Source of the DNA: a phage | Sequence record: PX104380.1 | Direction: 5' to 3' (one strand) | DNA: 64,000 bases | Shown: piece after piece, positions 1-64,000 of the stretch | Layout of the letters: the number at the start of each line of letters is the position of its first letter | How positions within the stretch are numbered: the first letter of the stretch is position 1 | The notes under the pieces: generated by a model | What the model saw: only the letters and a program-made list of their open reading frames with translations | Databases searched by the model: none | What the model was told of the DNA's origin: nothing | Translations under genes and position numbers: made by a program

Positions 1-92
1 TTTTCATTAAAAAATTTAGATGTAGTCAGTTCAGCAGTCATTTTAGAAGTGGAAGCTTTAATCAAACGGGATTTTAAATCTGCAATAGACAT
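1..92 (-). CDS. uvsX: UvsX recombinase, N-terminal fragment (gene continues past window start)
   Basis: Minus-strand ATG at 90-92 reads MSIADLKSRLIKASTSKMTAELTTSKFFNEK, matching the T4 UvsX N-terminus from memory; truncated by window edge. Confidence 0.6.
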   Translation of the reverse strand, partial: MSIADLKSRLIKASTSKMTAELTTSKFFNE

Positions 93-169
93 TCATTTTT
101 TCCATAGGCATCATTATATTTTCCTCACTGGTTAAAGATAAAGTAATTATAACACAATAAATTTAGGCA

Positions 170-1018
170 TTAATCAACTGCTATCGGATGAATAGCATTA
201 AACTTATGAAATGCTTCTGATTTTTCTTTACGCGAAACACACATGCGAAGAACCTTTAATGGCTCGTCTTCTTCACCCAACGATTTTCGTTTTTCAATAT
301 TAGAAGTTTTCCAACGAGCTTGCTCTGGAAACTCTCTATTGATTTGCTCAAGCGCTCTATTATGTTTAGAATTACTACGAATTGAACTGCACCCGCCAGG
401 AGCTTGTGCTTTTCCAGATACAACCAGATATTTGAACAAGGCCAAATGCGGATAACCTTGATTAATTAAATTGAGAAATGCATACATATCTTCGCACAAA
501 TCAATTTTTCCATACCCAATTTGTTCTGTCGTAAGTTTTCCAAGGTCATACCATGTATTCGTGAATCCATACGAATTTTCACGATAATTACCCCAAGATG
601 AAGTAATTTTAAAAATAGGTAGACGAGCATGGCCATGATAATACCCACAATCCATGGCATCCTCAACATATTGAATCAATTCATAGAACTGTTCACGGGT
701 TAATTGATTGACTTTATCCACACAACGACGATCATCTCTTTTTCGCATTGAACTCATACGAATAGTAGTATCATCGTCAATCATCCAGATTCGTTGACCT
801 GCATACATATCAGTAATTGCTTTACGAGTACCGGCAATTCCGTTTACATCATCAGGAATAGTTATAATTTTAGCTCTAGACCCATAAGCGTCATGATAAG
901 CTTTTTCTTCATGTTCACGTACTACGATATGAGGTTCATAATCAGTCGGAAACATATCAAGGGCAGAAACTGCCCCTACACGTTGATAGCTCGGAATTAC
1001 GAATTGAATCATTTCCAC
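170..1018 (-). CDS. putative DNA-modifying glycosyltransferase (DDD motif) at the locus where T4 has beta-glucosyltransferase
   Basis: 282 aa track ORF; GTG at 1018, first ATG at 1012 overlaps gene 42 stop (ATGA); IWMIDDDT resembles a GT-A DxD motif; sequence is not T4 beta-gt. Confidence 0.55.
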   Translation of the reverse strand: MEMIQFVIPSYQRVGAVSALDMFPTDYEPHIVVREHEEKAYHDAYGSRAKIITIPDDVNGIAGTRKAITDMYAGQRIWMIDDDTTIRMSSMRKRDDRRCVDKVNQLTREQFYELIQYVEDAMDCGYYHGHARLPIFKITSSWGNYRENSYGFTNTWYDLGKLTTEQIGYGKIDLCEDMYAFLNLINQGYPHLALFKYLVVSGKAQAPGGCSSIRSNSKHNRALEQINREFPEQARWKTSNIEKRKSLGEEDEPLKVLRMCVSRKEKSEAFHKFNAIHPIAVD

Positions 1019-1749
1019 TCACCGTTATAATCTTTTTTCACAATATGAGTTTCGCCAGTATTCCACCAATGATCAACCAAGTAAAAATGACGAGAATATA
1101 CATGAAGACTTCCGACATTCCATATAATAGAACCTGCTTTATATTGCCGCGATGGGTCGCCTGCATTCAAATCAGATACTAATTTATCTAGTACGTATTT
1201 TTGCCAAGCATAATCATTACGATAGCCTGCCCAGCAATCATTGCTTCTCATGCTAACAACCGCATTGACTTTCTTATCACGAATCAGGTACTGTACTGTA
1301 TTAGTACACATGAAATCTGACATACCATCTTTATTGTAGTCAAATTGCATGGATGGACGAGTATAAATCATGATACCACGTCGAGAATCAGGATTTTGAC
1401 CAAGTTCAGCTAAACACATATCATACTGGGCATAGTTATCTTCTGACCAGATAGCCCAACCATAATTTGAGTTAATTTCACCTTTAGAAGATGCTACCTG
1501 CTGCCAAATCTTTGGTGTTTCACCTGGAATATCTTTAACAAACAAGCTCTTAGATTTATACCATTCAAGTTCACGTTGAATGTATTCATCATTAAGAGCG
1601 CCAAAAATAAACGGTTCATCTGCTACAAATGATGCGCCAATAATTTCAATAGTTTTAACGCCAGTTTTATCAACTACGAAATCTTTTTCTTTTAATGCAA
1701 GCCCCAAATGAAGACGGATTTCTTCAACTGTCATAGAGTCACTAATCAT
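1009..1749 (-). CDS. 42: dCMP hydroxymethylase
   Basis: 246 aa, same length as T4 gp42; thymidylate-synthase-like fold motifs; ATG at 1747-1749; synteny next to gene 43. Confidence 0.9.
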   Translation of the reverse strand: MISDSMTVEEIRLHLGLALKEKDFVVDKTGVKTIEIIGASFVADEPFIFGALNDEYIQRELEWYKSKSLFVKDIPGETPKIWQQVASSKGEINSNYGWAIWSEDNYAQYDMCLAELGQNPDSRRGIMIYTRPSMQFDYNKDGMSDFMCTNTVQYLIRDKKVNAVVSMRSNDCWAGYRNDYAWQKYVLDKLVSDLNAGDPSRQYKAGSIIWNVGSLHVYSRHFYLVDHWWNTGETHIVKKDYNGEWK

Positions 1750-1902
1750 TTAAACCTCAATTGATACATTCATATTTAACTTGTAACAGTAATAAACCCC
1801 AACCTAAAATAATAGTTGGAATCATAAGAGGAACCGTTACACTATAGTATATACTTATTATAATCATCAAGATTAAAAGCAACACTGCTATAATTTTGCT
1901 TT

Positions 1903-2154
1903 TCATTCCTTCTCTCTGATGATAATTACCTGATTTGGTTGTGCAGACTTTTTAGTTTCACCCGCAATTGACCAAATAAATGTAATAAACCAACCAATAA
2001 TTGACCAGTTAAACAGTAAAGATGTGAAAAAGATTCCTACTGTCGATTTTGACCCACGCATCAAGGCGATAAACCATGGAAGCATGTATATAATAATAGC
2101 CAACACACCTGAAACTAAAACCATAAAAATTGAACCTGCTACTAAAGTTTCCAT
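1903..2154 (-). CDS. imm: Imm superinfection immunity membrane protein
   Basis: 83 aa, two hydrophobic segments, position between 42 and 43 as in T4. Confidence 0.7.
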   Translation of the reverse strand: METLVAGSIFMVLVSGVLAIIIYMLPWFIALMRGSKSTVGIFFTSLLFNWSIIGWFITFIWSIAGETKKSAQPNQVIIIREKE

Positions 2155-2161
2155 GTTTTCC

Positions 2162-2542
2162 TCACTTAGTCAAATTTTTTACACATGAATTATAAGAATT
2201 CACTACATACTCCATCGGAGCATTTTTACCAGTACGCCATTGGTAATTATTAGCCCAATTAGCCCAAAGCTCGGCGCAGTAGTTTTCAATTTTTTCTTCG
2301 CGTGTAATTACATCCGAATTACGATATGCTTGAGCAGATTCATCTGGACGAATAGCTTCGTCAAAATTCGCCTGCATTTGTTCGACTGTTTGCTTTGGAG
2401 CTTCTTTATAACACTTGACATTAGGATTATAAAATTTGCTTGAACAGTTTACAATTTTTCCTACATCAGACTGATTTACTACCGGTCCTTGAGCTACACA
2501 ACCAGTAAGACCTAATGCAATAACCAAAATAGTGATTTTCAT
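2162..2542 (-). CDS. predicted lipoprotein (imm.1-like)
   Basis: 126 aa; N-terminal signal peptide with LTGC lipobox; Cys-rich mature part. Confidence 0.5.
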   Translation of the reverse strand: MKITILVIALGLTGCVAQGPVVNQSDVGKIVNCSSKFYNPNVKCYKEAPKQTVEQMQANFDEAIRPDESAQAYRNSDVITREEKIENYCAELWANWANNYQWRTGKNAPMEYVVNSYNSCVKNLTK

Positions 2543-2552
2543 AATAATTTCC

Positions 2553-2801
2553 TCAAATGCAAGTAGTAATTACTCCAGTAGTGCTTATGCAGGTATTACC
2601 CATTTGCACACCTAAAGATCCATTTGTATTCACATGAAGATTATCATCAATTTTAACTGATATTTTACCATTAGTGTGAATAACGGTGCTAGATTCAATC
2701 ACAGGTTGAGTATCATTTTCAACACTAACAAATGGAACTGCTGCTAATGCAACTAAACAAACTGCTAAGCATCCAATAACAATTTTCATTTTATTCTCCA
2801 A
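2553..2801 (-). CDS. small secreted protein (43.1-like)
   Basis: 82 aa with N-terminal signal peptide; preceded by conserved early promoter/leader cassette. Confidence 0.45.
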   Translation of the reverse strand: MENKMKIVIGCLAVCLVALAAVPFVSVENDTQPVIESSTVIHTNGKISVKIDDNLHVNTNGSLGVQMGNTCISTTGVITTCI

Positions 2802-2823
2802 ATCTGTATTAGTTGATAGTTGT

Positions 2824-2853
2824 ATAGTACCATGGAAGAACAGTCTTGTAAAC
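2824..2853 (-). promoter_or_regulatory. T4-type early promoter (-35 GTTTACA, 17-nt spacer, -10 TACTAT) with conserved leader
   Basis: Plus-strand atagta at 2824-2829 and tgtaaac at 2847-2853; cassette repeated at five other sites. Confidence 0.55.
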
Positions 2854-2940
2854 AGTTTTGTGAAAATTTTTTAGGGAATTCTAAAGGTCCAGAATCATCT
2901 GTTTTTCATAAGTATAGATTTATATTACTTGTATGAAAAA

Positions 2941-2956
2941 GGGACCCGGAGGTCCC
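2941..2956 (-). terminator. stem-loop followed by U-run downstream of gene 43 (minus strand)
   Basis: gggacccggaggtccc inverted repeat; minus strand reads GGGACCUCCGGGUCCC then UUUUU. Confidence 0.55.
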
Positions 2957-2969
2957 TAGATTTATTCTA

Positions 2970-5666
2970 TCAGCCAAACAGGAAGTCTAACGAAGCTTTT
3001 TCTTCATAGTCCATACCAGCCGATTCACACATGCCCGCAAGCGGTTTAACAAACGATTTTTGGAACAAAGTTGAATAGTCAATCCAAGACAGTACGTCAG
3101 AACGAATTTCTTTTGGAAGTTCTGTACCCGACGGCCAAGCAATGCATTTGTCACCAAATGGATTTCCTTCACGCAATGGAAGAACCATTACTTTATTTCC
3201 ATCCAAAATTGGAGCTACACCTAAACCGCTAACAGCTCGACGATAAGTTAGCACACCACGAATATGGAACGGACATTTAAATCCTGGCCAACCTTTATCA
3301 TCATATTTCGCTATATCGTTCGCAGTTTTTACTTCAGCAATAACTTTATAGTCAAGTTGACGATATTCTTTCTCGAAGTTCTTGTAATATTCTTGGACAG
3401 ACTCTTCACCTTCCTGAAGAATACGACGAATACTTTCTTCAAGAGCTTCTTGGACCGCTTTAGGCGTTGAACTTTGCTGAGTTTCCATACCCATGATTTT
3501 TAGATGCGGTTCAGCAAATCGCTTATCTTCCATATCATAAACGTTCAGAGCATAACGCTTTTTCGCTTTCCAAAATCCACCAACGCCCTTTGAACCAAGT
3601 GGAGGGCAAGAAATAGCTTCACGGTCCATATGCATCAGATGCTCGCGGTTATTCATATAATCACATAACTCACGATATGCAACATCAATCATAGGTTCCA
3701 TCTTTTTCTTACCGAACTGATTCATGAATTCAACTAAATCGTTCTGCTCTTTGAATCGGCCAAGACCAACTTTTTCAATAACTTTATCTACACAAACATA
3801 TACCGAATCAGTATCACCTGCTGCGATGAAATCTTCGCCATTAGTTCCGCATACTTTATTCAGATATTCATTAATTTTACGAGCAATCCACTGAATACCA
3901 ACTTGGCCGAAAATTGTGATAGCAGTAGCATTTCGCAAATCATAGTAACGGAAATGAATATTACCAAGAGCACCATAAAGACTGTTAATAAGAATTTTAC
4001 GGTTCAGCTGATTTGTGTTAGCAAGTGTAGCCGCTTTTTCACATTCTTCAATCAAACTATTGAGAACAGATTCAGTATAATTCGATAGTTCATTTAAGAA
4101 ATCATCACTGAACTTAACATATCGTTCAACTTCAGGTTTAGTTGAACAAGACCCTGCGCCTTTCATAATAATCTTTTTAATAGCTTCGGCATTCATTTCT
4201 TCAGCGAACATTTTCTTTTTCCAATCTTTACGCTGGAAAAATACTTTAGCGATTTCCTTTGGAATGATACCTTCTTGATGCTTATCGTACATCCATCCAT
4301 TCGGAGAACAAGAATATTCATCACTCGGTTTAGGAGCTGTTCCTGCGATATATTCATGAATTGGATGAACTTTAAACTGACCACGAATAGTCTCAGGACT
4401 AATGTTAACCTGACGAATAATGCTCGGATACAGAGAAGTCAAGTCAAAACTCATAATATATCGACGAGCAATTGGTTTAGGTTCAAATACGAATGCACCC
4501 GGAAAACTCTGTTTAACATGCGAACCTTGTTGAGGAATAACCTTATGTTCACCTTTCAATGAGTTAAAAATAATAGCATCCCAGGTTTTAATAGGACTCA
4601 TTACACCAGAAAAAGGCATTTTAGCGTAATAAGACATACTTAAAACTAGATCGATAAACCCGCGAATTTTATCAATTGCTTGAACTGATTCTACGTCAAT
4701 GATGTTATAACTAATGTATCGTTGATGATTAGTCTCACGAAGTTTATTAATAGGACCGTCGTATGGTAATTTACCTTTTTTGGTTTCATGCTGAGCAACT
4801 GATTCCAAAGAGAATGACGGCAAATTAGTAAATGCGAATTTCTTATACAAATCTAAATAATCAAGAATAGATACGCCATCAATAGAATAAATTTCTTTGC
4901 TACCGTACATATTTTGGATAAGTTTAGATTTTACTCGACCGATTGGAGAGAAGCGTTTCATACTACGTTCACCGAGAACCATTTTAACGCGATTCATGAT
5001 ATACGGAACGTCAAACCCCTCAATATTCCAACCAGTAAAAATAGCAGGTCGTTTCTGTTCCCAGAGATTGATATATTCCATGAGCATATCACGCTCATTA
5101 TCGAATGGCATATAAATTACTCGGTCAAGAATTTCTTGAGGAACTTCATCACCACCTTCACAGTCAAGCTTAGCAGCTAACTTTGCATCCCATTTTGATA
5201 CTGAACCATACATTGAATTCAAAAGGTCGAAAACATAAAAACGATCATCAATTGAATCGTAATGAGTGATAGCATCAATTTCATATTCTGCTTTCATTGG
5301 GTCAGGAAATTTATCGCCAGTAACCTCAATGTCACAGTTAGCTACACGAACAAATTTTCGGTCATAAACAATTTCTGAACCGTATGTATCACTGATATAA
5401 GCGAGTTTAAAATCGTTCATACCGAGAGCTTCGAGACCGATATCTTCCATTCGTTTCATCCAATCTCGAGCATCTTTCATTGATGGAAATTTTTGAGGAG
5501 CGCAGTTTTTACCATAGATGTCTTTGTACTTTGACTCTTCCTTACAATGCCTAAACATAGTTGGAAGATATTCTACTTCACGAGTACGTTCCTTTCCGTT
5601 TTCATCAATATAACGTTCAACAATGTTATTTCCGACTGTTTCAATAGAGATATAAAATTCTTTCAT
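2970..5666 (-). CDS. 43: DNA polymerase (family B) with 3'-5' exonuclease
   Basis: 898 aa, same length as T4 gp43; exo motif FDIE, polymerase motifs SLYPS and YGDTDS; ATG at 5664-5666. Confidence 0.95.
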   Translation of the reverse strand: MKEFYISIETVGNNIVERYIDENGKERTREVEYLPTMFRHCKEESKYKDIYGKNCAPQKFPSMKDARDWMKRMEDIGLEALGMNDFKLAYISDTYGSEIVYDRKFVRVANCDIEVTGDKFPDPMKAEYEIDAITHYDSIDDRFYVFDLLNSMYGSVSKWDAKLAAKLDCEGGDEVPQEILDRVIYMPFDNERDMLMEYINLWEQKRPAIFTGWNIEGFDVPYIMNRVKMVLGERSMKRFSPIGRVKSKLIQNMYGSKEIYSIDGVSILDYLDLYKKFAFTNLPSFSLESVAQHETKKGKLPYDGPINKLRETNHQRYISYNIIDVESVQAIDKIRGFIDLVLSMSYYAKMPFSGVMSPIKTWDAIIFNSLKGEHKVIPQQGSHVKQSFPGAFVFEPKPIARRYIMSFDLTSLYPSIIRQVNISPETIRGQFKVHPIHEYIAGTAPKPSDEYSCSPNGWMYDKHQEGIIPKEIAKVFFQRKDWKKKMFAEEMNAEAIKKIIMKGAGSCSTKPEVERYVKFSDDFLNELSNYTESVLNSLIEECEKAATLANTNQLNRKILINSLYGALGNIHFRYYDLRNATAITIFGQVGIQWIARKINEYLNKVCGTNGEDFIAAGDTDSVYVCVDKVIEKVGLGRFKEQNDLVEFMNQFGKKKMEPMIDVAYRELCDYMNNREHLMHMDREAISCPPLGSKGVGGFWKAKKRYALNVYDMEDKRFAEPHLKIMGMETQQSSTPKAVQEALEESIRRILQEGEESVQEYYKNFEKEYRQLDYKVIAEVKTANDIAKYDDKGWPGFKCPFHIRGVLTYRRAVSGLGVAPILDGNKVMVLPLREGNPFGDKCIAWPSGTELPKEIRSDVLSWIDYSTLFQKSFVKPLAGMCESAGMDYEEKASLDFLFG

Positions 5667-5669
5667 AGA

Positions 5670-5705
5670 TATTCCTTAGTTTATAGCCCGAGTTATTAGG
5701 CTCTT
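5670..5705 (-). promoter_or_regulatory. gene 43 translational operator (hairpin plus Shine-Dalgarno)
   Basis: Minus strand reads GAGCCUAAUAACUCGGGCUAUAAACUAAGGAAUAUCUAUG, recalled as the T4 gp43 autoregulatory operator. Confidence 0.6.
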
Positions 5706-5726
5706 GATATATTATACTCCAAATAA

Positions 5727-5740
5727 GGGGCCGAAGCCCC
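5727..5740 (-). other. UUCG-tetraloop RNA hairpin (GGGGCUUCGGCCCC on minus strand)
   Basis: Plus ggggccgaagcccc; one of a family of nine intergenic hairpins. Confidence 0.5.
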
Positions 5741-5744
5741 TTGC

Positions 5745-5966
5745 TTAAATTAGTACTATTTGTCGGTGAAAAATTGTCATTCCATCTGCATTAATTGACT
5801 TAACGACTGCAGTAAAGTGTTTTTGTTCTGGGTGAATTAATTTTTGAAATTCTACCTGAAATTTTAGTTGAAGATTTTCTGGTAAATCGAAAAGTGTTTC
5901 TGTTGCAGAAAGATTATATTTTTCTTTAAGAGACGCCATGTATTCTTGTGGAGTTATAGCAGTCAT
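5745..5966 (-). CDS. hypothetical small protein between regA and 43
   Basis: Track ORF 5745-6008; internal ATG at 5964-5966 sits 1 nt after the regA stop, giving 73 aa; no gene recalled here in T4. Confidence 0.35.
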   Translation of the reverse strand: MTAITPQEYMASLKEKYNLSATETLFDLPENLQLKFQVEFQKLIHPEQKHFTAVVKSINADGMTIFHRQIVLI

Positions 5967-5967
5967 A

Positions 5968-6336
5968 TTAATTACCAATCGTATATTTAGGAACGAGTTT
6001 CCATTCATGTTTTTGTTTAAAAGAAATAACTCGGAAGTTATTAGTTAAATCTTTCATAAAAGTTCTTTGACCAGGAACGATTTCAATCAGTCCCCAATCT
6101 TCTAATAGCCATGCAATCGAATCACGACGAACTTCATCTTCTTCTGTCATTTCAACTTGGCGACCATCCATACGAAGCATTTCTTTAAAATGAACGATAT
6201 AATATAGTCCTTTTTTCTGAAGAATATGACAGGACTGATACAGAACTTTATCTTTATTATTAGCAATTCCCATACGAGTCAAAGTTTCTTTTACTTTCAG
6301 AAAATCTTCAGGTTTTTTAAGAGTAATTTCAATCAT
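5968..6336 (-). CDS. regA: RegA translational repressor
   Basis: 122 aa, same length as T4 RegA; between 62 and 43. Confidence 0.85.
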   Translation of the reverse strand: MIEITLKKPEDFLKVKETLTRMGIANNKDKVLYQSCHILQKKGLYYIVHFKEMLRMDGRQVEMTEEDEVRRDSIAWLLEDWGLIEIVPGQRTFMKDLTNNFRVISFKQKHEWKLVPKYTIGN

Positions 6337-6337
6337 T

Positions 6338-6901
6338 TTACCATTCCAATGCTAGTTTTTTGAGTTGTTTCTGTTCTTTTACGTTCTTAGTCACTTCTTT
6401 CAAAAAATCATCCGTGACTAAACCTTTTAGTTCTTTTAATACTAAAGGTAGTTTTCCATTTTTAGTAAGAATTGATTTATAGTTAATTGCATCATTTGTG
6501 TTAACTTGATACCGCTTAGCAAGTAACTTAATAATCAATACTTCGGTGGAATCTTCAACCAGTTTTGCCCATTTACCATATCTTTTACCACGAGGAACTG
6601 CAGCCATTAGATAATTAAAATGGGCTTCATCACTTAAGCCTGATCCAATTAAATTCATAGCATATACAGCTGGCATGCACTCTGGAAATTGTGACAATGC
6701 ATTTTCAACCATGAATTTTGAATAATCTTTTTGAGCAATAGAGCATTTAGTTTTATTATTAATAGCTCCAATTATTTCAAAAAATTCATTTTCAGCTTTT
6801 TCTTTAAAAGAATCAGCAGCGGATTGGACAGCTGTCCAATCTTTAGAATACCAAGCAACTTGATGCTCGTTTAATTGAATATCATCTTCAAATAAGCTCA
6901 T
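6338..6901 (-). CDS. 62: clamp loader small subunit
   Basis: 187 aa, same length as T4 gp62; tightly coupled to gene 44. Confidence 0.85.
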
Positions 6902-6902
6902 A

Positions 6903-7877
6903 TCACTTCCACTGCATTTCGCATGCTAATTGAATGAAAAGATAAGCTAGATGCAATTCAGTATTAGCTGCAATACCATGATACTGATTATTTTCGCCGA
7001 CAATTTCGTACATACGAATAATACTCTGTGGTGTTACACGTGAATAGATTTCTTCGGCAAGTTTACCAACAAACCAAGAATAATCTGCTGCATATTTTGG
7101 TGCTAAAGCTCTGAGTTGTTTAACATCTTTATTTTTGAGAGACTCAAGAACATCATCAATAGCACCACGATCGTTAGTAACCAGTGATAAAATACCAGCA
7201 TCCAAAACACCTTTAGATGAATAACTATCGAGCTCGCCAATAGTTTTACGAAAATCAGGAAAATTCTTTTTAACCAAAGCTGCTACAACTTTCATATCAG
7301 CTATAGCAATACCTTCATGTTTACAGATTTCAGTCAACCGACGAATCATCTGCTTCATCATTTCAATTTTATCTTCATCGGTCGGTTGACCGAATGTGAT
7401 AACTCGACAGCGTGACTGAAGCGGTTTAATAATACCATCAATATTGTTAGCAGTAATAATAATACTACAGTTCGAACTATAAGCTTCCATAAAGGAACGA
7501 AGATGTCGCTGAGACTCTGCTAATCCTGAGCGGTCAAATTCATCAATAACAATTACCTTTTGACGACCATCAAATGAAGCGGCGCTGGCAAAATTAGTCA
7601 AAGGACCACGAACGAAATCAATTTTACAATCTGATCCATTCACAAACATCATATCAGCATTTACATCATGGCACAATGCTTTTGCTACAGTTGTTTTACC
7701 TGTTCCTGGAGAAGGAGAATGAAGAATAATATGTGGAATCTTACCTTTACTTGTAATAGATTTAAAGGTTTCTTTATCAAAGGCGGGAAGAATACATTCA
7801 TCGATAGTAGATGGACGATATTTCTGTTCAAGAATGTGTTCTTTTTCATTTACGGTAATCATAATTTCCTCATTCAA
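6903..7877 (-). CDS. 44: clamp loader ATPase (RFC-like)
   Basis: AAA+ motifs GTGKTT and VIDEFD; likely true start at internal Met (7862) giving 319 aa as in T4. Confidence 0.9.
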
Positions 7878-7896
7878 GTTTTAGTGTAAATTATAA

Positions 7897-7910
7897 AGGG
7901 CCGAAGCCCT
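7897..7910 (-). other. UUCG-tetraloop RNA hairpin between genes 45 and 44
   Basis: Plus agggccgaagccct. Confidence 0.5.
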
Positions 7911-7913
7911 CTA

Positions 7914-8600
7914 TTAAAAATCGTGGGTAGAATCAGCTTCAAGAGCTACTACATAATTCGCGTGTTCACCTTCAAATTTAGCAGCACCTTGTTTACCTTT
8001 TGCCCAGAGCAGAAGTTTATAATTTCCTGGTTGCATTTTCATATTTGCCATATTGATAATGAAATTAAATGTATTTTCACCATCATAATCACCAAGAGTC
8101 AAAGAATATTTAACACGTGTCAGAGCAGAATCTTCTACTTTATTAAAACCGTTAATTACGATTTTACCTTCTTTTACCGTGATAGCAATTGTATCAATTT
8201 GCAGACCACGAGATACACGCAACAGTTGTTGAAGGTCTTCAGCTTTAATTTCAGTAACAACAGATGCTACCGGGAATGGAATTGGTTTATTAGGAGCAAC
8301 TACTGTACTCGGATCGGCTGCTGGCCAAAAAATTGTTGAACGGGCATCAGCAATTTTAATATTTCCATCTTCTGACTGGGAAATTTCTGCATCATCATTA
8401 ACTAGAGACAGAATACCGAGAAAACCGTTCAAATCGTAAATTGCTACATCAAAATCAATAGTGTCAGAAATATTTGCTTCCGCATAAGTTGTACCATTAA
8501 CTGCGCGAGTCATAATAAATTGACCGGATTTAAGCATAATACCGGAGTTAATAGTAGCGAAATTTTTCAAAATATTCAGTGTGTCTTTAGATAATTTCAT
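7914..8600 (-). CDS. 45: sliding clamp
   Basis: 228 aa, same length as T4 gp45; synteny. Confidence 0.9.
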   Translation of the reverse strand: MKLSKDTLNILKNFATINSGIMLKSGQFIMTRAVNGTTYAEANISDTIDFDVAIYDLNGFLGILSLVNDDAEISQSEDGNIKIADARSTIFWPAADPSTVVAPNKPIPFPVASVVTEIKAEDLQQLLRVSRGLQIDTIAITVKEGKIVINGFNKVEDSALTRVKYSLTLGDYDGENTFNFIINMANMKMQPGNYKLLLWAKGKQGAAKFEGEHANYVVALEADSTHDF

Positions 8601-9484
8601 TTCAATTTCCTATTTACATAATAGTTAGACCAGGACCGTACAGCACCCTGATAAGATTCGTCGTTAAACCCATTAGCTACTGCAATTTTACGAAATTTAT
8701 TATAACTCGGTTTTCCGTAAGCATGCCATAAAGATTTTAATTCATCTTCATGTTCAATCCAAGTTCCTCTAGCTTTAGATTTTCTAAATTTTGATTTGAA
8801 TTCCGGTGAATTATTTCTAACAGTTGCTTGAATTGAAGCTCTCTGTCTTCTTTCAGCATTATTCCATAACTCTTTTTGAGATTTAGAAATTTTTGATTTT
8901 ACACTTTCTGAATTCATTATATCACTAAACTTTTTAGCATAACTGCAATCAAGATATTTCAATTTCATCTTATTTGAAAGTTTAAGCTTTTTCTCATCGG
9001 TCCAGTGATTCTTCATTGAATTAGATATTTTGTATTTTACGTCAGAACTATGTTTGTAACCTTTACGAATACCAACATAATCGGGCGTAATTTCAGATTG
9101 CGAAAGCTTTACAATTTTTCCAGTTAAAACATTTTTATATGTTCCATATCCTTTAGCGCCAATTAAAGTATTTTCATCTGCGTATGCTTTATTAAAATAT
9201 TTTATATTACTTTTTGCTTTAACTTTTAATTGAAAAAATCTTTCCAATTTTCTTGGATCTAATATAGTTTCAGCTAAAATTTTGACGGTATATTTAGTGG
9301 TTTTAATAAGCTCAAAATATTCATCGCTATAACTCGATGACACGCTTCCAGTATAAATCTTTCCAGCTGAATCAATTATATTTGTTCCATCGAAAATTGC
9401 GTCAATTTTCGAACCTATATAATAACATGGAAAAATATTTTTAGCTTCCCGCTCTGGAAAGCTAATAAGATATACTAAATTCAT
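8597..9484 (-). CDS. free-standing homing-endonuclease-like protein (degenerate GIY-YIG, NUMOD-like C-terminus)
   Basis: 295 aa inserted between 45 and rpbA; N-terminal VYLISF...YYIGSK; C-terminal repeats [10 protein letters not shown] and [11 protein letters not shown]; 4-nt overlaps at both ends. Confidence 0.5.
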
Positions 9485-9870
9485 TTATTAAAATCAGCCA
9501 CAATTGTTTCCGCAACAAGTTGAGCAGCAACAATTAGACGTTCATCTGCATTACCGCAATAATCATCTTCAAGACGTTCACCGCATGAAGTCATAATAAA
9601 TTTAGCGCCAGCATTTAGAGATTCTGTCGTATGTTTACGCATTAGTTCAATCCATTTATCACTCACTTCACGATCGATAGCTTCATAATACGCATGACGA
9701 GCAGGTGCAGATTTAATTTTGTTCTGTATAACTTCCATTGCGTTATCAGAAAGAGACAAAACCCATGCTCGACGAATTTTATTTTGGTTTTGCGGATTTG
9801 ATTCAGAACGCACGTGTTTTGGCTGAATATCTTTTACATCAACAGTATAATTCACAGTAATTTTAGTCAT
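9481..9870 (-). CDS. rpbA: RNA polymerase binding protein RpbA
   Basis: 129 aa, same length and position as T4 rpbA. Confidence 0.7.
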
Positions 9871-9879
9871 AATACACCT

Positions 9880-10068
9880 TTAGTCATAATAATCAGTAAC
9901 AGTCCAAGCTTCATTTCTATTGGACATTATTTTTGTATATTCTGCTTTAAATGCATTCCTAAGCATAGATTCAGTAACTATATGCTCTTCATTGGAAAAA
10001 TTATTTCTCAGAATATATCGTTTTATTTCAGGAAAAGTTAATAAATGCTGTCCAGTTGAATATTCCAT
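9880..10068 (-). CDS. hypothetical small protein (45.2-like)
   Basis: 62 aa; position between rpbA and 46. Confidence 0.5.
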   Translation of the reverse strand: MEYSTGQHLLTFPEIKRYILRNNFSNEEHIVTESMLRNAFKAEYTKIMSNRNEAWTVTDYYD

Positions 10069-10123
10069 GTTTTTCCTCCATAGAGATTATACTCTAATAA
10101 ATTAAAGCATAATCTCTTATAAA

Positions 10124-11806
10124 TTAAACCATTACAGTAAATCGACCAACTTTCTTCATTTGAAGATGCTGACCGTATTCTTGTGGGTCATGGTCTTTAT
10201 GCGAAATTATAAAAACATTAGTGTTTTTCATTGAATTTATAATATTAGCTACACCTTTAATACCTTCGGCATCAAATGACCCATCAAACACTTCATCGAG
10301 TATTAATGTACTAATACTAACACCAGATACAATAGAAGCAATATCACGCCAAGTAAATAAAAGAGCAATATCGATTCGTGCCTTTTCACCTTCACTAAAT
10401 GAAGCATAACTAAAATCTTCGCGACCACGGGATTTAATTGTCTCATTAAATTCTTCATCTAATGTAAACACATAATCCGCTTCCATTATTTTAAGATAAT
10501 GGTTAATCTGCTTATTAAATAATGGAATGTACTTTTTAATAATAGCACCTTTAATACCAGAATCTTTGAGCATATCAGTCAAAATTCCTCGGTGGTATTT
10601 TTCCATTACTAAATTAGTTTTTGTCTTAACAATTTTATCAAGTTCTTCTTGAAGCAGTGCTATTTCATCAGCATGGTCAATAAACTCAGAAGATGCTTTT
10701 TCTATAGCCGCTTTAACTTTTTTAGCTTTATCTACCGTCGTGATTAGAGATTGCTTTTTATTGCGAATATCATTTGCCAACGACTGTTGGGTTTTAATAT
10801 TATCTCGGTATTCATCAACAAGAACTTTTAAATTATCACGATGTGTTGAAAGCTGTTCAAACGAATGCGTGCATTCAGAAACTTTATCTTTAATTTTAGA
10901 AACAACTTTATCACCGGAACTCAATTGTGACAAACAGGTTGGACATAATCCACTTTCGTGATACATATTAATGACTTTATTATACGAGTCAATTTTTGAT
11001 TTAATTAAAACTGCTTCTTGACCGATTTTATTAAATGCATCAGTCGGGTCTTCATCCAAAACAATATTAACTAATCTTTCATTAGCTTCTTCTATTTCCG
11101 ATTTTAGCGTTCTAGCTTCTTTTGCCAAATCATCATACATATTTTGAAGACGAGTAAGGTTGTCACCTGTTAATTTTTTCTGGCGTTCAACGTTATCATT
11201 ATATATTTTAATTTGTTGGATAATACTATCTTTTTTAACATCAAGCACTTGGTTTTGTGAATTTAATTCACGTATTAGTGCTTTATTAAGCTTATCCATT
11301 TCAGCTAATGTTCCTACCTCAAGCAGGTCTTCCACAAGCTTTCTTCGCGCAGGGGTCGACAAACCCATGAAAGGGGTATACCCTGCTGTACCAAGGACAA
11401 CAATCTGCTTGAAACTGGCATATGACATTCCGATAAGCTGTTCAAATTCTGCTTGGAAATCTTTACTGCTGGCAGATTCATTAAGACGTGTACCGTTAAC
11501 GGTGATTTCGAAAACGTTTGGTTTTTGTCCTCTTTTGATATAATACTTTTTCTCATCATATTCCATCCACAGTTCAACTAAAAGTTCTTTCTTATTTGTG
11601 CTGTTTATTAATTGACCTTTCTTTACATCACGAAATGGCTTACCAAAAAGCCCAAATGTGATGGCTTCTAACATAGTAGACTTACCACCGCCATTTCGTC
11701 CAGTAATAAGAGTTTTTTGAACCTTATCTAATTGAATGTCAACTCCATTTTGACCAACTGACATTATATTTTTATATTTTACTCGGTTTAATTTAAAATT
11801 CTTCAC
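10124..11806 (-). CDS. 46: recombination nuclease ATPase subunit (SbcC/Rad50-like)
   Basis: 560 aa; Walker A GRNGGGKST, long coiled coil with CPTC zinc hook, C-terminal LILDEVFD. Confidence 0.9.
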   Translation of the reverse strand: MKNFKLNRVKYKNIMSVGQNGVDIQLDKVQKTLITGRNGGGKSTMLEAITFGLFGKPFRDVKKGQLINSTNKKELLVELWMEYDEKKYYIKRGQKPNVFEITVNGTRLNESASSKDFQAEFEQLIGMSYASFKQIVVLGTAGYTPFMGLSTPARRKLVEDLLEVGTLAEMDKLNKALIRELNSQNQVLDVKKDSIIQQIKIYNDNVERQKKLTGDNLTRLQNMYDDLAKEARTLKSEIEEANERLVNIVLDEDPTDAFNKIGQEAVLIKSKIDSYNKVINMYHESGLCPTCLSQLSSGDKVVSKIKDKVSECTHSFEQLSTHRDNLKVLVDEYRDNIKTQQSLANDIRNKKQSLITTVDKAKKVKAAIEKASSEFIDHADEIALLQEELDKIVKTKTNLVMEKYHRGILTDMLKDSGIKGAIIKKYIPLFNKQINHYLKIMEADYVFTLDEEFNETIKSRGREDFSYASFSEGEKARIDIALLFTWRDIASIVSGVSISTLILDEVFDGSFDAEGIKGVANIINSMKNTNVFIISHKDHDPQEYGQHLQMKKVGRFTVMV

Positions 11807-12066
11807 AAAAGATTCCTTTTAATGTATCTTTTAGACCATTCTATCATATCATCATAATCTAAAAAGTATTCATCAAATTCAGCCATGCAAACAACACCTT
11901 GTGCTGCTTTTGATGTGATATAAATTATTCCAACATATCTAGAATCTTCTTCGGTATAATCAATATTTGCTATGAATTCATCATTAATGTCAAATGTCGA
12001 AAACTTCACTGTATGCATCCTTAATACAAGATACAGCCATATCTCGTAATGATTTAGGTGTGTCAT
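11803..12066 (-). CDS. hypothetical protein (46.1-like)
   Basis: 87 aa ORF tightly coupled downstream of 47. Confidence 0.4.
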   Translation of the reverse strand: MTHLNHYEIWLYLVLRMHTVKFSTFDINDEFIANIDYTEEDSRYVGIIYITSKAAQGVVCMAEFDEYFLDYDDMIEWSKRYIKRNLL

Positions 12067-12253
12067 TATCTAAAATGTTGAAGTTAAAAGATACAGCCCA
12101 GTCAGTGCAGACCGTGACCTTTTTAATACAATTATCTTCAACCTCTAGCGGTTCAAACCAATATTCAATAATTTCTTTATGCCCAATATCATCTTTTACT
12201 TCGCATTCAAAATGCTGACTCATCATAACATTTTTAAATTCATCAAAAGTCAT
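11990..12253 (-). CDS. hypothetical protein (46.2-like)
   Basis: 87 aa; overlaps previous ORF, so one of the starts is probably internal. Confidence 0.4.
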   Translation of the reverse strand: MTFDEFKNVMMSQHFECEVKDDIGHKEIIEYWFEPLEVEDNCIKKVTVCTDWAVSFNFNILDNDTPKSLRDMAVSCIKDAYSEVFDI

Positions 12254-13269
12254 TGTGTTGCCTCTACATATAACTGATTTGCATATTGAATAAGTGCTTC
12301 ACGGTCAGAATCAGTGATGTCTGGAATTGCATTAATGTATTCTTCCATCAACGTCTGAAGCGATTGAACTTCAACTTCTTCACTATCATCTGACTCGACA
12401 GAGTTATCAATCTTTGACACAACTCGTAATGAATGCACAACTTTTTCTAGTTCAGATTCGAACTTCGTTAGATTTTTGTCTACTTCAGTTACTATAACAC
12501 GTACTGATAGATTTGTAAAATCTTTATAGTCAATTTTTCCTTTAAATGGATAATGAATTCTACGATGCCAGGTAGTATTGTTTGGAATAAATTCCATTCG
12601 TTCTGTTTCTGTATCAAACATCCAGAACCCACGAGGGTCATTCTCGTCACCTGCAGTTAGTGTCCATGGTGTCCCAATATATCTGACATTAGCAGCCTCA
12701 GAGATAGTATGGAAGTGACCAGACCACACTTCTTTATAAGTCTTAAGGAAATCAGGTTCAAGACCATGAGATTTCATTCCTTTATAAAAATAAAATCCGT
12801 TCAGTTCCCAGTGACCAACACAAAAAGAAGCAGATGAAGTTTTGATGTGCTCAAGAATTTCACCAGTATTTTCTTCACACATCCAAGGAATTAAATCAAT
12901 TAAACATCCGTCAAAATCTACCGTAGTAGGCTTATCATATACTTTAACATTAGGATATTTAGCCAAAAGCTCAGTAGAGGCATTTGGGGTTAAAGTATTT
13001 TTAAAGTGCATATCATGGTTTCCTACAACAGTATGTAGGGTAATACCGGCATCATCAAGCATTTGAACTATTTCACGAGCGAACTCCATAGTTTTATGCG
13101 TGATCGCTTTTCGTACATCAAAAATATCACCATATTGAATCCATACAGTAATTCCATTTTTCTTAGAATATTCTATCGCTTGCTTAATTCCATCAATTTG
13201 AATACCGCGAATCCACTCATCATCAGCTTTAACGCCTAAATGCCAATCACCTAAATTTAAAATTTTCAT
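12250..13269 (-). CDS. 47: recombination nuclease subunit (Mre11/SbcD-like phosphoesterase)
   Basis: 339 aa; calcineurin-like motifs GDWH, GDIFD, GNHD. Confidence 0.9.
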   Translation of the reverse strand: MKILNLGDWHLGVKADDEWIRGIQIDGIKQAIEYSKKNGITVWIQYGDIFDVRKAITHKTMEFAREIVQMLDDAGITLHTVVGNHDMHFKNTLTPNASTELLAKYPNVKVYDKPTTVDFDGCLIDLIPWMCEENTGEILEHIKTSSASFCVGHWELNGFYFYKGMKSHGLEPDFLKTYKEVWSGHFHTISEAANVRYIGTPWTLTAGDENDPRGFWMFDTETERMEFIPNNTTWHRRIHYPFKGKIDYKDFTNLSVRVIVTEVDKNLTKFESELEKVVHSLRVVSKIDNSVESDDSEEVEVQSLQTLMEEYINAIPDITDSDREALIQYANQLYVEATQ

Positions 13270-13432
13270 ATATCAAGAACCGTCATTGAAATGCAAAATA
13301 AAATTATTGAAATAAACCCATCTGGTGTGCTAAAGAACCCAATCCAACATGCTCTAGTGAATAGATAAAATGCAAGAAAAAGTATCACATATCCAAGAAA
13401 TATCATTGTATCAAACCTCCGTATAAAGCTAA

Positions 13433-13446
13433 AGGGCCGAAGCCCT
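13433..13446 (-). other. UUCG-tetraloop RNA hairpin between a-gt and 47
   Basis: Plus agggccgaagccct immediately downstream of a-gt stop. Confidence 0.5.
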
Positions 13447-14649
13447 TTATTTTGTAATAATGTCAAACTGTTCTTTAAAGCAGAAGCTTGAATCTTGATG
13501 CTGATACAAAAATTCATAAGCTTTTTCGCGTTCGCGGTCATAAAGAGTTCGGTCAGATGACAGTTCTTTAATACGCTCGAATGTTGATTCCATGTCATTT
13601 TCATCAAACCAAACGATACCGCTATCATGAGAAATTAATGGAGTGTTATCAACACGGAATTTTAAATTTTCGCCAGTAGATTTCCAAAATACCGGAATTG
13701 TTCCACATGCACCAAGCTCGAGATGAGTATATTCTAAAGAACGCTGTAGATATTTTTTGTCCAACTTACTCAGCTGATAACCAAAACCGGATTTACTCAT
13801 ACGTTCAAGCATTTCGCTATTTACATAACGGTCAAGAATTTGCGTTGGCAAATTAGGAGCAATTTTAATTTGGTCTACTTGATGAAGACGATAATACTCG
13901 TATGGAATTCCTTTTTCTTTAATAGGAATGAACGCTGGAGAACGTTCCAGACCTTCCATAATAGTACTTAGTCCTGCAGGTTTAAGATGTTTTTCATGAA
14001 AATCAAACATCTGATAAAAACCTTTCCATGTAGTCGTACGACCAATCCAACGGTTGATATTCATGTTAATTTCAGAAACATCTTTCCAGTAGGTTGACCG
14101 AACCTTCGCAATATCCATAGGAGGCTGAAAGTTATATACGGTCGGCGCTTCTTCAATATCATCAAACAGAGAAACAGTTTCTGGATACCATTCTTTCATC
14201 AGAACTTTATTAAAATCACCATTATCAGAATGGCTAAAAATAACATCAGCTCGACGAACAGTTTCTTCTAATCCCAAATTTCGACGCAAAGAAAGAGAAG
14301 AATGGTCGTGTTGATAAACTACAACACGAACAGAAGGTTTAATGTTATCAATAATTTTTTTATAGTTATTAATAGTGTCTTCTTCAACCGAAGTAGCAGG
14401 AACCGAATTGATAATTAGAATATCACAATCATTTACCAGCTTAAGTGTTTTATCGTATTCTTTTGCCAATAAAACCGGAATTGAAAATGATTTATAATCA
14501 TGCGCACAATTACGAGTAAATGATTTATCTTTAGCATAAACCAAAGTTACTTCATGACCATTTTTAATAAACCAATCACGTTGCTCAAGAGAAAATTTAG
14601 TTACACCACAACCTTCAAGACCTCGAGCCATAAAAATACATACTTTCAT
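13447..14649 (-). CDS. a-gt: DNA alpha-glucosyltransferase
   Basis: 400 aa; near-identical over long stretches to T4 alpha-gt as recalled (CIFMARGLEGCGVTKFSLEQRDWFIKNGHEVTLVYAKDKSF). Confidence 0.9.
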   Translation of the reverse strand: MKVCIFMARGLEGCGVTKFSLEQRDWFIKNGHEVTLVYAKDKSFTRNCAHDYKSFSIPVLLAKEYDKTLKLVNDCDILIINSVPATSVEEDTINNYKKIIDNIKPSVRVVVYQHDHSSLSLRRNLGLEETVRRADVIFSHSDNGDFNKVLMKEWYPETVSLFDDIEEAPTVYNFQPPMDIAKVRSTYWKDVSEINMNINRWIGRTTTWKGFYQMFDFHEKHLKPAGLSTIMEGLERSPAFIPIKEKGIPYEYYRLHQVDQIKIAPNLPTQILDRYVNSEMLERMSKSGFGYQLSKLDKKYLQRSLEYTHLELGACGTIPVFWKSTGENLKFRVDNTPLISHDSGIVWFDENDMESTFERIKELSSDRTLYDREREKAYEFLYQHQDSSFCFKEQFDIITK

Positions 14650-14700
14650 TTAATATCCTCTTTGTTTTGGTTTATTTTACCAAAAATTTATAAAGCAATA

Positions 14701-14718
14701 TAGGAGCCGAAGCTCCTA
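14701..14718 (-). other. RNA hairpin (UUCG-type loop)
   Basis: Plus taggagccgaagctccta. Confidence 0.45.
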
Positions 14719-14889
14719 TCCACATAATACATCATACAAAGGCTCATTAGAGCTTCTAAATTTTATGCGCTTATATGTTATAGTTCCTTCTGCTTTAGCT
14801 TTATCATGAGACTCTTTAAAGAGTCTCATCATTTCCTCTTTAGAGGAACGAATTTTATTATAATCTATTTCAGAAGTCTGGGTGTTCAT
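14716..14889 (-). CDS. hypothetical small protein (57 aa, below track cutoff)
   Basis: Hand-translated: ATG at 14887-14889 directly after upstream stop; MNTQTSEIDYNKIRSSKEEMMRLFKESHDKAKAEG... Confidence 0.3.
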   Translation of the reverse strand: MNTQTSEIDYNKIRSSKEEMMRLFKESHDKAKAEGTITYKRIKFRSSNEPLYDVLCG

Positions 14890-14892
14890 CTT

Positions 14893-15099
14893 TCATAACT
14901 GCCACCATTTTTTGACTTGATAAGAATCAACCCACACTTTCATATTAGGGTCTGCTCTTACAATAGGAGGATTAACTTCTTTAATTGAACTATCATGGTA
15001 TTCTTTTTCAGAAATTTTCACACAAAGATGACCATTCAAAGATTCAGTAAATCCTGCATTAATTTTAAGACGCTTGAATTTTACGTGTGTAAGCATCAA
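14893..15099 (-). CDS. hypothetical protein
   Basis: 68 aa track ORF between a-gt and 55. Confidence 0.4.
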   Translation of the reverse strand: MMLTHVKFKRLKINAGFTESLNGHLCVKISEKEYHDSSIKEVNPPIVRADPNMKVWVDSYQVKKWWQL

Positions 15100-15382
15100 T
15101 CATATCCTCAATTTGCGATCTAGTAGTCTTCCAAAGAATACTGATGAGTTCATCGTTATATGGCTGTTTTAGAATATCCCGACTTTTCTTGATAGCATAT
15201 TCGTATTGAGCAAAATTATTATTTTCAGCTGCAATCTGAGCGTGCTTATAAAGACGATTCAGTTCGCGTTTGTTTTTAGACAATAACTTATTTGCTTTTC
15301 TTTCTGCTTCAAGACGGTTCTTTTCTTCAATAGAAGAAATAAGCTTTTCCACTTCATCATTAATTTCGGGTTTATCAGTCAT
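15065..15382 (-). CDS. hypothetical coiled-coil protein
   Basis: 105 aa, charged helical. Confidence 0.5.
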   Translation of the reverse strand: MTDKPEINDEVEKLISSIEEKNRLEAERKANKLLSKNKRELNRLYKHAQIAAENNNFAQYEYAIKKSRDILKQPYNDELISILWKTTRSQIEDMIDAYTRKIQAS

Positions 15383-15383
15383 A

Positions 15384-15602
15384 TTATTTCTCTAATATAA
15401 AATAAAAATCATCATCTGTTAAATGATACCGATAGTTTAATTCTACACCATTAGATTTAAAAGCGGTATCATACGGATTTTCTGGATCAATATCAATGTC
15501 AAGAGCTAAAACTTCCCTGAGATACATTTTAAGTAAATAGGGAATAGCTTCAACTTCAGGTATTTCTTCCAAGAATCCGGAGAGGTTAATCGTTAGCCTC
15601 AT
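15384..15602 (-). CDS. hypothetical protein
   Basis: 72 aa, tightly coupled downstream of gene 55. Confidence 0.5.
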
Positions 15603-16149
15603 ATAAAAAATCCAAACTAGGAGAATCGTCTACAACACTTTTCTTTTCAGCCCCCGGTGTTCTATAGGTTGATTCTTCGTAATGCGTCATTTTATCGTAG
15701 ATGTCTTGAATAAAAGTTTCATCTACTAACGCAACCATATCGTCGTCACGACTGTCATAGACATTGTGAACGAAGTAACTATATTTCTTTGCAACTTCCT
15801 TACGTTCTTTTTTAATACGCTGGACGAATGCATTAAAACAAGCTTGAGTTATATATGCATGTGGGTTTTTATATTTCGTTTCATCAAAATTATGAAGTCC
15901 TTTAATAGAAGCTTCTATACCATCTGCAATCATTTCTTGTTTCCAAGACTGGGTGTATCCTGAAAAGTTGAAACGTTTAGATAAGCCTTCTGCAATAAGC
16001 ATAATGGCTAATCCGATAGTATCATTCTGACGAACTACTTTATTTGGGTCTTTATTATTTGCTAATTCTGTTTTCCAATCAATAATAGCTTGTAAAAGCT
16101 CTTTATTGTTTACGTAATTATATTTAGGCTTAGTTTCTGACATTTTCAC
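15586..16149 (-). CDS. 55: late-transcription sigma factor
   Basis: Internal Met at 16143 gives 185 aa starting [18 protein letters not shown], matching T4 gp55. Confidence 0.85.
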
Positions 16150-16225
16150 CTCTTAGCTCAATTCATAGATCTATTATATCATAATATTTGAAGATCTATC
16201 TTAAAGCATAGAGGATGAATCAATT

Positions 16226-16441
16226 TCAAGCATTCATCAGCTTAGCCGCTCCAAGAGCTGTATCTAGTGAATCAAATTGGTCAACATATTCAATCAATTC
16301 GCCGTAATTAGCATATAACCACCATTGGCTAAATTCATACTCAAGGATGAATCCGTTTCCTTCAATTTGAGTTAAACCATTGCCGTTTGTATTTACTTCA
16401 TATCCGGCAAGACGCAAATCGTTAATAAGAGCTTCGTTCAT
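16226..16441 (-). CDS. hypothetical protein (55.x)
   Basis: 71 aa track ORF. Confidence 0.45.
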   Translation of the reverse strand: MNEALINDLRLAGYEVNTNGNGLTQIEGNGFILEYEFSQWWLYANYGELIEYVDQFDSLDTALGAAKLMNA

Positions 16442-16443
16442 AA

Positions 16444-16770
16444 TTATACCTTAGTAATTTTCAGGTCTGCAAATTTTTTCTTGCGTTGATTTTTCATGCG
16501 ACGAATAGTTTTATCGGAAATTTCATGCTTTTGATAAGCTTTAGATTCTACACCAAAAGCTTTAACATCAAATTCTGACAAGATATATTGAACCAACAAT
16601 TCACGGACAGTATTGCGTCCAATCTTCTGATCATTCTGTTTCATCGTTTGATGAAGCTCTTTTTCCCATTTATCCAAAATTTGAGGAGTTACAATATCGC
16701 CTTTTTCTAGCAAAGAAACTACTTTATCATATGCGTAAGAATTAATGACGTTTTTAATTTGAATAGTCAT
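16444..16770 (-). CDS. hypothetical protein (55.x)
   Basis: 108 aa, basic C-terminus. Confidence 0.5.
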   Translation of the reverse strand: MTIQIKNVINSYAYDKVVSLLEKGDIVTPQILDKWEKELHQTMKQNDQKIGRNTVRELLVQYILSEFDVKAFGVESKAYQKHEISDKTIRRMKNQRKKKFADLKITKV

Positions 16771-16809
16771 ACATTATCCTCAATTACGTTAAAATTTTAT
16801 TATCCAAAA

Positions 16810-16823
16810 AGGGCCGAAGCCCT
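16810..16823 (-). other. UUCG-tetraloop RNA hairpin
   Basis: Plus agggccgaagccct. Confidence 0.5.
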
Positions 16824-17023
16824 TAGCTAAACTGTTTGGCACCCTTCCAGCCTTCGTACATCATTGCGGCTGATATTAATATTGCTCCTGAGCAACTTGA
16901 ATATTTGTGATTCCAAAACCAGTTTAGAAAAACTTCGTCATCAATACCTTGAGCTATCATATTTTCAAAGAACTGACGACGAGATTCGGCAATTCGTTGT
17001 GATAATTTAGATTCAGGATTCAT
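16823..17023 (-). CDS. hypothetical protein (55.x)
   Basis: 66 aa track ORF. Confidence 0.4.
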   Translation of the reverse strand: MNPESKLSQRIAESRRQFFENMIAQGIDDEVFLNWFWNHKYSSCSGAILISAAMMYEGWKGAKQFS

Positions 17024-17239
17024 TTAAATTTCCCAATTACCATTTTCATCAATAAATTTAATCCAGTCATTTACTGACCACTTAGTCGTATCGCCTTTTG
17101 GAGTAACATTTAAAGTATATAGCCCTTGCTTAAAAAGCATTCGTTTGATATTCATAATTTCCTCAGCTGTAACGATAACACTCGTTTGATTTACGTTTAG
17201 CAACTCGTTGAGAAGTATTATAATCAAAATCATCGTCAA
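17024..17239 (-). CDS. hypothetical protein (55.x)
   Basis: 71 aa; TTG start in track, ATG at codon 3 and codon 29. Confidence 0.4.
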   Translation of the reverse strand: MTMILIIILLNELLNVNQTSVIVTAEEIMNIKRMLFKQGLYTLNVTPKGDTTKWSVNDWIKFIDENGNWEI

Positions 17240-17495
17240 TGTAAACTGATTTTTTCAACTTTCTTACTTCACCACGTAATTGGCGATTTAGCTCATCTTT
17301 AACTTCTGAATCAATACCTTTCATTCTACGCCATTTATCTGAGCGAAAAATGTTTTCAACCATATCTTTATGACTTACCCCATCAGGAGCTTTACGCTTT
17401 CCGAAATAGTCATAATCACGCACTTTTAAGTCTTTACGACGATATGTTTTACCCATGGAGTTTAATTTCCTTAGCAACTGAACTAAATACAGCAC
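17163..17495 (-). CDS. hypothetical basic protein (55.x)
   Basis: 110 aa; likely starts at internal Met near 17456. Confidence 0.45.
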   Translation of the reverse strand: MLYLVQLLRKLNSMGKTYRRKDLKVRDYDYFGKRKAPDGVSHKDMVENIFRSDKWRRMKGIDSEVKDELNRQLRGEVRKLKKSVYIDDDFDYNTSQRVAKRKSNECYRYS

Positions 17496-17631
17496 GATCG
17501 CAAATCATACGTTTATGTAACTTGAGTATAATATAGCAAACTTCAAAACTATTTACATGAGTAACGCGAACAACATTACCATTAATAAAATAATATTGTC
17601 CCTTTTTAATTTCTTTATCAACCATAACCAT
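17449..17631 (-). CDS. hypothetical protein (55.x)
   Basis: 60 aa; ATG at 17629-17631 downstream of early promoter. Confidence 0.45.
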   Translation of the reverse strand: MVMVDKEIKKGQYYFINGNVVRVTHVNSFEVCYIILKLHKRMICDRAVFSSVAKEIKLHG

Positions 17632-17661
17632 ATCAATTCCTCAAAGGTAATTCATATGTTA

Positions 17662-17691
17662 ATAATACCACGGTTTGAACTTGTTGTAAAC
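17662..17691 (-). promoter_or_regulatory. T4-type early promoter
   Basis: Plus tgtaaac at 17685-17691 (-35 GTTTACA on minus) and ataata at 17662-17667 (-10 TATTAT). Confidence 0.45.
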
Positions 17692-17772
17692 AACTTTGTG
17701 AAAAATATTTTAGGGAATGATAAGAAGGGAACGATAGCTTAGAATGGTAATATACAGAATGTAAGAAAGAAA

Positions 17773-17785
17773 GGCCCAGAGGGCC
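17773..17785 (-). other. short GC hairpin
   Basis: Plus ggcccagagggcc. Confidence 0.35.
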
Positions 17786-17789
17786 CGTC

Positions 17790-18113
17790 TTAGTCTTCTA
17801 TGATATCTCTATCATATCCAAGTGAAATGAGAGTTTCTTTGAAGTGTTTAATGTTCTTTTGTCTAGAATCATTAATGAAAATGACAGGATACCGAATATT
17901 AAGAGATGTGAATCCAGCGCGTTTAGCAAGAGATACAATCAATGGGCGATCGTACTCAATCTTACCATTATTAGTAAGAACTTTATAGAAAGTAAAAGGA
18001 GCATTGAGCTCCTTTAGAAGTTTTGTAACTGATTGACATCCAGGACAACGACCTACTTCATCTGGAATTCCATAGACTTCAATCTTATTCTTTAAGTTCG
18101 AGTTTTGTTCCAC
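17790..18113 (-). CDS. nrdH: glutaredoxin-like NrdH
   Basis: CPGC redox motif; the 150-aa track ORF has an implausible hydrophobic N-terminus overlapping the upstream gene; GTG at 18111-18113 would give about 107 aa. Confidence 0.5.
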   Translation of the reverse strand: MEQNSNLKNKIEVYGIPDEVGRCPGCQSVTKLLKELNAPFTFYKVLTNNGKIEYDRPLIVSLAKRAGFTSLNIRYPVIFINDSRQKNIKHFKETLISLGYDRDIIED

Positions 18114-18396
18114 GAGAAATAATTCCTTGGTAAGCCCAATAAGGAGGATTAGCAGAATCCTCACCAGAGTTTTCTTCAGGAAAATAAACCTGGATAACGA
18201 AGCCGGATTCATCAAAGGTAAAATAAACCGTAGGCAGTTCACCTAACAAATCGGCACGAGCGTTGATTTCTTCGAGGTCTTGTTCACGTCCAGCCCAGAA
18301 GCTTGGGTTCAGACTACATTCATAGAAATAATAGTCATTACCGAACATATCAAAACCATTCCAACTCTCTACTACATACCGCTCAAAACTAATCAT
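18085..18396 (-). CDS. hypothetical protein
   Basis: 103 aa track ORF. Confidence 0.5.
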   Translation of the reverse strand: MISFERYVVESWNGFDMFGNDYYFYECSLNPSFWAGREQDLEEINARADLLGELPTVYFTFDESGFVIQVYFPEENSGEDSANPPYWAYQGIISRGTKLELKE

Positions 18397-18398
18397 AA

Positions 18399-18614
18399 TT
18401 AAGCCTTTTTATCAAGAACCGCATTCAGCTTGTTAGTAATTTTATCCAGACGCTCATTGAACTCACTAGAAGATAAGCCCTTTTCTGGAGAAATCAAACT
18501 AATTACGAAAAATATAACAATAAAAGGAATAAGGAAAATAGCTCCAACTGCCATGAACAAAAAGAATGTTACAGTTGTAAGAAAATCAGCTAAACCTTTA
18601 CGAAATTTATACAT
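18399..18614 (-). CDS. hypothetical membrane protein
   Basis: 71 aa with one long hydrophobic segment. Confidence 0.45.
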   Translation of the reverse strand: MYKFRKGLADFLTTVTFFLFMAVGAIFLIPFIVIFFVISLISPEKGLSSSEFNERLDKITNKLNAVLDKKA

Positions 18615-18729
18615 ATTTTACCCTTAATTGATTAACCAAGCATTGATAAGCACTAAACTATATTGCGAATAAAATTCTGGACCAAAATGAAAAATCATAT
18701 CATTTATAGTATCCATAATGTAATTCAAT

Positions 18730-19221
18730 TTAATCATGTGTCCACACCCCATCGGTATTTGACCAAAGTCGCTGATTATCTGATCCTCGCCACAGCTTTT
18801 TAGTCGGAAGATTTTTCTCATACTTCCCATCAATAATAACATCAACATATTTAAGCATTTCTAGTTGTTTAATATCTTCAAACTTATATCCTGTCCACAA
18901 CCAAATGCTTTTATTGGGATAAAGATTTTTAATAGTTTGAACCACAGAGTGAATCACGTCTCTGTTATCAGGATAAAGAGGGTCACCTCCGGTTATAGTT
19001 AATCCTTCTATATAATCATTATTCAAACATTCAATCAATTGTTCTAGTGTTTCACCAGTGAATGGAATACCATTTCTAGCATTCCATGTTGATTTATTAT
19101 AACACCCTTCGCATTTATGCAAACAACCTGTAACGAAAAGAACGACCCTGCATCCAGGGCCATTCACAAAGCAGCACGGGTATATTCTGTCATAATTCAT
19201 AATAATATCCAATTTTTCCAA
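18730..19221 (-). CDS. nrdG: anaerobic ribonucleotide reductase activating protein (radical SAM)
   Basis: CxxxCxxC-like cluster (CRVVLFVTGCLHKCEGC); internal Met at 19200 gives 156 aa as in T4. Confidence 0.85.
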   Translation of the reverse strand: MEKLDIIMNYDRIYPCCFVNGPGCRVVLFVTGCLHKCEGCYNKSTWNARNGIPFTGETLEQLIECLNNDYIEGLTITGGDPLYPDNRDVIHSVVQTIKNLYPNKSIWLWTGYKFEDIKQLEMLKYVDVIIDGKYEKNLPTKKLWRGSDNQRLWSNTDGVWTHD

Positions 19222-20027
19222 GCTTCATCAGTAGAATTACAGCGTTTTAGTATAAGATGTCTAGAAACTTTTATGGCATTTGAGCACTTTTTAATTGAAT
19301 CATATTTAATACCGTCAACTGAAACGGTTTTGCTCGTTGGAGAAATTTTTCCATACATTGGATTTTTTGAACCAACTTGAAGTCCTTTTAAAGCTTTTGA
19401 AAGCTTTTGTCTAGATTCCAATGACATGGGAGAATTCTTTTTACCTTCAATAATTCGCTTGCGATGAAGTTCGCGTTCTTCTTCGCTCAAAGAATTGTAA
19501 TATTTTTTAACACCGTTTGATATAGATAATTTATCTTTCTCAGACCGCTCTCCAACTAATTTACTTCTAACATCTTTTCGCTTCATAGCTATGCTTACAG
19601 CTTTATTTAAATTTGCTTGATGCTCTGGCGTACGTTTATATTTCTTTAAAGCACGTGAAATAGCTATTTTAGTTTCTACTGTTTTCTTTTTACCTTTATT
19701 TGCTAAACTATTTTTGTGGCGATGTTCAAGTGTCTGTTCATAAGCAGTTCCACCTTTTCCACCGGGTTTAATATTATATGTATTTTCTTTTAGACAATAC
19801 TCTTCGGTTACAAGTTCAGCTTCTTTATCATACATTTGTTTTTCATTATCAAAAACATGTAAAATTTCTTTATTAAAATTTTTTCTACCATATTTTAATA
19901 AAGCGGCACGAATCAATGTTCCTGATCCCATATAACCGTCATTTATGTTATCGGTGCTATGCGCACCGATATATTCCTTTGAATTAATTATATTTGTTAT
20001 TTTATAAATTATATAATACCTATGCAT
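19197..20027 (-). CDS. free-standing GIY-YIG homing endonuclease (Seg-like)
   Basis: 276 aa; N-terminal YYIIYKITNIINSKEYIGAHS, then NINDGYMGSG; NUMOD3-like repeats ETKIAISRAL and SRQKLSKALKG; overlaps nrdD stop and nrdG start. Confidence 0.7.
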   Translation of the reverse strand: MHRYYIIYKITNIINSKEYIGAHSTDNINDGYMGSGTLIRAALLKYGRKNFNKEILHVFDNEKQMYDKEAELVTEEYCLKENTYNIKPGGKGGTAYEQTLEHRHKNSLANKGKKKTVETKIAISRALKKYKRTPEHQANLNKAVSIAMKRKDVRSKLVGERSEKDKLSISNGVKKYYNSLSEEERELHRKRIIEGKKNSPMSLESRQKLSKALKGLQVGSKNPMYGKISPTSKTVSVDGIKYDSIKKCSNAIKVSRHLILKRCNSTDEAWKNWILL

Positions 20028-21837
20028 GTTTTACTCGTTTTACCATTTCTTTCATTTTACCTAAATTCCATGGAACAACGCTAGGAGTTCCAAGATATCC
20101 GCATGTTCTTCTTATGGTATTCATCTTTTTAGGATCAGTTTCTCCACAAATAGAACAAACAAATCCGTTTTCAGTAGGAGTCATTTCATGGGTACTTCCA
20201 CATGTAAAACATTTATCTACTGGCATATTAACACCAAAATAATCTAAATGTTGTGCAGCATAATCCCATACGGCCTCAAGACCCTTTAAGTTATTTTTCA
20301 TATCAGGAAGTTCAACATAAGAAATGTGGCCGCCTGTCGCAATGAAATGATATGGCGCTTCACGAGAAATCTTTTCAAACGGAGTAACATTTTCTTCTAC
20401 TGAAACGTGGAAACTGTTAGTGTACCAGCCTTTATCGGTAACATCTTTTACACTTCCATATTTTTCGGTATCAAGTTTACAGAAGCGATAACACAGGTTT
20501 TCAGCAGGAGTAGAATACAAGCTAAAAGCAAATCCGGTTCTTTCTGTCCACTGCTTAAGACGAGCATTCATTTTAGTTAAAATTTCTTGTCCAATATCAC
20601 GACCGACAAGAATATTCAATTCGTGAATACCAATGTATCCTAAGGACACTGAACTTCTACCGTTTTTAAATAACTCAATTATATCATCATCAGGTTTAAG
20701 ACGAACCCCGAATGCACCTTCTTGGTAAAGAATAGGAGCAACAGTCGCTTTAACTCCTTTTAAGGAACTAATTCTACACATCAAAGCTTCAAAACACAGA
20801 TCCATTCGTTCATTAAATAGCTCAACAAATTTCTGCTCATTGAATTGAGTTCCAATATAAGAATCTAATGCGATGCGAGGAAGATTCAATGTTACAACAC
20901 CAAGATTATTACGTCCATCAAGAATTTCATTACCGGTTGAATCTTTCCACACACTCAAGAAACTACGACAACCCATTGGAGAAACAGGAGTAGATGAGCC
21001 GGTGATAGCTTTATTGTTCTTAGCCGAAATGATGTCAGGATACATTCTTTTGCTTGCGCACTCTAGAGCAAGCTGTTTAATATCATAGTTCGGGTCGTCT
21101 TTATAAAGATTAACACCTTCTTCAACGAACATAACAAGTTTAGGGAAAATAGGAGTTATCCCATCACGACCAAGACCTTTAATACGATTTTTCAGAATTG
21201 CTTTCTGAATCATTCGTTCAGTCCAGTCAGTTCCCGTACCAAATGTAATTGTTACAAAAGGCGTTTGTCCGTTTGAACTAAAGAGAGTATTTACTTCATA
21301 TTCATAAGCTTGGAATGCATCGTATACATCTTTTTCTGTTTTAGATTGAGCATAATTCAACGCATCAGCGATTTGCCATTTTTCTGCATCCTCAATATGT
21401 TTTGCATAGGTGCGTTTAACATAAGGAGAAAGTACTTTATCTACATTCGCAAAAGTCGTTCCGCCGTATTGATGGGAAGCAACCTGTGCAGTAATTTGTG
21501 CCATAATTGCAGTAGCAACACCGATTGATTTAGGAGTTTCAATCTGTGCATTACCAAGCTTAAATCCGTTCTCAAGCATTCCTTTTAAATCTACTAAACA
21601 ACAATTAGTAAATGGAAGAGCAGGGGAATAATCAATATCATGGAAATGAATAATTCCGCTTTCATGCGCTTTCATAATAAAAGACGGGACCATATTTTTG
21701 GCAATGTGTTTAGACACAATACCAGCCATAAGGTCCCGTTGAGTTGGAAAAACACGAGAATCTTTATTAGCATTCTCGTTTAAAAGGTCTTTATTAGTTT
21801 TATGAATCAATCCTTCAATTTCTTTTTCAATTGTCAT
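20020..21837 (-). CDS. nrdD: anaerobic ribonucleoside-triphosphate reductase (glycyl radical enzyme), uninterrupted
   Basis: 605 aa single ORF; C-terminal zinc ribbon CFTCGS...CSICG and glycyl radical region. Confidence 0.9.
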   Translation of the reverse strand: MTIEKEIEGLIHKTNKDLLNENANKDSRVFPTQRDLMAGIVSKHIAKNMVPSFIMKAHESGIIHFHDIDYSPALPFTNCCLVDLKGMLENGFKLGNAQIETPKSIGVATAIMAQITAQVASHQYGGTTFANVDKVLSPYVKRTYAKHIEDAEKWQIADALNYAQSKTEKDVYDAFQAYEYEVNTLFSSNGQTPFVTITFGTGTDWTERMIQKAILKNRIKGLGRDGITPIFPKLVMFVEEGVNLYKDDPNYDIKQLALECASKRMYPDIISAKNNKAITGSSTPVSPMGCRSFLSVWKDSTGNEILDGRNNLGVVTLNLPRIALDSYIGTQFNEQKFVELFNERMDLCFEALMCRISSLKGVKATVAPILYQEGAFGVRLKPDDDIIELFKNGRSSVSLGYIGIHELNILVGRDIGQEILTKMNARLKQWTERTGFAFSLYSTPAENLCYRFCKLDTEKYGSVKDVTDKGWYTNSFHVSVEENVTPFEKISREAPYHFIATGGHISYVELPDMKNNLKGLEAVWDYAAQHLDYFGVNMPVDKCFTCGSTHEMTPTENGFVCSICGETDPKKMNTIRRTCGYLGTPSVVPWNLGKMKEMVKRVKHA

Positions 21838-22307
21838 TTTAAACTCTTTCTAAGCTGCTTCTTGAATGAAGCTATTAATTGTGTTTTGGTGTCAGATTCA
21901 TTATATTCAAATCCTCTTTGAAGCATCTCGGCAATCATTTCCTCTTTTCCTAAACGAGAAAATTCCTTTGATTTATCTCCAACAAAGTTAGGGTGAATAT
22001 TATTTTGGGTGTAATCGGATTTTAAATAAGTAAGTAAATTTTCTAACCATTCAAGATAATCAACACCTTGCCCCTTTAAGCCAGAACGATTAAATTTATG
22101 TTTCATTTGACCTTCCGCGGCATTGCAGAGATTACAAAGCAATCCACGTACCTTTCCTGCTTTTGGTCCATTTAATTCATGGTCATGGTCAAGGTGATTA
22201 GCTTGAACATCAGGATTTAATTCTCGTTGGCAAATTAAGCATTTACCATTTTGTGCATCATAAAATTTCTGTTTTTCTTCTTTATATAATTTGCCAGTCA
22301 ATAACAT
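21834..22307 (-). CDS. 49: endonuclease VII (Holliday junction resolvase)
   Basis: 157 aa, same length as T4 gp49; CLIC...CNLC zinc site and HLDHDH. Confidence 0.8.
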   Translation of the reverse strand: MLLTGKLYKEEKQKFYDAQNGKCLICQRELNPDVQANHLDHDHELNGPKAGKVRGLLCNLCNAAEGQMKHKFNRSGLKGQGVDYLEWLENLLTYLKSDYTQNNIHPNFVGDKSKEFSRLGKEEMIAEMLQRGFEYNESDTKTQLIASFKKQLRKSLK

Positions 22308-22348
22308 AATAAACCCTTACCTTAAATAGATAAGGGTATTTATTATTT

Positions 22349-22852
22349 TCAAGTATTGTAAAACATTCGATGCAATCGCTTATATTGCCGAATCTTTTGG
22401 TCAGAAAAAGAAATTTGGGTTTCAAGCCATTCAATATATTCTGCCGCAGCTTGCATCAGGTTACCTTCATAGCCATCGTTATTTTCTTGCGCAGCTAATT
22501 TAGCTAATGCGTATGAAATACGTTCACCTTGAAAATCGGCTTTAGGCTTCTGAACAACTTGATTAGTTCGCTCTACAACTTCTTCAATTTCGCCATTTTC
22601 AACGGATTCAGTATTCCATAAGCACCAATACGTAATTGGCTTATCATAGATATTAATAATCTTTCCGTCGGAAAGTTCAATTTCAATAATTCCAGTATCA
22701 GGCTCTATATCATCTTCACATTCTTTTGCAAGTTCACGAACTTTAAAGACAGTACCTGCGCTAAGTTCCGGCCAGTAATTACACAGCCCTGTATCAGCAC
22801 GATTAATTCTAAACCACTTATCTACTGTAATCATGTCCCATCTCCATATCAA
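22349..22852 (-). CDS. hypothetical protein (position of pin/49.x)
   Basis: 167 aa; assignment to pin is by position only. Confidence 0.35.
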   Translation of the reverse strand: MIWRWDMITVDKWFRINRADTGLCNYWPELSAGTVFKVRELAKECEDDIEPDTGIIEIELSDGKIINIYDKPITYWCLWNTESVENGEIEEVVERTNQVVQKPKADFQGERISYALAKLAAQENNDGYEGNLMQAAAEYIEWLETQISFSDQKIRQYKRLHRMFYNT

Positions 22853-22956
22853 TTAAGTCATTTATCGTTGGTTCATTATATACTGTTTCTTCATCAGTGT
22901 AAACCGGTTCTTCCGGCTCTGGCTCTACAGTTTCCCATCTAGCCGCCCACCAAGGT

Positions 22957-23166
22957 TTAACCCCGAAGCTTATTAAGTTCTTCATCATCAATCCAGGATT
23001 CTAGTCCTGTTGGCAGGTCACATTCAATTTCCCAAAGAAGTTCTTCAATTTTCTGAAGACGATCTAGTTCTTCAGCAGGAATAGTAACCATTGACGGAGC
23101 TCTTGCTACATTAATATCGTAAATCATATTTACCCCAGTTTGACCATACAATCGCCGTATTTCCAC
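22957..23166 (-). CDS. hypothetical protein
   Basis: 69 aa track ORF. Confidence 0.4.
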   Translation of the reverse strand: MEIRRLYGQTGVNMIYDINVARAPSMVTIPAEELDRLQKIEELLWEIECDLPTGLESWIDDEELNKLRG

Positions 23167-23345
23167 TTAGAAATAGACTTTTCACCATTAGAATAATAAA
23201 CTTCAAGTTTAGCACGATTATTTTTAATTTGAATAACCTTGGCTGTCATCAAAGTTCCATACCCATAATAAACTGCAACTTCATCACCTACATATACCGC
23301 GCTTCCGCGGTAATCATGGATATAATCAGTTCCTTCGAGCATCAT
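23130..23345 (-). CDS. hypothetical protein
   Basis: 71 aa track ORF. Confidence 0.4.
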   Translation of the reverse strand: MMLEGTDYIHDYRGSAVYVGDEVAVYYGYGTLMTAKVIQIKNNRAKLEVYYSNGEKSISKWKYGDCMVKLG

Positions 23346-23605
23346 TTAAAGTATTCCCGCAATTGGTCAAATCCACCAATATGACTTCCATCAGGAGCAA
23401 ATACTTGTGGCATTGTCAAACCAATTTGAGTATCACGACCTAGTTTAGTCAGAAGCTCAGCGATTTTCTCATCATCAAAAACACCTTTTTCCGGCATAAT
23501 GTTGATAAATTCAAACGGCTGTTTCTTCACGGTCAAAAGACGTTTTGCATTATCACAATACACGCATTTGTGGATGTTGCTATCATAACCATATACTTTA
23601 AACAT
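23342..23605 (-). CDS. nrdC: phage thioredoxin/glutaredoxin
   Basis: 87 aa, CVYC active site, same length as T4 NrdC. Confidence 0.8.
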   Translation of the reverse strand: MFKVYGYDSNIHKCVYCDNAKRLLTVKKQPFEFINIMPEKGVFDDEKIAELLTKLGRDTQIGLTMPQVFAPDGSHIGGFDQLREYFK

Positions 23606-23606
23606 A

Positions 23607-23849
23607 TTATTCCTTAATTCCTAGTACTTGTTTAAAAGTCTCGTCGTAATCAAGACTTTGACCCGTTTGTTCTTTATGTTTGTATATAATATCACTTACT
23701 TCTGATAGCATATTTTTATATGAACGAGTTAAAGCAGATTTAAGCACGCTGTATCTATCAGGAAATTTACCATGTTCATTATAATAAGCTATTGCTAATT
23801 CACGGACTGCCTTTTCAGCAGCCTCCATATATTCTTTACGCTTGGTCAT
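23607..23849 (-). CDS. hypothetical protein (nrdC.1-like)
   Basis: 80 aa. Confidence 0.5.
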
Positions 23850-23851
23850 TT

Positions 23852-24241
23852 TTAATCCAAAATATTATTAGGCATTGGTTGAACACTCACAAGTTCTTTA
23901 AAGAACTCAGTAGAATCAGGCAATTTAACCATTTCCGGAGCATGCTTACTGAATTTATGTTTACATTGACGGCATTTATATTCAAGCTCTGGTTTACGCC
24001 AGTTAATCAATTGAACTTGTTCAGTACCGCATTCAGGGCAATTAGGAACATTTTTAGAAGCTCTTTCACGTCGTTCAACCATAACCATAATGGCATCCCA
24101 AGCAGGAGGTTTAAAGTCTAAATCGTCACAACCATGAATCTTTCCACGCATTTCCAAATCGTCTTCTTCACCAGCCATAATAATTTTAATTAGACTAGAA
24201 TTACTTGAAGCTGCAATATCTTCTAATAAACGCTTTTTCAT
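23852..24241 (-). CDS. zinc-ribbon protein
   Basis: 129 aa; CPECG...CRQC four-Cys motif. Confidence 0.5.
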
Positions 24242-25164
24242 TTCAGTACCTCAATAGCATCACGTAAACCATTTGCTTTGGCGGTTAAAGCCTTAAGAAC
24301 TTTAGTATGCTCTTCAATTTGTTTTTCAACTTCAATCAAACGAGCATTGAGATATTCGCGTTCTTCTTTCATAGTATCATTTCCATGATTGGATTTTGGT
24401 GTAGGTTTAAATTCACTAGGGTCCTTTAACTTAATAACAAATTTAGTTTCAAACAGTGAAAGACCATAATTCGTATTATCATCAAAGGATTTAACTACAT
24501 CCATATTAGATAATAACTCATGCAAATTATAAGACAAAGAACTAATAGTTTCATTGTGTTTATTAGCTTCGCGTGGTTTCATATACGGAAGATTTTTATA
24601 TATCTCATGCGGAGCGCAAACGATAATTGACAATTCAAATTGTCCATTCTGGGACGATGGAATGAATTTAGCCGTAACCCAGTCTTTTACATTCACATTA
24701 ATAGTACGGTTATCACCATGACAAAACAGTCTACGAGAATGCTTAAAAAGCATATTCACGTTATTATTGAATTCGTGTGAAAATTCACTAGCAAATTTTT
24801 CTTTACTATCTTTAGAAAACCATTCTTCTAAATAAGTTCTTTTCACGTCATTAATAATATTAAATGTAACAACACTAGCATTTGATACATTAGTCTTAAT
24901 GTAGCTTGGATACATAAATTTTTTAACATTATTAACAGCTATCACAGAAGATAGTAATCGGGAACGTTTGAACCACTCGAGCAAAGAACCAAGAGAATGT
25001 GAATACGCATTTTGTGTATCTTTACAAATATGGTTTTCCCATCCAATATAGTCTAAAAAATCACGAAGAATATTATTGATTACTGCTCTGTGTCCGATCT
25101 GATAATTACGATGTTTAGTAATAAGACTGTCAAAATAATCAATATAATGTTTACGAGTTTTCAT
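24238..25164 (-). CDS. hypothetical protein with C-terminal coiled coil (paralog family member 1)
   Basis: 308 aa; begins MKTRKHY; shares LFKHSRRLFCHGD-type motif and C-terminal coiled coil with the next three genes. Confidence 0.55.
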   Translation of the reverse strand: MKTRKHYIDYFDSLITKHRNYQIGHRAVINNILRDFLDYIGWENHICKDTQNAYSHSLGSLLEWFKRSRLLSSVIAVNNVKKFMYPSYIKTNVSNASVVTFNIINDVKRTYLEEWFSKDSKEKFASEFSHEFNNNVNMLFKHSRRLFCHGDNRTINVNVKDWVTAKFIPSSQNGQFELSIIVCAPHEIYKNLPYMKPREANKHNETISSLSYNLHELLSNMDVVKSFDDNTNYGLSLFETKFVIKLKDPSEFKPTPKSNHGNDTMKEEREYLNARLIEVEKQIEEHTKVLKALTAKANGLRDAIEVLK

Positions 25165-25216
25165 GTTCTTCTCACTTGGTTAATGATTTATACTCCGAGC
25201 CATCCTTGGCTTTAAA

Positions 25217-26269
25217 TTACTTAATTAACTGTAAAGCCTGTTCTAAACGATCAAGACGATTAACAGATTCTTCCCAAATCCTTTTAGCCTGCTCATATTC
25301 TTTCTGCGCTTTATTAGAAATTTCTAGAACTTCTTTATAAGCTTTTTCTAATGCAATAACTTCTGGACGAATTTCTACCGGTTCAGGTGAATCATCAAGA
25401 CATTCCATTAGTTCCTCAAGGGTAGTTTCTTCTTTAGGAGTATTCACAATTTCATCACATTTTTGTTGGTAAATTTCTTTACTAGTAGGTGAATAAGTAC
25501 ATTTCACTTCACGAAGACTAACTACAATTTTATATCCTTCCCAACCGCATATATTCTTAAAAGGATATGTATGAATATTTTCTACCGTTTCCATACAAAG
25601 TAATGCAGTCTCTAACTGATGAGTTGTATCACTAGCAATTGAGAAAAATTTATTAATATTCTTTTGATTAGCTTCTGGTGTAAAAAATTCATAATTCACA
25701 AAAATAGCTGCTTTATTTTTATCAAGTTCATATTCTTTTATGATAATCATATCAGAAGCCAAAGGATGAATTTGACGATAATCGCCATAACATAATTTAG
25801 AAGCTGATTTTAGAATTTGCTTCTTGAAAAGTCTAAAATTACTAATCCAACGACGAGTAAAAATATTCTCAGGGTCTTCTTTATTATTAAGATGATAAGA
25901 ATTAACATCACCGAACCAACTGTATCCTACTACATCTTTGGTTCGTTTAATTTCTTTCCCAAAATTACTAAGAATATCTTGATTAACTAAATATGAAAGA
26001 AGACGAGACCCTTTAAAGGTTTCCTTAATATCATCTTTATCTACACGACTAGAAATTTTATGAACTTCATGAATAAATTTGCTGGAAGAAACAATACTTG
26101 CATCAGTATTGTTGAGCCACTGATTGATAATAGAAAGAACACTATTCTGACTAGACATAGGTTTAACTTTATCATCAATAACACTATTGAATGATTTGAT
26201 ATATTCGTTACGAGTCATATTAATCTCCTCAGTAGAAAGTAAGAACATTATACCACATCCTTGTGGCAA
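25217..26269 (-). CDS. hypothetical protein with C-terminal coiled coil (paralog family member 2)
   Basis: Track start lies inside the promoter; ATG at 26216-26218 (MTRNEYIKSF) with GGAG leader is the likely start; FRLFKKQILKSASKLCYGD motif. Confidence 0.55.
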   Translation of the reverse strand: MPQGCGIMFLLSTEEINMTRNEYIKSFNSVIDDKVKPMSSQNSVLSIINQWLNNTDASIVSSSKFIHEVHKISSRVDKDDIKETFKGSRLLSYLVNQDILSNFGKEIKRTKDVVGYSWFGDVNSYHLNNKEDPENIFTRRWISNFRLFKKQILKSASKLCYGDYRQIHPLASDMIIIKEYELDKNKAAIFVNYEFFTPEANQKNINKFFSIASDTTHQLETALLCMETVENIHTYPFKNICGWEGYKIVVSLREVKCTYSPTSKEIYQQKCDEIVNTPKEETTLEELMECLDDSPEPVEIRPEVIALEKAYKEVLEISNKAQKEYEQAKRIWEESVNRLDRLEQALQLIK

Positions 26270-26276
26270 AGTAAAC
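26247..26276 (-). promoter_or_regulatory. T4-type early promoter (-10 TATAAT)
   Basis: Plus attata at 26247-26252 and gtaaac at 26271-26276, 18-nt spacing. Confidence 0.5.
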
Positions 26277-27280
26277 TAGTTCAGTGCATTTAGTGCGTTG
26301 TTCAATTTAGAACGTTGCTTCGTGAGATTTTTTACTTTTTCTTGAGCTTTTTCTAGCATCTTTTCAGCTTCTAACACTTCATTAGTTGCTTTAACGAGTT
26401 CATCATCTACTGCCTTGATAGACTTCTCAATCGCATCCGCGTGCCATTTTTCAACAGGTTTAAGACTCGGATTTTCAACAGGAAGAAAATTCACTTTATT
26501 GAATTTCCATGCATCATTATTACCTGAACTATACATCCAAAATTTAGGATCGTTTGATGAGTAATTAGTTTGGTGTTCAGGTTTTTTCTCTTGTATAACT
26601 TCGTCCTTTCTCAAAAAATCGTATTTAAATGAAACGATCATATCAAGTTCATACGTTGTTGTGTCTAATTTAAATCGTTCAAAACGAGGTAAAATCTTAG
26701 ATTGAACAGCAGCAACAACATCCATATACTTAAATGCTTCTGTCAGCTGTGATTTAAGACATTCACAAATTGAAAGAGAATTTTTTGTATTAGGTTTAAA
26801 GCTAATTCGTGCAGTTCTATTATTTTCTTTTAATGGTCTTACTTCCATCTGAAGAGTATAACCATCAAATTTCAGGTTCTTTAAGTTAATGTCAGAACCT
26901 TTTAATCGACTAGCCGTCGACAAAATTTGCTTTAATTGTTTACGGAATAGAGCAATAAATCTCCATTCAATACGATAATGATTTGGATTGAAAAATCCAG
27001 ATGATAAATCGACCTTACTTTGACCAACGCCTTGAACAAATAAAGGATTTTTATAATCAATAGTTTTACAGAAATCGGTGAGCTGCTCACGAGCAGTCAT
27101 TTGTGTAATATACCCTGCTTCATTAAAATTACGCACCCATTCACTGCTATTCATATATTTAAAGTGAATGGAACTATTAACTTTATCAGGGTCTAAATTA
27201 TTTTGGCACAAAAATGTCATAACATCACGAGTATAGCTGGCATTACGAACCATATCTTCAATTTGAGAACGAGTTTTCAT
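26276..27280 (-). CDS. hypothetical protein with C-terminal coiled coil (paralog family member 3)
   Basis: 334 aa; begins MKTRSQIEDM; ALFRKQLKQILSTASRLKGSD motif. Confidence 0.55.
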   Translation of the reverse strand: MKTRSQIEDMVRNASYTRDVMTFLCQNNLDPDKVNSSIHFKYMNSSEWVRNFNEAGYITQMTAREQLTDFCKTIDYKNPLFVQGVGQSKVDLSSGFFNPNHYRIEWRFIALFRKQLKQILSTASRLKGSDINLKNLKFDGYTLQMEVRPLKENNRTARISFKPNTKNSLSICECLKSQLTEAFKYMDVVAAVQSKILPRFERFKLDTTTYELDMIVSFKYDFLRKDEVIQEKKPEHQTNYSSNDPKFWMYSSGNNDAWKFNKVNFLPVENPSLKPVEKWHADAIEKSIKAVDDELVKATNEVLEAEKMLEKAQEKVKNLTKQRSKLNNALNALN

Positions 27281-27288
27281 GGTGTTCC

Positions 27289-28191
27289 TTAAGATTTAAG
27301 TAAATCAACAATTTTAATTAATTTTTCACGTTCAGATTTAGCTTTACTACTCAATCCGGATAGTCTAAAGATTTCATCGTCATACTGTTGAATAGAAATA
27401 TTTAGCTCTTCAATTTGCTTATTAAAATAATCAATTTGCTCAGAATGTTTTTCGTTACTGCGAACTGGTACAGGTTTTGTAGGCAATTTAGTTAAACTGG
27501 ATTCATCCGGGCGATAAATTAAAATACAACTTGAACCAATCGGGCATTTTGCACCAGATGAATATTCTAATGTTCCGGCTTCTTTTAAAACTTCAAAAGC
27601 TAAACAGAGATGATGCCCCATATTAACATAATCTGTAGAGCGAGCTCTGACGTAATAATCATCGCCGCGAATACTAAATTTAAAGCATTTAAGGTCTTCT
27701 GTATTATTGGTCTTAAAAATCATTTGTTTATCTAGACCTTTAGCTAATCGAGCGCCTAATGCTAATAATCGTCGTTGATTTTCCCACAAATCTGCGATCA
27801 TTTGGTCAAATGATAATTTCGGCATTAGTCGACCATAAAGGTCATATCCTTTATTATAATTACGAAGGATTTCACTCGCGTTAATACGAGACAATGCTCC
27901 AATTTTATTAAGGGCTTTCATAATGCGATTAGATAAACCCATTCCAGACCCGTTTGTTCGCTGCAAATGTTTTTCTAATCCAAATCCAATATCAACTTTA
28001 AACTTATCTAAAATTTCTGCATGAACATCTCTGTCAATAACATTCAAATCCAAAGTTGGGTTAAATCTATGAAAAAATTTATCTGGCTCTCCACGACGAA
28101 GTACAGTCCATTCATTCATTTTTTTATTAACTAAAGATTTAATTACTGTATTGACATTATTAATTACTACTGACATATTTTTCTCACTCAA
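27289..28191 (-). CDS. hypothetical protein with C-terminal coiled coil (possible family member 4)
   Basis: 300 aa; weaker similarity (RLLALGARLAKGLD), same C-terminal architecture. Confidence 0.5.
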   Translation of the reverse strand: MSEKNMSVVINNVNTVIKSLVNKKMNEWTVLRRGEPDKFFHRFNPTLDLNVIDRDVHAEILDKFKVDIGFGLEKHLQRTNGSGMGLSNRIMKALNKIGALSRINASEILRNYNKGYDLYGRLMPKLSFDQMIADLWENQRRLLALGARLAKGLDKQMIFKTNNTEDLKCFKFSIRGDDYYVRARSTDYVNMGHHLCLAFEVLKEAGTLEYSSGAKCPIGSSCILIYRPDESSLTKLPTKPVPVRSNEKHSEQIDYFNKQIEELNISIQQYDDEIFRLSGLSSKAKSEREKLIKIVDLLKS

Positions 28192-28592
28192 TTTTCAATT
28201 TTACTAAATACACAGAATATGATGGAAAAGACTATATAAGCACCGCATACAGATTGAACTAATACCATTCCAAAGAACCAAACAATATTATCAAACAATG
28301 TCTGTTTTACGTCGAAAGGACGTAAACTTACAGTAATATTATCGCCTTTTTCTATTGATGAATACATCTCTGGTGAAATATATTCGCTAAATCTATAACC
28401 ATCATTCAGCTCATATACAGCAATAAACGATAAACTAGACCCCTTTCCTTGTGTTCCTGTAATAGTATTAACTACAGTAACATCATAATCTTTATAATGC
28501 ATATAATCATTAATTGCATAATAACCATATGCAATTACTATACATAAACAACATATCAATAAATTCAATCTTTTAATTATCAACTGTTTCAT
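28188..28592 (-). CDS. hypothetical membrane protein
   Basis: 134 aa with N- and C-terminal hydrophobic helices. Confidence 0.5.
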   Translation of the reverse strand: MKQLIIKRLNLLICCLCIVIAYGYYAINDYMHYKDYDVTVVNTITGTQGKGSSLSFIAVYELNDGYRFSEYISPEMYSSIEKGDNITVSLRPFDVKQTLFDNIVWFFGMVLVQSVCGAYIVFSIIFCVFSKIEN

Positions 28593-28647
28593 AATAATCT
28601 CAATTAAAAGGGCTTAGAACCATTATACCATCCTTGGTATAAAGCGG

Positions 28648-29175
28648 TTATGCGAGTACCGTCTTTAACCGTTCTTCAAACTTCCGAAGAGTATTCTGGC
28701 GTTCAGCTCTTTGCTTTTTGTAAGTTTCAATACGCTCTGAAATGAGAGTGTATCGTTCATTTACTGATTCTTTCATAAAATCAGGAATTTCACGAGAAGC
28801 TTTAATCTCATCAAATTTATCAATAACAGCTTGCTCTTCAGCAATTAAGTTATCATACATCAAAATATCTTTCTTGATGAACTCAATATCTTCTTGAGTT
28901 ACACGAGATAACTTAGATGCTTTATCCTTTTTGTACTGTTCGTTAGTATCACGAGACCAGTGTAATGTACGATTTTTATTCGTATTTTTGTAAATTTCTA
29001 CGATACCAATCTCATCAATAATAACGATCCAATTCCAACGGGATTTGTAAATTTGTCCTCCATCAACTGTGATTTCACCTCCGATTGAGATGTCATTAAA
29101 GAACTTGCTTTGTGCTTCAGATTTAAATTTACCATCGTTGTAATTTACCAAGTTGAAAATATCTTTAGCGTTCAT
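28648..29175 (-). CDS. hypothetical protein
   Basis: 175 aa; ATG at 29175 preceded by conserved early promoter/leader cassette. Confidence 0.55.
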   Translation of the reverse strand: MNAKDIFNLVNYNDGKFKSEAQSKFFNDISIGGEITVDGGQIYKSRWNWIVIIDEIGIVEIYKNTNKNRTLHWSRDTNEQYKKDKASKLSRVTQEDIEFIKKDILMYDNLIAEEQAVIDKFDEIKASREIPDFMKESVNERYTLISERIETYKKQRAERQNTLRKFEERLKTVLA

Positions 29176-29203
29176 TTTCTGTTCCTCTGTAGTTGATAGT
29201 TGT

Positions 29204-29233
29204 ATAGTACCACAGAGGAACAGTCTTGTAAAC
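29204..29233 (-). promoter_or_regulatory. T4-type early promoter with conserved leader
   Basis: Plus atagta at 29204-29209 and tgtaaac at 29227-29233. Confidence 0.55.
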
Positions 29234-29235
29234 CA

Positions 29236-29550
29236 CTAAAAGAAACTTCTTTCACAATTTTTTCCACTGAACCACGCGCTCACTGCTTTCTTAGTCTCAG
29301 GAGCAGTGTTATCCATAAACCATTCAAAGGCAGCCTTTTTATGATTCTGGAGGGCTTCTCGGGCTTTAATCTGCTCACGGTCTATTAACACTAACATATG
29401 AGCCTTTCTTGTCACCAAGGGCTTCTTATGATTTTTTGAATACTCCCAATCATTTGTCCATCGCATCGTTGTTGCGAACTGAAATACTGCTTCTTTAATT
29501 TTAGTTTCGTAAATTTCACGAGCCTTTGAGTATAACATCATTACCTCCAT
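29236..29550 (-). CDS. hypothetical protein
   Basis: 104 aa track ORF. Confidence 0.5.
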   Translation of the reverse strand: MEVMMLYSKAREIYETKIKEAVFQFATTMRWTNDWEYSKNHKKPLVTRKAHMLVLIDREQIKAREALQNHKKAAFEWFMDNTAPETKKAVSAWFSGKNCERSFF

Positions 29551-29620
29551 TTACTAGTTTAATTCTAGTCATCTTTTTGATGGCAGTCCATATAATCTAT
29601 TTCTGAACTGCCTTTTTGTC

Positions 29621-30340
29621 TTAGGATTCTTCTAAATGTCTTTTCTGAAAAGTTGATACCATACTACGATACGGTTCATTTGGATACCCGTGTTTTATAG
29701 CTTCCTTTGTAAATTTTCTCCATCCATATTTAGTTTCTTTCCAAAGCTCGAATAATTCATCTTCATACTGCCATATAGTTAAATGAGAACGCTTTGCAGC
29801 TTTAATTCCATTAATATGCTTTTCTTTTACTACAGGATTGCTTAGTTTCTTTTTAATAATATTACTAACTTTTCTAACAAAAACTGGGTCCTTATATCGT
29901 TGCGAAGTTTTTATTGAAGTGTTTAATTTAGCTTCCGGTGTGGATGTGACCTCTTTCATCTTTTTCTTCATATGCTGTATATGATTAGGATTTTTCCATA
30001 AATTTATAGAATGCTTTTTGCATTTTATCCTAGTTTCATCTGCAACCTTTCCTCCTTCACCTCCGTATGACAGGTTAACACAGTTTTTTCCATATTTCAA
30101 TTTACCTGCCATGATATATAATATTTCAGCTTGTACCATTTTATCATAATTATCAAAAACTTCTAAAACCGTTTTTGATAATATGTGGTCATTTGACACT
30201 TTTACACGTTCTATATAATTTCCACTACCAACATACGAATCATTGATGTTATTAGTTATATGTCGACCATAATAGTATTTCTTAATACCTGTCTTTAAAT
30301 TTAATATTTCAGTTTTATAGATAGTAAAATATTTTTTCAT
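29621..30340 (-). CDS. free-standing GIY-YIG-like homing endonuclease
   Basis: 239 aa; FTIYKTEILNLKTGIKKYYYGRH then NINDSYVGSG, the same motif as the 19197-20027 protein. Confidence 0.6.
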   Translation of the reverse strand: MKKYFTIYKTEILNLKTGIKKYYYGRHITNNINDSYVGSGNYIERVKVSNDHILSKTVLEVFDNYDKMVQAEILYIMAGKLKYGKNCVNLSYGGEGGKVADETRIKCKKHSINLWKNPNHIQHMKKKMKEVTSTPEAKLNTSIKTSQRYKDPVFVRKVSNIIKKKLSNPVVKEKHINGIKAAKRSHLTIWQYEDELFELWKETKYGWRKFTKEAIKHGYPNEPYRSMVSTFQKRHLEES

Positions 30341-31473
30341 TTTAATAATACCGTTTCAGCAATTTCTTCCCAATGATTTTTGTCGGTCATAATAAAGTCA
30401 GCAAGATAAAGAGCAGTACGCAGTGAAACATTGCGTAAACGATTAACATTGACTTTCATCCATGATAATGCTTTATAAGTTTCTTCATCAGAAAGACCGC
30501 GCTTTTGCATCATGTCAGTTGAAAGAATAACATCTTCAACCCTGACCATAATTTCTTCATTAGTGTGAACACCCAAATCCAAATAAACTGAGCGGGACAC
30601 TAATGCTTGTAAATGTGGAGCAAGTTTAGTACCACGGTCTAATTCGCGGTCAATGTCAACGTTTGTGATAAAAACAATCGTTCCTTTAAATTCAAACTCA
30701 CGCTCAATGCCTTTTTCTTCTAAGTAAGAAGATGCGGTGCTCCAGCAGACTTTACGGGTCTCTCCAGTGTCCAGAGCAGCTTTCAGAAGATTAAGAATGT
30801 CCATATCAGAGAAAACATCCACATCATCAATCAAAAGGACAGAATTCTCTTCACGATTATTCCAAAGCTGTTCATAAAGACCGATACCAGAGATTTTACC
30901 ATTAATGCTTTTATACTCAATGTATCCAATATCATTTGCTTTATTTAAAGCTTTATCTAAAGAATACGTTTTACCAATACCCGCCGCGCCAGAGATAATT
31001 AATGAACGAATGTTTCCGTTAATAATACCATTCGTCATCATTCCCATAACATTAAATCTTTTATTAATGCGGGTTTTCATATCTTCATACGATTCTTTAA
31101 CTTCTTCAACTTTTACACCATCATATGAAATGTCTGATTTGTAAACCCAAACACCGCGACGTTTACCGTCAATTTCAACAAAAACTTTACCATCTCCTTG
31201 TGCATCTACTGGAGCATTATCAGGGAACCACTCACCTAAGAGTTCAAAGGTTCCAGAGATTTCTTTGCCAAAGTAAATACCCTTATTGATAGTTACAGTT
31301 TTCATTTTATTCTCCAAATCTGTATCAGTTGATAGTTGTATAGTACCATAAAGCTTTATGCTTGTAAACAACTTTGTGAAAAATTTTTGAAATAAAAAAA
31401 GGGAGCCCGAAGGCTCCCTATCATTTATAATAACTTCGATGGTTTTCAAGATAGACCTTCTCAAGGAAGTCAT
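30337..31473 (-). CDS. AAA-type P-loop ATPase (nrdC.10-like)
   Basis: Walker A GAAGIGKT, Walker B LLIDDVD; track N-terminus runs through the promoter; ATG at 31303-31305 with GGAG leader gives about 322 aa. Confidence 0.7.
   Translation of the reverse strand: MTSLRRSILKTIEVIINDREPSGSLFLFQKFFTKLFTSIKLYGTIQLSTDTDLENKMKTVTINKGIYFGKEISGTFELLGEWFPDNAPVDAQGDGKVFVEIDGKRRGVWVYKSDISYDGVKVEEVKESYEDMKTRINKRFNVMGMMTNGIINGNIRSLIISGAAGIGKTYSLDKALNKANDIGYIEYKSINGKISGIGLYEQLWNNREENSVLLIDDVDVFSDMDILNLLKAALDTGETRKVCWSTASSYLEEKGIEREFEFKGTIVFITNVDIDRELDRGTKLAPHLQALVSRSVYLDLGVHTNEEIMVRVEDVILSTDMMQKRGLSDEETYKALSWMKVNVNRLRNVSLRTALYLADFIMTDKNHWEEIAETVLLK
31340..31369 (-). promoter_or_regulatory. T4-type early promoter with conserved leader
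   Basis: Plus atagta at 31340-31345 and tgtaaac at 31363-31369. Confidence 0.55.
31401..31418 (-). terminator. stem-loop between the nucleotidyltransferase-like gene and the promoter
   Basis: Plus gggagcccgaaggctccc, flanked by A-run on plus (U-run on minus). Confidence 0.5.
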
Positions 31474-32434
31474 CCCAGAAACTCATATCTACCTTATCAG
31501 GCATACCGTTCTTAGAAGCTTCAGTAGATGCTGCTTCTACTTGATCAACCACATCTTCCAAAAACTCTTGAACTGTTTTAAATGGATGTTTACCCAGCTT
31601 CACGTCGAGAATAAATGGAGCATCTTGAAGTGGATAAATTAAGTCGCCAGTTTTGTAAATTTCCAATAGTTGGAGTCCACCACGACAAGCATGACTCAAA
31701 GCTTTCCAGTCAATGCCTTCATTGGCTTCGGCTTTACGAGCACGTTCACCGTATTCAGCATCTAATTTGTTCAGTGACTGCTTAAGCTCAATAAGAGAAA
31801 GCGTTGTCTGATATTTACGACCCAACACAGTGTAGAACGTTTGTGGGCCTGTTTTCTCATGATTATGGAACACCCATTCACAGAATTCGTTTTCTGGAAG
31901 ACGATGCTTAATATCTTCAATTTTAGTGCGACGTTGTCCTTGTGTTCCATCTTCTCGGTAGACATTCCGTTGATCAGGAATTTGATTAATTACTTTCAAC
32001 ACATCACGTAATGCAGCTAGACGAGAACCTTTAACACCATATTTAGAAGCTTGCTTGCGAACATATCCTAAATAGGATTTCATGTTAGTCGTATAAAAAC
32101 GAGAACGGTTGTCTTGAATAAACTTCCACACATCAGGCAAATCAGATTTAACCACTAGTTCAGGTGGAGTGTGTAGCATATCCAATGCTACAGTTTCACC
32201 ATCTGCTGCTAATTTAAAGAAATATTTAAGACTGTATAGTTCATGGTCAATATCATCTTTAGTGTTTTTAGATGATGTGTTGTTAGTGTTTTTACTCATG
32301 TGCTCTTTGACATTTCCGATAAGAATATCGCGAGCAGGAGGAACAAAGATTTCTTTAAAATCTACATCAGATTCTGGAGTAGAAATTCCATAAAGATGAC
32401 TACCAAAATAGCTTTTCATTACTGTTTTCATCAT
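31421..32434 (-). CDS. Pol-beta-superfamily nucleotidyltransferase-like protein (nrdC.11-like)
   Basis: 337 aa; N-terminal FGSHLYGISTPESDVDF fits the GS-x(9-13)-DxD nucleotidyltransferase signature. Confidence 0.55.
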   Translation of the reverse strand: MMKTVMKSYFGSHLYGISTPESDVDFKEIFVPPARDILIGNVKEHMSKNTNNTSSKNTKDDIDHELYSLKYFFKLAADGETVALDMLHTPPELVVKSDLPDVWKFIQDNRSRFYTTNMKSYLGYVRKQASKYGVKGSRLAALRDVLKVINQIPDQRNVYREDGTQGQRRTKIEDIKHRLPENEFCEWVFHNHEKTGPQTFYTVLGRKYQTTLSLIELKQSLNKLDAEYGERARKAEANEGIDWKALSHACRGGLQLLEIYKTGDLIYPLQDAPFILDVKLGKHPFKTVQEFLEDVVDQVEAASTEASKNGMPDKVDMSFWDDFLEKVYLENHRSYYK

Positions 32435-32892
32435 TCAGCCTTATATTCAATAACAGGACATACTTTAGCTTTACGAGCTTTTAAAAATTCAACGATAATC
32501 GATTTCTTGGGTTGAATAGGAGGTAAACCTTTATTTTTCCTATCAATGTTTTCTACGTGTAAAGCATAATCCTTTTTCCATTTATAATCTTTATATTTTT
32601 CACGCAAATGTACAGGAATAACAAATGAACCAATAATAAGTAAAACAACCAAAAGCGCAAGTATAAATGCTGATGGAAGCAAAGTCCATAAACTACCAAA
32701 AATAAGCCAGCGCTGTAAACTTTCTGCACAAATAATTGTCAGCCCTACGAGTATAGCACACCCAAAAATAGAAACGAAAAATGTAGGGATAACAATAGAC
32801 CAAAAGTATGCACATAGCGTCTTAGGTCGTTGCCATTCATCGTTAAACAATTTGAATAATTTATAGTGCCAAGAGTTTTCATTAATAATCAT
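32431..32892 (-). CDS. hypothetical integral membrane protein
   Basis: 153 aa with three predicted transmembrane helices. Confidence 0.5.
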   Translation of the reverse strand: MIINENSWHYKLFKLFNDEWQRPKTLCAYFWSIVIPTFFVSIFGCAILVGLTIICAESLQRWLIFGSLWTLLPSAFILALLVVLLIIGSFVIPVHLREKYKDYKWKKDYALHVENIDRKNKGLPPIQPKKSIIVEFLKARKAKVCPVIEYKAE

Positions 32893-32894
32893 AA

Positions 32895-33416
32895 TTATCC
32901 TTTCATTGAAGGCGTAACGGTTGTTAAATACTTAATCATAGCTTCAGCTTCTGATTTTGATAATGAAATTTCTCCATTGTTTTGACGAATAGAAATAAAA
33001 TCCGGATGACGGTCACCACCAGCTTTTAAAACGCACATATAAGTATCAACTTCGCCTTCAATATTTGAAATGATTGAAGCAGTTCCACATGAATGCGGTT
33101 TTTGATAAATCAATGCAGCTTTTCTTCCGCCATTTGACTGTTCATAAACTTTTAATACATCAAACAAATCACTTCTTTTATCAATAGCTAAAATGTTATT
33201 TTCATCTTCAATGTTAAATCCTTCGGATACTTCATAAAGTGTCACCCATAAATCGCCAATATCAATAACAGCGTTCACTTTTCCATGACTTTCAAGAGCA
33301 TGACAAATTTTCTTGATTTCGTCATAACCCATTTTAATAATATCATCTCCTTGAATAAGAAAGATGTCATTTTTAAATTCAACACGAATTAAACCACTTC
33401 CACTTGAAATAAACAT
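32895..33416 (-). CDS. hypothetical protein (tandem paralog A)
   Basis: 173 aa; C-terminus EAEAMIKYLTTVTPSM resembles the next gene. Confidence 0.5.
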   Translation of the reverse strand: MFISSGSGLIRVEFKNDIFLIQGDDIIKMGYDEIKKICHALESHGKVNAVIDIGDLWVTLYEVSEGFNIEDENNILAIDKRSDLFDVLKVYEQSNGGRKAALIYQKPHSCGTASIISNIEGEVDTYMCVLKAGGDRHPDFISIRQNNGEISLSKSEAEAMIKYLTTVTPSMKG

Positions 33417-33422
33417 ATTTCC

Positions 33423-33977
33423 TCACTTTGAAATCATAGTTGGAATGACAGAATCAAGATAATTCTTTAGCGCAATAGCTTCGTCTTTGGTAAATGTGAC
33501 AATATGTGCTCGAGAATCATCATTTTGGCGAACAAGTACGACATCGCCATCTTCATAAGAAGTCTTGACATCCAAAGTCGTAGTATAGTTTGCAGCTACT
33601 GGATTAATAATGCTAGCACCGCGATCTTTAGCCCATTGAAGTTTAACCTTTTCGGGTGTTTCGACTGTTTCAGATTCCAAGAATTCTTTCACCTTGGTAA
33701 CGAATGTTGCCCAATTGTTGATAGAAAGACACATAAATTCAGTTTCAATATTACCGCCGTAAAGGCCACGATAAAAACGAACTTGGAGGTCGCCTGTAAT
33801 ATTAGTTACACCGGTAACTCCTGAGGGAGCATAAGATAAAATCGCAGCCAGTTCCATAGGGAGAATAGTAATACTATCGTCTTCCTGCGTCAGAACGTAT
33901 ACATTATCACGTTTTTCGATAACCAGGTCACCGAACAAATCAGTTGTTTCAATTACAGCTTTCATATTATTTACCAA
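33423..33977 (-). CDS. hypothetical protein (tandem paralog B)
   Basis: 184 aa; C-terminus DEAIALKNYLDSVIPTM. Confidence 0.5.
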   Translation of the reverse strand: MVNNMKAVIETTDLFGDLVIEKRDNVYVLTQEDDSITILPMELAAILSYAPSGVTGVTNITGDLQVRFYRGLYGGNIETEFMCLSINNWATFVTKVKEFLESETVETPEKVKLQWAKDRGASIINPVAANYTTTLDVKTSYEDGDVVLVRQNDDSRAHIVTFTKDEAIALKNYLDSVIPTMISK

Positions 33978-34152
33978 TTAAAGTTTCAATATAAGAATCA
34001 AGATTTACTTTAGCTTCTTCCATAAGAATTTTGTATTTAATCTTGTTAGCATGTCCGGAGAAAGCTGATTCATCAATAATTGTTGATGTATGAACAGCTC
34101 TACTATACGTCTCAATTAATTCTCTTAATTTAAAAGCCTGCTCACTTGTCAT
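33967..34152 (-). CDS. small helical protein (small-protein family member)
   Basis: 61 aa; MTSEQAFKLRELIETY...LDSYIETLIGK. Confidence 0.5.
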   Translation of the reverse strand: MTSEQAFKLRELIETYSRAVHTSTIIDESAFSGHANKIKYKILMEEAKVNLDSYIETLIGK

Positions 34153-34256
34153 TACATACTCCTTTGAATAATATCAATAATGTTATTCACCAGATTATAA
34201 GTAAACATTGGGTAATTATATTGAATCATCACATACACAACAAACAAAACTTTCAT
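34152..34256 (-). CDS. possible 34-aa hydrophobic peptide
   Basis: Hand-translated: ATG at 34254-34256 after aaggag; stop overlaps next start (TAATG). Confidence 0.25.
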   Translation of the reverse strand: MKVLFVVYVMIQYNYPMFTYNLVNNIIDIIQRSM

Positions 34257-34284
34257 TCTCTTCTCCTTGGCAGTTGACAAGATT

Positions 34285-34314
34285 ACTATACCATAACCTT
34301 GCCAACTTGTAAAC
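34285..34314 (-). promoter_or_regulatory. T4-type early promoter
   Basis: Plus tgtaaac at 34308-34314, actata at 34285-34290 (-10 TATAGT), 17-nt spacer. Confidence 0.45.
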
Positions 34315-34316
34315 CA

Positions 34317-34490
34317 TTAAATGACGTTTTCGATAAAATTCTGAAGCTTTGTATGAGCATCAACCATGATTTTCATTTCTTCCTTTGCGAAAGCTGTGCC
34401 TCTTTCACGAGAAGAACATTCATAGTCAGAAACTGCATTAGCATATTCTTCAATTAGCTTCATTAAAAACATCTGCTTTTCAGTTTTCAT
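34317..34490 (-). CDS. small helical protein (family member, 57 aa, below track cutoff)
   Basis: Hand-translated MKTEKQMFLMKLIEEYANAV...LQNFIENVI; ATG at 34488-34490 overlaps upstream stop. Confidence 0.4.
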   Translation of the reverse strand: MKTEKQMFLMKLIEEYANAVSDYECSSRERGTAFAKEEMKIMVDAHTKLQNFIENVI

Positions 34491-34674
34491 TATTCCACCT
34501 AATCATTTCAAGATATTGAACTAACTTAGCTTTGGATTTATCCAAATCCTTTTTAGCTGTTGCTATACCTTCGTATGAATATCCTTCACAATGCTCAACT
34601 GCTAATTGATATGAATCTATTTCAACATCACGTGCTAATTTAATGATTTTTTCAAACTGTTCGTGTGTTAACAT
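34480..34674 (-). CDS. small helical protein (family member)
   Basis: 64 aa; MLTHEQFEKIIKLARD...LVQYLEMI. Confidence 0.5.
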   Translation of the reverse strand: MLTHEQFEKIIKLARDVEIDSYQLAVEHCEGYSYEGIATAKKDLDKSKAKLVQYLEMIRWNNEN

Positions 34675-34676
34675 AA

Positions 34677-34916
34677 TTAAACTCTCGTATTATGATCGAT
34701 AATTTCATCAAGAAACATATCTAACGCTTCTATAGCATTATCCACTTTAGTTTCAAAGTCTTTAATGCCTTTATTCGAAATACCCGATGAATACCAAGCA
34801 AAGTCAATCAGCTCTTCATCTGCTTTGCGAATTGAAGCCACTAATTCCTTGATTTTATCTGCTTGCTCTACGCTAATCATTATTCCACCACATATGACAG
34901 AGAGAATATTGCACAC
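34677..34916 (-). CDS. small helical protein (family member)
   Basis: 79 aa; [16 protein letters not shown]...LDMFLDEI. Confidence 0.5.
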
Positions 34917-35113
34917 GCCATGTGAGTTGCAACTTCATCACACATATTATAACGTTTCTTAAGAAGTTCTACAAGTTCTTCACTAGTAACTTCATCCATG
35001 TCGACGAAAAAATCACCATTAATGATGACGTAGATATTTCCTTCTTGATTGAGTGCTTCAATTTTCATGATGTTCTCCTCTTTATCCGATGGTTGTATAG
35101 TATCACAGCTCAA
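34880..35113 (-). CDS. hypothetical small protein
   Basis: Track start lies inside the promoter; ATG at 35066-35068 (MKIEALNQ) gives about 62 aa. Confidence 0.45.
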
Positions 35114-35126
35114 ACGGAAAGTAAAC
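35097..35126 (-). promoter_or_regulatory. T4-type early promoter
   Basis: Plus atagta at 35097-35102 and agtaaac at 35120-35126. Confidence 0.45.
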
Positions 35127-35142
35127 CGGTAAAATGAAAAAA

Positions 35143-35158
35143 GTCTCCCGAAGGAGAC
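35143..35158 (-). other. UUCG-tetraloop RNA hairpin
   Basis: Plus gtctcccgaaggagac. Confidence 0.45.
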
Positions 35159-35163
35159 TAATG

Positions 35164-35550
35164 TTATTCGAGGGAAAGAAGATACTTACTCTGGTAAAAC
35201 ATTCCAGTAATATCATCTATCGTGCTTTGAATGGCTGGAGGCATTTCTTTATAAATGCTGTTAGATTGGTCTAGTATGCGATCAATCATTTTAATTGTGT
35301 CGGTAGGAAGTTTACTGGCATCTGGAATTGAAGGCGTGTATTTTCTACCAGAATACCCCAAATATTGCTCACCAAATTTATCAATCAAATCTGGCAATTC
35401 GGAGAAAATAAAATCGTATGCTTTGTGTCTAGCATAACTTTTAGTTTCAAAATGCGCAGAATGAAAATAAGCTTGTGCAGCCATTAATAAACCTAAGTAT
35501 TCATCTGCCTTTGAAGGTTTTCCACTTTGTGAAAAGTCGCTGAATTTCAT
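35164..35550 (-). CDS. hypothetical protein (rI.-1-like)
   Basis: 128 aa; immediately downstream of rI. Confidence 0.55.
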
Positions 35551-35840
35551 TCAGTCTCCAATTTAATGTTCATAATTCTAGCGTATGATTGTGCCATCTC
35601 CGCGCCTCGTTCTATACATTCGAAATCAGAAGAGCACGGGTCATTTTTATAGGTCGTTCTCATAAAACTATAGAACTGTTCAGATGATTCTACGCTTTTA
35701 TTTTCAAAAAGCATATAAACATGTCTAATACCAGATTCCATAAATTTATCAAAATGAGGATCGACATTCGCTTCAATTGGTGGAGATAAAGCAAATGACA
35801 ATCCTAGCATGGCAAATAGTGCCGTTGCTTTTAAGGCCAT
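35547..35840 (-). CDS. rI: lysis inhibition regulator RI
   Basis: 97 aa, same length as T4 RI; N-terminal signal-anchor; adjacent to tk. Confidence 0.7.
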   Translation of the reverse strand: MALKATALFAMLGLSFALSPPIEANVDPHFDKFMESGIRHVYMLFENKSVESSEQFYSFMRTTYKNDPCSSDFECIERGAEMAQSYARIMNIKLETE

Positions 35841-35852
35841 AAAGGCCTCCTA

Positions 35853-36065
35853 TCATTTTTGTCCTGTATTTACTTTATGCCGATGCACGGCCTTAACTTT
35901 ATCAAGGTATTTTTCAAAATTTCGCAATCTAGTATAGTCTGCCGGAGATTGGTTGAGTGATACTTCTCGACGCAAAGCTGAAATGATATTTCCAACTTCC
36001 CTACGAATTTCATCTAATTGAAGCACAGTAAGATTGCGAAGTTGCTTTTCAGTTAATTGTAGCAT
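35853..36065 (-). CDS. small helical protein (rI.1-like; possible family member)
   Basis: 70 aa; [12 protein letters not shown]...FEKYLDKV. Confidence 0.5.
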
Positions 36066-36107
36066 ATATACCCCTTTAGTTAGATAAACCTATTTATAAC
36101 TTTTGCA

Positions 36108-36689
36108 CTAACCGAGCTTTTTAGTTAATTCGTTCCAGTGTTTTCTACACAAAGAAACATAAATTTCATCACCAATACAGATTTGATTACCTTCTTTAAC
36201 TGGTGTTCCATCTTCCATTAATCGAGCTGTCATAATCGCTTTTTTGCCGCAATGACAAACTGCCTTTAGTTCAATAAGTTTATCTGCAATCGCTAAAAGT
36301 TCTTTAGAACCTTCAAACAATTTTCCAGCGAAATCAGTCCTTAACCCATAAGCCATAACAGGAACATTATATGTATCAACAATTCGACTCAATTGATGCA
36401 CTTGTTCAGTTTTTAAAAATTGGGCTTCATCTACAAATACGCAATGAATATCTTTTTGTGCTTCAGCCCATTTATAGAACTCGAAAATATCCATATCATC
36501 TGTAATAATATTCGCTTCCTGTTTAATTCCAATGCGAGAAACAACTTCACAGACAGAATCACGAGTATCAATAGCAGGCTTAAGAACTAATACACTCATT
36601 CCACGTTCTTTATAATTATGTGCAGCAGTCAAAAGAGAAGCAGATTTTCCAGCATTCATTGCTGCATAAGTAAAAATTAAACTCGCCAT
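36108..36689 (-). CDS. tk: thymidine kinase
   Basis: 193 aa, same length as T4 Tk; P-loop AAMNAGKS; C-terminal Cys cluster. Confidence 0.9.
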   Translation of the reverse strand: MASLIFTYAAMNAGKSASLLTAAHNYKERGMSVLVLKPAIDTRDSVCEVVSRIGIKQEANIITDDMDIFEFYKWAEAQKDIHCVFVDEAQFLKTEQVHQLSRIVDTYNVPVMAYGLRTDFAGKLFEGSKELLAIADKLIELKAVCHCGKKAIMTARLMEDGTPVKEGNQICIGDEIYVSLCRKHWNELTKKLG

Positions 36690-36690
36690 C

Positions 36691-36879
36691 TTAGTCCTTA
36701 GTTAAATTTTCTAAATATGTTTCTAAATCATTTTCAGCTTTATCGATAGATTTTACTAATTCGTAATATGTTTCGGCATCTCCATATTCAGAAGATATTT
36801 CAAAAGACAAATCCTTTTCTAAACTAATAATTTCACCAACTAAAAATAATATTTCGTTCTTTTGTTCGCGAGTAATCAT
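36691..36879 (-). CDS. small helical protein (tk.1-like, family member)
   Basis: 62 aa; MITREQKNEILFLVGEI...LETYLENL. Confidence 0.5.
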   Translation of the reverse strand: MITREQKNEILFLVGEIISLEKDLSFEISSEYGDAETYYELVKSIDKAENDLETYLENLTKD

Positions 36880-37061
36880 AAGGAATTTATATAATCAATG
36901 AGTTCTTGTTCTTTATTATCAAATTCTTTGGAAAGTTCTTCATATTCATTTGCGCTAAAAGGACCGCATTCATTACAAACTTTTTCCAATTCACTATTTT
37001 TATCCATAATTTCGTGGATAAGAGAAAAGAGTTTGTCTTTTTGTTCTTTGCTTAGGCTCAT
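36876..37061 (-). CDS. small helical protein (tk.2-like, family member)
   Basis: 61 aa; MSLSKEQKDKLFSLIHEI...LIDYINSL. Confidence 0.5.
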   Translation of the reverse strand: MSLSKEQKDKLFSLIHEIMDKNSELEKVCNECGPFSANEYEELSKEFDNKEQELIDYINSL

Positions 37062-37231
37062 ATATTAATTTCCAGAAGTTTTAAAATAATTCGCTTTTGC
37101 TTAAATATTTCCACAGTTAAATGATCAGTATCTTTTTGACCAATTCCAATGGCAAAACCTTTATTAACAGCGAGTTCAATTAAATTATCAAGTTCACGTA
37201 ACACTTCATATTGTAACTCAGAACTATTCAT
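37058..37231 (-). CDS. small helical protein (family member, 57 aa, below track cutoff)
   Basis: Hand-translated MNSSELQYEVLRELDNLIELAV...; ATGA overlaps at both ends. Confidence 0.4.
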   Translation of the reverse strand: MNSSELQYEVLRELDNLIELAVNKGFAIGIGQKDTDHLTVEIFKQKRIILKLLEINI

Positions 37232-37455
37232 TTCGGTTTACCTTCTTTAACGAAATCTGGATAAGGATAAAATCCCGAATAAAATCCTTCACCTTTATGA
37301 TTGATGCATCCTTTATTAGAACAATAGCACCAATAATCGAAATCACAAGCCATTTCATCGTTACATAAAGCAAAAACAACCGGCCACTTACACTTTTCAC
37401 AGTGGGCATTTTTAAGAATACTAGTTTGGCTCATAACCATGTAACCTTTAAGCAA
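37228..37455 (-). CDS. Cys-rich small protein (probable zinc binding)
   Basis: 75 aa with CEKCKW and several further Cys/His. Confidence 0.45.
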   Translation of the reverse strand: MLKGYMVMSQTSILKNAHCEKCKWPVVFALCNDEMACDFDYWCYCSNKGCINHKGEGFYSGFYPYPDFVKEGKPK

Positions 37456-37643
37456 TATTCTTCTACATGTTGTTTACGACCTTTCTTATCAATAAAGGTA
37501 TATTCAACGAATGTTCCAATGTAGTCTTTATCTACATCATGTGGACTATTAATTGGGCATTTAGTACGGCAAATGCGTTCCCATTGACGAATAATTACTG
37601 CTTTGTTTTTAGGATCAAACGGATGTGGGTAATGTACTTTCAT
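37431..37643 (-). CDS. hypothetical protein
   Basis: 70 aa track ORF. Confidence 0.45.
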   Translation of the reverse strand: MKVHYPHPFDPKNKAVIIRQWERICRTKCPINSPHDVDKDYIGTFVEYTFIDKKGRKQHVEEYCLKVTWL

Positions 37644-38094
37644 AATCCACCACTATTAAATCAATATCAGGAGTAAACATGTCGATTAATTTAGAAACCT
37701 TATCCCAATCGCCGCCAGCAATACCACAACCTATACGTGGAATGTAAATTACTGGTTTAAACAAAAGGGTTTCTGCCTGTAGATTTAATTCTATCATGCA
37801 GTTTACTAAAGCACCATAATCAAGATTAGGACCTGGTTCGTATTGCGTATACAAGTTATAACATATGCCAAACCCATTAGGTTTATGTTTAAAAACAATA
37901 GACATATCGCCTAATTTATCACGAGAACCGTACTCAGTAGTGGTTTTATCTATTTCTAAAATTTTGGGATAGGCTCTTGCTAATTGACCAGCTACACCAC
38001 TGCCCATTGTATGAAAACAGTTACACCCGTGCGCAATAATATTACCTTCAAGAAAGAGGGCGACAATATCGCCCTTGATATATTTTACAATCAT
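37615..38094 (-). CDS. macro-domain (ADP-ribose binding/processing) protein
   Basis: 159 aa; IKGDIV, IIAHGCNC and MGSGVAGQLARAYP resemble macro-domain GDIT, VNAAN and GGGVxGAI motifs. Confidence 0.55.
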   Translation of the reverse strand: MIVKYIKGDIVALFLEGNIIAHGCNCFHTMGSGVAGQLARAYPKILEIDKTTTEYGSRDKLGDMSIVFKHKPNGFGICYNLYTQYEPGPNLDYGALVNCMIELNLQAETLLFKPVIYIPRIGCGIAGGDWDKVSKLIDMFTPDIDLIVVDYESTLPTSV

Positions 38095-38438
38095 CTAGTA
38101 CTCAATCCTCGATTATAAGAATCTACTAAACGGTCAACCATTGAATGACAAGCGGCTTTATCTTTTTCCTCCGCAACTGAACATTCTAGGGTATTCCACT
38201 TTTTAGCATATCGTTTTAATAATGTATCGTTTTTGTATCTGCTTGATTTATCTCTTTCTCCGTCTTTATATGCATATATTAATTTCTGCGCAAATTCAGC
38301 TTGGCATGCTTTATTTTTCCCGCAATAATCTGCCGCAGTGCGGTTCACATACTCCCTAATTTCAGTATATGATGTATCTGCTGACGCATAAGCAGAAAAT
38401 GAAATTAATCCTATACATAAAACCAAAATTTTAGTCAT
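38091..38438 (-). CDS. secreted Cys-containing protein
   Basis: 115 aa; N-terminal signal peptide. Confidence 0.5.
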   Translation of the reverse strand: MTKILVLCIGLISFSAYASADTSYTEIREYVNRTAADYCGKNKACQAEFAQKLIYAYKDGERDKSSRYKNDTLLKRYAKKWNTLECSVAEEKDKAACHSMVDRLVDSYNRGLSTR

Positions 38439-38976
38439 TTACTATTTCCAAAAGTTTATTATTTTTAAGGTAATTAGCCTTTTCTAGGACTTCAGAAGCA
38501 TATTTAGAACCTGCTTTAACATTCCATCCCGAATTATAAGAGGATATTGCTTTTCTTATATCGCCCTTATGTATATTTAACCAATAAGAAAGTTCAATGT
38601 ACGCCCAGGAAGCTGAATTGGATCGTTTATTCAACATTCTTTTTATTTCAGCATCGGTCATATTATAACCAAGTTCCTTAACTCTCGCTCGCATAGTAGG
38701 CAAATAATTTTGGAACATTCCGTAAGCATGATGTTTTGGTTTAGATTTTAAATTAACTCCGCCAGAGCTTTCTTGCCATAAAATAGCAGCCATTATATGA
38801 CCTAATCCGCTCTTGTGGATATTTTTGTGTGTTTTATATTTTCCATCCTTAGAAAATTGTTCCCCGAATTGATACGCGTAACGCATGTTATCGAGTTGGA
38901 CATTACTGAAAGTATGCTCGGAGCTATGTGCCATCATTGAAATGGCCAATAGACCAGCGAGTAGTGCTTTTCTCAT
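38431..38976 (-). CDS. secreted protein with lytic-transglycosylase-like motif
   Basis: 181 aa; signal peptide; AILWQESSGG resembles the SLT catalytic E-S motif. Confidence 0.45.
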   Translation of the reverse strand: MRKALLAGLLAISMMAHSSEHTFSNVQLDNMRYAYQFGEQFSKDGKYKTHKNIHKSGLGHIMAAILWQESSGGVNLKSKPKHHAYGMFQNYLPTMRARVKELGYNMTDAEIKRMLNKRSNSASWAYIELSYWLNIHKGDIRKAISSYNSGWNVKAGSKYASEVLEKANYLKNNKLLEIVND

Positions 38977-38983
38977 GTTTACC

Positions 38984-39445
38984 TCATTGAGTTTTAATTA
39001 CTGCTTTAGAAGCCTTTCCTGGTAAACGACGACTGTTGATAATTGCCATCCTACATTGAAGTGACGGGTCTTTGAACTTCTCATTAGGTTTACAAACTGT
39101 AAATCCAAGCCAAAGATTTCCATCTGTAATTTCTAAACGTCCAGGACGATATTCAACTCCATCAATAAAATCCTCATCAATGTCAGGACGCGGAGGCATA
39201 CTCAGGAATTCATTAACTTCTAAAACATGGTCTTTTATTTTATGGAATAATTCAAAAACATATGTCTCATCAATCTCCCGTTGAATTGCACGATCAAGAA
39301 GATGTTGAGAATATTTTAGATGAAACGATGAGACCCCTGCTGCTTTTGATGCCTCACGAATCTCATTGTTAATTTGACGAAACTCCGACTCAAAGTGACG
39401 ACGAAGCTTATTTCGACGGATAAAAACTTCTGTATTGATAGTCAT
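38984..39445 (-). CDS. regB: RegB site-specific endoribonuclease
   Basis: 153 aa, same length as T4 RegB; ATG at 39443-39445 behind an early promoter. Confidence 0.7.
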   Translation of the reverse strand: MTINTEVFIRRNKLRRHFESEFRQINNEIREASKAAGVSSFHLKYSQHLLDRAIQREIDETYVFELFHKIKDHVLEVNEFLSMPPRPDIDEDFIDGVEYRPGRLEITDGNLWLGFTVCKPNEKFKDPSLQCRMAIINSRRLPGKASKAVIKTQ

Positions 39446-39472
39446 GTTATTCTCCTCTTAACTGATAGAAAA

Positions 39473-39502
39473 ATTATACCACAGTCAAGAGGAAAAGTAA
39501 AC
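39473..39502 (-). promoter_or_regulatory. T4-type early promoter (-10 TATAAT)
   Basis: Plus attata at 39473-39478 and agtaaac at 39496-39502. Confidence 0.5.
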
Positions 39503-39504
39503 AG

Positions 39505-39825
39505 TTATTCTTTAAATCTAATCAATTTATTCATAGACTTTGAAACTTCTGCACGAACCTCATGTAAGTTTTTAAGCTGTTCAAGACGCTGCGTATAGTA
39601 AGCAATTTCATCTTCTTCGAGACAGTCCTGTGAATCTTCTTTAAGATAACGTGCATAGTCCTGAAAAGCTTTACGGACTACTTCCTGGAAGTCATCAAGA
39701 CTTTGAATTTTCTTAGGAGCGGCAGATACACGACGAGGTGCAGTATAATACTCATAACCAAACCCTGCACTTAATTGAGCCATTAGTATTTTTCCTCTGG
39801 TTGGAACACTGCACGACAAGCCCAC
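39505..39825 (-). CDS. hypothetical protein (vs.x region)
   Basis: 106 aa track ORF. Confidence 0.45.
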
Positions 39826-40085
39826 ATACTGGCTTCTTTGAGTTTCGTTTTAGCAATAGTTAACTGATCGAGGCTTTCAGCATAATTCTTCGCGAGTTCA
39901 TCATCTTCACAGCTATCAAATGCTTCCCAAAATTCATCGTATAAAGCATCAAAGATAAGTCCTAAACGAACTTCAGCGTCTTTGATAGCATTCACTTTAC
40001 TGATTTTCTCTTCGGTATGCGGCTTATAACCCTTAATATCTTCAATCATATTTGACTTCCTTACCAGTACATAAATCATATTCAA
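39783..40085 (-). CDS. hypothetical acidic protein (vs.x region)
   Basis: 100 aa. Confidence 0.45.
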
Positions 40086-40263
40086 CTAAACGAATAGGTT
40101 CATGAATGCCATATCCCTGAACAGAAATTTCTGTCGTGGGATAAATTCCATCAATATCACCCATATTCCAGGCTTCATTAAATTGCTGTTCGCCTGAATT
40201 ACTAAACCACTCGGCGAAAGCATTTAGCACATCTTCAGAACCTTCAATAATTATCTTTGCCAT
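40042..40263 (-). CDS. hypothetical acidic protein (vs.x region)
   Basis: 73 aa. Confidence 0.45.
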   Translation of the reverse strand: MAKIIIEGSEDVLNAFAEWFSNSGEQQFNEAWNMGDIDGIYPTTEISVQGYGIHEPIRLVEYDLCTGKEVKYD

Positions 40264-40625
40264 TACAAACTCTCGGTGAAGGTACGAGCGATAACGTCGC
40301 GCTGCTGTTCCGGAGTCAGAGAGTTAAAGCGAACTGCATAACCGGATACACGGATGGTCAGCTGCGGATATTTTTCCGGATGCTTAACTGCATCTTCCAG
40401 AGTTTCACGACGCAGAACGTTAACGTTCAGGTGTTGACCACCTTCAATTTTAACTGTAGGTTGTGTTTCAATTTCAATTTCACGGGCATGCAAACCGTAG
40501 AAAATTTCCGGGTCTACAAAAGAGTCCTCTTTAAAGGTTTTAGAGACAATAATTCGTGCTTGAATACCATCTTCAAAATAAATAGTACCTTTATGTGTGC
40601 CTTCAAGAATTTGATATGCTTTCAT
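40263..40625 (-). CDS. autonomous glycyl radical cofactor (GrcA/YfiD-like)
   Basis: 120 aa; C-terminal [31 protein letters not shown] matches the glycyl-radical motif RVSGY. Confidence 0.8.
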
Positions 40626-40632
40626 ATAAACC

Positions 40633-41013
40633 TCAATTAGAAAATAAATTTATCCAAGATTGTTCTTTAATTAAAAACGGCTCAGAATCATATGCCATTA
40701 AACTTTGCGTAATTAATCCTTTAAAAGGTCCATCAATAAATTCCATGGTAAAATATGGAATTTTATTCATTAGCCGTGCATTAGGAGCAGTACATAAAAC
40801 TCTGCATCCTTTGAATACACCTTTTTGTAATTTGTATTGCTTGGGATAAAATTCGCTCAAAATGTTATTATTTGCTAAAATTTCAAAATGATTCACCAAT
40901 TTATTTTTAATAGTTTTTGGCGAAAAATAAAGATATTCGAAAAGTTGCGTATCTGTCATCATTGCATTCCAATTACGAAAAACTGCGGACGAGTAATACC
41001 ACCAATACAGCAT
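40633..41013 (-). CDS. hypothetical protein
   Basis: 126 aa; likely starts at internal Met near 40960 overlapping the upstream stop. Confidence 0.45.
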
Positions 41014-41612
41014 TTACTATTGCAGCAATATTGCACAGTTTCAATATGAATATCGTAAATTTTATCCATATCAGGAGATTTAACAGGCTCATCGATTATA
41101 TACAAAATTCGAGAAAGCGATAAACCTCTGAACTTGCTACCTCTATTACCAACAAAACTACGGACAGAATCAGTAAATAAACGAAAACGTATATCATCAT
41201 TAGAATAACGCGAAAATTCCTTTTTAATGTTATTTGCAGAAATTTCAGCGTAAGCTGAAGTATTAGAAAGAACAATAACTGTTCCGCCATCATACAGCCA
41301 ATTAGCAGCAAAGTTAGTCACAGCAATTGATTTACCGGATTGACGTCCACCATCTATACGAAGTGTGCAGTACTGTTTAAGTAATTCTTCAAATGGCGGG
41401 ATATATTCGTTTTTACAAATTTCTTCTACTCTAGCATCAGAATGGTGTGTAAAAGCATTCATCAGGGATAGATACGGGCCAGTTAAAAATGTTCTCATAT
41501 TATTTCTCTTAAGGTTTTTGGGCCATTCCATGGCACATGAGTTGTCCATTCCTGCATTACCCATTACCGCACTTGGGCTCGACCTTATTACAGGTTGGCG
41601 GGAATCCCTCAT
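40959..41612 (-). CDS. small P-loop NTPase of unknown function
   Basis: Walker A GGRQSGKS and Walker B ILYIIDEP; several in-frame Met starts. Confidence 0.55.
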   Translation of the reverse strand: MRDSRQPVIRSSPSAVMGNAGMDNSCAMEWPKNLKRNNMRTFLTGPYLSLMNAFTHHSDARVEEICKNEYIPPFEELLKQYCTLRIDGGRQSGKSIAVTNFAANWLYDGGTVIVLSNTSAYAEISANNIKKEFSRYSNDDIRFRLFTDSVRSFVGNRGSKFRGLSLSRILYIIDEPVKSPDMDKIYDIHIETVQYCCNSKCCIGGITRPQFFVIGMQ

Positions 41613-41641
41613 AGAATCATGAGGTCCAGGTTGTTCCCATA

Positions 41642-42115
41642 TTATTTGAACGATTTAACGTACTGAATAGAACCTTTACTATTTACAAAGGCAATTTTAC
41701 CATTTTTATTATACATGGTAGCAGTACGTTGATAACCATAAGTTTGTTTACCAGATTGATAACCAACTAATGCGAAATTATCTTCGCCCATTTTATTCTG
41801 TTTAGCGCGAATGCGTTCATGACCATGTGCCATAAGAACCTTAGCATCACCAGTTACAATGGATCGACGAGTTTTTTCATCTTCAACTGTATTAACAAAG
41901 TCGTCAAATGAATCAAATTTAGCATGAGATTTATTATACAGTTTTCCATCTACTGCATAATTATATCCCTGTACATCCATCTCAACTTCTGTACCATCAT
42001 CCAATACAGCAGTAATTTTCTGTCCTTTTTTAAATTTCAAAAGATCAGTAAAAGATTCAGCAATAATTTGAGAATTAATAGCTGCTTCAGTGATAAATTC
42101 TTGATATGTTTTCAT
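41642..42115 (-). CDS. capsid internal protein (IPII/IPIII-like)
   Basis: 157 aa beginning MKTYQEFITEA, the capsid-targeting sequence of T4 internal proteins; upstream of gene e. Confidence 0.7.
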   Translation of the reverse strand: MKTYQEFITEAAINSQIIAESFTDLLKFKKGQKITAVLDDGTEVEMDVQGYNYAVDGKLYNKSHAKFDSFDDFVNTVEDEKTRRSIVTGDAKVLMAHGHERIRAKQNKMGEDNFALVGYQSGKQTYGYQRTATMYNKNGKIAFVNSKGSIQYVKSFK

Positions 42116-42168
42116 GTGTTTCCTTTAAATATTTTAATTAGTAATTTGTCTCTTCAAGCAACTGTGAA

Positions 42169-42198
42169 TATACTATCACAATTCTAGGAGAAAGTAAA
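42169..42198 (-). promoter_or_regulatory. T4-type early promoter
   Basis: Plus agtaaac at 42192-42198; -10 around 42169-42174. Confidence 0.4.
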
Positions 42199-42203
42199 CA
42201 ACT

Positions 42204-42734
<531 letters not shown>

Positions 42735-43190
42735 TTAAAAGAGGCTGTTCATTATTCGGTAAAGTGAAGGACCCATCACATATTGCCACTGAGTACGAGG
42801 AATAAGAGCAAAAGCATCCATCTCTGGAATCATAACGCCATCTTTATTTTCAAAATAAGACTCGCAATGGCAATTTCTGAACATCTCATGCTCTACTGGA
42901 ATCGTATAATAAAATAACTGTAAGTCTTTATTACTAGAATATTTAAATACACCTAGGTCTTCTAGAAGGTCTGGATTATAATTGCTAAAACCGGTCTCTT
43001 CTAAGCATTCTCTTTTTGCAGCTTCCAATGCATTCAAATCAGAATTTTCTACGCGGCCCTTTGGAATATCCCAACGATGTGCCATCATTCCAGGCTTACG
43101 AGAACCAGTAACCCGACCCATAAATAAATCTTTATCTTCTGTCATAAAGATAATACCAGCTGATAGTGTTTTCATTTTAATTTCCTGCAT
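42735..43190 (-). CDS. nudE: Nudix hydrolase
   Basis: 151 aa; Nudix box GRVENSDLNALEAAKRECLEETGF. Confidence 0.85.
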   Translation of the reverse strand: MQEIKMKTLSAGIIFMTEDKDLFMGRVTGSRKPGMMAHRWDIPKGRVENSDLNALEAAKRECLEETGFSNYNPDLLEDLGVFKYSSNKDLQLFYYTIPVEHEMFRNCHCESYFENKDGVMIPEMDAFALIPRTQWQYVMGPSLYRIMNSLF

Positions 43191-43660
43191 TCAGTGATAA
43201 AGTTATTTAAATTTTGAGTATATTTCTTTTCATCAAAAATCTTTTGTTGTCTGCGTAAACGCCATGGCATTTCAATGAACACGCACCACATTCCTGATAA
43301 TATTGCTGCTGTCAAAATATTAACAAGCATAATTAAAAGAATCCAATCTCCTGTTCTGCCTATTGGACTTTCACCAAAGAAGCAAAATACAAATGATGTC
43401 ACAGGAAAACTAATGATATACCACAGAATCATAATCTTATTTGTAAACCAATCAGCGTTCGTTAGCTTAGCGCGACCATTATGAATACACACGAATTTAT
43501 CATCTGTTATAATAGATGGCTTAGCTGCTTGATATCCCATTCTAAACTCCCTAATCAACAAATTTTTCATATCTTCGGAACAACCATTCCAGTCAACTCT
43601 ATTAACTGAAATGCCATCATCCCCATCATCTAAATCATACCAGCGAGTTTTTAAAATCAT
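43172..43660 (-). CDS. hypothetical membrane protein (e.x region)
   Basis: 162 aa with central transmembrane segments. Confidence 0.5.
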   Translation of the reverse strand: MILKTRWYDLDDGDDGISVNRVDWNGCSEDMKNLLIREFRMGYQAAKPSIITDDKFVCIHNGRAKLTNADWFTNKIMILWYIISFPVTSFVFCFFGESPIGRTGDWILLIMLVNILTAAILSGMWCVFIEMPWRLRRQQKIFDEKKYTQNLNNFITECRKLK

Positions 43661-44019
43661 TTAATTTTCCTGCAATCACTCACAAACTCTTCCATTGATT
43701 CTTTTTCAATATAAGACATGTAGTTGTTATATTCCTTTAATTGTATTTTGTAATCCTTTTTTCTTTGCCAATTTATTTTAAAATTATCATAATGAAAATA
43801 TAACATGGTACCAAAGAATGAAAATAATGAAATAATTTTAGTATAGTGAAGTTCACTCCAAACTTCTATTATATTTACTGTGCCGTCAATGTTTAAAATA
43901 ATACAGTCAATTAACAATCCAAAAAGACTACCCGCAAGAGCTGCAGCCAACGCCACAGCAAAAATTAAAAATGACTCAGGAAGAGAATATTTGACTTTAT
44001 TTAGTTTTGGCTTTTGCAT
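43657..44019 (-). CDS. hypothetical membrane protein (e.x region)
   Basis: 120 aa, two hydrophobic helices. Confidence 0.5.
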   Translation of the reverse strand: MQKPKLNKVKYSLPESFLIFAVALAAALAGSLFGLLIDCIILNIDGTVNIIEVWSELHYTKIISLFSFFGTMLYFHYDNFKINWQRKKDYKIQLKEYNNYMSYIEKESMEEFVSDCRKIK

Positions 44020-44393
44020 CGTGATTCCTTAACAAATTTCATAATTTCATCAAATTCATGTGCAGCAAGTTTAAGCTGATGTTCCTTTTTAATCTTTTTA
44101 CACTGGGCTTTCCAATCACGTACACGTTTACGATAGTGTCTTCCTTGATACCAGTATCCCACCCAATTTACAGGTACTAATAAAAATGGAACTATCATTG
44201 GAAGAATTAGTGTTGACGCAAATATTACATTAGATTCAATATCAGTCATAACATCTATAACTATTCCAACCCCCAGTAGAATTACAAATGATACAGCTAT
44301 TACAGGACCTATTAATACATCAGTAGAAATTAGCTGGCGCTTTAATTCATACTTCAACGGTTTACTTGGAAGATACATTGATGGCTTTGACAT
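44001..44393 (-). CDS. hypothetical membrane protein (e.x region)
   Basis: 130 aa, two hydrophobic helices, basic C-terminus. Confidence 0.5.
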   Translation of the reverse strand: MSKPSMYLPSKPLKYELKRQLISTDVLIGPVIAVSFVILLGVGIVIDVMTDIESNVIFASTLILPMIVPFLLVPVNWVGYWYQGRHYRKRVRDWKAQCKKIKKEHQLKLAAHEFDEIMKFVKESRCKSQN

Positions 44394-44970
44394 ATTCTCT
44401 ACATTCCTTCACAAATTTTTCTAATAATAAATCGCTTTCAAAATTGGGATTTTCCACGAATTTATCAAAAAGATCATCAACAATAGTTAAGATATTCTTT
44501 TTACTAAGAATACGCTTATTTTCATGCTTCGTTTCAGAATCAACTATAAGAGTAAAGAAATATTTCTTGCCCTGAAATTTTACAGTAGTATCAATATAGA
44601 ATAAATTTGACTTTTGTAAATTACGTTTAAACCATGCATCACTTAAACTATAAACGCCAAGATAATCATAATCGTCGTTTAAATAACAGACCGTCCATTC
44701 AGGAGAAACAAAATCAGTAAATTCAACGTCAAAATCGCATGTTAATGAATGAATTGATTCAATACTGTTAATAAGTATTCCAGGACGTATTAAAGACTTT
44801 TTACCTCTAGAAAATCTTCCAGAAAGATTTTCATCAGTTTCATATGAAGAACCCCAATAATAATTACGTCCTTCTGCCATACGTTTAAGAGCATTTAATA
44901 ATTGGTCTGGAACATCAACTCGTCTTTGGAACTCTTCAAACATTGAATTGAAATCACTTTGCATTTTCAT
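44362..44970 (-). CDS. hypothetical protein (e.x region)
   Basis: 202 aa. Confidence 0.5.
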   Translation of the reverse strand: MKMQSDFNSMFEEFQRRVDVPDQLLNALKRMAEGRNYYWGSSYETDENLSGRFSRGKKSLIRPGILINSIESIHSLTCDFDVEFTDFVSPEWTVCYLNDDYDYLGVYSLSDAWFKRNLQKSNLFYIDTTVKFQGKKYFFTLIVDSETKHENKRILSKKNILTIVDDLFDKFVENPNFESDLLLEKFVKECREYVKAINVSSK

Positions 44971-44990
44971 TCCTACTTACTCCAAGTAAT

Positions 44991-45006
44991 AGGGGCCGAA
45001 GCCCCT
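44991..45006 (-). other. UUCG-tetraloop RNA hairpin
   Basis: Plus aggggccgaagcccct. Confidence 0.5.
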
Positions 45007-45011
45007 TATCA

Positions 45012-45605
45012 TTATTTCAGAGAATTAATGTATTCCTGAACATCGGCAGAGGTAGTTTCAACCCCAGAAATATTGCCATTAAAGGTTTCAACTCGGGCAA
45101 GAGTATCTTCAATATCAACCTTAGTCAGTGCTGCAATTTCAACTACATCATCAGCAGTACTAATTCCAAGTGCATTCGCAGCACGAGTTTCACGGATATA
45201 TTCCAATTTAACTGCAAGTTCTTGACGAGCATCATCTAACTCAACTACTTTCTTGGCGATTTCAATTCGCATTTCAGCATAACCATCAGCTTTAGTAGTC
45301 AACTGCTCAGCTGTTCGACGATATAGTAAACCGAGTTTAGCATGCATTGTTACATCTTGACCTTCAGAAAGGAGCTTGCGAATTTCGCGCTCTTTTGATT
45401 CGGCCTGCTTATTCTTTTCGACAATAAGTTCACGAATACGCTTTTCTTCGTTAATAGATTTAATGGAAGCAGTTTTTAGGTCTTTAATCTTATCAAGTAG
45501 TTTTGCTGCTGCAGCAGTATACTGTTCTTCAACAGATAGATTTTTAGCCATAGCAGAACCAAGTTTAGTGCGAATAAACTCAACAATTTTCTTCAGTGTG
45601 TTCAT
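45012..45605 (-). CDS. coiled-coil protein, possibly PspA/IM30-like
   Basis: 197 aa, almost entirely helical with heptad-like charge pattern; resemblance to PspA is impressionistic. Confidence 0.45.
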
Positions 45606-45647
45606 AGTATTTCCTTAGGTTGATTAAAATTAAAATCCACAGAAAAA

Positions 45648-46181
45648 TTATATCATGCTATTTAAGAGATGTAAACTATTTTTAATTTTACAAATTCGTT
45701 CAGCTTCTTCAACAGCGGCAGTGATAATGCTTTTAGCTATAGGAGTACTAATACTAGTAGCTTTTACACTTAACACGATTTCTTTATCTTTACCAGGCCA
45801 ACCCCACGATTTTTCACCATGAGTGCCTTTAATTACAGCAGACACCTCAAGTGAGCATCCATTATCACATGTTTTTACATTAACAACCCAAGTGTCACTT
45901 TTCTCAACCGGTTTATCCCAGTAAATATTAAGAATACGTGGGACATCAAATTTAGCAGGGCAAATCTTAACAGTAAGACCTTCGCTTTCTAGCCAATTAA
46001 TAAGAGGGCGTTCATACATGCGGCGATGTGGGCTTTGAACTCGACAAGCTTTGTACCCATTGCTTGCGGCTTCACTAAGCTCTTCTAATACCTGCTTTTG
46101 CATTATTGATAAGATACCATCAAAAGATTTTTCGGAAGTTTCATTCAGTTCGGTATAAAGAGACATAACAGTTTTCCTCAA
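45648..46181 (-). CDS. hypothetical protein
   Basis: 177 aa; track start is TTG, first ATG at 46164-46166. Confidence 0.5.
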   Translation of the reverse strand: MRKTVMSLYTELNETSEKSFDGILSIMQKQVLEELSEAASNGYKACRVQSPHRRMYERPLINWLESEGLTVKICPAKFDVPRILNIYWDKPVEKSDTWVVNVKTCDNGCSLEVSAVIKGTHGEKSWGWPGKDKEIVLSVKATSISTPIAKSIITAAVEEAERICKIKNSLHLLNSMI

Positions 46182-46192
46182 ATTATAGGCTC

Positions 46193-46222
46193 ATAATATC
46201 TCAATCATGAGCCTATGTAAAC
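46193..46222 (-). promoter_or_regulatory. T4-type early promoter
   Basis: Plus tgtaaac at 46216-46222 and ataata at 46193-46198. Confidence 0.45.
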
Positions 46223-46498
46223 TTATTTCATATTATTGAAATATTCTTCTGCAATTTCGTCGTTATCATGATAAACTTTAGAAGACAGTTTAACATAACC
46301 TTCAGCAGTGAACATGTTAATCACAACCTTTACAGTATACCACTGACCATCTTCATTACCCATTACTGCGTAAGTTTCAAACATCGGATGATCAGGACCG
46401 ATAACTTTAATATCATTCACTGTACGACCAAAATCTTCTGAAACACATTTCATAAAGAAGTTGAACAGTTCGCCGTAATTATCCATTTCATTCTCCAA
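46223..46498 (-). CDS. hypothetical protein
   Basis: Track start is TTG; ATG at 46484-46486 (MDNYGELF) preceded by conserved ggagaatgaa leader. Confidence 0.5.
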   Translation of the reverse strand: MENEMDNYGELFNFFMKCVSEDFGRTVNDIKVIGPDHPMFETYAVMGNEDGQWYTVKVVINMFTAEGYVKLSSKVYHDNDEIAEEYFNNMK

Positions 46499-46529
46499 GT
46501 TGTTTTCTGTATCAGTAGTTGATAGTTGT

Positions 46530-46559
46530 ATAGTACCATAGAAGAACAGGGATGTAAAC
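46530..46559 (-). promoter_or_regulatory. T4-type early promoter with conserved leader
   Basis: Plus atagta at 46530-46535 and tgtaaac at 46553-46559. Confidence 0.55.
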
Positions 46560-46697
46560 AGTTTTGTGAAAAATTTTTTAAAAAGTTTTGGGGAATTCTA
46601 GGGCAAGGAGGGGAAATTAAAGGATAGGATAATATATTATAAAGGGTAGAAACTAAATGATGCCTAGAGAGGCCTGGAAAGGCCTAGATACCAAAAA

Positions 46698-46719
46698 GCC
46701 CCAACCTTTCGGTCGGGGC
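46698..46719 (-). terminator. rho-independent terminator (minus strand)
   Basis: Minus strand GCCCCGACCGAAAGGUUGGGGC followed by UUUUU. Confidence 0.55.
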
Positions 46720-47030
46720 TAAGCCTTGCGGCAACCTTGTCGGGGTTCCACCTGCTAAGGCAAGTGTTTGTACGAAACGCCGGGATTCGAACCCGGTTAT
46801 TAAGCAGTTGACGCTACTCAATATTTTTAAAAGGCCATATCTCGACCATATCCGAACGTTCCGTCAAAAACGCTACTCGGCTTACGGCAAAGATATTTCC
46901 TCGAATCGATAATTCGGTGCGCCGTTTCTGCTGTGATGTAAGAGGGCATCAATAAACGCAAGGATTATTAACGCAATTCCTTACTCAGGGAACATCAGTC
47001 CGACGACTTACCGGTAGCGACCCGGTTTCT
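46720..47030 (-). ncRNA. candidate stable structured RNA with tRNA-like T-arm, downstream of tRNA-Arg
   Basis: No ORF of 60 aa or more; minus strand contains CCGGGUUCGAAUCCCGG (5-bp stem, canonical T-loop) near 46779-46795 and ends at the terminator. Confidence 0.4.
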
Positions 47031-47380
47031 TAATATTCTTTTAAAGCATAAATCTGTTTACGGCGTTCACGCCATAAATCAATTGCTTCATACGCGGATT
47101 CAACATTTCGAATTGGACGGCATTTATATAAAGATTTGTGATTTTGATATTGCGTAGATAACGGAATTTTATCTAAAAGGTCTTTACGTTCAAAGTATTC
47201 GTAACCATCTAAGCCAAATGAACGATTTTTGAGAAATTGCCAATGACCAAATTCGTTTTGAATATAAATATAATCCGCGTGTTGATAAAGTAAATTAATT
47301 TCACGAAATGAGATATGTTTTTCATATTCATTGAAGTAAAATGTTAAATCATGAACTACTAAATAAACATTACCTTTCAT
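47030..47380 (-). CDS. hypothetical protein inside the tRNA region
   Basis: 116 aa ORF between tRNA-Arg and the structured RNA. Confidence 0.45.
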   Translation of the reverse strand: MKGNVYLVVHDLTFYFNEYEKHISFREINLLYQHADYIYIQNEFGHWQFLKNRSFGLDGYEYFERKDLLDKIPLSTQYQNHKSLYKCRPIRNVESAYEAIDLWRERRKQIYALKEY

Positions 47381-47398
47381 ATTTTCCTCACTTATAAT

Positions 47399-47474
47399 TG
47401 GTCGAGGCAGTAGGGATCGAACCTACGACCTAGGACTTAGAAGGTCCTTGCTCTTCCTTCTGAGCTATGCCCCG
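47399..47474 (-). tRNA. tRNA-Arg (anticodon UCU)
   Basis: 76 nt cloverleaf by hand folding; acceptor CGGGGCA/UGCCUCG, anticodon loop CUUCUAA, T-loop UUCGAUC, CCA encoded. Confidence 0.85.
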
Positions 47475-47478
47475 TAAT

Positions 47479-47554
47479 TGGGGTGACCGATGGGAGTCGA
47501 ACCCATGACTACGAGAATCACAATCTCGAGTTCTACCAACTGAACTACGGCCAC
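47479..47554 (-). tRNA. tRNA-His (anticodon GUG)
   Basis: 76 nt; anticodon stem CGAGA/UCUCG, loop UUGUGAU, discriminator C73, CCA encoded; no encoded G-1. Confidence 0.8.
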
Positions 47555-47668
47555 ATTAATACCTACTCCAACAATCAAGATGTCTTCACACGAAATTAAG
47601 AGAAGAGTGATCAGTTCAACCCCTATAATCGCGTCAAGTAGATATTAATGTGACAGTTGTCACAAATT

Positions 47669-47743
47669 TGGCGGACGTGATAGGATTCGAACCTATAACC
47701 AATCGCTTAACAGGCGATCGCTCTGCCATTGAGCTACACATCC
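47669..47743 (-). tRNA. tRNA-Asn (anticodon GUU)
   Basis: 75 nt; anticodon stem AUCGC/GCGAU, loop CUGUUAA, T-loop UUCGAAU, CCA encoded. Confidence 0.8.
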
Positions 47744-47747
47744 AAAT

Positions 47748-47834
47748 TGGTGGGGAGTGGTGGAGTCGAACCACCCGAGTCGCAATGACAATGAATTTAC
47801 AGTCCACACCGCTACCTCTACGGGATAACTCCCC
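47748..47834 (-). tRNA. tRNA-Tyr (anticodon GUA), class II
   Basis: 87 nt with long variable arm; anticodon loop CUGUAAA; acceptor GGGGAGU/ACUCCCC; CCA encoded. Confidence 0.75.
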
Positions 47835-47843
47835 AAATTAATT

Positions 47844-47918
47844 TGGTGGCCCTGGGTGGAATTGAACCACCATCTGGCGATTATGAGTCGCTTGCTTGAA
47901 CCTTCCAGCTACAGGGCC
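47844..47918 (-). tRNA. tRNA with CAU anticodon (Ile2 by position, or Met)
   Basis: 75 nt; anticodon loop CUCAUAA; acceptor GGCCCUG/CAGGGCC; CCA encoded. Confidence 0.75.
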
Positions 47919-47919
47919 T

Positions 47920-47995
47920 TGGTGCTGATTAACGGAATCGAACCGCCGACCTTCTCATTACAAGTGAGTTGCTCTACCTACTGAGCTAAATCAGC
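47920..47995 (-). tRNA. tRNA-Thr (anticodon UGU)
   Basis: 76 nt; anticodon loop CUUGUAA; T-loop UUCGAUU; CCA encoded. Confidence 0.8.
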
Positions 47996-48000
47996 AAAAC

Positions 48001-48090
48001 TGGCGGAGGTGATAGGATTCGAACCTATGAATCGCCGGAGCGACTGCCGGTTTTCAAGACCGGTGCATTCAACCACTCTGCCACACCTCC
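48001..48090 (-). tRNA. tRNA-Ser (anticodon UGA), class II
   Basis: 90 nt; anticodon stem CCGGU/ACCGG, loop CUUGAAA; long variable arm; CCA encoded. Confidence 0.8.
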
Positions 48091-48092
48091 AG

Positions 48093-48166
48093 TCTCCATA
48101 CAAGGATTTGAACCTTGGACCTCCTGATCCCAAATCAGGCGCTCTACCAAACTGAGCTACACGGAG
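48093..48166 (-). tRNA. tRNA-Pro (anticodon UGG)
   Basis: Anticodon stem CCUGA/UCAGG, loop UUUGGGA; C1-G72; 3' CCA not encoded. Confidence 0.8.
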
Positions 48167-48176
48167 TAAATTAAAT

Positions 48177-48250
<74 letters not shown>

Positions 48251-48255
48251 AAATT

Positions 48256-48342
48256 TGGTGCGAGAAGTGGGACTCGAACCCACAAGGAAATCATTCCGCA
48301 GCATTTTAAGTGCTGTGCCTTTACCAATTTGACCATTCTCGC
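48256..48342 (-). tRNA. tRNA-Leu (anticodon UAA), class II
   Basis: 87 nt; anticodon stem CAGCA/UGCUG, loop CUUAAAA; long variable arm; CCA encoded. Confidence 0.8.
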
Positions 48343-48343
48343 G

Positions 48344-48416
48344 CTGGGAATAAAGGACTCGAACCTTTGCATCCTGGAATCAAAATCCAGTGCCTTACCA
48401 ACTTGGCTAATTCCCA
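48344..48416 (-). tRNA. tRNA-Gln (anticodon UUG)
   Basis: 73 nt; U1-A72; anticodon stem CUGGA/UCCAG, loop UUUUGAU; CCA not encoded; 1 nt from tRNA-Leu. Confidence 0.8.
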
Positions 48417-48513
48417 ATTATTAACAAAGGCTCTCAAGCAAGAACCCTTGATGATAGAGGGTATTAATCAGTGCGGTATGAGTTAATAATAACAAATAAT
48501 TCTTAAAGCATAT

Positions 48514-48801
48514 TTACCATTTATGATAATACATATTTACGATGCACTCAAGACCCAAAGGATTCTTGAAAATATCATATTCAAGAGGACCTTTTTCTGT
48601 TTCAATAAAGAAATCAAAATTTACTGTATTAAATTTATGGTCTTCCTTCACTAATTTAACTTGAGAAGATGAACGGTCAATGTAAACTTTTTCAACTTCA
48701 AAACATGTTAAAATACCATAATCATCAATCAAGGCTTTAGCTGCTTCTTGATCATATTTATATCCATTTTCAATGGATGATACTTTTGCATAAAGAATCA
48801 T
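48514..48801 (-). CDS. hypothetical protein
   Basis: 95 aa, tightly coupled to upstream ORF. Confidence 0.5.
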   Translation of the reverse strand: MILYAKVSSIENGYKYDQEAAKALIDDYGILTCFEVEKVYIDRSSSQVKLVKEDHKFNTVNFDFFIETEKGPLEYDIFKNPLGLECIVNMYYHKW

Positions 48802-48804
48802 TAT

Positions 48805-49224
48805 TTACCCTTCATCAACAATAGTATGAGTGTGGGCATTTACAATTTGCCACCAATCAAAGCGATTAGAACCATACATTGGTTTGTTCTCATTTTCTTT
48901 GATAATGTCACGGAGTTCATCTTCGGTAGCGGCTTTCGCGATTAAATCAGCATACCCACCGCGAGGATAATAATTATCACCCGCAAAAAGTAAAAAGTTC
49001 GGTTTAATATTATTGAACTCTTCAAGAGTAATAACTTTTCCTGTCGGTTGAACAATCTCTACATATTTATATCCTAATTTTTGAGCAGCATCTACTGCTT
49101 CAAGCAGGGTATCATGAGCCCATCCAATTTGGCAATCTGGCTTTTCAGATGGATTAGCCTGATAATCCGCGTACACTTTATACATTCTATTCACCTTTAG
49201 AAATTTTATCCATAACGATAGCAA
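48805..49224 (-). CDS. hypothetical protein
   Basis: 139 aa; probable start at internal Met (MYKVYADYQ). Confidence 0.5.
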   Translation of the reverse strand: MLSLWIKFLKVNRMYKVYADYQANPSEKPDCQIGWAHDTLLEAVDAAQKLGYKYVEIVQPTGKVITLEEFNNIKPNFLLFAGDNYYPRGGYADLIAKAATEDELRDIIKENENKPMYGSNRFDWWQIVNAHTHTIVDEG

Positions 49225-49372
49225 TTAAACCAATTAAAAATGCTACTACAAGTGAAAAAACATTTTCTGCTGTAGTCAATAATCCGCATATAAATCCAAC
49301 AAACATTGAAAAACTAAAAGCAGAAGCAGAAATTGCAATAGCAACATTTCGAATTAATTCACAGCGTTTCAT
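49187..49372 (-). CDS. small membrane protein
   Basis: 61 aa, almost entirely hydrophobic; behind an early promoter. Confidence 0.45.
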   Translation of the reverse strand: MKRCELIRNVAIAISASAFSFSMFVGFICGLLTTAENVFSLVVAFLIGLIAIVMDKISKGE

Positions 49373-49400
49373 TTTATTCTCCTCAGTAGTTGATAGGGTA

Positions 49401-49430
49401 ATAGTATCACAACTAAAACCCTATGTAAAC
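49401..49430 (-). promoter_or_regulatory. T4-type early promoter in a stem-loop context
   Basis: Plus atagta at 49401-49406 flanked by inverted repeat tagggt...accctat; tgtaaac at 49424-49430. Confidence 0.5.
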
Positions 49431-49448
49431 AACTTTGTGAAAAATTTA

Positions 49449-49733
49449 TTACAAAAGATTTTTAGCAATAATTTTAAGCTGAGCTACTGAAATATGCTTG
49501 GCTTTAAACAAAGCAGTTTCTTCAGCAGGGGAGATAACGATTGTAGCACCATCTTTCTTAGCGGACCATCCATCACCCAGGTAAACAGTACCTTTGACTT
49601 CTTCGCCATCAACCAGGCTAATCATCGGTTTACCTTCACGTCCTTTGTTTGCTTTAATAACTTCAGAAGTAAGGGTCGCTTCAGTCAAAGTAGAAGCGTT
49701 AGTGGTTGAAGTGAATTCTTGATAAGTTTTCAT
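49449..49733 (-). CDS. ipI: capsid internal protein I-like
   Basis: 94 aa beginning MKTYQEF (capsid-targeting sequence); T4 position of ipI next to 57B; strong early promoter upstream. Confidence 0.7.
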   Translation of the reverse strand: MKTYQEFTSTTNASTLTEATLTSEVIKANKGREGKPMISLVDGEEVKGTVYLGDGWSAKKDGATIVISPAEETALFKAKHISVAQLKIIAKNLL

Positions 49734-49762
49734 TTTATTTTCCTAATTAATTTTGATGAGGT

Positions 49763-49792
49763 AATAGTATCACTACCTCATCAGCATGTAAA
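49763..49792 (-). promoter_or_regulatory. T4-type early promoter in a stem-loop context
   Basis: Plus atagta at 49763-49768 inside inverted repeat tgatgaggta...tacctcatca; tgtaaac at 49786-49792. Confidence 0.5.
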
Positions 49793-49805
49793 CAACTTTG
49801 TGAAA

Positions 49806-50502
<697 letters not shown>

Positions 50503-50503
<1 letters not shown>

Positions 50504-51267
50504 TATAGTACCTTTAGTGTATTTTTAATTTTAGAAAAAAGTTCTTCAAGAGAACCATCGTTTGTAATTACTAAATCGCCATCACGAATTGGCAATCCAG
50601 CTTCTGTAATATGTGTATCATTGGATTTTTGACCAGGACGAACTACATGAATTACTGTAGCACCCATCGCCCTAGCCGCATCCATTTCATGATCTTGACG
50701 AGTATCAGGAACGATATAATAATCATAACCTGAGTTAAATTTATCAAGATAATCTAAAGCAAATAATTTTACCCAGTACATGCGGTCGAAGTTATTAACA
50801 ATCAAATCCGTACCTAGGGCTTGCATCAGACGACGGACTGACCATTGATCTTCAATATTATTTATAACGTCAATAATCTTGTTAAATGCTACGGAATTAA
50901 CTGATTCTTGTCCTTCGTCATCAAAAACAAACACACCCTTAATTGGGCTTTTACCGTTAAGATAGCAAAATGCTTGTTCCATAATCGTGATTACTTCTGA
51001 TTTAGTCAGATTTAAATTAGTCTCACGATCATAGTCAATTCCTTCAAACTCTTTACGAGTTAAGCAAGGATAGTCAGTGTTTTCTGCAAATACGCCCCAT
51101 GCATAAGCCAATGCATCCTTAATAGGACCAGCAAGTTGGTATTTAACTGCAGAATAATTGCTCATGATAAAATCAGCAGTAGTATCTTTTCCACTACGCT
51201 TTACACCGCTTAAAAAGATTAGTTTCATGTGTTTCTCCTCAAATTTAATTAAGATTATAACACACAA
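50503..51267 (-). CDS. 1: deoxynucleoside monophosphate kinase
   Basis: P-loop GVKRSGKDT; internal Met at 51228 gives 241 aa as in T4 gp1. Confidence 0.85.
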
Positions 51268-51277
51268 AACTGAAGCA

Positions 51278-51889
51278 TTAAACTTCCGCTATAATTTTTC
51301 CATCTTTTTCTACTTGAAAATACGTATAAGGAATCGTTGCTGTACATACTAAAGCCGGGTCTGAATCTTCTGTGTAGCTAAATTCTACTTCAGATAGGTC
51401 AGAAACCCAAGGCTTATAAAAATTTATTGACATCACGATTTCAGTTTTGCTATTATCTAAAATGTAAAGCGTAATGTATTCAGGACCTGTTTTTTGGGCA
51501 GTATTTTCACCTGTAAGATAGTTGCTAGTTCCTAGCATCCATTCATACATTCCTATCCATGACTTAAGTTCTTCATCAACTATAAATCTCACGATGAGTG
51601 GATCGTACTCAAATGTAGCACCTGGACGTTGTGCTCGGCCCAGTCCAAACGGCCCAGTCACGGTATCGGTAACAGGTATCCTAATTCCAGGAATAGGAAC
51701 TGACTGAGCATTTAAAGTAAAAGCAGATGTAGTATTACTATGTGGTATTGATACTACAAAGTTAGTTGTATTTGCTTGGTTAAAAATTTGTTGCAGTGCT
51801 TGCGACATATATTCCTCATAATGCTTTATAACTGTTGGTGGTATAATGGGTCTAAGTCCCTTCCATTCAATTCCATTTAGAACAAACAA
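51278..51889 (-). CDS. 3: tail completion / sheath stabiliser protein
   Basis: Internal Met at 51808 gives 176 aa as in T4 gp3; synteny 1-3-2-4. Confidence 0.75.
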   Translation of the reverse strand: MFVLNGIEWKGLRPIIPPTVIKHYEEYMSQALQQIFNQANTTNFVVSIPHSNTTSAFTLNAQSVPIPGIRIPVTDTVTGPFGLGRAQRPGATFEYDPLIVRFIVDEELKSWIGMYEWMLGTSNYLTGENTAQKTGPEYITLYILDNSKTEIVMSINFYKPWVSDLSEVEFSYTEDSDPALVCTATIPYTYFQVEKDGKIIAEV

Positions 51890-51914
51890 CAGAAAAGAAT
51901 GGAAGATAATAGAA

Positions 51915-52739
51915 TTAGATATTTGACCAGACTTTGTTTGCAGAGAAACGTTTTCCTTTTGAAACGAACTGCTGAAGTGGCATTAACACAACGTTCGCCC
52001 AGTCTTTCGGGGCGATTTCAACAAGGCTACCCATAATATTACCGGGGATATATGCCTTAATCATTTGGTCTGCACCCCTAAATCCTTTCACTTGACTCCA
52101 ATCAATTTTTAATTTCGTTTTATTAGTAATAGTAGGTGTATTTGAATATTGCTTTAAAAGCTCTTCTAGAAACTGTTGACGAGCTTTAGGTGGAATATAG
52201 TGCAAGTTTAATCCATACATTAAATTATGCTTACCTAAACCAAGGTAAATTATTAAAGGAAATTTATCCCAGTAAGGAAGAGTTTCCTTGTGTTTAGCAT
52301 CATAAGCAAAAGCATATATTCGTCCCGGCTGCGGGCGAACAACTTTATGTCCTTTTACTTGCTTAATAGTTTCAGCAAACCATTTTCTGGTTTTATTATT
52401 AATTGCTGCACCTTCATTACGAATTTTATCGCGCAATGTTTGTCTGAATGAATTTATCATAAGCAGTTGTCTTTCTTGCTTATTGAGCTTATTCATTGGT
52501 TTTGATTCAAGCTTTTGAATCTTTTCAGCTGTTTTAATTCCTGAAGCATATTTTGACATTGCTGAAGTAAACGTGGAGTATTTGATTCCTCTTTCTTCAG
52601 CAAATTGTTTTCCTGTCATTCCTTTTGCTTTGGCCTTTTTATATTCAAGACCTATTTGAATCCATTTCTTTTCGTTTAATGATTGCTTAACCTTTGGAAC
52701 TTGGGGAGTGCTTTCATTAATTATTTGAAAAATAGCCAT
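51915..52739 (-). CDS. 2: DNA end protector protein
   Basis: 274 aa, same length as T4 gp2; synteny. Confidence 0.8.
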
Positions 52740-53191
52740 TATGCCCCCTTAAAGCCAAGAGCTCGTAATCCATCTTCTGTTAGAATTCTAAATTTTATTC
52801 CACGCTTTTCAGCTAAAGATTGCGCTGCTTTCCATTTGTCGGTGTTAACAGACCAGGTATAAATTTCATTCATAAATCTTTTCTTCGCTGCGGTTGTTAG
52901 ATGCGCCGGTTTAACTGGTGGTTGTGTTTCTTTTTTAGGTTTTATTTCAATAAAAAATTCTTGTCCAGAAGAATCTTTCATCCAAATATCCATGAAGTAT
53001 CTACGTTTTTTCCCTTCTGCATTACAAAAATAAGGAATTACTGCTGTTTCACTACCCCATGCAATAATTTCTGGATTTTTATCTAACCATTCAAAAAAGA
53101 ATTTTTCCCAATTTGATCTATACGTAATTTTTTTAGGGTCACCTCTATATTTTGATATATTTTTAGGAACCCATTTTCCAGAATATGCCAT
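52739..53191 (-). CDS. 4: head completion protein
   Basis: 150 aa, same length as T4 gp4; ATG at 53189-53191 downstream of a minus-strand late promoter. Confidence 0.8.
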
Positions 53192-53202
53192 TGGATTCTC
53201 CT

Positions 53203-53210
53203 TATAAATA
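53203..53210 (+). promoter_or_regulatory. late promoter TATAAATA for gene 53
   Basis: Exact TATAAATA about 30 nt upstream of the gene 53 ATG. Confidence 0.6.
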
Positions 53211-53217
53211 GATAATA

Positions 53218-53225
53218 TATTTATA
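53218..53225 (-). promoter_or_regulatory. late promoter TATAAATA (minus strand) for genes 4-2-3-1
   Basis: Plus tatttata is TATAAATA on the minus strand, about 27 nt upstream of the gene 4 ATG. Confidence 0.55.
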
Positions 53226-53238
53226 AACAGGAGGGCCC

Positions 53239-53829
53239 ATGCTCTTTACATTTTTTGATCCGATTGAATATGCGGCCAAAACGGTGAATAAAAACGCGCC
53301 GACTATTCCTATGACAGATATTTTTAGAAACTATAAAGACTATTTTAAACGCGCTCTTGCGGGATACCGCTTACGTACTTATTATATTAAAGGTTCACCA
53401 CGCCCGGAAGAATTAGCAAATACTATATATGGAAATCCACAGTTGTATTGGGTTTTATTGATGTGTAATGATAATTATGACCCGTATTATGGATGGATTA
53501 CTTCGCAAGAAGCTGCTTATCAAGCATCTATACAAAAATACAAAAACGTAGGTGGAGACCAAATAGTATATCATGTGAATGAGAACGGTGAAAAATTTTA
53601 TAATTTAATATCATACGATGATAATCCATATGTTTGGTATGACAAAGGTGATAAAGCTAGAAAATATCCTCAATATGAAGGAGCACTTGCTGCTGTTAAT
53701 ACGTATGAAGCTGCTGTTCTTGAAAATGAAAAACTTCGTCAAATAAAAATAATAGCAAAATCAGACATCAATTCATTTATGAACGACCTTATACGTATAA
53801 TGGAGAAATCTTATGGAAATGATAAGTAA
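53239..53829 (+). CDS. 53: baseplate wedge protein
   Basis: 196 aa, same length as T4 gp53; first gene of the plus-strand late module. Confidence 0.85.
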   Translation: MLFTFFDPIEYAAKTVNKNAPTIPMTDIFRNYKDYFKRALAGYRLRTYYIKGSPRPEELANTIYGNPQLYWVLLMCNDNYDPYYGWITSQEAAYQASIQKYKNVGGDQIVYHVNENGEKFYNLISYDDNPYVWYDKGDKARKYPQYEGALAAVNTYEAAVLENEKLRQIKIIAKSDINSFMNDLIRIMEKSYGNDK

Positions 53830-55540
53830 TAACCTTAATTGGTTTGTTGGTGTTGTTGAAGATAGAATGGACCCATTAAAATTAGGTCGTGTTCGTGTTC
53901 GTGTGGTTGGTCTGCATCCACCACAAAGAGCACAAGGTGATGTAATGGGTATTCCAACTGAAAAATTACCATGGATGTCAGTTATTCAACCTATAACTTC
54001 TGCAGCAATGTCTGGAATTGGAGGTTCCGTTACTGGACCGGTAGAAGGAACTAGAGTTTATGGTCATTTTTTGGACAAATGGAAAACTAACGGAATTGTT
54101 CTTGGCACGTATGGTGGAATAGTTCGCGAAAAACCGAATAGACTTGAAGGATTTTCTGACCCGACTGGGCAATATCCTAGACGTTTAGGAAATGATACTA
54201 ACGTACTAAACCAAGGCGGAGAAGTAGGATATGATTCGTCTTCTAACATTATCCAAGATAGTAACTTAGACACCGCAATAAATCCCGATGATAGACCACT
54301 ATCAGAGATTCCAACTGATGATAATCCAAATATGTCAATGGCTGAAATGCTTCGCCGTGATGAAGGATTAAGACTAAAAGTTTATTGGGATACAGAAGGA
54401 TATCCGACAATTGGTATTGGTCATCTTATCATGAAGCAGCCAGTTCGTGATATGACCCAAATTAATAAAGTTTTATCAAAACAAGTTGGTCGTGAAATTA
54501 CCGGAAATCCAGGTTCTATTACAATGGAAGAAGCGGTAACTTTATTTGAACGCGATTTGGCTGATATGCAACGTGACATTAAATCACATTCTAAAGTAGG
54601 ACCAGTCTGGCAAGCTGTCAACCGTTCTCGTCAAATGGCATTAGAAAATATGGCATTTCAGATGGGTGTTGGCGGTGTAGCTAAATTTAACACAATGTTA
54701 ACTGCTATGTTAGCAGGAGATTGGGAAAAAGCATATAAAGCCGGTCGTGATTCATTGTGGTATCAACAAACAAAAGGCCGTGCATCCCGTGTTACCATGA
54801 TTATTCTTACGGGGAATTTGGAATCATATGGTGTTGAAGTGAAAACTCCAGCTAGGTCTTTGTCGGCAATGGCTGCTACTGTGGCGAAGTCTTCTGATCC
54901 AGCTGACCCTCCTATTCCAAATGACTCAAGAATTTTATTCAAAGAACCAGTTTCTTCATATAAAGGCGAATATCCTTATGTGCATACAATGGAAACTGAA
55001 AGTGGACATATTCAGGAATTTGATGATACCCCTGGGCAAGAACGATATAGATTAGTTCATCCAACTGGAACTTATGAAGAAGTATCACCGTCAGGGAGAA
55101 GAACAAGAAAAACAGTTGATAATTTATATGATATAACCAACGCTGATGGTAATTTTTTGGTAGCCGGTGATAAAAAGACTAACGTCGGTGGTTCAGAAAT
55201 TTATTATAACATGGATAATCGTCTTCACCAAATAGATGGAAGCAATACAATATTTGTACGTGGCGATGAAACTAAGACGGTTGAAGGTAATGGAACTATC
55301 CTAGTTAAAGGTAATGTTACTATTGTAGTTGAAGGTAATGCTGACATTACAGTTAAAGGAGATGCTACTACTTTAGTTGAAGGAAATCAGACTAATACAG
55401 TAAATGGAAATCTTTCTTGGAAAGTTGCTGGGACAGTTGATTGGGACGTTGGTGGTGATTGGACAGAAAAAATGGCATCTATGAGTTCTATTTCATCTGG
55501 TCAATACACAATTGATGGATCGAGGATTGACATTGGCTAA
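53813..55540 (+). CDS. 5: baseplate hub / cell-puncturing protein with lysozyme domain
   Basis: 575 aa; internal T4-lysozyme-like domain (MAEMLRRDEGLRLKVYWDTEGYPTIGIGHL); C-terminal VxGxxxxx beta-helix repeats. Confidence 0.95.
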   Translation: MEMISNNLNWFVGVVEDRMDPLKLGRVRVRVVGLHPPQRAQGDVMGIPTEKLPWMSVIQPITSAAMSGIGGSVTGPVEGTRVYGHFLDKWKTNGIVLGTYGGIVREKPNRLEGFSDPTGQYPRRLGNDTNVLNQGGEVGYDSSSNIIQDSNLDTAINPDDRPLSEIPTDDNPNMSMAEMLRRDEGLRLKVYWDTEGYPTIGIGHLIMKQPVRDMTQINKVLSKQVGREITGNPGSITMEEAVTLFERDLADMQRDIKSHSKVGPVWQAVNRSRQMALENMAFQMGVGGVAKFNTMLTAMLAGDWEKAYKAGRDSLWYQQTKGRASRVTMIILTGNLESYGVEVKTPARSLSAMAATVAKSSDPADPPIPNDSRILFKEPVSSYKGEYPYVHTMETESGHIQEFDDTPGQERYRLVHPTGTYEEVSPSGRRTRKTVDNLYDITNADGNFLVAGDKKTNVGGSEIYYNMDNRLHQIDGSNTIFVRGDETKTVEGNGTILVKGNVTIVVEGNADITVKGDATTLVEGNQTNTVNGNLSWKVAGTVDWDVGGDWTEKMASMSSISSGQYTIDGSRIDIG

Positions 55541-56069
55541 TATACTTCCAATGAGCGCTGATTTAGGAGAATCCATGGAAGGTTCTTCTATCGACGTCAC
55601 CTTTACCGCTCAATTAGAAACAGGTGAAACGTTAGTATCTATAAATATAACTAGTTACGAAGAAACTCCTGGGGTTTTAGTAGAAGAAAATCGCTTATAT
55701 GGAACATATGAATCTGTGTTTGGATTTGGAAATGACGCGTTGAAATATCGTTTAGGTGATGAATTTAAAACTGTTGCTTCATGGGAAGAACTTCCTACTG
55801 ATTCTGATACTCAGTTGTATTTGTGGAAAGCTCCTCAAAATCTCCAGAAGACATTCACTTACGAAGTAACATTAATATATGACTACCAAGAACAAAGTGA
55901 ATCTGGAGGTTCTGGCAGTAATTCTAGGTCATCTTCTGATACTACTGAACCAACAGATCCTCCTGCTCCAGTAAGAAAAACTCTCGTTAAAAATTATACT
56001 AAAACTATAGTTGGAAATTGGAGTCGTTGGGCTAATAAATTAAGAAGCTATGTGTATGAGAGGTCATAG
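55512..56069 (+). CDS. hypothetical baseplate-region protein (5.1-like)
   Basis: 185 aa between genes 5 and 5.4. Confidence 0.6.
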
Positions 56070-56363
56070 ATGTCAGGATTAAGTTATGATAAATGTGTTA
56101 CTGCTGGTCATGAAGCATGGCCTCCAACAGTTGTGAATGCTACACAAAGTAAAGTATTCACTGGAGGAATTGCTGTTCTCGTAGCAGGCGATCCAATTAC
56201 AGAACATACAGAAATTAAAAAGCCATATGAAACACATGGCGGAGTGACACAACCTAGAACTTCTAAGGTATATGTCACTGGAAAGAAAGCTGTTCAAATG
56301 GCTGATCCAATATCATGCGGTGATACTGTGGCTCAGGCATCATCTAAAGTATTCATTAAATAG
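56070..56363 (+). CDS. 5.4: PAAR-repeat spike tip protein
   Basis: 97 aa, same length and position as T4 gp5.4. Confidence 0.7.
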
Positions 56364-56371
56364 GATTTAAA

Positions 56372-58354
56372 ATGGCAAATACCCCTGTAAATTATCAATT
56401 AACAAGAACAGCAAATGCTATTCCCGAGATATTCGTCGGGGGTACGTTTGCTGAAATAAAACAAAACCTCATTGAATGGCTTAATGGCCAAAATGAATTT
56501 TTGGATTATGATTTTGAAGGCTCAAGATTAAACGTTCTGTGCGACCTTTTAGCTTATAATACATTGTACATTCAGCAGTTTGGTAATGCTGCTGTATATG
56601 AAAGCTTCATGCGTACTGCTAACTTACGAAGTTCAGTTGTTCAGGCTGCACAAGATAACGGATATTTACCTACTTCAAAATCCGCTGCGCAGACCGAAAT
56701 TATGTTAACATGCACCGACGCATTGAATAGAAATTACATTACTATTCCTCGCGGTACTCGCTTTTTAGCATATGCAAAGGATACTTCTGTTAATCCATAT
56801 AACTTCGTTTCTACCGAAGATGTTATTGCTATTCGTGATAAAAATAACCAATATTTTCCACGATTAAAATTAGCTCAAGGACGTATAGTAAGAACTGAAA
56901 TCATTTATGATAAATTAACACCTATTATCATTTATGACAAAAACATAGATAGAAACCAAGTTAAACTATACGTTGATGGAGCAGAATGGATTAACTGGAC
57001 AAGAAAGTCAATGGTTCATGCTGGTTCTACATCAACAATTTACTACATGCGTGAAACTATTGATGGAAACACTGAATTCTATTTTGGCGAAGGTGAAATT
57101 TCTGTTAATGCGGCAGAAGGAGCTCTAACTGCTAACTATATTGGAGGTCTTAAACCTACCCAGAACTCTACTATTGTTATTGAGTACATCAGTACTAACG
57201 GTGCAGATGCGAATGGTGCAGTCGGATTTTCATACGCAGATACATTAACAAATATAACTGTCATCAATATTAACGAAAATCCAAATGATGACCCAGATTT
57301 TGTTGGGGCAGATGGCGGTGGCGATCCAGAAGATATTGAGCGTATTCGCGAATTGGGTACTATTAAACGCGAAACCCAGCAACGCTGCGTAACCGCAACT
57401 GACTATGATACATTTGTCTCAGAAAGATTTGGTTCTATTATTCAAGCTGTTCAGACTTTCACTGATTCTACTAAACCTGGGTATGCATTTATTGCTGCTA
57501 AACCTAAATCAGGACTATATTTAACTACTGTGCAACGTGAAGATATTAAAAATTATCTCAAAGACTATAATTTAGCTCCTATTACGCCATCAATTATTTC
57601 TCCTAATTATCTTTTTATTAAGACTAATTTAAAAGTCACATATGCTTTAAATAAACTACAAGAATCCGAACAGTGGCTTGAAGGTCAAATAATTGATAAA
57701 ATTGATCGCTATTATACCGAAGATGTAGAAATTTTTAACTCATCTTTTGCCAAGTCTAAGATGTTAACTTACGTAGATGATGCAGATCATTCTATCATTG
57801 GTTCATCAGCGACTATTCAAATTGTTCGTGAAGTACAAAACTTCTATAAAACGCCTGAAGCAGGTATTAAATACAATAATCAAATAAAAGATCGTTCTAT
57901 GGAATCTAATACGTTTTCATTTAATTCTGGACGAAAGGTTGTAAATCCTGATACCGGTTTAGAAGAAGATGTATTATATGACGTTCGTATAGTATCAACA
58001 GACCGAGATTCTAAAGGAATTGGTAAAGTTATTATTGGTCCATTTGCTTCTGGCGATGTTACAGAAAATGAAAACATTCAGCCGTATACAGGCAACGATT
58101 TTAACAAATTAGCAAATTCTGATGGACGCGACAAATACTATGTTATCGGTGAAATAAATTATCCAGCTGACATGATTTATTGGAATATCGCTAAAATTAA
58201 TTTAACATCTGAAAAATTTGAAGTTCAGACTATTGAATTATATTCTGACCCAACCGATGATGTTATCTTTACTCGCGATGGTTCACTGATTGTATTTGAA
58301 AATGACTTACGTCCACAATACTTAACTATCGATTTGGAGCCTATATCACAATGA
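56372..58354 (+). CDS. 6: baseplate wedge protein
   Basis: 660 aa, same length as T4 gp6; synteny. Confidence 0.9.
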   Translation: MANTPVNYQLTRTANAIPEIFVGGTFAEIKQNLIEWLNGQNEFLDYDFEGSRLNVLCDLLAYNTLYIQQFGNAAVYESFMRTANLRSSVVQAAQDNGYLPTSKSAAQTEIMLTCTDALNRNYITIPRGTRFLAYAKDTSVNPYNFVSTEDVIAIRDKNNQYFPRLKLAQGRIVRTEIIYDKLTPIIIYDKNIDRNQVKLYVDGAEWINWTRKSMVHAGSTSTIYYMRETIDGNTEFYFGEGEISVNAAEGALTANYIGGLKPTQNSTIVIEYISTNGADANGAVGFSYADTLTNITVININENPNDDPDFVGADGGGDPEDIERIRELGTIKRETQQRCVTATDYDTFVSERFGSIIQAVQTFTDSTKPGYAFIAAKPKSGLYLTTVQREDIKNYLKDYNLAPITPSIISPNYLFIKTNLKVTYALNKLQESEQWLEGQIIDKIDRYYTEDVEIFNSSFAKSKMLTYVDDADHSIIGSSATIQIVREVQNFYKTPEAGIKYNNQIKDRSMESNTFSFNSGRKVVNPDTGLEEDVLYDVRIVSTDRDSKGIGKVIIGPFASGDVTENENIQPYTGNDFNKLANSDGRDKYYVIGEINYPADMIYWNIAKINLTSEKFEVQTIELYSDPTDDVIFTRDGSLIVFENDLRPQYLTIDLEPISQ

Positions 58355-61300
58355 CAGTAAAAGCACCTTCAGTCACTAGTCTCAGAATTTCCAAGTTATC
58401 CGCTAATCAGGTGCAAGTACGCTGGGATGACGTTGGTGCTAATTTCTACTATTTTGTAGAAATCGCTGAGACAAAATCAAACTCGGGAAAAAATCTCCCG
58501 AGTAATCAATATCGTTGGATTAATTTAGGATATACAGCAAATAATAGTTTCTTTTTTGATGATGCTGATCCATTGACATCATATGTTATTAGAGTAGCTA
58601 CAGCTGCGCAAGATTTTGAGCAGTCTGATTGGATTTATACCGAAGAGTTTGAAACTTTTGCTACAAATGCTTATACATTTCAAAACATGATTGAAATGCA
58701 ATTAGCCAATAAATTCATTCAGGAAAAATTTACTCTTAATAATTCTGATTATGTTAATTTCAATAATGACACAATAATGGCTGCGTTGATGAATGAATCA
58801 TTTCAGTTCAGCCCATCGTATGCTGATGTCTCATCAATCAGTAATTTTATTATTGGTGAAAACGAGTATCATGAAATACAAGGTTCTATCCAGCAAGTAT
58901 GTAAGGATATTAACCGAGTTTATTTGATGGAATCAGAAGGGATTCTATATCTTTTTGAGCGTTATCAACCCGTAGTTAAAGTATCAAATGATAAAGGACA
59001 AACTTGGAAAGCTGTAAAGCTCTTCAATGACCGTGTAGGATATCCTTTATCTAAGACTGTATATTACCAATCTGCAAACACAACATACGTTCTAGGATAC
59101 GATAAGATTTTCTATGGCCGTAAATCGACTGACGTTAGATGGTCAGCAGATGATGTCAGATTCAGTTCACAGGATATAACATTTGCTAAATTAGGAGACC
59201 AACTTCATTTAGGATTCGATGTTGAAATCTTCGCTACTTATGCGACTTTACCAGCGAATGTATATCGTATAGCTGAAGCCATTACTTGTACGGATGATTA
59301 TATCTATGTTGTTGCCAGAGATAAAGTTAGATATATAAAAACGAGTAATGCACCTATAGATTCTGACCCGTTATCACCAACATACTCGGAAAGACTTTTT
59401 GAACCTGATACAATGACTATAACTGGAAATCCTAAAGCTGTATGCTATAAAATGGATTCTATTGGTGATAAAGTTTTTGCTCTTATTATTGGTGAAGTTG
59501 AAACATTAAATGCTAATCCTAGAACATCAAAAATAATTGATTCCGCTGATAAAGGAATATATGTTTTAAATCATGACGAAAAAACATGGAAAAGAGTTTT
59601 TGGTAATACCGAAGAAGAAAGAAGACGTATTCAACCCGGATATGCGAATATGTCAACTGATGGTAAATTAGTTTCTCTGTCTTCGAGTAATTTTAAATTT
59701 TTAAGTGATAACGTTGTTAATGACCCTGAAACTGCTGTAAAATACCAGTTAATCGGTGCTGTCAAATATGAATTTCCTCGCGAATGGTTAGCTGATAAAC
59801 ATTATCATATGATGGCGTTTATAGCGGATGAAAAATCTGATTGGGAGACTTTTACTCCTCAACCGATGAAATACTACGCAGAACCGTTCTTTAATTGGTC
59901 TAAAAAATCTAACACTCGTTGTTGGATAAACAACTCTGATAAAGCTGTTGTAGTTTATGCAGATTTGAAATACACCAAAGTTATTGAAAATATTCCAGAA
60001 ACGTCACCAGATAGATTAGTGCATGAATACTGGGATGATGGCGATTGCACTATAGTAATGCCAAATGTTAAATTCACTGGATTTAAAAAATACGCATCAG
60101 GAATGCTTTTTTATAAATCTTCTGGTGAAATAATTTCTTATTATGATTTTAACTATCGCGTGAGAGATACAGTAGAAATTATTTGGAAGCCGACTGAAGT
60201 ATTTTTAAAAGCATTTTTACAAAACCAAGAGCGTGAAACTCCTTGGTCACCAGAAGAAGAACGTGGATTAGCTGACCCTGATTTAAGACCATTAATTGGC
60301 ACAATGATGCCTGATTCTTATTTGTTACAAGATTCTAATTTTGAGGCATTTTGCGAAGCATATATTCAGTATCTTTCTGACGGATATGGAACTCAGTATA
60401 ACAATTTACGAAATTTAATTCGTAACCAATATCCACGAGAAGAGCATGCGTGGGAATATTTATGGTCAGAAATATATAAAAGAAACATTTATTTAAATGC
60501 TGACAAACGCGATGCTGTTGCAAGATTTTTTGAATCACGTAGCTATGATTTTTATTCTACTAAAGGAATTGAAGCATCATATAAATTTCTTTTTAAAGTT
60601 CTTTATAATGAAGAAGTTGAAATTGAAATTGAATCGGGAGCAGGTACTGAATATGATGTAATCATTCAATCTGATTCTCTTACAGAAGATTTAGTAGGAC
60701 AAACTATCTATACTGCAACCGGAAGATGTAATGTTACTTATATAGAAAGAAGTTATTCTAATGGTAAATTGCAATGGACCGTGACTATACATAATCTTTT
60801 GGGGCGGTTAATAGCAGGACAAGAAGTTAAAGCAGAAAGACTTCCGGGCTTTGAAGGCGAAATTATTCGTGGGGTTAAAGGAAAAGATTTGCTTCAAAAT
60901 AATATAGACTATATTAATAGAAGTAGATCATATTATGTAATGAAAATTAAATCCAATTTACCTTCTTCTCGTTGGAAATCTGACGTTATTCGTTTTGTTC
61001 ATCCAGTAGGATTTGGATTTATAGCAATCACGCTTTTAACTATGTTTATTAATGTCGGTTTAACTCTTAAACACACAGAGACAATAATTAATAAATATAA
61101 AAACTATAAATGGGATTCTGGATTGCCTACTGAATATGCTGATAGAGTAGCTAAATTGACTCCAACTGGTGAAATTGAGCATGATTCGGTAACAGGCGAA
61201 GCAATTTATGAGCCTGGCCCAATGGCTGGTGTAGAATATCCTCTTCCTGATGACTATAATGCTGAAAATAACAATTCAATATTTCAAGGTCAATTGCCGT

Positions 61301-61449
61301 CTGAACGACGTAAATTAATGAGTCCTTTATTTGATGCATCTGGAACAACATTTGCACAATTTAGAGATTTAGTTAATAAACGTCTAAAAGATAATATAGG
61401 AAATCCAAGAGACCCTGAAAATCCAACACAGGTTAAAATAGATGAATGA
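58351..61449 (+). CDS. 7: baseplate wedge protein
   Basis: 1032 aa, same length as T4 gp7; synteny. Confidence 0.9.
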   Translation: MTVKAPSVTSLRISKLSANQVQVRWDDVGANFYYFVEIAETKSNSGKNLPSNQYRWINLGYTANNSFFFDDADPLTSYVIRVATAAQDFEQSDWIYTEEFETFATNAYTFQNMIEMQLANKFIQEKFTLNNSDYVNFNNDTIMAALMNESFQFSPSYADVSSISNFIIGENEYHEIQGSIQQVCKDINRVYLMESEGILYLFERYQPVVKVSNDKGQTWKAVKLFNDRVGYPLSKTVYYQSANTTYVLGYDKIFYGRKSTDVRWSADDVRFSSQDITFAKLGDQLHLGFDVEIFATYATLPANVYRIAEAITCTDDYIYVVARDKVRYIKTSNAPIDSDPLSPTYSERLFEPDTMTITGNPKAVCYKMDSIGDKVFALIIGEVETLNANPRTSKIIDSADKGIYVLNHDEKTWKRVFGNTEEERRRIQPGYANMSTDGKLVSLSSSNFKFLSDNVVNDPETAVKYQLIGAVKYEFPREWLADKHYHMMAFIADEKSDWETFTPQPMKYYAEPFFNWSKKSNTRCWINNSDKAVVVYADLKYTKVIENIPETSPDRLVHEYWDDGDCTIVMPNVKFTGFKKYASGMLFYKSSGEIISYYDFNYRVRDTVEIIWKPTEVFLKAFLQNQERETPWSPEEERGLADPDLRPLIGTMMPDSYLLQDSNFEAFCEAYIQYLSDGYGTQYNNLRNLIRNQYPREEHAWEYLWSEIYKRNIYLNADKRDAVARFFESRSYDFYSTKGIEASYKFLFKVLYNEEVEIEIESGAGTEYDVIIQSDSLTEDLVGQTIYTATGRCNVTYIERSYSNGKLQWTVTIHNLLGRLIAGQEVKAERLPGFEGEIIRGVKGKDLLQNNIDYINRSRSYYVMKIKSNLPSSRWKSDVIRFVHPVGFGFIAITLLTMFINVGLTLKHTETIINKYKNYKWDSGLPTEYADRVAKLTPTGEIEHDSVTGEAIYEPGPMAGVEYPLPDDYNAENNNSIFQGQLPSERRKLMSPLFDASGTTFAQFRDLVNKRLKDNIGNPRDPENPTQVKIDE

Positions 61450-62446
61450 TTCAAGTGTTATCTATCGTGCGATAGTTACTTCAAAATTTAGAACAGAAAA
61501 AATGTTGAATTTTTATAATTCAATTGGAAGTGGTCAGGATAAAAACACTATCTTTATCACATTTGGAAGATCAGAACCGTGGTCATCAAATGAAAATGAG
61601 GTGGGCTTTGCCCCACCTTATCCTACCGATTCTGTATTAGGTGTAACTGACATGTGGACGCATATGATGGGAACAGTAAAGGTTCTTCCATCTATGCTTG
61701 ATGCAGTTATTCCTCGTCGAGATTGGGGAGATACTAGATATCCGGATCCATACACATTTAGAATTAATGATATTGTAGTGTGCAACTCAGCTCCTTACAA
61801 CGCTACTGAATCAGGCGCGGGATGGTTAGTGTATCGCTGTTTAGATGTTCCTGATACTGGAATGTGCTCAATAGCATCTTTAACTAATAAGGATGAATGT
61901 CTTAAATTAGGTGGAAAATGGACTCCTTCTGCTAGGTCAATGACTCCTCCTGAAGGCCGAGGAGATGCTGAAGGAACAATTGAACCTGGCGATGGATATG
62001 TATGGGAATATCTTTTTGAGATTCCGCCTGATGTATCTATAAATAGATGCACGAATGAGTATATTGTAGTTCCTTGGCCCGAGGAATTAAAAGAAGACCC
62101 GACTAGATGGGGGTATGAAGATAATCTCACTTGGCAGCAAGATGATTTTGGATTAATTTACCGTGTTAAGGCAAATACTATCCGTTTTAAAGCATATTTA
62201 GATTCAGTTTATTTTCCTGAAGCTGCATTGCCAGGAAATAAAGGATTTAGACAAATATCAATAATTACGAATCCTCTTGAAGCTAAAGCTCATCCAAATG
62301 ACCCAAATGTTAAAGCTGAAAGGGATTATTATGATCCGGAAGATTTAATGAGGCATTCGGGCGAAATGATTTATATGGAAAATAGGCCACCTATTATTAT
62401 GGCAATGGATCAGACAGAAGAAATCAATATTCTGTTTACATTTTAA
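61442..62446 (+). CDS. 8: baseplate wedge protein
   Basis: 334 aa, same length as T4 gp8; synteny. Confidence 0.9.
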   Translation: MNDSSVIYRAIVTSKFRTEKMLNFYNSIGSGQDKNTIFITFGRSEPWSSNENEVGFAPPYPTDSVLGVTDMWTHMMGTVKVLPSMLDAVIPRRDWGDTRYPDPYTFRINDIVVCNSAPYNATESGAGWLVYRCLDVPDTGMCSIASLTNKDECLKLGGKWTPSARSMTPPEGRGDAEGTIEPGDGYVWEYLFEIPPDVSINRCTNEYIVVPWPEELKEDPTRWGYEDNLTWQQDDFGLIYRVKANTIRFKAYLDSVYFPEAALPGNKGFRQISIITNPLEAKAHPNDPNVKAERDYYDPEDLMRHSGEMIYMENRPPIIMAMDQTEEINILFTF

Positions 62447-62451
62447 ATTAA

Positions 62452-62474
62452 GGGAGCCCATGGGCTCCCTTTTT
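62452..62474 (+). terminator. rho-independent terminator after gene 8
   Basis: Perfect inverted repeat gggagcccatgggctccc followed by ttttt. Confidence 0.7.
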
Positions 62475-62477
62475 CTT

Positions 62478-62485
62478 TATAAATA
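62478..62485 (+). promoter_or_regulatory. late promoter TATAAATA for gene 9
   Basis: Exact TATAAATA about 25 nt upstream of the gene 9 ATG. Confidence 0.6.
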
Positions 62486-62509
62486 CTATAAACTCATAAG
62501 GAAACCGCT

Positions 62510-63376
62510 ATGTTCATTCAAGAACCAAAGAAATTGATTGATACCGGCGAAATTGGTAACGCTTCTACTGGTGATATCTTATTCGACGGTGGTAATAAAA
62601 TTAATAGTGATTTTAACGCAATTTATAACGCGTTTGGCGATCAACGTAAAATGGCAGTAGCAAATGGCACTGGAGCAGATGGTCAAATTATCCATGCTAC
62701 TGGATATTATCAAAAACATTCTATTGCAGAGTATGCAACTCCAGTAAAAGTTGGCACTAGGCATGATATTGATACCTCTACTGTAGGTGTTAAAGTTATC
62801 ATTGAAAGAGGCGAACTTGGCGACTGCGTTGAATTTATTAACTCAAATGGATCAATATCAGTTACTAATCCTTTAACGATTCAAGCTATTGATTCAATTA
62901 AAGGCGTTTCAGGTAATTTAGTAGTAACTAGTCCATATAGTAAAGTTACCTTACGTTGTATTTCATCTGATAATTCTACGTCGGTTTGGAATTATTCTAT
63001 TGAAAGTATGTTTGGTCAAAAGGAATCACCTGCTGAAGGTACATGGAATATTTCTACATCTGGATCAGTTGACATTCCACTATTTCATCGCACTGAATAC
63101 AATATGGCTAAATTGCTAGTTACGTGCCAATCAGTAGATGGAAGAAAAATTAAAACAGCAGAAATAAATATTCTTGTGGATACTGTTAATTCAGAAGTTA
63201 TTTCTTCTGAGTATGCTGTCATGCGAGTTGGAAATGAAACAGAAGAAGACGAAATCGCTAATATTGCATTTAGTATTAAAGAAAATTACGTAACGGCGAC
63301 TATAAATTCTTCAACTGTCGGCATGAGAGCAGCAGTTAAAGTTATCGCTACGCAGAAAATCGGGGTGGCTCAATAA
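62510..63376 (+). CDS. 9: baseplate wedge / tail-fibre socket protein
   Basis: 288 aa, same length as T4 gp9; synteny. Confidence 0.9.
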   Translation: MFIQEPKKLIDTGEIGNASTGDILFDGGNKINSDFNAIYNAFGDQRKMAVANGTGADGQIIHATGYYQKHSIAEYATPVKVGTRHDIDTSTVGVKVIIERGELGDCVEFINSNGSISVTNPLTIQAIDSIKGVSGNLVVTSPYSKVTLRCISSDNSTSVWNYSIESMFGQKESPAEGTWNISTSGSVDIPLFHRTEYNMAKLLVTCQSVDGRKIKTAEINILVDTVNSEVISSEYAVMRVGNETEEDEIANIAFSIKENYVTATINSSTVGMRAAVKVIATQKIGVAQ

Positions 63377-64000
63377 TGAAACAAAATATTAATATCGGTA
63401 ATGTTGTAGATGATGGTACCGGTGACTACCTGCGTAAAGGTGGTATAAAAATAAATGAAAACTTTGATGAGCTTTATTATGAACTCGGTGATGGTAATGT
63501 TCCATATTCAGCCGGTGCCTGGAAAACTTATAATGCTTCATCTGGGCAAACATTAAAAGCTGAATGGGGAAAATCATACGCTATTAATACTTCGTCTGGA
63601 AGAGTAACACTGCAACTTCCTAAAGGAACTGTTAATGATTATAATAAAGTAATTAGAGCTAGGGATGTATTTGCAACATGGAATGTTAATCCAGTTACTT
63701 TAGTAGCCGCTTCTGGTGATACTATCAAAGGATCATCGTCATCGGTTGAAATTAACGTTCAATTTAGTGATTTAGAGCTAGTTTATTGCGCTCCGGGTCG
63801 TTGGGAATATGTCAAAAATAAACAAATTGACAAAATTATTAGTTCAGACATTAGCAATGTAGCTCGTAAAGAATTTTTAGTCGAAGTTCAAGGACAAACA
63901 GACTTTTTAGATATTTTCCGTGGAACTAGTTATAATGTTAATAACATCAGAGTAAAACACCGCGGTAATGAATTGTATTACGGCGATGTTTTTAGCGAAA
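63376..64000 (+). CDS. 10: baseplate wedge / short tail fibre attachment protein, N-terminal part (continues past window end)
   Basis: ATG at 63376-63378 overlaps gene 9 stop (TAATG); reads MKQNINIGNVVDDGTGDYLRKGG, recalled as the T4 gp10 N-terminus; open to the window end. Confidence 0.8.
   Translation, partial: MKQNINIGNVVDDGTGDYLRKGGIKINENFDELYYELGDGNVPYSAGAWKTYNASSGQTLKAEWGKSYAINTSSGRVTLQLPKGTVNDYNKVIRARDVFATWNVNPVTLVAASGDTIKGSSSSVEINVQFSDLELVYCAPGRWEYVKNKQIDKIISSDISNVARKEFLVEVQGQTDFLDIFRGTSYNVNNIRVKHRGNELYYGDVFSE

Follow-up and report, generated by a model that had tools for sequence, protein, structure and literature searches.

Tk.4 of a Tequatrovirus is a stand-alone macrodomain of the TARG1/DarG/SCO6735 class and a divergent allele of the T4 anti-DarT factor AdfM

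The window analyzed here is the whole 64,000-nucleotide stretch of phage DNA in sequence record PX104380.1. It represents a Tequatrovirus, and its tk-regB region is 100% identical to that of phage G4507, in which the tk.4 ORF is annotated as 'macro domain protein'. The genes follow in the order tk, tk.1, tk.2, two extra small ORFs, tk.3, the ORF under study, vs, vs.1 and regB, and an earlier sequence-only reading, which had located a macro-domain gene in the tk-regB interval, agrees with this gene order. Because it lies between vs and tk.3, the ORF is the positional orthologue of T4 tk.4, and judged by position and sequence its assignment as the tk.4 (adfM) gene of a T4-like phage is clear. 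The locus comprises the following features:

37615..38094, minus strand: tk.4 (adfM) coding sequence, a 159-aa single-domain macro protein (ORF list, Pfam Macro, synteny with T4)
38091..38094, minus strand: ATGA overlap between the vs stop codon and the tk.4 start codon (ORF coordinates and sequence; T4 has the same junction)
37615..37643, minus strand: 29-nt overlap between the 3' end of tk.4 and the start of tk.3 (13-nt gap relative to T4)

The gene begins with the ATG contained in the ATGA overlap and terminates at a TGA codon (37615-37617). The overlap suggests that there may be translational coupling in the regB-vs.1-vs-tk.4 gene string, and these closely packed, same-strand genes are probably co-transcribed; a promoter scan was uninformative (14 sites versus 15.9 expected). 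At the other end, the 13-nt gap relative to T4 generates a C-terminal tail (ending in YESTLPTSV) that is 4 aa longer than that of T4 Tk.4 and runs into tk.3, and a near-identical tail (YESPLPTSV) is present in the relative P0007 from phage EcWhh-1.

Much is already known about the T4 orthologue, which occupies the same position between vs and tk.3, is also a single-domain protein, and is 58% identical to the window protein over its full length of 155 aa. Tk.4 was recognized as an A1pp/macro protein in 2006 (PMC1524935), and a transposon screen on a DarTG2 host returned tk.4 as its only significant hit, a clean T4 tk.4 knock-out was sensitized to DarTG2, and the gene was renamed adfM, for anti-DarT factor Macrodomain (bioRxiv 10.1101/2025.11.20.689424). 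This evidence from a 2025 preprint is genetic and includes no biochemistry for any Tk.4 (bioRxiv 10.1101/2025.11.20.689424), and a literature search for Tk.4 enzymology found no paper. [quoted passage not shown] The finding at this locus is therefore real but already known for T4, and the sequence-only reading was essentially right, as was the experiment that it proposed, the plating of a deletion mutant on a DarTG-carrying host, which had been reported for the T4 allele. Its suggestion that the protein reverses host ADP-ribosylation of DNA or protein has stood in part, in that reversal on DNA is genetically reported for the T4 orthologue, a 58%-identical allele.

The macro-domain identity of the window Tk.4 goes far beyond a chance resemblance. 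The protein matches Pfam Macro (PF01661; E = 6.2e-08, 33.1 bits against a cut-off of 22) over residues 22-136, corresponding to profile positions 2-117 of 118, as well as PHROG 335 (E = 1.6e-71), and it matches solved macro domains with E = 1.9e-10 from the single sequence and 1.9e-19 from the family profile. The AlphaFold2 model (pLDDT 93.8, pTM 0.88) has alternating strands and helices and gave 171 Foldseek matches in the PDB at E <= 0.001, the top ones being all macro domains or designs built on them. The domain search and structure prediction that the sequence-only reading had called for bear out its macro-domain call, the absence of a predicted macro fold being one of the outcomes that it had named as refuting. 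By its closest sequence and structure relatives, the protein belongs to the TARG1/DarG/SCO6735 ('ALC1-like') class of macrodomains. In a PDB profile search the matches were BT1257 (1.9e-19), TARG1 (2.2e-16), SCO6735 (1.2e-15), Poa1p (6.9e-15) and DarG (8.6e-12), with viral nsp3 and MacroD-type domains reaching only ~3e-03, and this ranking agrees with that of Foldseek, where the top matches were TARG1 (4j5r), Poa1p (6lfr), BT1257 (2fg1) and DarG (5m31/5m3i) with query-normalized TM values of 0.67-0.77. Human TARG1/OARD1 is the best structural match (E = 1.4e-09, TM 0.73 query-normalized and 0.82 target-normalized). DarG is the sole PADLOC match and the best NCBIfam match, at 27.8 bits for NCBIfam NF048014, below its cut-off of 250, and at 27.7 bits for PADLOC DarG compared with 132.9 for the AdfM of phage PhiKZ. 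This difference on DarG models (~28 versus 133 bits) counts against a DarT2-directed role.

The conserved glycine-rich loops 1 and 2 of the fold point to putative ADP-ribose binding by the window protein. The sequence-only reading had also considered the degradation of ADP-ribose-derived immune signals, and a role in degrading or sequestering a signal such as Thoeris gcADPR has as its sole point in favor that macro domains in general bind ADP-ribose-like ligands. The searches tied nothing in the TARG1/DarG/SCO6735 class to cyclic ADP-ribose signals, and the T4 screen picked up the gene on DarTG2. The idea was rejected as lacking support and is highly improbable.

Yeast Poa1p (6LFQ-6LFU), an ADP-ribose-1''-phosphate phosphatase, is hit by the window protein at E = 1.8e-09 and has in common with Tk.4 both the fold (TM 0.77) and an H-x-C-N-C string, and the 'phosphatase' and 'Poa1p-like' annotations derive from it. 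RefSeq and PHROG carry the label 'phosphatase', the annotation of T4 tk.4 reads 'contains A1pp phosphatase motif', and this public annotation suggests a small-molecule substrate and so counts against a role on DNA. Tk.4 might accordingly be a small-molecule enzyme, either a phosphatase for ADP-ribose-1''-phosphate like Poa1p or an O-acetyl-ADP-ribose deacetylase, that cleans up metabolites derived from NAD and plays no part in defense evasion. The invariant H22 of the window protein aligns with Poa1p H23, which was mutagenized according to the PDB entry titles, H23 and S30 being the residues mutated in 6LFS and 6LFT. The sequence similarity is largely in the N-terminal half (best stretch 3-79), and the counterpart of S30 is not conserved, being T29 in the window protein in a column that varies in the family (T, A, N, L, V, Q). 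A small-molecule substrate also contrasts with the specific DarTG2 phenotype of the T4 orthologue, a DNA-defense phenotype, which makes a purely metabolic enzyme unlikely. Macrodomains of the TARG1 class with activity on small ADP-ribose esters are active on nucleic-acid ADP-ribose as well; hence, activities on small molecules and on DNA are not exclusive. The 'phosphatase' label was carried over from the 2006 domain match and was never measured (PMC1524935), and the widespread annotation of tk.4 in this way is likely misleading.

The key residues of Tk.4 are encoded by four segments of the gene:

38017..38031, minus strand: codons of H22-G23-C24-N25-C26; N25 corresponds to the Asn residues N22 of DarG and N23 of PhiKZ AdfM
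37990..38007, minus strand: codons of M30-G31-S32-G33-V34-A35, phosphate-binding loop 1 of the macro fold
37843..37857, minus strand: codons of N80-L81-Y82-T83-Q84; Q84 is at the catalytic-Lys position of TARG1 (K84) and DarG (K80)
37705..37740, minus strand: codons of P119-RIGCGIAGGD-W130, diphosphate-binding loop 2; A126 is at the position of the TARG1 catalytic D125

Three strings that the sequence-only reading had equated with macro-domain motifs are present in the translation, GDI at residues 8-10, IIAHGCNC at 19-26 and MGSGVAGQLARAYP at 30-43, and the mapping was correct, as the VNAAN-like string holds the invariant Asn25 and the GGGV-like string is phosphate loop 1. Residues H22, G23, N25 and C26 are invariant in 81 relatives, and also wherever the columns are covered in a set of 200 sequences (120 from phages and metagenomes and 80 bacterial, the bacterial part having been selected using the H-G-C-N-C motif). 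N25 aligns with N23 of PhiKZ AdfM, a residue described as the counterpart of DarG N22 and whose replacement in N23A reduces the activity of PhiKZ AdfM (PMC13309987). In loop 1, which aligns with MGAGIA of TARG1, G33 and A35 are invariant and M30 and G31 are at least 90% conserved. N80, Y82 and Q84 are invariant in all 200 sequences and none of them belonged to the search patterns. The positions for ligand binding and catalysis that are invariant, in phage and bacterial members, are N25, G33, A35, N80, Y82, Q84, G122, G124 and W130.

The window protein lacks both catalytic residues of TARG1 (K84/D125, replaced by Q84/A126) and also the catalytic Lys of DarG. Q84 lies opposite TARG1 K84 in the profile alignment and BT1257 has Gln in the same column, while in SCO6735 the residue equivalent to the catalytic Lys is Gln85 and the Q85A variant is inactive (PMC9411070). 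The equivalence of Q84 to SCO6735 Gln85 was drawn from the TARG1 K84 alignment together with the published structural alignment, since a direct attempt with a C-terminal fragment as the query covered loop 2 only, and that to DarG Lys80 was made by the same route; no equivalence was taken from a four-sequence MAFFT alignment with PhiKZ AdfM and TARG1, which was unreliable in the mid-region. Loop 2 matches the SCO6735-type motif PRIGCGLAGGxW, its sequences in the window protein (PRIGCGIAGGDW), SCO6735 (PRIGCGLAGGTW) and BT1257 (PRIGCGLAGGKW) being almost identical, while TARG1 has PRIGCGLDRLQW. With Gln at the catalytic-Lys position and this loop 2 motif, Tk.4 is assigned on sequence grounds to the SCO6735, or Gln, type, which would place the family mechanistically nearer SCO6735 than DarG. 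The invariant Gln at the TARG1/DarG catalytic-Lys position, matching SCO6735, is not stated in the sources consulted.

SCO6735 of Streptomyces coelicolor (PDB 5E3B) and BT1257 of Bacteroides (2FG1/2AFC) are, like the window Tk.4, stand-alone Gln-type TARG1-like macrodomains with a near-identical PRIGCG[IL]AGGxW loop 2. There are also differences. BT1257 is the best PDB sequence match yet only ~26% identical in the structural alignment, the Tk.4 family has its own H-G-C-N-C signature, and the window protein is phage-encoded and, by analogy with T4, would serve in counter-defense. In SCO6735 an extended basic mobile loop (K89/K93) and Lys34 serve in DNA binding. The mobile-loop lysines (K89, K93) and Val25 of SCO6735 could not be mapped onto the Tk.4 family, and the window loop Y85-EPGPN-L91 has no lysine.

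These data, combined with the T4 phenotype, indicate that the window Tk.4 is probably a stand-alone macrodomain ADP-ribosyl glycohydrolase that removes the thymine-ADP-ribose made by DarT2 by an SCO6735-like route and thereby confers resistance to DarTG2. Host DarT2-type toxins would attach ADP-ribose to thymine in single-stranded phage DNA, and Tk.4 would bind the thymine-linked ADP-ribose and cut the bond between ribose and base, such that ADP-ribose is released, replicable DNA is regained and the phage resists the defense. The chemistry would follow SCO6735 rather than TARG1 or DarG, with Gln84 positioning the distal ribose and a water and with no catalytic Lys acting directly. SCO6735 provides the precedent, as it detaches ADP-ribose from ssDNA thymidine and can rescue cells from DarT, with its Q85A variant being dead (PMC9411070), and TARG1 removes ADP-ribose linked to thymine and uracil (PMC13036486). 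By analogy, we infer that the 58%-identical window allele acts like T4 Tk.4, by hydrolysis and with thymidine-ADP-ribose as the substrate. The window gene confirms that T4-like phages, in addition to the NADAR enzyme AdfN directed at DarTG1, carry a stand-alone macrodomain directed at DNA ADP-ribosylation.

The T4 allele antagonizes DarT2, as does the DarG of DarTG2, and DarG (Thermus aquaticus, 5M31/5M3E; M. tuberculosis, 5M3I) is of the same macro class (TM 0.73) with the N22-equivalent Asn kept in Tk.4. In contrast to DarG, the window Tk.4 has Gln in place of Lys80, has no C-terminal DarT-binding domain, and has vs and tk.3 rather than darT as neighbors. A conserved partner gene such as DarT was sought beside 80 bacterial homologues and none was found, the largest neighbor cluster covering 9 of the 80 loci and representing lineage-restricted synteny with ordinary genes, and no toxin-like neighbor was seen at a Pelagimonas locus. 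As the bacterial relatives stand alone and are not paired with a DarT gene, the family does not look like a captured DarG antitoxin, and an origin as an orphaned DarG antitoxin was rejected. The gp104 protein of PhiKZ, also named AdfM, is a separate phage stand-alone macrodomain that counters DarTG2, and biochemical work has demonstrated that it takes the ADP-ribose added by DarT2 off DNA (Morgan et al., Cell Rep 2026; PMC13309987). This protein is truly DarG-like and has the catalytic Lys78, and its BLASTP similarity to the window protein is marginal (E = 0.001 over 23 residues). Hence the name AdfM spans two different macrodomain subfamilies, T4 Tk.4 and PhiKZ gp104.

Other ADP-ribosylated substrates can be considered. 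T4-like phages encode ADP-ribosyltransferases, the genes for which were not located in the window, and of these Alt and Mod modify arginine, an unusual substrate for a macrodomain. Tk.4 might thus reverse the ADP-ribosylation of RNA or protein that is carried out by other host toxins or by the phage enzymes Alt, ModA and ModB. TARG1, DarG and SCO6735 also remove uracil-ADP-ribose in RNA (PMC13036486) and SCO6735 acts on proteins as well (PMC9411070). No supporting phenotype or assay was found for such a reversal, and T4 is still strongly restricted by the mRNA ADP-ribosyltransferase system CmdTAC (PMC11618068), which indicates that Tk.4 does not neutralize CmdTAC. An RNA- or protein-directed function is very unlikely, and reversal of the phage's own Alt/Mod modifications was rejected for want of support.

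The difference between the window and T4 alleles, which is not stated in the sources consulted, extends over most of the gene, as defined by a sliding 60-nt identity profile against T4 and a pairwise alignment:

37615..38050, no strand assigned: divergent allelic island, 35-80% nucleotide identity to T4, with flanks of 90-100%, mostly 95-100%

Such identity islands often mark arms-race genes. Tk.4 might neutralize DarT2 mainly by binding the toxin, mimicking an antitoxin in a stoichiometric manner, and less by hydrolysis, and the divergence would then reflect co-evolution with different DarT2 variants. There are precedents, as the catalytically dead Q85A variant of SCO6735 inhibits DarT in vitro, and does so more than dead DarG or dead TARG1 (PMC9411070), and AdfB of ICP1 opposes DarT through direct interaction (PMC11481870). 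What makes neutralization by binding improbable is that neither phage nor bacterial members vary at the ligand-binding and catalytic positions, which, given that the bacterial members have no DarT neighbor, argues for selection on ADP-ribose chemistry. In addition, the match of the window protein spans only positions 2-145 of the ~330-position DarG models, and so it lacks the C-terminal domain with which DarG binds DarT.

All of the family-invariant residues, including N25 and Q84, are common to the window and T4 proteins. The two alleles differ in loop 2, with AGG in the window allele and GKG in T4, and the window loop is nearer the family consensus than that of the DarTG2-tested T4 allele. 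It is possible, if doubtful, that the alleles are functionally non-equivalent, with each being tuned to different DarT2 variants or to a different ADP-ribosylated substrate (such as thymine in DNA versus uracil in RNA) through contact with the toxin or through loop 2. The locus would then be an exchangeable counter-defense cassette that uses the Gln/water chemistry of SCO6735 and not the mechanism of DarG that the name AdfM suggests. The phages found to have published DarTG2 data, T2 and T4, both have the T4-type allele, and a literature search found no paper with a DarTG2 test of the window type. Resistance to DarTG2 should therefore not be assumed for the hundreds of sequenced Tequatroviruses whose allele is 58% identical to the one tested. 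By megablast, the window allele is present in 338 phage records, 306 of which match across 80% or more of the segment, while the T4/T2 allele is found at >=90% amino acid identity in ~224 records. The Tk.4 of T2 is identical to that of T4 and T6 carries the same allele type as T4. The window allele is carried by phages of the BASEL collection, one of which, the Tequatrovirus AndreasVesalius, encodes a 98.7%-identical protein.

The macro-domain ORF of the window occupies the position that in T4 (NC_000866) is held by tk.4, the 155-aa gene between vs and tk.3, which is annotated there as 'phosphatase; contains A1pp phosphatase motif'.

37615..38094, minus strand, tk.4/adfM ORF, 159 aa
L002:4423-4890 (T4 locus), T4 tk.4
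L086:3138-3605 (T6 locus), T6 tk.4

Aligned gap-free along the full 155 residues of T4 Tk.4, the window protein shares 58% identity with it; the A1pp/macro resemblance of tk.4 orthologues has been on record since 2006 (PMC1524935). This is an already known gene of known kind, for which the observation made in the sequence-only reading is confirmed and the interpretation supported. The three strings quoted in that reading are present in the translation (GDI at 8-10, IIAHGCNC at 19-26 and MGSGVAGQLARAYP at 30-43), and domain search and structure prediction (Pfam Macro, AlphaFold2, Foldseek) both agree with a macro domain. Pfam Macro (PF01661) is hit along almost its entire profile with 33.1 bits (curated cut-off, 22), and PHROG 335 is matched with E=1.6e-71. 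Single-sequence matches to solved macro domains include BT1257 (1.9e-10), yeast Poa1p (1.8e-09) and SCO6735 (8.6e-08), with weaker ones to Mycobacterium tuberculosis DarG (1.4e-05) and human TARG1 (~9e-03), while a profile built from 82 family members matches BT1257 at 1.9e-19, TARG1 at 2.2e-16, SCO6735 at 1.2e-15, Poa1p at 6.9e-15 and DarG at 8.6e-12, and coronavirus and alphavirus macrodomains at only ~3e-03. With the AlphaFold2 model (81 sequences; mean pLDDT 93.8, pTM 0.88) as Foldseek query, the top PDB matches are the TARG1, Poa1p, BT1257 and DarG macrodomains (query-normalised TM 0.67-0.77). On the basis of these Pfam, PHROG, solved-structure, AlphaFold2 and Foldseek matches, the window protein is a member of the TARG1/DarG/SCO6735 ('ALC1-like') macro-domain class.

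Conservation was assessed in 81 relatives, 120 phage/metagenome proteins and 80 bacterial homologues. Invariant or nearly so (window protein numbering) are H22-G23-C24-N25-C26, M30-G31-x-G33-x-A35, D49, N80-x-Y82-T83-Q84 and P119-x-I121-G122-x-G124-x-A126-G127-G128-x-W130. The bacterial homologues were chosen by the motifs HGCNC and G[CA]G[IL]AGG[DN]W, and part of the conservation that these columns show among them is due to the selection itself; N80, Y82 and Q84 lie outside the search patterns and are invariant in all 200 phage/metagenome and bacterial sequences. A Poa1p-like small-molecule 'phosphatase' role, for which transferred annotation and N-terminal similarity speak, is unlikely; the column matching Poa1p S30 is unconserved.

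Asn25 aligns with N23 of PhiKZ AdfM, the stated equivalent of Thermus aquaticus DarG N22 and, together with K78, a putative active-site residue of that protein (PMC13309987). The TARG1 sequence used was verified against the PDB (334.8 bits, 151 residues). In the profile alignment, Gln84 stands opposite the catalytic K84 of TARG1, a column in which BT1257 likewise has Gln, and Ala126 replaces D125, the second catalytic residue; the window protein thus has Q84/A126 where TARG1 has K84/D125. SCO6735 also lacks both TARG1 catalytic residues, as well as the DarG Lys, and has Gln85 at the equivalent position; its Q85A variant is inactive, while the enzyme itself rescues cells from DarT and surpasses both DarG and TARG1 in the efficiency with which it removes ADP-ribose from thymidine in single-stranded DNA (PMC9411070). 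With PRIGCGIAGGDW in loop 2, the window protein nearly reproduces the SCO6735 string PRIGCGLAGGTW. Because of this likeness, the Q84/A126 pair and Gln85 of SCO6735, the Tk.4 family is, to judge from its residues, a Gln-type member of the class. By residue equivalence, catalysis would be expected to follow the SCO6735 route, where the distal ribose is held in place by Gln and water is activated, and Lys-based covalent or general-base catalysis would not be the expected route. That Tk.4 acts mainly as a stoichiometric inhibitor of DarT2 would fit the inhibition of DarT by dead SCO6735 (PMC9411070) and the hypervariability of the tk.4 locus, but is improbable, since the catalytic positions are invariant even in bacteria without a DarT neighbour.

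In PADLOC the window protein hits DarG and nothing else, and DarG also leads its NCBIfam hits; the scores are low (~28 bits; curated cut-off, 250), and the match extends no further than the macro half of the model. PhiKZ AdfM, by contrast, reaches 133 bits with the DarG model of PADLOC, and its BLASTP match to the window protein is marginal (E=0.001, 23 residues). At least 503 encoded bacterial relatives from many phyla were found in a scan of one genome per species, the best among the matches listed having 34-43% identity. The 80 bacterial loci kept share no neighbour family beyond lineage-restricted synteny: the largest neighbour cluster covers nine of them, other recurrent neighbours are ordinary-looking (by eye, a large aminoacyl-tRNA-synthetase-like or RNA-polymerase-subunit-like protein). 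A Pelagimonas locus has no toxin-like neighbour. A DarG that lost its toxin was set aside in view of the low DarG scores and the lack of a conserved partner gene at the 80 loci. The same two observations suggest that the Tk.4 family is a macrodomain lineage of stand-alone genes that phages have recruited. The name AdfM now spans two different macrodomain subfamilies (T4 Tk.4 and PhiKZ gp104).

Function is best informed by the T4 orthologue. In a 2025 preprint, tk.4 was the single significant hit of a T4 transposon library on a DarTG2-expressing host, loss of the gene by clean knock-out made T4 sensitive to DarTG2, and the gene was named adfM, its product resembling M. tuberculosis DarG structurally; to the authors, on this genetic evidence, it 'seems likely' that ADP-ribose is enzymatically taken off DNA (bioRxiv 10.1101/2025.11.20.689424). 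DarTG2 resistance had been found to persist in T2 and T4 without adfN and in T4 without adfA and adfN (PMC11825919), a gap closed by the identification of tk.4 as adfM. PhiKZ gp104, independently also named AdfM, strips DarT2-installed ADP-ribose from DNA in vitro (PMC13309987). Reversal of DNA ADP-ribosylation, the main idea of the sequence-only reading, agrees with the sensitisation of the T4 mutant, which is also the published equivalent of the deletion test proposed there on DarTG hosts. To judge from T4 gene order, tk.4 would be expressed before or during DNA replication. In the mechanism we favour, a DarT2-type toxin would ADP-ribosylate thymine in single-stranded phage DNA; and Tk.4 would bind the attached ADP-ribose via loops 1 and 2, the phosphate-binding loops of the fold, and hydrolyse the ribose-base bond, restoring a replicable template. 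Overall, this proposal is probably correct. Action on RNA or protein ADP-ribosylation is possible for the macrodomain class but quite improbable here, as no supporting phenotype was found and CmdTAC still restricts T4. Degradation of Thoeris-type signals, also raised in the sequence-only reading, is highly improbable, and nothing was found in its support.

Nucleotide identity to T4 in a sliding comparison is 90-100%, mostly 95-100%, over tk.3, vs, vs.1 and regB, and falls to 35-80% within tk.4, with a sharp 3' edge at the tk.4/tk.3 junction and a more gradual 5' edge in the first ~50 codons. As identity drops inside the gene between near-identical flanks, what the window carries is a second tk.4 allele, whose most likely origin is recombination, the mid-gene divergence being too great for in-place drift. 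This allele was found by Megablast in 338 phage records (306 with at least 80% of the segment), and the T4/T2 allele in ~224 records at ≥90% protein identity and 159 more at 80-90%; T2 Tk.4 is identical to that of T4, and T6 has a T4-type allele. The T4-type allele deviates at positions ~≥90% conserved in the family: in loop 2 the window allele has the consensus A126-G127 and the T4 allele G126-K127, and T6 Tk.4 further deviates in loop 1 (MKAG for MGSG; G31K, S32A). Because G126-K127 replaces the family A-G, the window allele would, if anything, encode the more canonical enzyme and the tested T4 protein the less canonical one; no DarTG2 tests of the window-type allele were found in the literature.

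Over 36000-39500 the window shows 100% identity to the Tequatrovirus Escherichia phage vB_EcoM_G4507, where the same ORF is annotated 'macro domain protein'; for several other Tequatrovirus genomes listed, identity in this segment is ~97-98%. On one side of tk.4 lie thymidine kinase, tk.1, tk.2, two small extra ORFs and tk.3, and on the other vs (valyl-tRNA synthetase modifier), vs.1 and regB.

37058-37231, minus strand, small ORF between tk.2 and tk.3, 57 aa, phrog_3452
37228-37434, minus strand, small Cys-rich ORF between tk.2 and tk.3, 68 aa, phrog_2306
37615-37643, minus strand, 29-nt overlap of the tk.4 3' end and the tk.3 start
38091-38094, minus strand, ATGA, tk.4 start codon overlapping the upstream vs stop codon
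38091-38438, minus strand, vs, immediately upstream of tk.4

The genes regB-vs.1-vs-tk.4-tk.3 form a closely packed same-strand string, in which the tk.4 start is putatively coupled to the stop of vs. Upstream of regB there is a promoter-like site at 39501-39473, in a promoter scan overall not above chance. The transposon work that led to tk.4 also showed that, of all T4 genes, vs underwent the strongest depletion in minimal medium (bioRxiv 10.1101/2025.11.20.689424), so that two adjacent genes of the string have conditional phenotypes. The tk.4/tk.3 overlap results from a 13-nt gap relative to T4, which also gives window Tk.4 its C-terminal tail, YESTLPTSV. Phage EcWhh-1 has this tail as YESPLPTSV, and it is therefore a feature of the allele group and not a sequencing error. 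The 57- and 68-aa ORFs are not in T4, and T6 has both as RB32ORF110c/111c. A hairpin with a GC-rich stem of 8 bp, AGGGCGATATTGTCGCCCT, and a T-rich run behind it lies within tk.4 codons 7-13 (38057-38075) and is terminator-like on both strands in a terminator scan; T4 has the same stem sequence, and the hairpin may be a mere by-product of coding K-G-D-I-V-A-L.

Follow-up and report, generated by a model that had tools for sequence, protein, structure and literature searches.

The P-loop ATPase gene beside a denV-less cassette in a T-even phage is an orthologue of T4 vs.8, and a conserved, covarying RNA element precedes it

Introduction

Among the early proteins of phage T4, Vs.8 (UniProt P13318) and Vs.7 (P13317) are annotated as "conserved hypothetical", and direct orthologues of both, with 86% and 99% identity, respectively, are found in the phage DNA analyzed here. 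In T4, vs.7 and vs.8 are early genes at the level of RNA and protein alike (PMC9697503). Our literature search on vs.8, vs.7, and regB found no paper discussing Vs.8 or Vs.7. The gene denV lies next to this pair in T4, and the lack of v gene function is a classical trait of phage T2.

Two other kinds of described systems are relevant to the noncoding stretch that precedes vs.8. T4-type phages carry PeSLs, mobile promoter-early stem-loop regulatory cassettes. The RNA sites recognized by CsrA/RsmA have the consensus A/U-C-A-N-G-G-A-N-G-U/A and are paired at about 18 nt, a spacing that a CsrA dimer can bridge. The known signature of a CsrA/RsmA target is a GGA motif in a hairpin loop near the ribosome-binding site (PMC4894983, PMC13443453).

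Results and Discussion

Gene Order and Identity of the Two ORFs

The DNA under study (hereafter, the window) is a stretch of 64,000 nucleotides from record PX104380.1. It is a segment of a Tequatrovirus (T-even) genome, and hundreds of phages of Escherichia, Shigella, and Yersinia are 95-98% identical to it in DNA sequence. Among complete genomes, the closest is that of vB_EcoM_G4507 (168.8 kb), which is 98.2% identical to the window across 24 kb. All genes of the region are carried by the minus strand. When T4T proteins were compared with the window by tblastn, the matches were collinear throughout from vs to nudE, with identities to T4 of 99% for vs, 100% for vs.1, 100% for regB, 98% for vs.3, 94% for vs.4, 99% for vs.5, 99% for vs.6, 99% for vs.7, 86% for vs.8, 98% for e, and 96% for nudE. 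The features of the locus are as follows.

38091-38438, minus strand: vs, located by tblastn with the T4T protein
38431-38976, minus strand: vs.1, located by tblastn with the T4T protein
38984-39445, minus strand: regB, located by tblastn with the T4T protein
40263-40625, minus strand: vs.6, GrcA-like glycyl-radical protein, downstream neighbor of vs.7 (99.2% to T4 Vs.6; Pfam Gly_radical, E 2e-18)
40633-40962, minus strand: vs.7 orthologue, 109 aa (99.1% to T4 Vs.7 over 109 aa; PHROG 2049, E 5e-54)
40959-41498, minus strand: vs.8 orthologue, 179 aa (MRTFLTG...GMQ), predicted RecA-like/ASCE P-loop ATPase domain (tblastn, PHROG 1488)
41328-41351, minus strand: Walker A/P-loop GGRQSGKS, Vs.8 residues 50-57, conserved in 42 homologues and aligning with gp17 SRQLGKT
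41085-41108, minus strand: Walker B ILYIIDEP, Vs.8 residues 131-138, following an FRGLSL motif and aligning with gp17 VRGNSF..MIYIDEC
41499-41519, minus strand: short spacer with a Shine-Dalgarno-like AAGAGA 8 nt ahead of the ATG at 41498, as read from the sequence
41520-41639, minus strand: predicted structured RNA element of about 120 nt, helices P1-P6 (covariance model R1, 105.7 bits, E 8e-29)
41642-42115, minus strand: Ip4-type internal virion protein gene, 157 aa (Pfam DUF7412, E 2.5e-95; PHROG 3155; named Ip4 in the RB14 and T2 annotations)
42204-42698, minus strand: e (soluble lysozyme), the far edge of the variable cassette (98.2% to T4 e)

The first-pass annotation of this region had described a Walker A/B NTPase ORF and a small ORF, placed them where T4 has denV, and taken the NTPase as a replacement of that gene. 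Both ORFs are indeed present on the minus strand (217 aa at 40959-41612 and 126 aa at 40633-41013), and the lengths given for them were those of existing ORFs, but the products are corrected here to 179 aa (Vs.8) and 109 aa (Vs.7). The placement does not agree with the T4T annotation, which runs vs.6, vs.7, vs.8, denV, ipII, ipIII, e. T4 has both genes too, the next gene after vs.8, ahead of ipII, being denV. The NTPase itself matches a T4 gene of the vs series, namely vs.8, the similarity running full length (86% identity, E 2e-128) and the PHROG 1488 match reaching E 4e-78.

Sequence comparison therefore identifies the two ORFs as orthologues of T4 Vs.8 and Vs.7. The order and orientation of the genes, their overlapping stop and start codons, and the flank on the vs.6 side are all the same in T4 and in the window, the difference being the neighbor upstream of vs.8, Ip4 in the window versus denV in T4. 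The position of vs.8 between the ip/denV cassette and vs.7-vs.6 is kept, with RB14, Jbel, T4T, COW86c, CC31, and T2 among the records compared, and the gene is named as such in the annotations of T4T, RB14, PP01, AR1, and CC31. The region is very probably the standard T-even early block vs.8-vs.7 on the minus strand, lying beside a T2-type internal-protein/denV cassette.

The start codon of vs.7 overlaps the stop codon of vs.8 by 4 nt (ATGA). Homologues of Vs.7, which carry PF26834 and belong to the family PHROG 2049, are encoded at the same overlapped spot in CC31, Erwinia COW86c, and Klebsiella K65, with 34-43% identity. By sequence comparison, Vs.7 is always encoded directly after vs.8 with overlapping stop and start codons, and vs.8 and vs.7 therefore form a conserved pair with translational coupling. 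For Vs.7, the AlphaFold model, built from three sequences, is poor (pLDDT 46), so it is gene order that carries the proposal of a Vs.8-Vs.7 partnership.

denV and the Variable Cassette

When T4 DenV and a DenV of the 78% class were used as tblastn queries against the window (E up to 10), denV was confirmed to be absent from it, as had been noticed earlier. The lone DenV match is a 49-residue local similarity at 21849-21995 (E 1.5e-4), within gp49 (endonuclease VII). As this is the C-terminal part of endonuclease VII, it was rejected as a remnant of denV. No DenV homologue was found across the complete G4507 genome (E up to 10), and denV is probably absent from the whole genome of the window phage, of which 64 kb is covered here.

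The cassette between vs.8 and e consists of denV-ipII-ipIII in T4, of an Ip4-like gene and denV in Salmonella phage Jbel, of denV and small ORFs in CC31, and of Ip4 alone in RB14, G4507, T2, and the window. As judged from gene content, the denV-ipII-ipIII genes of T4 are replaced in the window by a single Ip4-type gene, as in T2 and RB14. The vs.8-e interval of these two phages has the same gene content and order as that of the window, and the RNA element likewise comes right after the ip4 stop codon, although vs.8 is broken into two fragments in T2 and is intact in the window. The earlier view of denV loss as a T2-type trait is borne out to the extent that the vs.8-Ip4-e layout is exactly that of T2 and RB14, which fits the classical lack of the v gene in T2.

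One could still ask if a novel P-loop NTPase and a small ORF were gained in place of denV, given that denV is truly missing and that the next gene recognizable as enzyme-like on this side of the internal-protein gene is the NTPase. There is next to no chance that this is correct, as T4 carries vs.8 and vs.7 adjoining denV, vs.8 is present in about 1,000 phage records whether denV is present or not, and the two genes co-occur in CC31 and Jbel. denV itself is common, with 1,112 phage records. Because vs.8 and vs.7 are present in T4 itself, they are no substitute for denV. Vs.8 would have no part in UV repair.

The Vs.8 Gene Model

The T4 records annotate Vs.8 as a protein of 216-219 aa, while the annotated length in RB14, Jbel, and G4507 is 179-189 aa. 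Our comparisons indicate that the true Vs.8 is probably the 179-aa protein that starts at MRTFLTG, with its ATG at 41498. The PHROG 1488 match is confined to residues 41-217 of the long ORF. A HMMER scan of 1.84 billion representatives recovered just 41 Vs.8 family clusters, nearly all of 170-185 aa and all starting at MRTF/MKxL, with the alignment beginning at MRTFLTG/MKxLT. The 5' 114 nt (38 codons) of the 217-aa ORF fall on the conserved RNA element. When the DNA of the window was aligned with that of T4T, RB14, and Jbel, the 120 nt upstream were nearly invariant, yet they contained frame-breaking indels, the window differing from T4 by indels of -1 and +4 within the element and RB14 being out of frame. 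This -1/+4 pair in a noncoding element accounts for the observation that residues 18-38 of the long form are unlike those of T4 while residues 1-17 are identical. The spacer before vs.8 also differs in length among phages, and not by multiples of three.

If the 217-aa ORF were the real Vs.8, the 5' block would be a conserved N-terminal peptide and not an RNA, and T4-infected cells would yield peptides from MRDSRQPVIRSSPSAVMG... The length annotated in the T4 records would fit such a model, and so would the first 17 codons, which are the same in T4 and the window, and the long frame that is open in 7 Tequatrovirus-type variants. We consider this model highly improbable, as close relatives differ by indels in the block that are not multiples of three, stop codons occur in all three frames in 32 of the 44 distinct full-length block variants, and the Klebsiella, Karamvirus, and Erwinia phages keep the block in a form that is stopped or out of frame. 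Moreover, the same block precedes unrelated ip genes, its paired positions show compensatory changes, and the Vs.8 family profile begins at residue 39-41 of the long ORF. It is possible that a minor, N-terminally extended isoform of Vs.8 is made, the frame being open in T4 and the window (upstream start MRDSRQP...). With the 179-aa protein as the preferred model, T4 Vs.8 as given in the reference annotations (216-219 aa) is probably 38 codons too long.

Vs.8 as a Terminase-Like ATPase Domain

The features of a P-loop ASCE protein are present in Vs.8, with a Walker A motif GxxxxGK[ST], a Walker B motif hhhhDE, and a RecA-like sheet core. The AlphaFold model (pLDDT 87, pTM 0.86) shows a five-stranded RecA-like core preceded by an N-terminal helical hairpin, the chain ending at residue 179 after the fifth core strand. 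Across 42 homologues, down to 33% identity, the residues G51, R52, Q53, G55, and K56 are invariant, as are R113, R124, G125, L132, E137, and the C-terminal G177 and Q179.

When the Vs.8 profile was aligned with gp17 by hhalign (E 6.7e-5, probability 64%), GGRQSGKS was paired with LSRQLGKT and FRGLSL..ILYIIDEP with VRGNSF..MIYIDEC. Pfam matches below threshold were obtained to Terminase_6N in 34 and to AAA_14 in 38 of the 42 Vs.8 members; for Terminase_6N, the best member reached E 6.8e-5, and the window protein scored 12.5 bits against a cut-off of 22. No PDB chain was matched below E 0.05 in a sequence search with Vs.8 profiles. Sequence motifs and model together indicate that Vs.8 is a stand-alone, single RecA-like ASCE ATPase domain with motifs like those of the terminase large subunit (GRQSGKS; FRG-x-S...hhhIDE), its Walker A, Walker B, and catalytic Glu all being intact.

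The Arg-Gln P-loop and the FRG-x-S...hhhIDE motif are common to Vs.8 and the terminase large subunit (T4 gp17 N-terminal subdomain; Pfam Terminase_6N). Vs.8, however, has only about 180 aa, without subdomain II, the RNase H-like nuclease domain, or the portal-binding region, and it is expressed early whereas the terminase large subunit is late. Having no nuclease domain and no subdomain II, and scoring below the cut-offs, it has not been filed as a terminase. Compared with the RecA1 domain of SF2 helicases (DEAD-box DDX1, RIG-I, and Mfd), Vs.8 lacks the second RecA domain and the Q, Ia, Ib, SAT, and VI motifs, and it therefore cannot be a monomeric helicase.

Given one RecA domain and two invariant arginines, Vs.8 most likely acts as an oligomer or alongside another protein. 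Vs.8 would hydrolyze ATP as a small accessory motor or switch, with the invariant Arg113 and Arg124 as candidate trans-acting fingers, and would act as an oligomer or with the co-translated Vs.7, early in infection, on nucleic acid or protein. As vs.8 is split in T2, the gene appears to be dispensable in the laboratory.

A dispensable, early-expressed protein with a terminase-like fold and motifs and no nuclease domain could also imitate the terminase ATPase domain early in infection and thereby blunt or divert an Avs-type, terminase-sensing host defense. Counter-defense genes are found in the vs cluster, the COW86c record naming the vs.4 equivalent as Acb2-like anti-CBASS. This role is very unlikely, as the Walker A Lys, the Walker B Asp-Glu, and the two Arg are invariant in the 42 homologues, which argues for catalysis by Vs.8 over mere mimicry.

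Distribution of the RNA Element

The element fills the 120 nt that separate the ip4 stop codon from the ribosome-binding site of vs.8 and, at about 51% G+C, is noticeably richer in G+C than its A+T-rich surroundings. Earlier, the region had been assigned either to the Vs.8 N-terminus or to an ORF of 34 aa.

A covariance model built from the hand-derived structure found one copy in the window (105.7 bits), one in the entire G4507 genome, and an intact copy in T2 despite the broken vs.8 of that phage. The same block is located before vs.8 in Klebsiella, Karamvirus CC31, Dhakavirus, and Erwinia phages, where Vs.8 is only about 40% identical, and in those distant phages it often has stops in the "Vs.8 frame". 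The element is conserved as much as the adjoining coding sequence or more (84% versus 65% in Klebsiella K65). Pattern scans uncovered 38 loci in IMG/VR and 18 in metagenomes, the contigs being 160-175 kb long in nearly every case; the 185,579 genomes of bacteria and archaea that were scanned yielded none. Among 66 distinct instances, 55 lie before vs.8 and 6 before an ip gene, and the 3' half diverges in the other 5. Tandem double copies occur in some Erwinia and Enterobacter phages.

At E values up to 1, Rfam 15 gave no match for window positions 40000-42800 or for four loci with long-type or insertion variants. In the literature, we found no description of the element, although it could be present without a name among the more than 10,000 candidate viral RNAs of a 2023 catalogue, and searches for work that connects T4 with CsrA, or T4-like phages with structured RNAs, returned nothing on it. 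Promoter and terminator scans around the locus performed no better than on shuffled sequence. Readings of the element as tRNA-like or as a terminator were rejected, the U-tract being missing.

Structure and Covariation

Comparison of the copies identifies the roughly 120 nt upstream of vs.8 as a conserved, covarying structured RNA, and covariation supports six helices, P1-P6. A first RNAalifold run on a MAFFT alignment gave only P1, P4, and one doubtful long-range helix, which was swapped for P3, P5, and P6 after the variants had been inspected by hand. In the resulting alignment, 86.7% of the cells are paired, versus 25-45% when partners are slid by 1-3 columns, and the covariation score is 0.24, versus 0.10 in shuffles (0 of 500 reach 0.24), values biased toward the structure as the alignment was fitted to the structure model and the sequences are related. 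Subject to the same bias, 16 of the 33 pairs change on both sides; the five P1 pairs are all among them, and two-sided changes occur in P1, P3, P4, P5, and P6. Taken by itself, the window copy has no folding advantage over shuffled sequence (z = 0.29). As this copy is thermodynamically ordinary, it is covariation among related phages that supports the structure of the element.

In the predicted structure, P1 closes a variable hairpin domain, P2, which is short in T4-type copies and a two-part helix elsewhere. An interpretation of P2 as a k-turn was dropped; the spacing is unfit, and the paired deletions are those of an ordinary helix interrupted by an internal loop. Within P3 lie the invariant hairpin P4 (ACCU-GUAAUA-AGGU) and the invariant 18-nt stretch CGAGCCCAAGUGCGGUAA. 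The loops of P5 and P6 both have an invariant A-N-G-G-A, the two motifs lying 17-19 nt apart in all complete members, and it is the stems of these hairpins that vary while the loop ANGGA and the spacing stay fixed. From the end of P6 to the vs.8 start codon there are 10-25 nt. Insertion variants bring in extra GGA hairpins, GGC-AAGGA-GCC and CAGC-AAGGAU-GCUG among them. Cleavage sites for RegB (GGAG) were considered and rejected, as the invariant motifs are never GGAG.

Possible Function of the Element

The element is most likely a 5' leader that controls the translation or stability of vs.8-vs.7 through protein binding, a role that we infer from its position and conserved loops. As the 5' leader of the vs.8-vs.7 message, it would set translation or stability via a protein bound at the two ANGGA hairpin loops, and this protein would most plausibly be host CsrA, at P5 and P6.

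As expected of a CsrA/RsmA-binding RNA, the element has GGA motifs in two hairpin loops at a spacing that a CsrA dimer can bridge. Like the CsrB/RsmZ sponges and the CsrA-repressed leaders, it has two loop ANGGA motifs, at a distance of 17-19 nt from each other and shortly before the ribosome-binding site. The P6 of the CC31 type (C-AUGGAA-G) fits the CsrA consensus, and the insertion variants add GGA hairpins. In contrast with the Csr RNAs, most members have only two sites, and about 90 nt of extra structure (P1-P4) is without a Csr counterpart. The element has no CsrB/RsmZ match in Rfam. The specific proposal of a new phage-specific RNA class, in which the ANGGA loops bind host CsrA and thereby control the vs.8-vs.7 (to regB) message or titrate CsrA, is a tentative one that we regard as rather doubtful. 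Under it, P1-P4 would have a second function, for example, the binding of a protein or ligand, possibly Vs.8 or Vs.7 themselves.

The element also resembles PeSLs in being a conserved noncoding block that edges a hyperplastic region, sometimes in two copies. Unlike PeSLs, it is G+C-rich, has no early-promoter hexamers inside, is much longer, and has a multihelix structure backed by covariation. The comparison raises the question of whether the block acts as DNA, as a fixed homology boundary for the swapping of ip/denV cassettes, comparable to PeSLs and with no RNA function. In favor of this, homology among phages with different cassettes begins exactly at the 5' end of the block, and a second copy upstream of an ip gene in some Klebsiella phages brackets a cassette. 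This is unlikely as the whole explanation, because a recombination boundary requires sequence identity and not compensatory changes, whereas P1, P3, P4, P5, and P6 change on both sides of their pairs, and, as the stems vary, neither the loop ANGGA nor its spacing changes. The DNA-boundary and RNA roles of the block are not mutually exclusive.

Conclusions

The denV-less T2-type cassette and the vs.8-vs.7 pair next to it are largely known already and ordinary. Vs.8 can be described as a predicted minimal terminase-like ATPase domain that would be co-translated with Vs.7 and is conserved across enterobacterial T4-like phages, so that the vs.8-vs.7 pair forms a two-gene module amenable to genetics. 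Of the whole locus, only the RNA element merits follow-up, being supported by covariation, not in the catalogues searched, and present in T4 itself. It is found only in T4-like phage genomes and has CsrA-type loop motifs. If functional, the element would tie early gene expression in T-even phages to a post-transcriptional regulator of the host, in a way that is directly testable.

Association of the RNA element with vs.8

Copies of the structured RNA element lying directly upstream of the early P-loop ATPase gene vs.8 were located in other phage genomes (L-numbers denote their loci), in arrangements that bear on its relation to this gene:

L004 935-1077 and 1474-1604: two RNA element copies, Klebsiella T4-like phage
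L083 (T2, MH751506) 5761-6121 and 6314-6434: T2 vs.8 fragments and RNA element, from the T2 annotation and the covariance model
L005 1325-1578, L031 8967-9220, L052 5051-5304 and L081 309-562: tandem RNA element arrangements
L067 1260-1347, L076 4081-4166 and L056 6722-6753: partial RNA element matches, covariance model

In Klebsiella T4-like phages, a second copy is found ~40 nt 5' of the start codon of an internal-protein gene (MKTYKEF...), as seen in L004 and also in L029, L045, L047, L069 and L077; vs.8 is therefore not the exclusive partner of the element. Because the T2 element is intact (98 bits) while the vs.8 downstream of it is split in the annotation into vs.8-A and vs.8-B, the T2 locus suggests that retention of the element does not depend on Vs.8, or else that the loss of vs.8 is recent. 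At the four tandem loci, the P5/P6 GGA hairpins are missing from the first copy and retained in the second, which follows directly and has a shortened P2.

The partial matches cover only the P1/P3/P4 core (24-53 bits) and lie on contigs where the adjoining ORFs do not resemble the vs.8 region; downstream of the L067 match come a sigma-70-like promoter and an unrelated 152-aa ORF. All three matches may belong to a more distantly related branch of this RNA family.

Sequence variants and annotation artefacts

L049 107-277, L057 1880-2050 and L042 1838-1976: variants in which P5 has insertions or the 3' half is replaced
Element positions C81 and C88 (numbering of locus L014; window, within 41564-41586): mini-hairpin C-C mismatch
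L064 12733-12837 (phage G4507, record 62732-62836): 34-aa "hypothetical protein", RefSeq annotation

The variants carry extra GGA hairpins (GGC-AAGGA-GCC, CAGC-AAGGAU-GCUG and GGCAU..CAGGAUGCC), with up to six GGA motifs in L049. The invariant stretch GAGCCCAAGUGCGG contains a mini-hairpin (C-C-C / G-C-G); most phages retain its C-C mismatch, and several have a G-C pair there (GAGCGC...GCG). The G4507 "hypothetical protein" falls wholly within the element, whereas in T4 records this region is instead fused to Vs.8, giving 216-219 aa; one shared cause lies behind both artefacts.

DenV-like stretch and other genes of the vs block

21834-22307 (-): gp49, endonuclease VII, with a DenV-like stretch at 21849-21995 (-)
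37615-38094: tk.4, 159-aa macro-domain (A1pp/Appr-1-p) protein
39783-40049: vs.4, product 94% identical to T4 Vs.4
L005 2876-3154: "Acb2-like anti-CBASS protein", Erwinia phage record annotation

The sole match to DenV (T4 endonuclease V) within the 64-kb window is the stretch inside gp49, where the C-terminal half of endonuclease VII shows 43% identity to DenV residues 56-101 (E 1.5e-4). The G4507 gp49 orthologue gave no DenV match at E up to 10. Local likeness between endonucleases VII and V has reportedly been noted before.

The vs block opens with tk.4, labelled as a phosphatase motif in the T4 and T2 records. Since the Erwinia phage record annotates within its vs gene block an Acb2-like protein, which would be the equivalent of T4 Vs.4/Acb2, counter-defence genes are, by that annotation, among the vs cluster around vs.8.

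Follow-up and report, generated by a model that had tools for sequence, protein, structure and literature searches.

The window analysed here is a stretch of 64,000 nucleotides from a phage (sequence record PX104380.1) that BLAST assigns to Tequatrovirus (T4-like). It carries 11 tRNA genes recognised by ARAGORN on the minus strand at 47399-48416, and beyond them, within 46560-47030, the same program called neither a tRNA nor a tmRNA. The G+C content over 46600-47100 is 43-50%, resembling that of the tRNA cluster; the flanking genes have 27-39%. As the initial annotation had stated, no ORF of 60 aa or more overlaps 46560-47030, the longest having 45, 44, 34 and 33 aa, and at the gathering threshold Rfam matched only tRNAs in the window and no family in this interval. 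The mimic of a tRNA T-arm that had drawn attention to the region, CCGGGTTCGAATCCCGG, is present as described: a perfect 5-bp stem (CCGGG/CCCGG) encloses the canonical 7-nt loop UUCGAAU. The window has a single copy of this 17-mer (46796..46780), on the minus strand like the tRNA genes, and 100 dinucleotide-preserving shuffles gave no match to it with up to 2 mismatches permitted.

On the minus strand, 47040..46500 aligns to the T4 genome (NC_000866) with 96% column identity, the T4 features covered being rnaD, rnaC, the downstream hairpins, the terminator and the e.8 promoter region. The T4 record annotates rnaD (species 2) as a misc_RNA at 71053-71171 and rnaC (species 1) as a misc_RNA at 70908-71046. 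From this alignment the rnaD homologue, of about 118 nt, lies at 47033..46916 (minus strand), immediately upstream of the rnaC homologue of 139 nt at 46909..46771 (minus strand), in which nucleotide n is window position 46910-n. The copies are about 96-98% identical to those of T4. There are few mismatches over the 139 nt of rnaC, where, besides a few other point differences, one A-U of the second hairpin in T4 is a G·U here. The 3' end of rnaD (46915-46920) reads CACCG here and CACCA in T4, so that a CCA-like 3' end is not encoded in the phage studied. As in T4, the order is rnaD, rnaC, hairpins, terminator and e.8 on the strand of the tRNA cluster, with rnaC at the distal end of that cluster, ahead of the terminator and e.8. 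By sequence and synteny the two RNAs are members of the known T4 rnaC/rnaD family. The interval 46560-47030 very probably consists of orthologues of T4 rnaD and rnaC followed by a 3' hairpin module and a terminator, the T-arm being a part of rnaC, near whose 3' end the comparison with T4 places it. Given the 96% identity over the rnaD and rnaC region, the initial guess that this was a counterpart of the T4 stable RNAs was correct. The region had also been taken for one structured RNA element; it is structured, but it holds two separate RNAs, the 3' hairpin and terminator module and about 130 nt of intergenic spacer.

The region does lie downstream of tRNA-Arg, as had been proposed, although not directly: an ORF of 116 aa (47030..47380, minus strand; phrog_3355, similar to RB69ORF150c) is placed between tRNA-Arg and rnaD. 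T4 has no gene at this position and its rnaD begins 2 nt past tRNA-Arg. The stop codon of the 116-aa ORF overlaps the position homologous to the 5' end of T4 rnaD.

The strong terminator described initially was also found. It is an intrinsic terminator of the tRNA/stable-RNA transcription unit at 46692..46720 (minus strand), with a hairpin of 10 pairs (46720..46697), 7 of them G-C, followed by UUUUU. Between rnaC and the terminator there is a 3' trailer (46722..46770, minus strand) with small hairpins, the first being CACUUGC-CUUA-GCAGGUG (46766..46749) and the others AACC.../GGUU and GCC-GCAA-GGC. This trailer is conserved in T4 and in phages without rnaC, gives z = -3.65 when folded together with the terminator, and is presumed from the T4 literature to be a 3'-processing module. 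The motif CCCCGAC occurs twice in 46697-46745 (minus strand), in the hairpin region ahead of the terminator and in the terminator stem, and the upstream copy could compete for the GGUUGGGG strand of the terminator. Just beyond 46560-47030, outside both RNAs, a sigma-70-type promoter-like site (TTTACA-17-TACTAT with TG; 46530..46558, minus strand) precedes the e.8 homologue and is conserved with T4.

Many close relatives (e.g. wV7, locus 1873-2389) carry a cassette with a 157-aa ORF directly past the rnaC terminator, the insertion point corresponding to about 46690 of the window. A copy of the terminator hairpin stands at either end of the cassette, suggesting that gene cassettes are joined by recombination at terminators. 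In the best BLAST matches a "gap" of 557 nt corresponds to an ORF cassette that the relatives carry past the terminator, the RNAs themselves being uninterrupted.

Conserved folds of rnaC and rnaD

Folded as a single sequence, rnaC has a minimum free energy of -50.2 kcal/mol (z = -4.55) and none of 200 shuffles was as stable. The fold was evaluated on an alignment of 26 distinct sequences, collected by BLAST of phage genomes and by pattern scans of IMG/VR, from Tequatrovirus, Gaprivervirus (VR7), Karamvirus (PG7), Moonvirus, Gelderlandvirus (Melville), Kanagawavirus (IME523, PEi20 and Kosakonia phage 305), a Klebsiella-phage clade, an Erwinia phage and IMG/VR contigs. The structure is a four-way junction in which the T-arm forms one arm. 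The initial annotation had reported a T-arm without a full cloverleaf; a tRNA cloverleaf is indeed absent, but the T-arm belongs to a junction that is cloverleaf-like.

The junction is closed by an acceptor-like stem (46908..46902 with 46779..46773, minus strand) that pairs nucleotides 2-8, CGAUUCG, with 131-137, CGUUUCG. Its 7 positions comprise two invariant U·U mismatches with 5 standard pairs around them, 100% of its cells are paired, and pair 4:135 alternates between A-U (10 sequences) and G-C (16). The long arm (nucleotides 9-78; 46901..46832, minus strand) has several helical segments on a base of AGG/CCU and ends in an apical 6-nt loop, UUGACG (46867..46862); 11 of its 20 pairs have changed on both sides, including 4 of the 6 in the tip stem. 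An A-rich linker of 8 nt leads to the second hairpin (nucleotides 87-112; 46823..46798, minus strand), a 10-bp stem with the loop CGUCAA at 46813..46808, in which both sides have changed in 9 of the 10 pairs. After A113 comes the T-arm (nucleotides 114-130; 46796..46780, minus strand), CCGGG-UUCGAAU-CCCGG, in the middle pair of whose stem 11 sequences have G-C and 13 have U-A. The T-arm runs straight into the 3' strand of the closing stem, which is followed by the tail UA(CAA).

Over the whole of rnaC, 93.8% of the pair cells in the 26 sequences are standard, against 37-45% in controls in which the pairing partners were slid by 1-3 columns. Changes on both sides are seen in 27 of the 52 pairs, every helix has at least one compensatory change, and in 500 shuffles the observed pairing, number of double-change pairs and covariation score were never matched. 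Several unpaired or non-standard features are invariant as well: A113, the A-rich linker, the tandem U·U, A12·G75, the tail positions U138, C140 and A141, and the T-loop for the most part. Two Kanagawavirus-type sequences (including IME523, locus 700-842) have the T-loop UGCAUGC while the stem and the remaining RNA are intact, and the T-loop may therefore not be strictly required.

rnaD has no T-arm. It has an invariant 5' hairpin with the loop GUCGCUA, an equally invariant closing helix, GUCGUCG/CGGCG(C)AC, and a helix NGUU/AGCN. On this otherwise invariant scaffold the tip of the apical hairpin (46935-46985) occurs in at least four versions that are unrelated in sequence, a pattern resembling cassette exchange. 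In a model built on 18 distinct homologues 96.2% of the cells are paired, compared with 33-50% in slid controls, and 6 pairs have changed on both sides, among them a swap from U-A to A-U in six sequences. The minimum free energy structure of RNAfold proposed another helix, CUG/CAG with AUG/CAU, which is paired in only 86% across the homologues; NGUU/AGCN was preferred because it is 97% paired and includes the U-A to A-U swap. On this comparative evidence the folds of rnaC and rnaD are both demonstrably under selection.

The apical loops of the long arm and of the second hairpin of rnaC, UUGACG and CGUCAA, are exact complements in 26 of 26 sequences. The six loop-loop pairs taken alone are 100% paired, against 16-51% in slid controls. 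In the Klebsiella-phage clade the loops become UUGGCG and CGCCAA, an A-U replaced by G-C at exact partner positions; outside this change both loops are invariant while the stems below them vary. A kissing interaction of 6 bp, either within one molecule or between two, is thus likely in rnaC, though the grade stays below that of the folds since the loop covariation is a single event in one clade. The two hexamers might instead be half-sites (TTGACG and CGTCAA) of an inverted repeat recognised in the DNA by a protein, with no contact in the RNA, and such a repeat would co-vary in the same way. This is improbable, as both hexamers coincide exactly with the apical loops of hairpins that have covarying stems, and the half-sites would be some 48 nt apart, an unusual spacing for an operator.

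Distribution among T4-like phages

The region is carried by more than 750 phage records and rnaC by at least eight groups of T4-like phages. A covariance model of rnaC finds a single copy in the window, with 158.5 bits, and exactly one copy per genome in general (117-160 bits); true tRNAs obtain weak scores of 12-22 bits because the acceptor/T-arm geometry is shared. Searched in gathering and E-value modes, Rfam has no family for rnaC or rnaD. The weak matches returned, RT-6 (E = 0.057), isrK, anti-hemB and tRNA-Sec, are far under their gathering scores and were set aside as chance. No new loop variant came out of the IMG/VR pattern scans for distant relatives of rnaC; among the matches listed in the metagenome scan most were chance, again with no new loop variant. 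The rnaC family appears to be confined to T4-like phages of enterobacteria.

The two RNAs occur independently of each other. JS98 and VR20 have rnaD, and rnaC was not found in them even when the search was run unfiltered; in JS98 the 3' hairpin module follows directly on rnaD. The reverse is true of PG7, Moon, Kanagawavirus, Melville and the Klebsiella clade, where rnaC is present and rnaD absent. RB69 (Mosigvirus) has both, unannotated, at locus 1657-1915. From this pattern of presence and absence rnaC and rnaD are independent modules, gained or lost separately. Moreover, in PG7, Moon, Melville and the Erwinia phage COW86c rnaC is placed in the middle of the tRNA array, 5-6 nt past the CCA of the preceding tRNA and separated from it by a conserved spacer of the AAUUA type. 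The next gene, for tRNA-Gly, follows after 8-12 nt in PG7, Melville and COW86c and after about 4 nt in Moon.

A second element of about 135 nt is found right after rnaC in Kanagawavirus (PEi20, locus about 750-890; IME523, locus about 846-985). It is closed by GAUUUGU/ACAAAUC and has a T-arm-like hairpin, GUAGG-UUCGAGC-CCUAU. Neither ARAGORN nor Rfam made a call on it and its fold energy is no better than that of shuffles (z = 0).

These arrangements bear on whether the RNAs do anything once they are released. The region could be a purely cis-acting module for the 3' end of the tRNA operon, giving protection from exonucleases and processing sites, and the RNAs cut from it would then be functionless. 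It would suit this reading that T4-type genomes have rnaD and rnaC as the final elements ahead of the terminator and that conservation of the 3' hairpin module does not depend on rnaC. It is nevertheless improbable as a full account, given that rnaC lies away from the 3' end in the four phages with a mid-array copy, that its elaborate fold, invariant loops and tandem U·U are kept across genera, and that rnaD and rnaC come and go as separate units. The mid-array location in several genera, the invariant non-helical features and the locked body argue that rnaC acts in trans.

Likeness to tRNA, probable processing and possible function

rnaC resembles tRNA (RF00005) in its canonical T-arm, with a 5-bp stem and a 7-nt loop of the UUCRANY type, adjoining a closing stem of 7 positions, in its location in a tRNA array and in its four-way junction. 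Unlike tRNA it lacks a D-arm, an anticodon arm and an anticodon, it has two U·U in the stem, and in most members its 3' tail has UACAA in place of NCCA, the Klebsiella-phage clade having UCCAA. In agreement with this, the Rfam tRNA model did not match in the region, and in E-value mode tRNA-Sec gave only a weak match to rnaC (16.6 bits, E = 2.1; gathering score 47). Nor is rnaC a tmRNA as judged by ARAGORN and Rfam, neither of which returned one, and it has no tag reading frame. An acceptor/T-arm "top half" on a body that is not a tRNA is known from the tRNA-like domain of tmRNA, from mascRNA (released by RNase P) and from the tRNA-like structures of plant viruses. By analogy with such domains, rnaC would plausibly be handled by the enzymes that act on tRNA ends, although it shows no sequence or model match to them with ARAGORN or Rfam and mostly lacks an encoded CCA.

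A more literal tRNA-like reading was considered for the 3' part of rnaC. The tRNA-Sec alignment and the tRNA-Met called in PG7 led to a 93-nt structure with an 8-bp acceptor, ACGGAACG/CGUUUCGU; ARAGORN makes the PG7 copy a tRNA-Met of 95 nt with these same two segments, and the GenBank record has it so too. This pairing is possible in T4-type sequences only. In PEi20, Kosakonia phage 305, Melville and the Klebsiella clade the acceptor segment differs and pairs locally, with covariation, below the UUGACG loop. Since the segment cannot pair with the 3' end in those clades, the tRNA calls are false positives and the reading was rejected.

The suggestion in the initial annotation that the T-arm might be a remnant of a tRNA fares poorly. 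A decaying tRNA gene without selected function would leave a canonical T-arm within a tRNA cluster, could account for the weak tRNA-Sec match and the tRNA-Met call on the PG7 copy, and might show a degenerate T-loop of the kind seen in IME523. The whole fold is, however, kept across genera, with compensatory changes in all helices and invariant loops in at least eight phage groups, and the supposed acceptor is not conserved, its segment forming a covarying local stem in other clades. Decay is therefore unsupported and very improbable.

Annotation of these RNAs in the databases is uneven. rnaC is often mis-annotated as a 95-nt tRNA-Met (PG7, locus 1554-1648) or as tRNA-OTHER, and in many GenBank records a "hypothetical protein" CDS is overlaid on rnaC and rnaD. 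That the region encodes small proteins, for which these CDS annotations in relatives and the 44-45 aa ORFs of the minus strand could be cited, is hardly credible: the small ORFs begin with TTG codons located in helices and extend across the T-arm and the terminator, the substitutions between genera are paired stem changes and not codon-wise, in PG7 and Moon the rnaC sequence is followed directly by tRNA-Gly, and T4 itself is annotated with misc_RNA.

How rnaC might be made can be pictured from T4 and from its anatomy. RNase P model substrates are recognised by this enzyme, as by tRNA-end enzymes, when they consist of the acceptor/T-arm top half. RNase III has been implicated for the T4 species 1 RNA, which possibly contains T and pseudouridine, and RNase III, RNase E or RNase P in the processing of the T4 precursor. 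The acceptor-like stem and T-arm of rnaC form such a top half, the long arm and the 10-bp hairpin standing where a tRNA has its D and anticodon arms. As the acceptor/T-arm helix is the feature recognised by RNase P and the tRNA-end enzymes, rnaC is probably cut from a polycistronic precursor and trimmed like a tRNA, and the hairpins 3' of it probably supply the 3' entry cut. The idea in the initial annotation that the T-arm could recruit tRNA-processing enzymes fits this anatomy, that is the adjoining acceptor-like stem and the position in the array. The predicted product is compact, about 140 nt long and of tRNA-like stability, and would accumulate in infection. Both RNAs would be co-transcribed with the tRNAs, as is reported for T4: a passage of PMC2330249, citing Broida and Abelson, has the transcript of the cluster promoter span all tRNAs and end past the species I gene, and the resulting precursor is described there as one RNA for the tRNAs and both stable RNAs. 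In T4 infection RNAC is detected by Northern blot, and both RNAs are classed as late-accumulating (PMC9697503).

The function of the T4 stable RNAs is still called unknown in PMC3014915, PMC9697503 and PMC12685909. One tentative proposal is that mature rnaC, as a mimic of the tRNA top half, occupies or titrates a host factor that acts on the acceptor/T-arm of tRNA. Against the tRNA-like account of rnaC as a whole stand the two U·U in the acceptor-like stem and the tail, which lacks NCCA in most members, and also the viability on laboratory strains of T4 mutants in which the tRNA region is deleted. As for rnaD, the same single mutation in it was fixed in all lines when a T4-like phage underwent evolution on a semi-permissive strain of E. 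coli (PMC12685909), which is in line with a role of rnaD in host fitness. A wider proposal, equally speculative, would have rnaC act in trans as a top-half mimic locked by its kissing loops, and rnaD as a separate module whose swappable hairpin tunes host-specific fitness. In this proposal rnaC may, for example, occupy a host enzyme or a defence nuclease that recognises the acceptor/T-arm of tRNA.

The presence of these RNAs carries little weight as a discovery, since the species 1 and 2 RNAs of T4 have been known since the 1970s, about fifty years, and are annotated in its genome. Judging by the literature examined, four points may be new: the fold derived by comparison, the complementarity of the loops, the modular distribution and how often the RNAs are mis-annotated. 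The practical value lies in RNAs that have no Rfam family and are annotated as hypothetical protein, tRNA-Met or tRNA-OTHER, or not at all. The comparative model offers a concrete fold that can be tested, with a four-way junction, an invariant tandem U·U and complementary apical loops. Phage tRNA clusters are now being re-read as counter-defence loci, and rnaC and rnaD, as independent modules with different host-range distributions, would provide a handle on function.
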